11,311 nt of DNA, from the NCBI GenBank assembly GCA_043732185.1, contig JAYTHY010000076.1, forward strand, positions 1 through 11,311, read 5' to 3'. Shown here in pieces: positions 1 to 11,311 of the stretch (the stretch's first letter is position 1; each line of letters opens with the position of its first letter). The notes below the pieces were generated by a model. It made no database searches, was not told the origin of the DNA, and was given only the letters and a program-made list of their open reading frames with translations. The translations under genes and the position numbers were made by a program. Source of the DNA: Fibrobacteria bacterium (GTDB lineage Bacteria; Fibrobacterota; Fibrobacteria; UBA11236).

Positions 1-99
1 TTTAAACGTTGGCGTAAAGGTTCGACGGTCTGATTTCTTGCTTTTTCTCATTCTCATAATATACCTGTTCGTTGTGTCCGAAAAAGCAGGTACACGTCA

Positions 100-2106
100 T
101 TACCGGGTAAGATTGAGAATCCTTGTGCACCGTTTACCCTCAGCATTTAATTCAAATAAATAGGGGCCGGGTAAAAGTTTGTCCAAGGAGTAAAAACCTT
201 CCTGGCCCGAAATCATCACCTTGCCTGTGACACTTGTCCGGCCCGAAAGTGTGTAGATCTTTGCGGAAACACTCCTGCCCTGCGAAGCATAAGGGAGCGA
301 GAAGAAAAGACCATCGCGAACTATGCGAAGAGAGAAATCAAAGGGTCCGGGAACACTATTGGTGCTGATGGTCACGACGTTTTGAGGAGAAGTGAGTATC
401 GCTCCACCTTCTCCCACCGTCATAAACTGGCCGCTTCTGAACATAATGAAATTGAGATTGTAACCTGTGCCTGAAGAATTCCCTACCCATGTGACACCAT
501 CGAGGGAAGACTGAATTACGCCAGCATCTCCCACGAGAGCACCGCTGCGGCTGTTTCCCGCAGCAACCAACTGGTTACCACTCCAGGCTATGGAGTTCAA
601 GGTGTTGATTTTCGAAGATCGGCTGGTCCAGGTGATGCCGTCGGGCGAAGTCAATATCACGTCTCCCACGGCCACAAGCTGGCTTCCGGTCCAGATGACA
701 GAATAAAGCGAATAAACTGTACCCGATATTTGGCTGGTCCAGTTCACACCGTCCGGCGAAGTGGCAGTGTACCCGTAATTGCCGACCGCCACGAACTGAC
801 TGCCGGTCCAAGCCACGGAATTACCCACTGCCGAAGACCTGCCCGTCCATGTGATTCCATCCGGAGAAGTTAGGCCCCCGGCATTTCCCACGGCCATAAA
901 TTGATTGCCGGTCCAAATTACGGAGAAAAGGGCAGTTGTTGGCGTCGTCGTCCGGTTGGTCCATGTGATGCCATCGGCTGAAGTAAGAACGGTGTTGTTC
1001 GCCCCCACCATTACAATTAGGGAGCCGTTAGACGTGACCGAGTAAAGAGGATTGGTGGTGCCCGAAGTTCGAGTGGTCCAGACAATACCGTCGGGGGAGG
1101 TCATTGTTCTGCCCGAATCGCCCACGGCCACAAACACGCTGCCAGTTCGTGTTACTCCGTGAAGCTGGGTTGTAAATCCAGAACTGCGCAAAGTCCAAGC
1201 GACTCCGTCTGGCGAAGTTGCAATAACGCAATAGCTGGAAACGGAAAAATCCGACCCCGCGCCCACGGCCACAAGCTGGCTACCGGTCCACGCTAGGCCG
1301 CTGAGTCGCATCGTGGTACCCGATGCCCTGGCAGTCCACGTCATCCCGTCCGGAGAAGTCAAAACTGTTCCCTGGGACCCCGTCGCGACCAGTTGACTTC
1401 CGGTCCAACGCACAGAGTAAAAAGTGGAAGAAGCTGCTCCCGAATTTTGGGCGGTCCAAGTGATGCCGTCTGGAGAGGTTAAGATAGTCCCGAGGGACCC
1501 CACCATCACATATTGACTACCGGTAAAGGTCGAGGAATAAAGCGGGTAGGTGGTTCCCGAAGTCCTCGGGCTCCAGGTAATGCCGTCCATTGAAGTTAAA
1601 ATGATACCTGCACTTCCTGCGGCTATAATTTGATTATTGGAAAAACTCACTGAGTAAAGGGCGGAGGTGATACCTGAGTTTTGGCTGGTCCAAACAATCC
1701 CGTCCGGAGAGGTCAGTATGCGGCCGGAATCGCCGACGGTCACGAATCGGGTGCCGGTCCAGATGACGGAATAGAGGATGCTTGTCAGGCCCGAAGCTCT
1801 GCTTGTCCAGGTTATTCCGTCTGGTGAAGTAAGAAGGGTACCGTTTCTCCCTACCGCCGCAAATTGGCTACCGGTCCAGACCACCGAGATAAGCCTGGAG
1901 GCGGTTCCCGAAGTTCTTTTCCTCCAGAGAATACCGTCGGGTGAAGTCAATACAGTGCCGGCATCGCCCACGGCCATGAGTTGACTGCCGTCCCAAATGA
2001 CGGAAGAAAGCCGGTTGCCATGTGGCATAGGATTGCGCCAAGTCCAATCGGTTTGAGCGAAGGGGTTTACGAAGGCAGCGAAAAATACAATAAAAAGAAG
2101 TGGCAT
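100..2106 (-). CDS. Secreted Asp-box/BNR-repeat beta-propeller protein (probably two 7-bladed propellers) with T9SS type-A-like C-terminal sorting domain
   Basis: Fourteen ~39-aa repeats of consensus LYSVxWTGSQFVAVGxxGTILTSPDGITWTxRxSG. N-terminal signal peptide MPLLFIVFFAAFVNPFA-Q. C-terminal tail AKIYTLSGR...LLPGPYLFELNAEGKRCTRILNLTR resembles Por/T9SS CTDs. ATG at 2106 is preceded by GGAAGGAAC and is preferred over the GTG at 2118. Confidence 0.9.
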   Translation of the reverse strand: MPLLFIVFFAAFVNPFAQTDWTWRNPMPHGNRLSSVIWDGSQLMAVGDAGTVLTSPDGILWRKRTSGTASRLISVVWTGSQFAAVGRNGTLLTSPDGITWTSRASGLTSILYSVIWTGTRFVTVGDSGRILTSPDGIVWTSQNSGITSALYSVSFSNNQIIAAGSAGIILTSMDGITWSPRTSGTTYPLYSSTFTGSQYVMVGSLGTILTSPDGITWTAQNSGAASSTFYSVRWTGSQLVATGSQGTVLTSPDGMTWTARASGTTMRLSGLAWTGSQLVAVGAGSDFSVSSYCVIATSPDGVAWTLRSSGFTTQLHGVTRTGSVFVAVGDSGRTMTSPDGIVWTTRTSGTTNPLYSVTSNGSLIVMVGANNTVLTSADGITWTNRTTTPTTALFSVIWTGNQFMAVGNAGGLTSPDGITWTGRSSAVGNSVAWTGSQFVAVGNYGYTATSPDGVNWTSQISGTVYSLYSVIWTGSQLVAVGDVILTSPDGITWTSRSSKINTLNSIAWSGNQLVAAGNSRSGALVGDAGVIQSSLDGVTWVGNSSGTGYNLNFIMFRSGQFMTVGEGGAILTSPQNVVTISTNSVPGPFDFSLRIVRDGLFFSLPYASQGRSVSAKIYTLSGRTSVTGKVMISGQEGFYSLDKLLPGPYLFELNAEGKRCTRILNLTR

Positions 2107-2121
2107 GTTCCTTCCCACTTT

Positions 2122-2649
2122 CTACTTCGAACTACGTTTCGAAACCGGAGTGATACATTTCTGGTAGGTTTTCCAATCCCTTCCTCTCGGGTAGACCCCA
2201 ACAACTTCGTCTAAGTAGAGGGTTGTTTCTGAATCAGGAAAACATATTTGATTGCCGATAAGCGAAATGGCCTTCCAAGGCGCGTACTTAATTCCTTGAG
2301 GCAATTTGGTAAAATGGTTTGTATTGATGTCAAGAACGTTAATAATTCTAAAACCACGGATAGAAGATGGAAAAACAAAATTAGAGTCATTAAGGCCCAA
2401 ACCATCAAGATCAAGATTACCAGAGAGATAGCTTGCATCTTTCTGGTCACGTACCGCAAAAGCATGGCCGGCATTTTTGGCAGAATCAAGCACGGGGTTT
2501 GCGTTTATAATTGCGTCGACGATCCTTAAATCAGATTCAACATTTTTTTGATACGAATCGTCAAAGAAACTAAACCCGCAGCCGCAGAGCAGCATTGAGG
2601 CGAAAACCACAGCGTTTTTAAGGACTTGCGCCTTCACAATCGAATCCAT
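2122..2649 (-). CDS. Leucine-rich-repeat lipoprotein
   Basis: Hydrophobic stretch and lipobox-like MLLCG|C. About three LRR-like units (LDLDGLGLND..FPSSI; LDINTNHFTKLPQGI; ISLIGNQIC) followed by a C...W..YQKC cap. ATG at 2649 has GGAGG upstream. Overlaps the end of the upstream gene by 32 nt. Confidence 0.75.
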   Translation of the reverse strand: MDSIVKAQVLKNAVVFASMLLCGCGFSFFDDSYQKNVESDLRIVDAIINANPVLDSAKNAGHAFAVRDQKDASYLSGNLDLDGLGLNDSNFVFPSSIRGFRIINVLDINTNHFTKLPQGIKYAPWKAISLIGNQICFPDSETTLYLDEVVGVYPRGRDWKTYQKCITPVSKRSSK

Positions 2650-5131
2650 TCGCCCTCCGATAATATTCCCGGCCAAGGACATTCAAATCGAAACAGAAGG
2701 AAGCCCAACCATTGAAGTCAATTTTGGCTTGCGCTTTGAACGCATCAAAGGTCGGGTCCTCAATAAACCTCGTATAAGCCGGCTGGATACCCAATGGGGC
2801 GAATTTCGGGTCCACCAGTAGTGGCTTGTACCATAGCAACAGCACGTTGAAATTCGTATTGGTGCCTAGGTTTTGAGGCGGACTCCCGGCGCCGTCGAGA
2901 ATGTCTATCATGCGGGTCAATGGGATGACGTCTCCGCCGATGGGATCCATCCGTAGTTCCCAATTGATATTTCCTGCCTCGGTGATGGCGACGGGTGCGA
3001 AACGGCCACGATTGGCGTATAAATCGGTGGAAAGCCAAGCTGAAGTGTTTGAAATGCGAGTTATAATATCGTTACGTGTGTACCGCCCTTCGACATCGAA
3101 AGGATAATAGTGGACGGAAATGGCGTCGGGCAGGAGGGGTGTAAATACTCCGTTGCCATTTATGTCCACAGTCCTGTCTAAGTTGCTCAATACCAAGGAA
3201 AAATATTGCCGCGTTGTGTAATTCAGTAGGGTTCCTTGGACCAAATTTTTGGCGTCATCAAGGGAAGAAGTCACGGCATTACTCGTATATAGGGCCAACC
3301 ATGGAGCAAGGACGATAATGGGAGGGAAAAATATGGATCCAAGATATGCCCCGATAAGAAATGTTGCAGCACCAACTCCTACGCCTGCATCTAATATCTT
3401 CTCATCTAAAAGTTCTCCAAAATGGGCTACGGCATCCTGCTTGATGAAGTCTCTGTCGAACAGTGCCCCTATGACGATCTCGGCGTTCGGATCAGCCCTT
3501 TTGATGACCTTGTAATATTCCCTGAACAAGACTGCGTAGTCCTGCGGAGAAATATAGGGGAACATGTTGGGCTCATTCCCAATTTCCCAAACGGTCCGAC
3601 GGGGACGCATGGCCATATTGTCCCGGAGTACGGCAGCTTGGATTTGCTTGGCGTCAGCTGCCGCTAGAGCGGCCGCCTTAGGCTGGAACCAGCGGAACCT
3701 CGGTCTATCGGCGACGCACAAGGAGGGAATACGGCTTTGGCAGATGCGTACTTGCCACCTACGGATGCAAGGAAAGGACACGGAAGTCCAGCAACCTTCG
3801 AATGGAAACAAATACCATCCTATCCTAGCCTTGATAAAACTATCGAGGTCGGACTTAAAGTTTCCTACGCTGTATCCAAAACCATCATGACGGTGATCGA
3901 ATGTGCCCACTTTTCGAACCACAGACACACCGGACACAGGATCGGCAGAAGCTGCTAAAGACGTAACGGTATAAGGCGGATTGGGTGGGGGCGGATCAGT
4001 GTGGTTACCATATATTTCATACCACTTCAGCTGCATTATCTGAACGAATTGGGTGGCACCCTCTCCAATTACGCCATACTCCAATGTGCCGCCTAGTGGA
4101 GGGATTTGAGAAATCAATGAGGACTGTGAAATTGATTTTTTATTCGTAAGAAATGGTCTCGGCAAAGTGCTCCAAGTAGGAGAAATCTGATCGGCGGTTA
4201 TTGTTTTCAGTAAGGAATCAAAATATGCCGCCGAATCCTTGATCACCGGCAGAACCGGAGGCTGTGCCACGACCGCCGTGACAGGAGCCGCAGGCATGTA
4301 CACCCCGCTTCCTCGACCGACGATTACCTTTTTCCCGAACAACCGACCATCTAATTCCACACTATCGCCCAAGATTATGTCGGCTTTTGGGGCCACGAAA
4401 ATTGCGCTAACCCCGGCAAAGGACCCGATGCAAAGTTGGTGATTCTGTTTGCTGTAAATGGTGAGCATCATGTTGCTGTCCCCAGCAATGGGCGTGATTT
4501 CGGCTTCGCGGCCAATGCTGACGTTTTTCTCCACATTTATCTGAATGGGGCCATCCGAAAGGTCTAAAGCTACCGAAGCCAAGCCATCCAACCAAAAGCC
4601 CTGGAAGTTATAAGTTCCGGACCGGAGGGTAAGTATAGACCGAGGTAGAACCCGGAGATACCTGTAAGTGCCAGGTCCTAGGATTTTCGGATGCTTATGG
4701 ACGAACACATCGTGTGTGCCCACGGGGATATCCAAAACCTGTGGTATCGGGCATTCTTCCCAACCAGGCATGTGCTCGATGACATCCGAAGCCACTTTTG
4801 AACCGTGCCCCCGGAATACTTGACCACCCACGGTGACAAGTCCATTCACGAGTGAATTTTTATGGAGCCAAGCATTGGAATCTGCTGTTACGGTGCCCCA
4901 CACCTGCGCCCTTTCTTCGACGACCACATGTTTCGCCGAACCTACGTTGCCACCAACAGCTACAGAGCTTTTCCTAAGTATTGTGGCTTCACGAGAGTAG
5001 ATGATGTATTGGTCGGAGCAATAGGGAAAATTCTGGGGCAATTCACCCTTGGCTTGAAGCCACAATCCAAAAACTATGGCAAGGAAATTCAGGGCAGAGC
5101 GGGAAGAAACCAAGAACATCACCAACCCCAT
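2618..5131 (-). CDS. Secreted multidomain protein: N-terminal beta-solenoid-like region plus C-terminal clan GH-A (GH39/GH5-like) glycoside hydrolase-like domain
   Basis: 837-aa ORF with signal peptide (..ALNFLAIVFGLWLQAKG). N-terminal V/G-rich beta-strand repeats ending in FVAPKADIILG...LDGRLFGKKVIV. Pro-rich linker. Clan GH-A motifs WEIGNEPN (3566-3589), IKRADPNAEIVIGAL, PDAISVHYYP and VAITEAG (ITEAG at 2972-2986). Confidence 0.8.
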   Translation of the reverse strand: MGLVMFLVSSRSALNFLAIVFGLWLQAKGELPQNFPYCSDQYIIYSREATILRKSSVAVGGNVGSAKHVVVEERAQVWGTVTADSNAWLHKNSLVNGLVTVGGQVFRGHGSKVASDVIEHMPGWEECPIPQVLDIPVGTHDVFVHKHPKILGPGTYRYLRVLPRSILTLRSGTYNFQGFWLDGLASVALDLSDGPIQINVEKNVSIGREAEITPIAGDSNMMLTIYSKQNHQLCIGSFAGVSAIFVAPKADIILGDSVELDGRLFGKKVIVGRGSGVYMPAAPVTAVVAQPPVLPVIKDSAAYFDSLLKTITADQISPTWSTLPRPFLTNKKSISQSSLISQIPPLGGTLEYGVIGEGATQFVQIMQLKWYEIYGNHTDPPPPNPPYTVTSLAASADPVSGVSVVRKVGTFDHRHDGFGYSVGNFKSDLDSFIKARIGWYLFPFEGCWTSVSFPCIRRWQVRICQSRIPSLCVADRPRFRWFQPKAAALAAADAKQIQAAVLRDNMAMRPRRTVWEIGNEPNMFPYISPQDYAVLFREYYKVIKRADPNAEIVIGALFDRDFIKQDAVAHFGELLDEKILDAGVGVGAATFLIGAYLGSIFFPPIIVLAPWLALYTSNAVTSSLDDAKNLVQGTLLNYTTRQYFSLVLSNLDRTVDINGNGVFTPLLPDAISVHYYPFDVEGRYTRNDIITRISNTSAWLSTDLYANRGRFAPVAITEAGNINWELRMDPIGGDVIPLTRMIDILDGAGSPPQNLGTNTNFNVLLLWYKPLLVDPKFAPLGIQPAYTRFIEDPTFDAFKAQAKIDFNGWASFCFDLNVLGREYYRRANGFDCEGASP

Positions 5132-5290
5132 TGTTAACTATCACATAATATAGGTGGAATTTCGAGATTCAGCTGCAACAATGGGACACTAAATTTTCGC
5201 AATTTCAAGCCACGATGTCCTATTATCCCTTATTACGCGCATATTTTACGCGTTCTTCCCTGTGCGCCACTTGACTCTAGAACCGGTGTG

Positions 5291-5425
5291 CGGAACAACT
5301 CGGCAAGAATTGCGAAACAGCCGACTTAAGGGATACGAATCGGCTCAAGTTCAGCTTCCACCATTCAACGGCCACCGATACCATCCTGGTCATCACCGAT
5401 AACCGCATTGGGCTTTCGTTGCGGC
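5291..5425 (-). repeat. Possible degenerate shorter attC-like element D
   Basis: Minus strand GCCGCAAC ... GTTGTTCCG. Arms pair only weakly (AATTGCG/CGCATT). Internal AGCCGA/TCGGCT hairpin. Lacks the motif shared by A, B and C. Confidence 0.3.
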
Positions 5426-5625
5426 TAGTGATCCTCAAAACAAGAACCCTTGGCAGCAGGGCGGGGGTTGGGTTCAATTTCTTGGAAAGACGGTAATGGC
5501 ATTTCAAACAAGAACTCATCAACTTGGCATCCTGAGAGAATTAATTTTTCTTTTGCGCGCGTCTTATCCTCACGTAATTCGCGCCGCACACGACGTGCGG
5601 CGATTCGTATTTCCGCACCCCCATT

Positions 5626-5880
5626 GAACACAACGTGTGCCAGGGCGACGTGGATTTTTGGATTAGGGCCGAAACACGAGGACGAGAGCGAAGTGGTGGC
5701 CTGTGGCCGCCCGAAGCGAACGCCCGCAGTGTGCTGTGAAGGCCCGTTGAGAGCGAGTGGCGTTTCGCCGCGAAGCCTCTCAATGGAGCCTGAACAGCCG
5801 GACCAATCCAAAAATCCATGTGGGCGAAGCCCCGGAGCGGGGGTGGAACCCACGCGGAGCGCCCTAGCTGTGTTGTCCGA
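5626..5880 (-). repeat. Long attC-like hairpin element C (255 nt)
   Basis: Minus strand starts TCGGACAAC and ends GTTGTGTTC. Outer arms AGGGCG/CGCCCT and perfect 14-bp arms TGGATTTTTGGATT (5651-5664)/AATCCAAAAATCCA (5805-5818). Shares the internal GAGGAY..GCGRAGTGG..CCCGRAGCG..CCCGCA motif with A and B. Confidence 0.75.
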
Positions 5881-6238
5881 TGTTGCGCCTCTTAATTTCT
5901 TTATGGGGTGGGTCTTCTCTTGGTATTGGTTGGTTGGATTTTTTCTGGGGTAGGGGCCCCAGTCCTAACTTCATAACTTCTTTCATTCTTTCCGGCATGG
6001 CGAAGTGCTTTCATTTTGCCATGCACCGATTGTGCGTGTATTGTCTGGCTTTTTCCTTGTTTTACCTGACTTCCCCATTTTGGATTTATTGGTTTTCTGA
6101 ATTTTTATTTGACTTAAATTCTTAGTTTGGATTGCTTTGGTTTTCTTCTCTTCCCACCCCATAAAAAATTATGAACTGGTAAATTGCCTTCCGGCCCATA
6201 GCCGGGGGGCAAGTATTTAGAGGTGCAATTTCGGACAA
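5634..6238 (-). mobile_element. Putative ORF-less integron-like cassette 2 (605 bp including element C)
   Basis: Begins after G^TTGTCCGA (6239/6238). Its terminal hairpin starts with the exact complement TCGGACAAC (5880-5872). No credible CDS inside. Confidence 0.6.
5946..6024. repeat. Structured ~80-nt motif, copy 1
   Basis: TGGGGTAGGGGCCCCA ... CTTTCATT ... GCATGGCGAAGTG-cttt-CATTTTGCCATGC; 13-bp stem with two G:T pairs on the + strand. Confidence 0.8.
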
Positions 6239-6523
6239 CGTTAGCCACGCCGGAAGTGGCCTGGGAAGGCCGAAGGGAAGAAGCAACGAAATAATTTGCG
6301 CGCTGGGCGAGGATGTGAGCGGAGTGGGGAGTGCCGACCCCGGAGCGAACACCCGCAGCCCGCAATGAAGAAAAGCTGCGGCGCTAACGAAGCCGAACGG
6401 GAAAGACCTCAGAGAAAGTTAGCGCCGCGGCTTATTCTGAATTGCCGCGCAGCCTTCCCAGGCCATTTGCGAAACCGCAATGCGGAGCATGCCCGCGGTT
6501 TCCCGGCTGGCGGTGTTGCATGC
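6231..6523 (-). repeat. Long attC-like hairpin element B (293 nt)
   Basis: Minus strand starts GCATGCAAC and ends GTTGTCCGA. Perfect 14-bp arms 6257-6270/6452-6465, extended by AAG/TTT. Inner 16-bp stem 6373-6388/6418-6433. G:T pairs form on the + strand. Confidence 0.8.
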
Positions 6524-6645
6524 GCCGCAGGCCGGCCAGCGTGTATCGCGCAGGCCGAGTTGTCCCACACACAGGGAGATGATATCGGCTCTTTCTTTCC
6601 GCCCACCCTCTTTTCTTAGCGCACTGGTTTTTCTTTATCACCTTA

Positions 6646-6727
6646 TGGGGAAGGGGCCCCATTCTTCACGTAATTGGAGTAATTACTTTCATTAGGCAAG
6701 GCGAAGTGCCTCAGCATTTTGCCATGC
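6646..6727. repeat. Structured ~80-nt motif, copy 2
   Basis: TGGGGAAGGGGCCCCA ... CTTTCATT ... GCAAGGCGAAGTG-cctcag-CATTTTGCCATGC; same three blocks, order and orientation as copy 1. Confidence 0.8.
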
Positions 6728-6743
6728 GACGTTTGCACTTGCC

Positions 6744-7343
6744 TTATTTTTCCCATGGTCTCTTGCCTTGGCAGTGAAAGTAGTAGAATCCTTGAGACGT
6801 TTCTTTGGCCTCAGGACATAAGTCGAAGGAGATTTTCCTTCGTTTTTTTGGATTTTCCGGAAAGAATATAAGTTCCTTTTCCCATGCATCGTATTTGGCC
6901 AAGTAACTAGTCTTCCATGCCTTTAATTCGCTCTTTTGTAATTCCCGCCTGGGACGCGCGTATTCTTCTTTAGAAAATAGAGCAATTACCAGCGTAGCCC
7001 TCGGAAATTTGTTCATCATACATTCCCATGAAATATTGCGTAACATGGTCTTAAGGCTATCCTCGTTTTCTATTATCAAGGAGTCGTACGCCGAGACAAA
7101 AAGCGTGGCCTTCAACTGTTTTTTATCCTCGTCAAGGCTGATTCCGCTGTAAGGTGGTGGTGGAGATGAATATTTCCTGCGAGCACCCAATCTTTCTGCG
7201 GAGTGAATTTGGCTAATACAGAACGCCAAGCTCACTAGAAGGCAGCTACCCCAGGCGAGTTTCGACGCTGGCCGGAAGGCGTGCGCGAATAGCACGCGGA
7301 ACGCGACGCTTATTTTCTTCCTTTTTTGGAGCCCTTCGAACAC
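6744..7343 (-). CDS. Hypothetical protein, probably exported; start codon uncertain
   Basis: 199-aa ORF with hydrophobic segment LAWGSCLLVSLAFCISQIHSA. As called, it overlaps the end of the 888-aa gene by 34 nt on the same strand. No family recognised. Confidence 0.6.
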   Translation of the reverse strand: MFEGLQKRKKISVAFRVLFAHAFRPASKLAWGSCLLVSLAFCISQIHSAERLGARRKYSSPPPPYSGISLDEDKKQLKATLFVSAYDSLIIENEDSLKTMLRNISWECMMNKFPRATLVIALFSKEEYARPRRELQKSELKAWKTSYLAKYDAWEKELIFFPENPKKRRKISFDLCPEAKETSQGFYYFHCQGKRPWEK

Positions 7344-9976
7344 GGTTCTTTCCCTTCCACGAGGACGGAAACGGCTTCCGACTGAAGATTGTCCACCCGG
7401 ATGCGATAATAGTATACAGCACCAACGTCTACGTTTTCATCCACAAATTTCCTTTCCGGGGTTCTCCCGATTTCCACAAATCCCTGCGTGGAATCCAGGG
7501 TTGACCGCATAACCCGATAATCTCCAGAACCCGTATGACGCCATTTGAGGTGAACTTCAGGTTCTTTGTCCTTAGATTTTTTCTCCTTGGCCTCCAAATG
7601 CATGACCACGGTTTGGATAAGGCTGATGGTGATTTGCAGTGGTTTAGGGGTTTCCACGTTTCCGGCAACGTCAGTTCCGAAAAACTCAATCTGGTAAACC
7701 CCAGCGGCTGATAGCGTGAGAGGACTGGAGGCCGCAACGCCATTGACCAAAAGGGAAAAGGCAGCGACACCCGAAAGCGCATCGACGCTCTGGAAATTGA
7801 TGGTCACGGAGCCATTTTCCGTGCCTGTGCCCGTGTAATCGTGAGAGGAAACAGGCGGAGTGAAATCATTGTGGATGAGGAGGGTATGGACCGGTTCCAC
7901 ATTGCCCGCCTTGTCCGTTGACCAAAATTCCACGGTGTGTTCGCCTTCTTCAGTCAGCGTGATCGCAGTGGTATCCTTGGCGTCACCACCATCCACTTTT
8001 ACGAATGTCTGGGCAACCCCAGAACCGGTGTCGGTAGCGGAAAAGTGGATGACCAACGGATTGATTCGATTCCAGGGTGCTTCCACGAAATCCGAGACCG
8101 TAACAGGTGGGATAACATCGTTCTCGTTGTTTTTATAGTTGACCGCTACCGGGTCGATTTGGCCTTCCACGGTATTCCCATGGATCAACTGGGTAGTTTC
8201 GGTTCCAAAGGCGTCGATCTTGATGATTTCCAGAGTATAGGGGCCGGATCCCGTTCCCACAATTTGGATTTGGAATTCTCCCTGCACCGGCTGGTTGATG
8301 TGGATGTATTTCACGGGGTCAGGATCCGGAGGTACGGGAAAGTCTGGAAGAGTGGTGAAAGAGGCTTCGCCCAAGGTGGCCGTTACATCGGGTATTTCAT
8401 CATAGGATATGCCATCGGCGGGATTCAGTCCCCTCCTTCTTCCCAGTGGGTCCACGATAAAGGCCTGTGCCGGAGAAAAAATCTGGAGGACAAGGCCGTT
8501 GGTTTTAGACTTGTCAGTTGGCGCCATGAACATGGCGTAAGAGAATTTGTTGTCCCAATCGATTTGTTTATTGATATCACCAATTTCACCATTCACCATA
8601 GCAAAATTATTTGCATATCCGACGTCGTTGATAAAGTAGGTTTTGACCCATTTGTTCTCGCGCTTCTTGAAATAGGTTTCGATTCCATTGGCCACCACAA
8701 AGTGGGTATGGTCAAACACCTTCAAAAGCACCGGGATTTTCCGAGCGAGATAATCTTCAATCAGGCTGGCATCGATCTGTGAAGCCTTGAATTCCAACTT
8801 GGTATTGCCGGAAAGACCATTGGTTCCTTTCAGCAGTTCAGGAAGATTGTAGGAAGGGAAGCAGACTTGGGTTCCGGGATCATCGGAACAGGTCCTGAAC
8901 AGATTCTTCTTTTTCACGTACCGGGCCAAAGTCAGGGGCGTGAGGTTTACCAATGCCGTTGAATTTTCCGCCTCTACTTTTGTGGCGCCCTGGGCATGCA
9001 TGATTGATGCCCAAGAAGTCATCCAACAGCCTTTTTGGATAAAGGCATAGCCCGCGACATCGTCCGGATTGATAACGTCATCAAACCAAGGAGCAAAGGT
9101 AGGGCCGGCGGCCTGGCTATACCATGGCCCATTTAAATCAAAGGGTTTTTCCGGGGTGTACGAACCAAAATTGAAATCGGTGGTGATGGCAATCCCGTGC
9201 AGGCGAATGCCGCCATTGACCGTGGCAGTGGTTCCCCCAGCCAAGGGCACAATCGTCTTGAGTCGTGGTACGCTGACCCGGACCTTGTTTACGCGCAGCT
9301 TCAATTCATCGGCGGTGAACCGGATAAATTGCAGATCCATAAACGGCTGCGTGCCGCCACGCAGGGAAAAGGCGCTGACCGGAGGATCGATCAAAGCCCG
9401 CACCGGCACGCTCCCCAACGTGCTGAACCGGAACGAGCGAACATAGTCGAGGATCGAAATCTTGCGGGTCACCTGAACCGGAGCGCCGGAACCAAGGGGA
9501 TCAGAAAGGGTAACATCAATGATAATGGAATCCTTGCCCGACGCGAACTTGGTGGAGTCGTAAAGGTTAAACGCTTCCATAAGAAAAACGATATCGGTCA
9601 TGTGCACGGCAGGGAAGCTCGATGGGAATTGAAACTCAGCGAATGCCAGCGTATCATCCGAGTTGGTCCGCAGGTTGAGGGCGTTCGAGGTGTGGGACTT
9701 CACACGAACAACTTGGATTGAAAGGCTATCTCCCCCGGACCCGCCTTGATGAAGGGTGTCTCCTTCCAGAATCAAAGCCGCGTTGAATTCACTTGGGTAC
9801 TGCGATGAAAAGTCCACGAATGCGGAGCCCCGGGAAGCAGATAATTGCGTGGCGAAGTCGTAGCTTGCGTTTAGGTCCTCATGAAAATTCGGATTGTGCG
9901 GTGTTTCCGGCACTTGGCCAATGGCCAAAGCAAGGGGTAAAAGAAGGCCAAAGCAGAAGACGGGCGGGAATTTCAT
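7310..9976 (-). CDS. Secreted C39-like (papain-fold) cysteine peptidase domain protein with two OmpL47-type Ig-like repeats and a C-terminal fibronectin type III domain
   Basis: Signal peptide MKFPPVFCFGLLLPLALA; GGAG upstream of ATG. Triad-like motifs IQKGCWMTS (9014-9040), HFVVANG (8684-8704) and INDVG (8618-8632). Two DxxPPV...SxTD..SGV...GxHTVEFWSTDxAGNVE-type repeats. FnIII-like VHLKW...YRVMRS...FVDENV..GAVYYYRI. Confidence 0.85.
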   Translation of the reverse strand: MKFPPVFCFGLLLPLALAIGQVPETPHNPNFHEDLNASYDFATQLSASRGSAFVDFSSQYPSEFNAALILEGDTLHQGGSGGDSLSIQVVRVKSHTSNALNLRTNSDDTLAFAEFQFPSSFPAVHMTDIVFLMEAFNLYDSTKFASGKDSIIIDVTLSDPLGSGAPVQVTRKISILDYVRSFRFSTLGSVPVRALIDPPVSAFSLRGGTQPFMDLQFIRFTADELKLRVNKVRVSVPRLKTIVPLAGGTTATVNGGIRLHGIAITTDFNFGSYTPEKPFDLNGPWYSQAAGPTFAPWFDDVINPDDVAGYAFIQKGCWMTSWASIMHAQGATKVEAENSTALVNLTPLTLARYVKKKNLFRTCSDDPGTQVCFPSYNLPELLKGTNGLSGNTKLEFKASQIDASLIEDYLARKIPVLLKVFDHTHFVVANGIETYFKKRENKWVKTYFINDVGYANNFAMVNGEIGDINKQIDWDNKFSYAMFMAPTDKSKTNGLVLQIFSPAQAFIVDPLGRRRGLNPADGISYDEIPDVTATLGEASFTTLPDFPVPPDPDPVKYIHINQPVQGEFQIQIVGTGSGPYTLEIIKIDAFGTETTQLIHGNTVEGQIDPVAVNYKNNENDVIPPVTVSDFVEAPWNRINPLVIHFSATDTGSGVAQTFVKVDGGDAKDTTAITLTEEGEHTVEFWSTDKAGNVEPVHTLLIHNDFTPPVSSHDYTGTGTENGSVTINFQSVDALSGVAAFSLLVNGVAASSPLTLSAAGVYQIEFFGTDVAGNVETPKPLQITISLIQTVVMHLEAKEKKSKDKEPEVHLKWRHTGSGDYRVMRSTLDSTQGFVEIGRTPERKFVDENVDVGAVYYYRIRVDNLQSEAVSVLVEGKEPCSKGSKKGRK

Positions 9977-9991
9977 TTTTCTACTCCGGAT

Positions 9992-10789
9992 TTATGGGTT
10001 TCCAAGGATCTTCAAGGGGGTTTTCTTTGAAATGTATCCACGAATGGGATATTTGCGGCCCCCCTGGGAGGCGAACTGCCCTTTGACTTCACCCCCTCGT
10101 GACGGCGTCAGGATCGCCTCCCATGCCCCTGCGCGGAGCAGAGTGGACGGCAAAATCACTACCAATTCGGAACCCTCGACTGATATATAGTCTGAGCAGC
10201 CTTGCACGGCGGGATGCTTACCCCTCTTGGCTGAAAAAGAGCAAATATCCTTCCCTTGGGATCTTATCCTCCCCTTGAAGGATTGGTCGGAGTCCAACGT
10301 AATCCCCACCTCCAGAGGCTTTCGGAGGGAAATGCCCCACCAGAAATCCGCTCGATACTCGTTTTGTTTCAACGGAGAGGGATAAGGAGGTTCCTTGCCG
10401 ACCTGCACGATGCTGTCGCCATTGAGATCCACAGCAAAAAGCAAGGGATTGTTCTCACGGGTGGAAACGTAAATTTCGTGATCGGGTACGAAGTACTCAA
10501 GCGAATCTTTGACCTCGAATGACGACCTGAGAGTTCGTAAATCCGGGGCATAGGCAGCGTGCTCGTTGAAGTAGAGATCTTCCAGCGTCAGAATGGCGCT
10601 GAATGTCTCATTCAGTTTTGGAGGAAGATATATTTTGGTCGATTCGGAAAAGGCAAGATTCAAAGCCAGAAAAATAAGTAAGGCACTTTTTTGAATTGAG
10701 TCGCGCAATTTGTTTGCTCTTGTTGCGAGTTGAGGCCTAAATTTACGAAGAAATCTGCAAAAAAGCATTGTAAAAATGGTCCTTTCCAC
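9992..10789 (-). CDS. Hypothetical exported protein; start codon uncertain
   Basis: 265-aa ORF with signal-like ALLIFLALNLAFS-E. Stop lies 15 nt before the start of the peptidase gene, consistent with an operon. Confidence 0.65.
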   Translation of the reverse strand: MERTIFTMLFCRFLRKFRPQLATRANKLRDSIQKSALLIFLALNLAFSESTKIYLPPKLNETFSAILTLEDLYFNEHAAYAPDLRTLRSSFEVKDSLEYFVPDHEIYVSTRENNPLLFAVDLNGDSIVQVGKEPPYPSPLKQNEYRADFWWGISLRKPLEVGITLDSDQSFKGRIRSQGKDICSFSAKRGKHPAVQGCSDYISVEGSELVVILPSTLLRAGAWEAILTPSRGGEVKGQFASQGGRKYPIRGYISKKTPLKILGNP

Positions 10790-10932
10790 GCTGAAGGACC
10801 ATAAGAAAATAATTGGCTTGAACCCGAATTCCTCAAAAATTCATCAAGTCGACCTCGGCGTCTTACAAGCTACCGCGACGGGCAGAAAAGCAAACCCCGA
10901 GCCCGTCAGTAAGTTGCCGAGGCAATGGGACC

Positions 10933-10958
10933 GAACGTATTTCGAGAACGTATTTCGA
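10933..10958. repeat. Perfect 13-bp tandem duplication, possible operator
   Basis: GAACGTATTTCGA x2, about 145 nt upstream of the first gene of block 1. Confidence 0.6.
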
Positions 10959-11036
10959 TATTGGTTTTTCCTGATGGAAATTTGAAAAACCTGTTATTGA
11001 AATCCTATCCCTTCACGGCGTAAGCCGCCTTTGCAA

Positions 11037-11070
11037 GGCGCCGCAACTGCGGCGCCAATTTTTCTCTTTT
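11037..11070 (+). terminator. Intrinsic terminator-like hairpin, antisense to the genes
   Basis: GGCGCCGCA-ac-TGCGGCGCC perfect inverted repeat followed by AATTTTTCTCTTTT on the + strand. Confidence 0.4.
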
Positions 11071-11184
11071 CCGTTCTTGATTTTCTTCTCTTTCCAGTGC
11101 GCCTCTTCTTCTTCTTCCATTTTCTTTTCTTCTCTTGGGGGGCAGTTTTTGTAATTCTCTTTCTTCTCTTGTGTGGGGGCAATT

Positions 11185-11311
11185 GCATGCAACGTTGGCC
11201 CAGCCAGAAGTGGCCTGGGAAGGCATGCGCGATTAGTGAGGATGCGCGCGGAGTGGGGAGTACCGACCCCGGAGCGCGCACCCGCAACTAGCAATGAAAA
11301 CAAGCTGAGGT
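11185..11311 (-). repeat. Long attC-like hairpin element A (3' part only; continues beyond the window)
   Basis: Colinear homolog of 6236-6378. Shared + strand blocks CAACGTTRGCC, GAAGTGGCCTGGGAAGGC, GCGGAGTGGGGAGTRCCGACCCCGGAGCG, CACCCGCA and GCAATGAA..AAGCTG. Ends on the minus strand in GTTGCATGC. Confidence 0.8.

Follow-up and report, generated by a model that had tools for sequence, protein, structure and literature searches.

Organization of the locus

The analysed window is one entire contig of 11,311 nt (11.3 kb) from a Fibrobacteria genome, and its features lie on the minus strand. They comprise long attC-like sites, designated elements A, B and C, and the cassettes that these sites delimit. 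Element A (11185..11311, minus strand; nhmmer E 5.4e-37) consists of the 3' 127 nt of such a site, truncated by the contig end, with the R' GTT at 11193-11191 and a predicted crossover between 11193 and 11192. Element B (6231..6523, minus strand; E 5.8e-96) is a full site of 293 nt bounded by the boxes R'' GCATGCAAC (6523-6515) and R' GTTGTCCGA (6239-6231). Element C (5626..5880, minus strand; E 6.9e-52), likewise full at 255 nt, has a diverged body subtype and the boxes R'' TCGGACAAC (5880-5872) and R' GTTGTGTTC (5634-5626). Elements A and B share 82% identity over 85 and 49 nt. Internal stems are found in B, where 6251-6270 pairs with 6452-6471 (20 nt, 90%), and in C, where 5648-5664 pairs with 5805-5821 (17 nt, 94%). 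The preliminary description had presented A, B and C as three related hairpin elements; their relatedness stands, whereas A is represented by its 3' part only.

Cassette 1 (6239..11192, minus strand; 4954 nt including its own site B) opens with the TT of the GTT in A and closes with the G of the GTT in B; its start, GTTGCATGC, is complementary to the 5' box of B. Its minus-strand cargo genes encode proteins of 265 aa (9992..10789) and 199 aa (6744..7343), both without a family match, and, between them, an 888-aa protein (7310..9976) whose N-terminus resembles a signal peptide and which matches the Ig-like domain Big_13 at 27.7 bits (cut-off 27). In cassette 2 (5634..6238, minus strand; 605 nt with site C counted in), no ORF on the gene strand reaches 60 aa, and most of the cassette is the conserved region preceding a site. 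Cassette 3 (1..5633, minus strand) is partial and runs off the contig. Its minus-strand ORFs encode 81 aa (5277-5522, doubtful), 837 aa with a weak DUF7305 match (2618-5131), 186 aa (2122-2682) and 672 aa with twelve 39-aa repeats (100-2118). The start of this cassette, GTTGTGTTCAATGG, is found again behind other element bodies, on contig C113 and in several relatives.

A family of long, branched attC-like sites

Further copies were sought with an nhmmer profile, in which the element occupies about 270-330 columns; four rows with E >1 were dropped as noise. The genome contains 11 copies, all on 6 contigs, 5 of which are 5.6-11.3 kb long and break at elements. BLAST recovered long-element matches in 20 of 40 relatives, the G009:C85 contig carrying 10 co-oriented copies in 20.5 kb. 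The copies lie in co-oriented arrays with neighbour-matched boxes, and not scattered, as would have told against an integron. The family consists of branched hairpins bounded by AAC...GTT; the 26 full elements measure 250-295 nt (median 269.5), outside the published attC size of about 55-141 nt.

The long elements have a conserved fold. RNAalifold applied to the 26 full copies from 8 genomes predicted 60 pairs, 49 of them with compensatory changes. Pairing cells amount to 94.0%, compared with 73.3% in shuffles (0 of 500 reach the observed value) and 33-47% when partners are slid. From the outside in, the site begins with an R box (NNNNAAC / GTTNNNN), which a small internal loop of asymmetric shape separates from a covarying L stem of 9-11 bp; innermost is a conserved branched core made up of side hairpin, long stem and three-way junction. 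Helix 1 (columns 16-21 with 312-317) corresponds to the L box and shows compensatory changes in 5 of 6 pairs, and the unpaired spacer between the R and L boxes measures 2-3 nt in the 5' arm and 4 nt in the 3' arm. In the 5' box, A5, A6 and C7 are invariant in 26/26 aligned full elements; the 3' GTT is kept in 24/26, the remaining two reading GCT and GAA. A GTTG(Y) core class, as initially proposed, does not describe the family: in the 44 copies the base after GTT is A or G, and several cores conform to the canonical GTTRRRY (for example GTTAGGC, GTTAAGC and GTTGGGC).

In canonical attC sites, extrahelical bases direct strand choice. Among the long elements, no extrahelical position in the L stem is conserved. 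The commonest type has a perfectly paired L stem of 10 bp (GCCCAGCCAG / CTGGCTGGGC), and the L stem of element B contains one extra base, on the arm opposite to that of the clade's ~150-nt sites. For the long elements, we infer folding as single strands, and either strand may be the one used. Folding of the bottom strand, suggested earlier from purine richness and G:T pairing, is the more stable in 17 of 26 elements (mean folding energy -69.3 versus -67.1 kcal/mol for the top strand) at a purine fraction of 0.56, which makes a weak case. A hand tally of pair types gave 44 G-U cells on the top strand, the strand on which the structure was predicted, versus 35 A-C cells.

Site ends often match the starts of the following sites

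Both 9/9 junction matches first noticed in the window, from A to B and from B to C, are real and can be read directly in the sequence. The plus strand reads GCATGCAAC at 11185-11193, hence GTTGCATGC in the gene orientation, and GTTGCATGC at 6515-6523; similarly, it reads TCGGACAAC at 6231-6239 and GTTGTCCGA at 5872-5880. As had also been noted, complementarity between B's own two boxes is limited to AAC/GTT and one base. The 9-nt extent given for the B to C match proved too short: the arms 5872-5896 and 6215-6239 span 25 nt and are 84% complementary, and a second paired stretch follows at 5897-5912 with 6153-6168 (16 nt, 94%). The A to B match alone is weaker evidence because GCATGC is the commonest box class in the genome, where it occurs on four 3' flanks and four 5' flanks.

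The neighbour rule holds across arrays. When the end of each element was compared with the start of the next, all six variable bases matched in 10 of 20 neighbour pairs and five of six in a further 3, against full matches in 33 of 1114 non-neighbour control pairs (3.0%); the crossover signature anticipated between successive elements is therefore present. The profile mis-registered the B to C pair, which scored 0/6, and counting it gives 11 neighbour matches. Matches span eight different box classes, and the complementarity between neighbour flanks is often about 20 nt long. The two boxes of one element fit each other no better than controls (mean 2.9/6 versus 2.6/6). Exceptions include two of the four IntI-adjacent cassettes on G002:C7, which are unmatched, and the step from element 8 to element 9 on G009:C85 (3/6).

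Each cassette begins with the TT of one GTT and ends with the G of the following GTT, its own site lying at the 3' end. In the mechanism that we propose, the enzyme acting on the window's sites is inferred to be a tyrosine recombinase of the integron-integrase lineage, most likely cutting at G^TT. With such a cut, each cassette would keep the 3' half of the R box at its own start, so that the end of site n would match the start of site n+1. With complementarity reaching ~20 nt past the crossover, excision would give a circle in which a hairpin forms again, its stem enclosing the crossover.

Cassettes are reshuffled between strains at GTT

Reordering at GTT among relatives, which the integron reading predicts, is seen both between genomes and in metagenome contigs of cassette 2. 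Cassette 1 is shared with the near-identical strain G002 (contig C145), in which the preceding element is different. The breakpoint lies at CAACGTT: from there onward identity is 100% in the 118/118 columns shown and 99% over 5.27 kb, and upstream it is ~72%. Across the collection, one body type precedes different cassette starts and one start stands behind different bodies, similarity breaking at ACGTT. A 789-nt sediment-metagenome contig (run X5) reproduces window positions 5632-6240 with 8 differences. Past element C it continues with 180 nt unlike cassette 3, the break falling at GTT, and its last 30 letters, by reading, correspond in reverse complement to another cassette-start class. Cassette 2 stands in other contexts in contigs of both X5 and X2.

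The circle junctions predicted at the outset (6239 joined to 11192 and 5634 joined to 6238) were absent among the 4 joints listed in Logan contigs. Two skip joints in these contigs, with sides of 23 and 27 letters, are unreliable. The joint from 11311 to 6413 reads as an A-type element of full length that resembles B, and a joint from 6734 to 6459 also occurs. In runs X4 and X5, positions 1-5292 have no or almost no depth and cassette 1 is covered; the hole, being bridged by no contig, was given no weight as evidence. Cassettes range from 0.6 to >7.7 kb and carry 0-4 genes in either orientation, and the cargo of one cassette on a sister contig is a complete type IIG restriction / helicase / ATPase defence module.

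Integrase platforms in this genome and its relatives

A true IntI is encoded on contig C132 of this genome (375.5 bits against the TIGR02249 cut-off of 265) and has the IntI-specific insertion, which provides the candidate recombinase that had been called for; 0 of 14 control genomes exceeded the cut-off. IntI-attI platforms adjoining long elements, likewise anticipated, were found in relatives. Starting from IntI, G002:C7 has an attI (GGTTAATAATATT followed by GTTAGAC), then a cassette and a long element, and past these two ~150-nt attC sites and another long element, with the array diverging from intI. In G006:C17 and G008:C262, too, long-element matches are found upstream of IntI. Ordinary attC-type sites occur within long-element arrays in the shared orientation; the CCGTATAAC-type ordinary attC is present in this genome as one partial copy only, at the end of C35.

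Contig-end overlaps connected neither of this genome's integrases with the window: C132 and C11 each end in repeats common to other contigs. The left end of C132, at the attI position, is a multi-copy repeat common to at least 9 other contig ends, and the left end of C11 is identical over 97-98 nt to the ends of C33 and C105. Every repeat is a break point of the assembly.

In relatives, arrays are attached to IntI-attI and also to a second, IntI-like recombinase. This protein, labelled Xl, lacks the IntI-specific insertion; it heads long-element arrays, accompanied by an attI-like site of its own, in at least 7 contigs and was detected in 18 of 41 genomes (E 1e-40). Its best solved relative is IntI4 (2a3v; 135.5 bits, versus 118.8 for an archaeal XerC-like protein), and both have the C-terminal SPLD motif; Xl retains R, K, HxxR, H and Y at the catalytic positions. 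Against TIGR02249 it reaches 200-215 bits, under the cut-off of 265. Where VchIntIA has 65 residues (chain residues 180-244), Xl has 23, and it is without 31 + 10 alignment columns present in the clade's four IntI.

The attI-like AG^TT site lies 6-129 nt past the Xl stop codon or, on G016:C9, ~55 nt before the divergent Xl start. The 20-30 nt past AG^TT are the reverse complement of the 5' flank of the first long element in 7/7 contigs, with flank scores exceeding all 300 shuffles in 5/7. These sites were identified by gapped alignment; an ungapped scan recovered only 3/7 because of a 1-nt length difference. GATCG was also considered as an attI marker, and the motif search gave nothing. Among more distant homologues of Xl from other phyla, 79 loci with identities of up to 47%, there was no long-element match and one weak ordinary-attC match; a self-repeat screen flagged several of the loci.

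Alternative explanations

Taken together, the window is very probably part of a chromosomal integron-type gene-cassette array. The integron reading of the preliminary description is supported, and the tests it had named as able to refute it (for scattered copies with unmatched boxes, no reordering among relatives, no candidate recombinase) all came out in its favour. Which enzyme serves the long sites admits several answers.

Tentatively, the long elements may be dedicated substrates of Xl and the ~150-nt sites those of IntI, the window then belonging to an Xl platform and mixed arrays arising by occasional cross-reaction or array fusion. The match between the attI-like site and the first long element's flank in all 7 contigs points this way, as does site composition: among the arrays retrieved, those headed by Xl have ~21 long and 3-4 ordinary sites, and those headed by IntI 2 long and 6 ordinary. 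Two Xl arrays occur in G016 (99% complete in 50 contigs), where no IntI exceeds the cut-off. The single-contig G023, also 99% complete, encodes two IntI and lacks Xl, and BLAST recovered no long element there. Extrahelical bases are what the IntI insertion helix, absent in Xl, binds, and the long sites have no conserved ones. Against such a division of labour, a long element comes first or early beside IntI-attI in G002:C7, G006:C17 and G008:C262, and five genomes with long-element matches (G005, G011, G012, G013 and G034) lack Xl at E 1e-40. Co-occurrence is about equal, at 16/21 genomes for each enzyme, these related genomes not being independent. Moreover, the 5' end of the G013:C18 array abuts dnaE with no recombinase, and on G008:C101 and G002:C243 Xl is followed by an ordinary-attC piece in opposite orientation.

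Alternatively, canonical IntI alone would move all cassettes, Xl being a neighbour or cargo-like gene at array borders. This is rather unlikely, even though IntI occurs in 16 of the 21 genomes with long-element matches, long elements sit on IntI-attI platforms, and their R boxes are near canonical GTTRRRY. It leaves aside an attI-like site that lies within ~130 nt of Xl in two gene orientations and matches the first cassette's site, the arrays of G016 without IntI, and the intact catalytic positions of Xl, which at 18/41 genomes is no universal housekeeping gene.

It is very improbable that the elements are ordinary intergenic repeats (a REP/MITE-like, terminator or small-RNA module) duplicated with copied flanks as junction matches, since, although they are multi-copy, structured and intergenic, and the GCATGC class recurs with ~60-100 nt of conserved flank on each side that could suggest duplicated blocks, the neighbour rule is followed by eight box classes, bodies and flanks are freely recombined and the breaks fall precisely at ACGTT, strictly co-oriented arrays begin at attI or attI-like sites beside tyrosine recombinases and contain ordinary attC sites, and Rfam gave no match at E up to 1 over the entire window. 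An RNA role for the long elements is conceivable.

Comparison with known systems

The probable integron-type array of the window resembles sedentary chromosomal integrons such as that of Vibrio cholerae with its VCR sites, which likewise have co-oriented cassettes each with an AAC...GTT hairpin site, lineage-homogeneous sites, the R'-to-next-R'' crossover signature, IntI and attI at one end, and cargo of unknown, surface or defence function. The variable terminal structure of attC is described by Cury et al. (2016; PMC4889954) as 20-100 nt. In contrast, the sites described here are 250-295 nt long, about twice the longest attC described, with a conserved branched core of ~225-250 nt, no conserved extrahelical bases and ~20 nt of complementarity outside the crossover. 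Cassettes can exceed 7.7 kb and carry 3-4 genes, and a second, insertion-less recombinase also heads arrays.

In Treponema chromosomal integrons, intI has the same orientation as the cassettes, and so has Xl. Mixed attC size classes within one array are likewise found there, T. succinifaciens having sites of 63, 68 and 132 bp (PMC3607928). However, the 'long' Treponema sites are 115-132 bp and the integrase is a true IntI. A precedent for an insertion-less Xer-type recombinase using a folded single-strand hairpin comes from CTX phage, on whose single-stranded attP XerCD acts, but at a single phage integration site at dif and with no cassette array. The DUF1874 motif is a further candidate for comparison; it is presumably included in Rfam, where the window has no match at E up to 1. 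Weinberg et al. (2017; PMC5737381) describe it as a multistem motif in consecutive intergenic regions, more complex in structure than a hairpin and possibly an unusual attC; their account of this motif reports neither an integrase nor a crossover signature.

Implications

Two integron systems, the classical IntI/attI platform and an IntI-like platform without the insertion regarded as the key innovation for recombining single-strand attC, might coexist in these Fibrobacteria and exchange cassettes, a possibility that we put forward with reserve. Integron detection relies on attC models for sites of ~60-140 nt and on an IntI-specific domain profile. The window's array departs from the first of these and many related arrays depart from the second, so that such arrays would be reported as nothing or as stray attC clusters. 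Standard detection would therefore probably miss this array, owing to its 250-295-base hairpins and operon-holding cassettes.

The attC design of R box, spacer, L box and AAC/GTT crossover tolerates a conserved branched core of ~230 nt and an outer stem extending past the crossover. If two systems do coexist, the second enzyme would recognise branched hairpins of 250-295 nt without extrahelical bases, strand choice would depend on the shape of the large core, for example through the asymmetric side hairpin, and operon-sized cassettes would be captured. For IntI, one account links the shift from double-strand to single-strand DNA recombination to the gain of the I2 helix (abstract of PMC7790495). 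An insertion-less IntI relative beside its own attI-like site would make this question directly testable; if the second platform is real, integron-type capture would need no IntI insertion and would be much wider than current detectors see.

Three long elements in the window

The window proves to be a genuine integron-type cassette array. It makes up the whole of contig C76 (11,311 nt) in G000, a Fibrobacteria assembly of 4.46 Mb in 139 contigs, and all its long ORFs lie on the minus strand, so the description follows that orientation. Direct reading of the sequence bore out the element positions of the preliminary description: element A (11311-11185, minus strand) is truncated at the contig end and ends AACGTTGCATGC; element B (6523-6231, minus) starts GCATGCAAC and ends GTTGTCCGA; and element C (5880-5626, minus) starts TCGGACAAC and ends GTTGTGTTC. 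Each contains long internal stems, and A and B are 82% identical over the region present in both. The exact 9-nt complementarity claimed at the B-to-C junction is real but is not limited to 9 nt, being formed by a 25-nt arm pair (84%) followed by a 16-nt pair (94%). Neither an Rfam scan of the window (E up to 1) nor a tRNA search of it returned a match.

A conserved hairpin, GCATGGCRAA...TTCGCCATGC, stands about 135-190 nt ahead of the attC-like site in several cassettes; it is seen in the window at 6012-6032 and 6715-6735 and in contig C113 of G000 at about 372-400 and 8285-8315. A palindrome, GGGGCCCC, lies near it at window positions 5943-5974 and 6643-6674. Cassette 2 (5634-6238), which ends in C, consists of little beyond the pre-site region and is apparently an empty cassette.

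The element family and its conserved fold

A profile built from full element copies, with four rows of E above 1 discarded, gave 11 matches in G000 with E below 1e-6, located on C76 and C35 (three each), C10 (two), and C113, C100 and C107 (one each); sequence reading added a twelfth copy beginning at the extreme end of C113. Five element-bearing contigs measure 5.6-11.3 kb, each starting or ending within an element: the G000 assembly breaks at the long elements. The copy on C107, a 62.9-kb contig, is a 3' half alone (E 4.3e-07); it lies at the contig start (198-302), ends AAAACGTT/CGGCTG, and may be the distal array end beside ordinary chromosome.

All aligned G000 copies terminate in (A)ACGTT, and the sequence beyond sorts into discrete classes: GCATGCAATTGCCCCCACACA after four elements, ARGCRAAATGGGGCTCG and GTGTTCAATGGKGGTGCG after two each, and GTCCGAAATTGCACC after B. 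Body types and 3' flank classes occur in free combination, with similarity breaking at GTT; behind a C-type body, for example, stands the first class in C35 but the third in C76.

An alignment of 26 full elements (250-295 nt, median 269.5) was folded with RNAalifold, which predicted 60 pairs in 10 helices, arranged as an L stem beside the R box, a side hairpin, a long stem, and a three-way junction with two hairpins. Pairing is retained through two-sided changes at 49 of the 60 pairs. The share of cells pairing is 94.0%, against 73.3% in shuffles and 33-47% when partners are slid, and none of 500 shuffles reached the observed value on any of five measures. The aligned elements contain no conserved extrahelical base in the L stem. 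Folding of the bottom strand, which the preliminary description found to fit purine richness and G:T pairing, is favored only weakly: that strand is 56% purine and the more stable one in 17 of 26 elements, with a mean of -69.3 kcal/mol against -67.1 for the top strand under DNA parameters.

Two kinds of variant were observed. Four elements have an additional pyrimidine-rich stretch, about 26 nt long, separating the three-way junction from the long stem (columns 268-294 of the full-element alignment A1): window B, elements 1 and 10 of contig C85 in the relative G009, and element 1 of contig C18 in the relative G013. In element 9 of G009:C85 (locus L080:5177-5437) and element 3 of G013:C18 (L087:8823-9086), GCT or GAA replaces GTT in an otherwise intact element; these may be inactivated sites that lock adjacent cassettes together.

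Matching between neighboring elements

The AAC and GTT columns were placed in 44 profile matches from eight genomes, and the six variable bases after each GTT were scored for complementarity with the six that precede AAC in the following element. The end of an element often matches the start of the next, in line with the preliminary description: 10 of 20 neighbor pairs score 6/6, compared with 33 of 1114 non-neighbor controls (mean 2.6). Within one element, the two boxes reach 6/6 in 3 of 26 cases, with a mean of 2.9. The remaining neighbor pairs score 5/6 (three), 4/6 (three), 3/6 (one), 2/6 (two) and 0/6 (one). The sole 0/6 pair is the window's own B-to-C pair, where the profile misplaced the 5' column of C and reading by eye gives 6/6. 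In one 2/6 pair, on contig C4 of the relative G016, two ordinary attC sites intervene, so the elements are not true neighbors; the other contains a one-base insertion. Among the complete cassettes of G000, five of six score 6/6 and one, with a one-base insertion, 4/6.

Eight hexamer classes take part in this matching. Complementarity extends further in several neighbor pairs, with 14-18 matches over 21 positions, and in a further subclass the 5' arm is split by some 45 nt ahead of a second complementary block. Cassette 1 (6239-11192), which ends in B, belongs to the split-arm subclass, pairing TGTGTGGGGGCAA (11170-11182) with TTGTCCCACACACA (near 6560-6573).

Long elements in arrays of classical integrons

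A true integron integrase is encoded on contig C132 of G000, scoring 375.5 bits on TIGR02249 (cut-off 265), a cut-off exceeded in none of 14 control genomes; counting G000, the gene occurs in 21 of 41 genomes searched. Upstream of intI, G009:C53 and G013:C13 carry an attI (GGGTTAATAATATT/GTTATACGG) and ordinary-looking attC sites, about 150 nt in length (CCGTATAAC...GTTATACGG), with an extra base in L''. In contig C7 of G002, the closest relative, the order outward from intI is attI, a one-gene cassette, a long element, two sites of about 150 nt, and another long element. G006:C17 and G008:C262 likewise have long-element matches upstream of IntI, and ordinary-type sites in the same orientation occur within long-element arrays in G009:C85 (E 9.5e-11), G013:C18, G016:C4 and at the end of C35 in G000. 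This arrangement indicates that the long elements function as attC sites within classical-integron arrays.

In G000 the IntI platform may have been cut off from its array. At C132:1-97 a multi-copy repeat (...CACTCGATCGCCCGAAGAGCC), apparently an insertion-sequence end, is joined to the attI half-site AATATTATTAACC at the very point at which the crossover GTT stands in relatives; this repeat end recurs at at least nine other contig ends and once within C89. The IntI proteins of G000:C132 (367-900), G009:C53, G013:C13 and G002:C7 measure 430-505 aa and are extended at the N-terminus by a conserved stretch of about 100-175 aa, which is absent from typical IntI proteins of about 320-340 aa.

A second recombinase at the head of long-element arrays

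The 10-element array of G009:C85 begins directly after a tyrosine recombinase distinct from IntI, here called Xl. Its TIGR02249 match, split into two stretches, reaches 200-215 bits, and its XerC and XerD matches reach 160-193 bits (cut-offs 335 and 330). Aligned with four IntI proteins of the clade, Xl lacks 31 plus 10 columns, with the catalytic residues and the C-terminal SPLD motif retained. Among solved structures VchIntIA (2a3v) is its best relative; at the place where that chain has 65 residues, Xl has 23. Smyshlyaev et al. 2021 (PMC8138268) describe the IntI insertion as incompletely conserved in an "integron-like" subgroup.

Xl homologs with E of 1e-40 or better occupy 25 places in 18 of the 41 genomes. 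By contig coordinates, eight have a long-element match within 6 kb, seven downstream and co-oriented and one (G016:C9) divergent, and at least nine further places lie within 0.1-1.6 kb of a downstream-side contig end. In each of the seven contigs examined, gapped alignment of the reverse-complemented 5' flank of the first element gave a best match that begins at its GTT. This attI-like site, with AG/TT in common, lies 6-129 nt past the Xl stop codon, or about 55 nt before the divergent start in G016:C9, and scores above all 300 shuffles in five of the seven.

G016 (99% complete) has two Xl-headed arrays and no IntI over the cut-off, and G023, a single contig, carries two IntI genes and lacks both Xl and long elements. 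Co-occurrence with long elements is 16 of 21 genomes for each enzyme, related genomes not being independent, so it does not separate IntI from Xl. The 41-genome counts of integrases, Xl and element matches include the unpublished G011, on which no specific claim depends. The G013:C18 array abuts dnaE with no recombinase there. The Xl of G000, on C11, lies 72 nt from a contig end common to two other contigs; 97-98 nt at C11:1-99 (the last Xl codons and DNA beyond) are 100% identical to the ends of C33 and C105, a repeat or assembly-graph branch exactly where the attI-like site is expected. Xl plausibly represents a second, insertion-less integrase at the head of long-element arrays in the same clade.

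A Cytophagales locus (L107, 10001-12900) encodes an Xl homolog, 37% identical and with an SPLD end; behind it come repeats of some 260 nt whose starts, CGTT/GGGTGA, resemble cassette starts of the Fibrobacteria arrays. The locus may represent an analogous system in Bacteroidota.

Cassette movement

Comparisons among genomes and metagenomes indicate that cassettes move. Contig C145 of G002 is 99% identical to the window over 5.27 kb, comprising cassette 1, B and part of cassette 2, and the element ahead of cassette 1 there is of a different body type. The last difference lies two bases before CAACGTT, from which point 118 of 118 columns agree, compared with about 72% identity upstream. The public sediment-metagenome runs contain the window as assembled contigs only. 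Run X5, from a study other than that of the best holders of the window, has a 789-nt contig that spans 5632-6240 (cassette 2 and C) with eight differences and continues beyond the GTT of C with 180 nt unlike cassette 3 (1-5633, incomplete); read by eye, its last 30 letters are the reverse complement of the GTTAGGCGAAATGGGGCTCGAAGTGTGGCCG start class of G002:C7. Run X2 holds a cassette 2 variant (16 differences in 463 nt), and the 100 nt preceding it resemble a C113-type body, not B.

Cargo and comparison with described sites

Cassette size in G000 runs from 0.6 kb to beyond 7.7 kb. The proteins encoded in the window have an exported or surface-like character, none with a firm family; matches are limited to Big_13 (27.7 bits) and weak ones to DUF7305 and DUF6242, the last being the only match of a propeller-like 672-aa exported protein (100-2118, minus) with twelve 39-aa repeats (TSPDGITWT...). 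The C100 cassette (G000:C100:333-9379) carries a defense-like trio: an SNF2/DrmD-like helicase cut at the contig end, a type IIG restriction-methylase (1642 aa, 827 bits in PADLOC) and an OLD/AriA-like ATPase. C35 carries a sigma-54 response regulator and a histidine kinase in reverse orientation, and C10 and C113 carry RCC1-repeat and other secreted proteins. Cassettes of G016:C9 encode a cytosine methylase, an NsnA/GmrSD-like protein and a HEPN protein.

In the mainly open-access literature searched in full text, no account of such long sites or of Fibrobacterota integrons was found. The variable terminal structure of attC is given as 20-100 nt (Cury et al. 2016, PMC4889954), the "long" attC sites of Treponema as 115-132 bp (PMC3607928), and the "large attC-cassette" of Methylococcus as nine sites, not long ones (PMC8527097). 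The DUF1874 multistem motif is proposed as a possible unusual attC site, with no integrase (Weinberg et al. 2017, PMC5737381). The attC-like sites of the window are about twice the length of the longest described, and the cassettes they delimit are operon-sized.

Follow-up and report, generated by a model that had tools for sequence, protein, structure and literature searches.

Integron attC sites are defined on the bottom strand by two boxes, R′ (5′-RYYYAAC-3′) and R″ (5′-GTTRRRY-3′), which pair at the base of a hairpin, together with a central spacer of 5 to 6 nt left unpaired on each arm and, close to L″, extrahelical bases (Nivina et al. 2016, PMC5027507). An attC is usually described as a single hairpin of 57 to 141 bp, and a cassette as one gene with a length of at most about 2 kb (PMC5027507, PMC4889954). 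The DUF1874 motif, a multistem element present in consecutive intergenic regions and proposed to be an unusual ssDNA attC, shows that branched sites resembling attC, like the giant cores described below, have been proposed before (Weinberg et al. 2017, PMC5737381). In the sections of that report available to us, the authors saw no integrase adjoining the DUF1874 runs, whereas here an integrase is present in the genome and cassette breakpoints were seen. Because no Rfam family matches the DNA analysed here, the giant-core family is distinct in sequence from the DUF1874 motif. The available portions of the open-access literature on attC, integrons, Fibrobacter and ORF-less cassettes mention neither integrons of Fibrobacteria nor attC sites of giant size or attC remnants in tandem.

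The stretch of DNA under study (the window) is the entire contig C76, 11,311 nt long, of a Fibrobacteria genome of 4.46 Mb in 139 contigs. An earlier note had described two copies of a structured motif in this window and had found no known family for it. Both copies contain a GC hairpin (hp1) and a 13-bp hairpin (hp2), and the closest known system is the integron attC site; the absence of a family does not hold for hp2, which is a homologue of the stem of the simple attC belonging to this same integron family. As with the class 1 integron attC and the Vibrio VCR described in PMC5027507, the motif is found where co-oriented cassettes have their 3′ end, forms an imperfect hairpin on the bottom strand, is associated with AAC/GTT boxes and with an integrase in the genome, and has simple relatives of about 58 nt, within the range of 57 to 141 bp. 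Unlike the sites described there, hp2 of the window has a box on the R″ side only and no clear extrahelical bases. It is also not where cassettes break, judged by the breakpoints listed, and it stands in tandem with a branched site of 250 to 330 nt whose complementary arms extend 25 to 100 nt past the AAC/GTT boxes. The reading we favour, with a probability of roughly 0.55, is that the motif is an attC-derived ssDNA hairpin module located at the base of a giant attC, at the 3′ end of chromosomal integron cassettes, and is not itself the crossover site.

Structure, covariation and folding strand of the motif

The positions of the two copies (Table 1), the retention of both G·T pairs of hp2 and the gap of 16 nt between the stop codon of the 199-aa gene and copy 2 were confirmed by direct reading of the sequence. 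The distances to the terminal hairpin, previously given as 65 and 122 nt, become 67 and 80 nt when the AAC/GTT boxes at 5872-5878 and 6559-6565 are taken as its ends, and depend on the definition used. In copy 1, hp1 and hp2 are separated by a spacer of about 32 nt, and the layout of copy 2 is alike. The copies are 70.4% identical over 98 nt (blastn, E 1.3e-5 against the whole genome) and were matched by nhmmer at E 2.9e-6 and 1.5e-5. The 16-nt hp1 word occurs twice in the 4.46-Mb genome when at most one mismatch is allowed, both times in the window, and its reversed control has no occurrence. A third full copy of the motif is found on contig C10 (79% identity to copy 2 over 96 nt), and contig C113 carries two further copies of hp2 without hp1. 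The homology to the C10 copy ends just past hp2, in agreement with the view that the motif occurs in two unrelated cassettes; the first of these, however, is a unit of 605 nt without a convincing gene.

Table 1. Coordinates of the motif, the giant attC-like elements and the cassettes in the window
Feature	Positions	Strand	Description
Motif copy 1	5945..6036		hp1 and hp2
hp1, copy 1	5945..5962	+	GC hairpin, 6-7 bp stem with GGGG/CCCC
hp2, copy 1	5995..6024	+	arms 5995-6007 / 6012-6024; 13 bp, two G·T, 4-nt loop
R″-like box, copy 1	6029..6035	+	ATTGTGC; family consensus (G/T)TTGTGY
Motif copy 2	6645..6737		hp1 and hp2
hp1, copy 2	6645..6662	+	GC hairpin
hp2, copy 2	6696..6727	+	arms 6696-6708 / 6715-6727; 13 bp, one A·A mismatch, two G·T, 6-nt loop
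R″-like box, copy 2	6731..6737	+	GTTTGCA
Giant attC-like element e1	5628..5878	+	R′ ends AAC 5632-5634; core 5635-5871; R″ GTTGTCC 5872-5878
Giant attC-like element e2	6233..6565	+	R′ GGACAAC 6233-6239; core 6240-6558; R″ GTTGTCC 6559-6565
Third giant attC-like element	11186..11311	+	cut by contig end; AAC|GTT junction 11193|11194
Mini-cassette M1	5635..6239	-	e1 core, arm, hp1, hp2, 116-nt T-rich stretch, second arm; no convincing gene
M1 arm	5872..5912	+	complementary to 6153-6239: inverted repeats I1 (25 nt, 84%), I6 (16 nt, 94%)
M1 partner arm	6153..6239	+	cassette start on gene strand; I1 and I6
Three-gene cassette	6566..11193	-	265, 888, 199 aa; motif copy 2 at 3′ end; junctions 6565|6566, 11193|11194

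Scanning the whole window on both strands with the Rfam covariance models gave no match at E up to 1, and a search for tRNAs and tmRNA found none. The motif is not taken as coding, since copy 2 lies between genes and the sole frame that copy 1 overlaps is lysine-rich and 59 aa long; the small ORFs overlapping the motif region (59-167 aa) matched no Pfam family. Four terminator-like sites were called between 5100 and 6900, against 2.9 expected, and none of them corresponds to the stem of hp1 or hp2. One called site, at 6020-6038, overlaps the last 5 nt of the 3′ arm of hp2 and the R″-like box. Promoter scanning of the motif region returned a single sigma-70-like match, with 1.4 expected.

A covariance model of hp2 (R1) was built from 26 distinct copies, including those of the genome itself, and scores the two window copies at 64.9 bits (copy 1) and 58.6 bits (copy 2). 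In the alignment of its 49 hits, 43 of them distinct, 97.3% of 598 cells are paired and 9 of the 14 pairs show changes on both sides; none of 500 shuffles reaches any of these measures, and pairing drops to 24-55% in slid controls. The basal half of the stem is variable (GCATGG/CCATGC, GCAGGG/CCCTGC, GCATAG/CTATGC, GCAGCGCG/CGCGCTGC and GCATGCC/GGCATGC), and the apical duplex CGAAGTG/CATTTYG is invariant, with the G·U at columns 29/41 kept in 42 of the 43 copies. Most copies have no bulge in the stem, a bulged T being present in L057, L058 and L059, and some of the loops are of the GAAA type. It should be noted that this covariation may date from a past as an active simple attC and is therefore no proof of present function.

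The wobble pairs indicate the strand that folds. Among the 26 copies found by pattern, 40 G·T were counted against 3 A·C on the + strand, and the positions left free by the search pattern still give 15 against 3. Scores of R1 range from 31 to 78 bits for the + orientation and from 23 to 31 bits for the reverse one. The + strand of both window copies folds into hp1 and hp2, as RNA or as DNA, and the folds of the minus (gene) strand are close to those of shuffles (z -1.8 and -0.1). The proposal that the + strand, antisense to the genes and equivalent to the bottom strand of an attC, is the one that folds is thus supported by its G·T wobbles.

The hp1 hairpin is less constant. A strict expression finds it at 19 of the 43 hp2 sites, in 7 forms whose closing pairs covary (AT..AT, GC..GC, GT..AC, CT..AG and CC..GG). 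Wobbles in the strict copies L017, L074 and C10 are G·T on the + strand, and the diverged variant L065 has one A·C on that strand. Another GC hairpin occupies the position of hp1 in L057 and L072, which suggests that structure rather than sequence is kept there. The spacing between hp1 and hp2 ranges from 8 to 76 nt across loci, and hp1 is missing from the C113-type copies and from one composite of the related genome G016.

Downstream of hp2 on the + strand, at a distance of 3-5 nt, the R″-like box (G/T)TTGTGY is conserved; its TT is invariant across the 26 copies and the preceding C nearly so. At the site where ..AAC would be expected, the window and most composites have either ..TAC (15 of the 26 copies) or no box. 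Only the 13-bp stem folds in the window copies, with no R-box duplex. Since neither a matching AAC box nor an R duplex is found, hp2 in the window is not a complete attC as defined in PMC5027507.

Giant sites, mobile cassettes and simple relatives

All long ORFs of the window lie on the minus strand (100-2118, 2122-2682, 2618-5131, 6744-7343, 7310-9976 and 9992-10789), and neither the ORF list nor Pfam searches of small ORFs gave a convincing gene at 5132-6743. Within this region, e1 and e2 are GC-rich blocks that fold as long branched hairpins (z -6.4 and -3.6, respectively). Giant cores of this kind span 250-330 nt and are bounded by AAC|GTT; on the + strand, the left edge of every copy reads ..AAC|GTT.GCC and the right edge ..|GTTG.... 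Their preference for one strand is weak (alifold -139.9 kcal/mol for the + strand vs -133.8). The e1 core is homologous to cores at other loci, and relatives of e2 are present on C10 (2), C35 (3), C100 and C113, with one more closing C76. The large hairpins thus recur on 5 short contigs and frequently coincide with a contig end, as is usual when a repeat-rich array is assembled. An integron integrase is encoded on contig C132 of the same genome, without stops (TIGR02249, 375.5 bits for a cut-off of 265).

The giant cores are flanked by long complementary arms. The first 25-41 nt of the mini-cassette M1 are complementary to the arm ahead of its own core (I1 and I6), and the arm at 6559-6626 of the three-gene cassette shows partial complementarity to 11097-11193. 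At the left junction, arms reassort: in the window the e1-type core follows a C113-type arm, and at the end of C35 a standard arm. The segment 5300-5628 was considered as a further giant element and rejected as unstructured (z -0.3). A geometry in which the core is the cassette, so that the hairpin would consist of arm, content and arm, places GTT 5′ and AAC 3′; it was rejected because this polarity is opposite to that of attC sites, and because the simple sites of G016 hold their stem between AAC and GTT.

Cassette boundaries were located with metagenome contigs from 4 DNA runs of 2 studies, aligned to positions 4900-7500 of the window. Among those listed, contigs leave the window at 5632-5636, 5642 and 6240-6247. 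One contig (X5 record 18) contains 5632-6240 with different sequence on both flanks, and another (X6 record 27) joins 6212-6234 to 5630-5814, which corresponds to a circle or tandem junction of M1. M1 was found whole in all 4 runs, in varied contexts, and no contig end or joint falls at hp2 among the breakpoints listed for these runs. These breakpoints and the junction of M1 with itself indicate that cassettes break at the AAC|GTT next to giant cores and that M1 is one mobile unit. Hence the motif probably rides inside the cassette, as recombination would take place at the AAC|GTT of the giant site and not at hp2. M1 resembles the ORF-less, promoter-active cassettes described in the accessible text of PMC6557892 and 10.1101/2023.11.21.568050 in being mobile and without a convincing gene, the motif being its sole conserved content. 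It differs from them in that this content consists of two bottom-strand hairpins and that the scan gave no sign of a promoter (one sigma-70-like match against 1.4 expected).

Two minor observations were made on the same contigs. The differences listed among the metagenome variants of M1 (5857-6190) include none in hp1 or in the hp2 stems, about 2.5 being expected in the stems, and one in the loop of hp2. In addition, a joint from 6734 to 6459, seen in two runs, and the locus L036 place hp2 before the 3′ part of a core, and may represent hybrid sites or deletions.

On the gene strand, the order of elements is the last stop codon, 16-100 nt, the R″-like box, hp2, 8-76 nt, hp1 where present, an arm of 40-100 nt, the giant core and G|TT; for the majority of the 26 copies, the closest long frame terminates 16-100 nt ahead of hp2. 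Thus hp2 has the position of an attC, at the 3′ end of the cassette and between co-oriented ORFs. Linkage to the large hairpins was found at all five hp2 sites of the window's genome, which have a giant core upstream, and elsewhere at 26 of the 32 sites with at least 400 nt of flank, where the core lies 99-211 nt beyond hp2 (the flanks of L013, L036, L041, L050, L056 and L058 contain none). The proposal that the motif is a cis element of the cassette system is therefore strengthened. The earlier note had also considered a motif scattered over the genome without linkage to the hairpins, or a decayed duplication without covariation; neither applies, because the motif is linked to large hairpins and covaries.

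The origin of hp2 is best seen in G016, a relative with a well-assembled array. Two intergenic sites of about 58 nt in this genome are simple and attC-like, and bound single-gene cassettes. They consist of a standard left arm ending in ..GCAAC or ..ATAAC, GTTCGC, a 16-bp stem and GCAT|GTTG, and their fold comprises an R-box duplex, a bulge of 2 nt confined to one arm, and the stem. Their left arm and their AAC|GTTCGC start are the same as in giant cores, and the apical half of their stem is the hp2 duplex GAAGTG/CATTTT. Supporting this relationship, R1, the model of hp2, matches both sites end to end (35.6 and 28.7 bits). The giant cores themselves contain GAAGTGG 12-14 nt after AAC|GTT, paired with CCATTTG (inverted repeat I3), and the C113-type core has the ends of a simple site, with GTT.GCCAT...GA.GTG at its start and ...ATGGCGCAT|GTTG at its end. 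Paired R′/R″ boxes are present in the simple sites of G016 and in the giant elements, and absent at hp2 of the window. At L041, hp2 lies between ..ATAAC and GTTGTCC boxes, with an arm as at 5872-5896 of the window, although this locus was given less weight because ORF 572-943 reads through the site. From the shared ends and the shared apical duplex, the simple site would be the basic attC of the family, the giant cores a hugely expanded form of its terminal structure, and hp2 a copy of the basic stem. An attC origin of hp2 is very probable.

Function of the hairpins and rival explanations

The favoured reading, an attC-derived module that is not a crossover site, builds on the observed homology, folding strand, covariation, position and cassette breakpoints. 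According to this model, hp2 and the adjoining GTTGTG-type box would represent the stem and the R″ half of a simple attC of about 58 nt, whose paired R′ (..AAC) box would have been lost in the window. The GC hairpin hp1 would lie between hp2 and the long arm leading to the giant branched attC, and both hairpins are predicted to fold on the bottom (+) strand once it is single-stranded, as attC sites do. Whether the module has kept a role is a nearly balanced question: the integrase could still bind hp2, which would then serve as an auxiliary site or a decoy, or hp2 could provide a second R″ box for pairing, a prediction to which we give slightly less than even odds, the alternative being a conserved remnant. 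The hp2 hairpin is dispensable, as two giant elements of C35 lack both hairpins.

It is unlikely that hp2 is an active second attC, in which case the segment comprising hp1, the arm and the giant core would be a separate, excisable, gene-less cassette that had inserted itself after a simple attC. In G016, cassettes with one gene are indeed delimited by simple attCs that share this stem, arrays commonly contain cassettes without a gene (PMC6557892; 10.1101/2023.11.21.568050, in the text available), and copy 1 and the C10 copy have boxes starting with GTT 12-17 nt after hp2 on the gene strand; most copies, however, have GTA for GTT or no box. Moreover, the complementarity of the arms spans hp2, linking the beginning of the gene cassette with the arm that precedes the giant core, and M1, whole in the 4 runs with no listed break at hp2, forms no R-box duplex there when folded, nor does copy 2. 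The decay of the R′ box could instead point to a neutral remnant, that is, a decaying simple attC with a passenger hairpin, spread with the giant attC by descent and homologous exchange. Its hairpins are indeed optional, both being absent from C35 elements and hp1 from C113-type copies and one G016 composite, and the hp1-hp2 spacing is loose. Such a remnant is nevertheless improbable, given that the stems are intact and compensated across genera where loops and spacers drift, that the apical duplex and its G·T hold in all but one of the distinct copies, and that an alternative GC hairpin stands at the hp1 position in L057 and L072; the sparing of both stems in the listed M1 variants points weakly in the same direction.

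A product of the + strand at the RNA level is quite improbable, be it a small antisense RNA, or a hairpin that blocks or terminates transcription running antisense into the cassette genes. The G·U wobbles favour the + strand for RNA as much as for DNA, some loops have the GAAA form, T-rich sequence comes after hp1 (with 8 consecutive T in L059, although T runs at this place are not conserved), and other GC hairpins with T runs occur on the + strand of cassette leaders (5582-5602 and 11040-11059). Against this stand the lack of any Rfam match at E up to 1, two hairpins neither of which was called terminator-like, a single promoter-like site within the expectation from shuffles, and the fact that this stem also forms the body of DNA recombination sites in G016. 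The small structured or self-cleaving RNA suggested by the earlier note loses ground for the same lack of Rfam, promoter and terminator signals above shuffles. On the gene strand, a signal for mRNA 3′ ends, either a terminator or a hairpin protecting from exonucleases, is very improbable. Stable hairpins soon after stop codons recall intrinsic terminators and REP-type 3′ hairpins, and multi-gene cassettes with leaders of about 400 nt are probably transcribed from promoters of their own and would then require 3′ ends of their own. However, the conserved wobbles favour the antisense strand and become A·C mismatches on the gene strand (40 vs 3), folds of the gene strand do not surpass those of shuffles, neither hairpin has a U run after it on that strand, and neither was called terminator-like.

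A broader reading would make the attC-derived module part of a putative two-tier site system in Fibrobacteria integrons, in which a giant branched attC is combined with a tandem, cleavage-dead simple attC module; taken with all of its parts, we see this as a speculative proposal with little chance of being right as a whole. In such a system, giant attCs with complementary arms of 25-100 nt would move multi-gene cassettes of 4-6 kb. The hp2 hairpin (with ..TAC for ..AAC at R′) and the hp1 GC clamp would form a candidate integrase-loading, decoy or folding-control module on the bottom strand, which would set the excision rate of large cassettes or, alternatively, prime second-strand synthesis of excised single-stranded circles.

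More surprising than the motif itself, though beyond what the earlier note claimed, are the size of the giant sites, the length of the arms and the cassettes with several genes. This integron family mixes sites of about 58 nt with branched sites of 250-330 nt, long arms, three-gene cassettes of about 4.6 kb and a tandem second attC-like hairpin. IntegronFinder applies a size limit to attC sites. If attC detectors are limited in this way, such arrays would be missed and integrons undercounted in environmental phyla. With the 'dead' site in tandem, nature provides a means of separating the integrase's requirements for binding from those for cleavage, and the gene-less M1 is a compact substrate for experiments of this kind.

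Distribution in genomes and metagenomes

A pattern scan for hp2 over one genome per species gave 9 loci. Seven were accepted, all in Fibrobacteria-type assemblies, and two that lack the conserved flanks were rejected as chance palindromes (L018, which is the terminator following a tRNA, and L019). A looser pattern applied to metagenomes gave 26 loci, of which 10 were plain palindromes without conserved flanks (L027, L029, L033, L035, L038, L039, L040, L043, L044 and L045) and 16 were accepted, including one duplicate (L031, duplicating L023); L021 and L075 repeat copy 2 of the window.

With R1, matches were found in 14 of 151 genomes sampled from the class Fibrobacteria, with 1-9 copies each. 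Within the window's family 11 of 31 genomes are positive for hp2, and within its genus 8 of 14. The integrase is present in 34 of the 151 sampled genomes; it is found in 10 of the 14 hp2-positive genomes vs 24 of the 137 hp2-negative ones, counts that come from kin and are not independent. No integrase was found in four hp2-positive genomes: G061 (86% complete), G016, where the contig ends within the array, and two with weak hits in another family.

Giant attC-like elements and cassette ends

Integron features of the window and the integrase locus of the source genome
Feature	Position	Description
Giant attC-like elements	5628-5878, 6233-6565, 11186-11311	branched hairpin cores bounded by AAC and GTT boxes
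Complementary arm pairs	5872-5912 with 6153-6239; 6559-6626 with 11097-11193
M1	5635-6239	605-nt cassette without a convincing gene
Multi-gene cassette	6566-11193	three large genes in one orientation (265, 888 and 199 aa)
Multi-gene cassette	100-5634	three large genes in one orientation (837, 186 and 672 aa)
Integrase match	L012 (contig C132) 1-1830	within a 494-aa open reading frame

Between the AAC and GTT boxes, the giant attC-like elements of the window have cores of 237-319 nt, which is far larger than known attC sites, for which a size range of 57-141 bp is given in PMC5027507. The left junctions of these elements are also the positions where metagenome contigs break. At its start, each cassette of the window shares 25-100 nt of complementarity with the arm that precedes the giant core of that cassette. 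As read from the sequence, this pairing would place the crossover point of a circular cassette deep within a long duplex and not at the base of the hairpin.

In addition, a 22-nt stretch at 5283-5304 is 86% complementary to 6554-6575, which covers the core end of the second giant element (e2) and the R'' box. This isolated, inverted copy of a core-end/arm junction is located upstream of the 837-aa gene and falls within a frame of 81 aa.

Cassette content and the integrase locus

The three-gene cassettes of the window measure about 4.6 kb or more, whereas the largest known cassettes are given as about 2 kb (PMC5027507, PMC4889954). Their products have only weak matches in Pfam, to Big_13, DUF7305 and DUF6242. 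In the leaders of two cassettes, the + strand carries strong GC hairpins with T-rich sequence downstream (5582-5602 and 11040-11059), the former being called terminator-like in the antisense direction. In place of a convincing gene, the mini-cassette M1 has only a lysine-rich frame of 59 aa on the minus strand (5983-6162). M1 is present in other contexts in four sequencing runs, in one case as a circle or tandem junction.

The integrase frame is longer than the 315-position family model by about 165 aa at the N terminus. Contig C132 starts only about 400 nt upstream, hence the attI side is outside the assembly.

Atypical junctions

Two loci from the genome and metagenome scans contain odd junctions. 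In L013 (1340-1360), the region upstream of a gene, rather than a core, stands in front of a right arm. In L041 (~330-345, read on the minus strand), AAC and a GTTATGC arm are only 8 nt apart, a spacing that looks like the result of a core deletion.

In L036 (800-870) and in a window joint linking 6734 to 6459 (runs X1 and X2), hp2, the attC-stem-like hairpin of the repeated motif, runs straight into the 3′ portion of an e2-type core. Such joints could represent either a hybrid site or a deletion removing the genes between two sites.

What the first reader, a model, noticed from the sequence alone, without database searches (positions are those of the whole stretch)
6515..11193. The ends of the 5-kb cassette are also complementary over ~100 nt
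Seen, nested and about 4.5 kb apart: 6515-6523/11185-11193 (9 bp), TTGTCCCACACA 6560-6571/TGTGTGGGGGCAA 11170-11182 (12 bp, one G:T, one bulge), GCCCACC 6601-6607/GGGGGGC 11137-11143 (6 of 7) and GCGCACTGG 6619-6627/CCAGTGCGC 11094-11102 (9 bp perfect). Pyrimidine-rich linkers that cannot pair with each other separate these blocks. Cassette 2 has the same design with different sequence. Inference: the functional site may extend into both cassette ends, helping a large unit bring its ends together. I do not know this as a feature of classical cassettes.
Basis: partly seen in the sequence, partly recalled or inferred. Interest (0 to 1): 0.75.

Follow-up and report, generated by a model that had tools for sequence, protein, structure and literature searches.

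The report
Integron cassette ends form split stem
In this uncultured Fibrobacteria genome the recombination hairpins of integron gene cassettes are unusually large, and their stem continues for tens of base pairs past the cut site, so each inserted cassette carries the two halves of that extra stem at its opposite ends.

Summary
All four blocks sit at the stated coordinates. The window is part of a chromosomal integron array: an integron integrase lies on another contig. The 249-295-nt hairpins have a classical attC base. Cassettes read on the - strand and are cut at AA|C just left of each hairpin.

Literature already reports 9-11 nt of pairing across the cut (PMC2727003), which covers block 1. 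Here the pairing goes further. The layout is a 9-bp helix, a TT:TG loop, an 8-14-bp helix, a local hairpin and a 12-14-bp G-run:C-run helix.

Over 31 units from 7 genomes, cognate ends pair at -29.2 kcal/mol against -15.7 for non-cognate ends (0 of 20,000 permutations). The signal survives trimming 25 nt. It is absent in two control arrays from other phyla. Twenty end types co-vary, and G:T mismatches favour the + strand 54:15.

The focal 5-kb cassette is a weak, common-type member: z = -3.1, and other cassettes' arms pair with it better than its own. Arm strength does not track cassette length.

Best reading: an extended attC stem split by integration. It is a new variant of a known kind, and its function is untested.

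The parts
5628..5878 (+). attC hairpin hp1 (251 nt, bottom strand shown on +). It runs from the R' box ...ACACAAC (AAC at 5632-5634) to the R'' box GTTGTCC (5872-5878). It is the 3' recombination site of the small cassette 6238->5634.
   Evidence: Profile hit and boundaries. Branched fold, z -3.8.
5872..6239 (-). Content of the ORF-less cassette 2 (368 nt). Its arms are P1 5872-5880 / 6231-6239, P2 5883-5896 / 6215-6228, and P3 within 5897-5912 / 6153-6168. A local hairpin lies in the right-hand arm (about 6192-6212).
   Evidence: I2, I16; z -7.8. A contig of run X5 holds 5632-6240 between other neighbours.
6233..6521 (+). attC hairpin hp2 (289 nt). R' box GGACAAC at 6233-6239, R'' box GTTGCAT at 6515-6521. 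L boxes about 6245-6253 and 6501-6511. It is the 3' recombination site of the focal cassette.
   Evidence: (z -5.3 and -4.7). 100% identical in G002:C145.
6239..11192 (-). The focal cassette as a mobile unit (4954 nt). It reads on the - strand from 11192 down to 6239: 5' arm, three ORFs, 3' arm, then attC hp2. Cuts are inferred at 11192|11193 and 6238|6239 (AA|C on the + strand).
   Evidence: G002:C145 carries the same content and hp2 but a different hairpin after ...GCATGCAACGTTG. The orientation fits the integrase contig.
6515..6523 (+). P1, R''-side arm (GTTGCATGC). It pairs with 11185-11193. This is the classical R box plus 2 bp.
   Evidence: Positions 1-9 are paired in 26-30 of 30 units.
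6524..6559 (+). Type-A insertion between P1 and P2 on the R'' side (35-45 nt in relatives). It has no partner in the other arm.
   Evidence: same insertion in C35, C10, G002:C44, G007:C337.
6560..6571 (+). P2 arm TTGTCCCACACA. It pairs with 11170-11182.
   Evidence: Compensatory variants occur in G009:C85 (TTACCCCGCACA / TGTGCGGGGGGTAA; TTATTTCCACGC / GCGTGGAAATAA).
6599..6607 (+). P3 arm CCGCCCACC (C-run). It pairs with the G-run at 11137-11145. It is degenerate here compared with CCGCCCCCC / GGGGGGCGG in relatives.
6619..6627 (+). Block 4, GCGCACTGG. It pairs with 11094-11102. Seen only in this cassette.
   Evidence: Not seen in the other type-A right flanks printed (two C35 copies; C10).
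6744..7343 (-). Cassette ORF, 199 aa, no Pfam family.
7310..9976 (-). Cassette ORF, 888 aa, weak Big_13 (bacterial Ig-like) match.
9992..10789 (-). Cassette ORF, 265 aa, no Pfam family.
11094..11193 (+). R'-side (cassette 5') arm: block 4 at 11094-11102, P3 at 11137-11145, P2 at 11170-11182, TT loop at 11183-11184, P1 at 11185-11193.
   Evidence: The same arm sequence occurs in C35, C10 and G002:C44.
11187..11311 (+). attC hairpin hp3, cut off by the contig end.

Best explanation
The window is part of a chromosomal integron cassette array of an uncultured Fibrobacteria bacterium.

Each cassette ends in a giant attC site of 249-295 nt with a classical base: R box, unpaired spacer, L box. The folded stem does not stop at the R box. 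It continues outward as three elements: a 9-bp helix holding the cut site, a small TT:TG internal loop, and a second helix of 8-14 bp. A side hairpin and a third helix of 12-14 bp (G-run against C-run) follow.

The integrase cuts inside this long stem, at AA|C of the bottom strand. Inserting a cassette therefore separates the outer stem into two halves. One half sits at the cassette's 5' end. The other sits just before its attC.

The halves are neighbours again only in the excised circle. There they would clamp the R box shut and favour the folded, recombination-ready form of the bottom strand. In the array, an attC next to a cassette of another type has only about 4 bp of R box.

Shown: the anatomy, the covariation, the strand bias, and the mobile-unit boundaries. 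Inferred: that the outer helices form in vivo, and that they raise folding or re-insertion of the excised cassette.
For: An integron integrase scores above the curated cut-off (375.5 bits against 265) at C132. In the close relatives L056 and L057 the same hairpin family lies 2-5 kb upstream of intI.

The attC base is classical: RYYYAAC, a spacer of about 5 nt and an L box on both sides.

The hairpin's + strand is purine-rich (56%) and the more stable strand in 25 of 36 sites. Bottom strands are described this way in PMC5371416 (passage read).

Cognate end pairs average -29.2 kcal/mol against -15.7 for non-cognate pairs (31 units, 7 genomes). The cognate partner ranks first in 20 of 31, and 0 of 20,000 permutations reach the observed mean.

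With one unit per end type (n = 20), the cognate advantage holds after trimming 14 nt (-20.3 against -14.0) and 25 nt (-16.8 against -12.1), with 0 of 5000 permutations in each case. Two control arrays show none: L107 (n = 9) and L131 (n = 5).

Twenty different 9-mer end types were seen, with compensatory changes in P2 and P3.

Transition mismatches read as G:T on the + strand 54 times and on the - strand 15 times (30 units; binomial p 2.6e-6, units not independent).

Cut site and orientation: G002:C145 has the same cassette and hp2 but another hairpin beyond AACGTTG. A contig of run X5 holds hp1 plus cassette 2 (5632-6240) between different neighbours.

Simulated excised junctions fold on average 11.1 kcal/mol better than the in-array context. 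Arm-to-arm pairs rise from 21.5 to 34.5 (24 hairpins).
Against: Everything is computed. No structure probing or recombination assay exists for these sites.

The focal cassette is a weak case. Its z is -3.1, or -2.2 without the first 10 nt. The simulated excised junction gains nothing over the in-array context (-112.6 against -112.3 kcal/mol). Arms of other type-A cassettes pair with its arm better than its own (-28.8, -26.8 and -25.9 against -21.9).

Two of 31 units lack cognate pairing: G009:C85 63180-58503 ranks 19, and G013:C18 14072 ranks 21. A second, shorter attC family exists that my profile does not find. It may explain such cases, but I did not show that.

In L056, the arms of one hairpin pair with each other in place rather than across the cassette.

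The units are related, so the permutation figures overstate independence. The control arrays are only two, and a crude scanner of my own found them. In the first 40 nt, control cassettes reach a median of 13-14 matched nt against 17 here. The difference therefore lies mainly in the outer helices.

The genomes are metagenome bins, and their contigs break at these repeats.
Confidence: 0.72

Rival explanations
1. The arms act inside the array. In single-stranded DNA the two ends of a cassette anneal, loop the cassette out, and bring the two flanking attC hairpins side by side. This would raise excision. It is the first reader's idea.
For: The arms are complementary in cis, and the folding strand is the recombining (bottom) strand. 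In E. coli tests, excision falls with cassette length when the bottom strand is on the lagging-strand template (PMC5371416, passage read). A device that joins the ends could therefore be useful.
Against: Arm strength does not rise with unit length (rho 0.01, n = 30). Units of 312-392 nt have arms too. Both ends of a 5-12-kb unit would have to be single-stranded at once. In the looped form, P1 uses the R' box of one attC and the R'' box of the other, so neither attC keeps its own R box. By inference, that should hinder integrase binding rather than help it.
Confidence: 0.12
2. The outer helices are accessory binding sites for the extra N-terminal domain of this lineage's integrase, much as arm-type sites serve lambda Int. 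The pairing exists to build a protein-binding duplex, not merely to add stability.
For: The IntI here has about 175 extra N-terminal residues. These are conserved in 6 Fibrobacterota-type loci, while the listed matches from other phyla begin at query residue 118 or later, mostly 177-190. The first 94 residues model as a four-helix bundle (pLDDT 88). Its best solved matches are core-binding domains of Cre, an archaeal Xer (TMq 0.71) and VchIntIA (2a3v, TMq 0.67). P2 lies about one helical turn from the R box, and the TT:TG loop is conserved.
Against: The Foldseek E-values are weak (0.2-1.4), and Pfam finds nothing in the extension. L062 has the extension but candidate attC sites of only 64-105 nt, and its cassette ends pair over about 9 bp. 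No binding was tested. P2 and P3 vary freely in sequence, which fits a structural role better than sequence-specific binding.
Confidence: 0.1
3. The complementary ends act in RNA or double-stranded DNA, or are chance plus the classical 7-bp core. Candidate roles are promoter or terminator elements, pairing of mRNA 5' and 3' ends, or terminal inverted repeats of a transposon-like unit.
For: The arms lie in untranslated cassette ends. The common type-A arms are conserved as sequence. A terminator-like hairpin lies nearby at 11031-11066.
Against: Chance is excluded at the family level. The mRNA is the - strand, on which the 54 G:T positions would be A:C mismatches. Inverted repeats recognised as duplex DNA would show no such strand bias, and they would not begin at the integrase cut site in every unit. 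Rfam gives no match at E <= 1.
Confidence: 0.06

Closest known systems
Canonical integron attC sites (59-base elements, including Vibrio cholerae repeats)
   Same: Imperfect hairpin of the bottom strand with R box, unpaired central spacer, L box and a variable terminal structure. Conserved AAC/GTT. Cut in the R' box. The outer part of R' comes from the neighbouring cassette. Sites stand in arrays next to intI.
   Different: Length is 249-295 nt (median 272, n = 36) against 57-141/142 nt in print (PMC5371416 and PMC2727003, passages read). The stem goes on past the R box as two more helices with a side hairpin. The cut therefore lies inside the stem rather than at its base.
Known short extension of R'/R'' pairing ('9-11 consecutive complementary nt', Bouvier et al. 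2009, PMC2727003)
   Same: Helix P1 here is exactly this: 9 bp across the cut. My two control arrays show 9-14 bp.
   Different: Beyond P1 there is a conserved TT:TG loop, then P2 (8-14 bp) and P3 (12-14 bp), up to about 100 nt from the cut. The control arrays have no cognate signal beyond 14 nt.
DUF1874 motif (Weinberg et al. 2017, PMC5737381)
   Same: A multi-stem motif recurring in consecutive intergenic regions. The authors suggested it may be an unusual, more complex attC (passage read).
   Different: It has no sequence or structure match here: Rfam gave no hit at E <= 1. No integrase was seen beside it, and cassette-end pairing is not mentioned in the passage I read.
Arm-type sites and the N-terminal arm-binding domain of lambda integrase (recalled, not from a call)
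   Same: A tyrosine recombinase with an extra N-terminal DNA-binding domain, plus extra sites outside the core site.
   Different: Here the extra domain looks like a second core-binding domain, not the lambda arm-binding fold. The extra DNA would be folded single strand. Binding is untested.

Membership tests
Integron attC site | An integron integrase (IntI) in the same genome and next to such sites | tested here: met
   TIGR02249 scores 375.5 bits (cut-off 265) at C132. That contig ends about 400 nt upstream of intI, so adjacency in this genome is not shown. In L056 and L057 (IntI 95% and 82% identical) the hairpin family lies upstream of intI.
Integron attC site | R'' and R' boxes (RYYYAAC ... 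GTTRRRY) with conserved AAC/GTT at both boundaries | tested here: met
   Positions 1-3 (GTT against AAC) are paired in 29-30 of 30 units. Boundaries are listed. The RRRY part is only loosely kept (for example GTTGCAT, GTTGTCC).
Integron attC site | Folded hairpin with R box, unpaired central spacer and L box. Extrahelical bases mark the bottom strand. | tested here: inconclusive
   Folds are significant (z -3.8 to -5.3), and the L boxes co-vary by eye. I did not map extrahelical bases. The strand was inferred from G:T bias and purine skew.
Integron attC site | Length within the described range (57-141/142 nt) | tested here: not met
   249-295 nt, n = 36. Range taken from PMC5371416 and PMC2727003. 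Length is descriptive, not mechanistic, so I still file these as attC sites.
Integron attC site | The unit 'content plus one attC' moves as a block, with breakpoints at G|TT (AA|C) | tested here: met
   G002:C145 compared with the window. An X5 contig carries 5632-6240 between other neighbours.
Integron attC site | Recombined by IntI as single-stranded bottom strand | not testable with these tools
   Needs an in vivo or in vitro recombination assay.
Classical R-box extension (9-11 nt) | Contiguous pairing of cassette start with the bases before R'', no further helices | tested here: not met
   P1 fits. The cognate signal persists after trimming 14 and 25 nt, and discrete P2 and P3 helices are present.

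The most novel reading that the evidence does not exclude
Fibrobacteria integrons use a three-part recombination site. Besides the R and L boxes, an outer duplex (P2/P3) exists only in the excised cassette. It is read by a second core-binding-like domain at the N-terminus of their integrase. The enzyme could then tell free cassettes from resident ones, favouring capture over loss. That would be an accessory-site logic not described for integrons.
Probability: 0.12. Interest if true: 0.8.

Novelty: new variant of a known kind. Interest (0 to 1): 0.6.

Why it matters
attC sites are the best-studied case of a recombination site read as folded single-stranded DNA. The model puts the cut at the base of the hairpin. 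Here the cut lies inside a much longer, multi-helix structure, so the site is complete only in the excised circle and is weakened in the array. That is a built-in asymmetry between resident and free cassettes, and it can be tested at the bench.

These sites are about twice the published maximum length. I recall a default cap of 200 nt in IntegronFinder but did not check it. Integrons of this phylum, and perhaps of others, may then be under-counted.

The finding also gives natural covariation data for designing longer synthetic attC sites.

Tried and rejected
Rfam scan of the whole window at E <= 1 gave no family.

It was re-run with shorter arms and a longer limit.

Laying Logan contigs of four runs gave several 'joints' (5636->11238, 6540->11187, 6604->11162 and others). 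Their sides are short (23-36 nt) and they lie in the repeated hairpins or arms. I treat them as cross-mapping between repeat copies, not as excision junctions. Only the loose ends of longer records were used.

Search for the missing partner of the unit G009:C85 63180-58503: the profile found no further giant attC there. BLAST with the shorter attC family found copies elsewhere but none in that gap. It remains unexplained.

The pooled comparison with control arrays was uninformative because G+C differs between loci. It was replaced by within-locus tests.

Pfam on the integrase N-terminal extension gave nothing even at E <= 10.

Literature searches for a longer extension of attC pairing, or for Fibrobacteria integrons, found no such description. 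These cover only the open-access library held here.

Full report
**What the window is.** The 11,311-base window is a whole contig (C76) of a 4.46-Mb, 139-contig genome. An integron integrase lies on contig C132: TIGR02249 scores 375.5 bits against a cut-off of 265. That contig stops about 400 nt upstream of the gene. The closest integrases in public genomes are from 'MAG: Fibrobacteria bacterium' records, at 95% and 82% identity. This agrees with earlier notes of this scan that call the genome Fibrobacteria.

The window holds three copies of a large hairpin: 5628-5878, 6233-6521, and 11187 to the contig end. All long ORFs are on the - strand. More copies lie on C35, C10, C100 and C113. The family was found in 21 of 41 related genomes searched, including 13 of 14 of the same genus. 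This tally includes the unpublished G011, which I did not otherwise use.

**The hairpins are attC sites, but giant ones.** Each is bounded by ...RYYYAAC on the left and GTTRRRY... on the right. About 5 unpaired bases follow, then a co-varying L-box helix, for example CCCAGCCAG / CTGGCTGGG. The rest is a branched structure. Folds are significant, with z from -3.8 to -5.3. Thirty-six complete sites measure 249-295 nt, median 272. Published attC sites span 57-141 or 57-142 nt (PMC5371416 and PMC2727003, passages read). Rfam has no match.

**Orientation and cut site.** G002:C145 carries the same 4.7-kb content and a 100% identical left hairpin. To the right, the two genomes are identical up to ...GCATGCAACGTTG and then carry different hairpins. 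In run X5, from another study, a 789-nt contig holds 5632-6240 (hairpin 1 plus cassette 2). It has a different arm on its left and a different hairpin on its right.

So the mobile unit is 'hairpin plus the content to its right'. It is cut at AA|C on the + strand, and cassettes read on the - strand, as the ORFs do. This fits the integrase contig, where the array must lie upstream of intI. The + strand is then the bottom strand. It is purine-rich in the hairpins (56%) and the more stable strand in 25 of 36 sites. Bottom strands are described this way in PMC5371416.

**The observation.** Block 1 (9 bp) is the R box plus two pairs. Bouvier et al. state that in most cassettes the pairing extends beyond the 7-nt boxes 'to a total of 9-11 consecutive complementary nt' (PMC2727003). 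My two control arrays show 9-14 bp. Block 1 is therefore classical. The question is what lies beyond it.

**Beyond the R box.** With a profile built from the hairpins, I defined 31 units with both ends known, in 7 genomes.

| Test | Cognate (kcal/mol) | Non-cognate (kcal/mol) | Permutations as low |
|---|---|---|---|
| All 31 units, first/last 100 nt | -29.2 | -15.7 (sd 5.5) | 0 of 20,000 |
| All 31 units, first 10 nt removed | -22.9 | -13.9 | 0 of 20,000 |
| One unit per end type (n = 20), 14 nt removed | -20.3 | -14.0 | 0 of 5000 |
| One unit per end type (n = 20), 25 nt removed | -16.8 | -12.1 | 0 of 5000 |

In the first test the cognate partner ranks first in 20 of 31 units. Two arrays from other phyla show no cognate advantage beyond 14 nt: L107 (Gammaproteobacteria, 9 units) and L131 (Anaerolineae, 5 units). 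I found these with a crude scanner of my own.

**Anatomy.** The arms share one layout:
- P1: 9 bp from the cut.
- A 2x2 loop that is usually TT against TG.
- P2: 8-14 bp.
- A local hairpin of about 30 nt in one arm.
- P3: 12-14 bp, a G-run against a C-run.

In P3 the right-hand arm starts about 25-30 nt from GTT and the left-hand arm lies about 64-76 nt before AAC. The letters differ between cassettes while the pairs are kept. Examples are TGTTTGTGGGGGGT / ACCCCCCACAAACA, TTTGGAGGGGCT / AGCCCCTCCAAA and GTTTTGGGGTGAA / TTCACCCCAAAAC.

Type A, to which the focal cassette belongs, differs in one respect. It has a 35-45-nt insertion between P1 and P2 on the R'' side. Cassette 2 of the window shows the full layout: 9 + 14 + 12 bp.

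**Which strand folds.** In the aligned arms, transition mismatches are G:T on the + strand 54 times and on the - strand 15 times (30 units; binomial p 2.6e-6; units not independent). The folding strand is thus the bottom DNA strand. It is not the mRNA strand.

**The focal cassette is a weak member.**
- Its arms give z -3.1 against shuffles, or -2.2 without the first 10 nt.
- Its own partner ranks 9th of 31. Arms of other type-A cassettes pair with it better: -28.8, -26.8 and -25.9 against -21.9 kcal/mol.
- Its P2 and P3 are degenerate versions of the type-A consensus.
- Block 4 is private to this cassette.

**Mechanism.** A stem that continues past the cut must be split by insertion, one half at each end of the cassette. 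The halves are adjacent only in the excised circle. I simulated this for 24 hairpins. The excised junction folds on average 11.1 kcal/mol better than the in-array context, and arm-to-arm pairs rise from 21.5 to 34.5. The focal cassette gains nothing (-112.6 against -112.3).

In the array, hairpin 2 has an R box of only about 4 bp (GGACAAC against GTTGCAT). I therefore read the arms as a clamp that completes and stabilises the attC of the free cassette. This is inference.

It is not favoured: strength does not track length (rho 0.01), and the looped form would take the R boxes away from both attC sites.

**Things that do not fit.**
- Two of 31 units lack cognate pairing.
- One hairpin in L056 has arms that pair in place rather than across the cassette.
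- A second attC family of about 140 nt exists that my profile misses.
- In the first 40 nt, control cassettes are not far behind: median 13-14 matched nt against 17 here.

**A lead.** The integrase has about 175 extra N-terminal residues. They are conserved in six Fibrobacterota-type loci. The first 94 residues model as a four-helix bundle (pLDDT 88). Its nearest solved folds are core-binding domains of Cre, an archaeal Xer and VchIntIA, at weak E-values of 0.2-1.4. Pfam sees nothing there.

Another Fibrobacteria genome with this extension (L060) has about 12 hairpin repeats at roughly 500-nt spacing. The repeat copies measure about 300 nt, and the one hairpin I read spans about 240 nt. Its cassette ends pair over 9 bp plus two short blocks. 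Whether the extra domain reads the outer helices is open.

**Literature.** Five searches and passages of four papers gave three relevant points: the 9-11-nt statement, the 57-141/142-nt length range, and the DUF1874 suggestion of a complex attC. None describes longer split stems or integrons of Fibrobacteria. Only open-access text was searchable.

**Verdict.** This is a new variant of a known kind: an extended, multi-helix attC whose outer stem is split between the cassette ends.

Noticed in passing
L001:367-1836 (G000:C132), N-terminal part 403-684: The integron integrase has about 175 extra N-terminal residues. Residues 13-106 model as a four-helix bundle resembling a second core-binding domain (pLDDT 88). 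The extension is conserved in six Fibrobacterota-type IntI loci and is not matched in the listed hits from other phyla.
   Followed up: partly
window 5943-6032 and 6643-6735; also G000:C10 5946-6164 and C113 368-405: A conserved motif of about 90 nt (GGGGCCCC ... GGCGAAGTGC ... TTTTGCCATGC) lies about 70-130 nt to the right of hairpins. On the - strand that is between the last ORF and the attC. It contains a GCATGGC/GCCATGC inverted repeat. Its role is unknown.
   Followed up: no
L056:86-225; G000:C35 5558-5611; G009:C85 about 53818-53905: A second, shorter attC-like family of about 140 nt (...GGTTAAC | GCTTGG ... CAATT GTTAGAC...) is interspersed in the same arrays. My profile for the giant family does not find it.
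   Followed up: partly
window 11031-11066: A G+C-rich hairpin (GGCGCCGCA-ACT-GCGGCGCC) is followed by a T-run on the + strand. It looks like an intrinsic terminator pointing antisense to the cassette ORFs, just before the 5' arm.
   Followed up: no
window 5283-5304: An inverted copy of the type-A P2 region (CCGGTGTGCGGAACAACTCGGC) is 86% complementary to 6554-6575. It lies inside the 5' untranslated part of the left cassette. It may be a remnant of a site.
   Followed up: no
L060:1-6900 (complete-chromosome Fibrobacteria MAG): Upstream of intI there are about 12 near-identical repeats of about 300 nt, spaced 491-520 nt apart, each starting ...AAC|GCCGCGC. This is another giant attC family, with very short and partly duplicated cassettes.
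   Followed up: partly
G000:C132 about 100-125 compared with L056 about 2310-2335: At the presumed attI junction the two genomes share ...TTAATAATATTG (read on the - strand). L056 then continues with TTAGACGG, while G000 continues with GCTCTTCG, which does not begin with TT. This may be a small deletion at the first cassette boundary.
   Followed up: no
window 100-5131 and 6744-10789: The cassette genes are large proteins of unknown function (672, 186, 837, 199, 888 and 265 aa). They have only weak Pfam matches (DUF6242, DUF7305, Big_13). The focal cassette carries three ORFs with no room for an attC between them, which is unusual for integron cassettes.
   Followed up: partly
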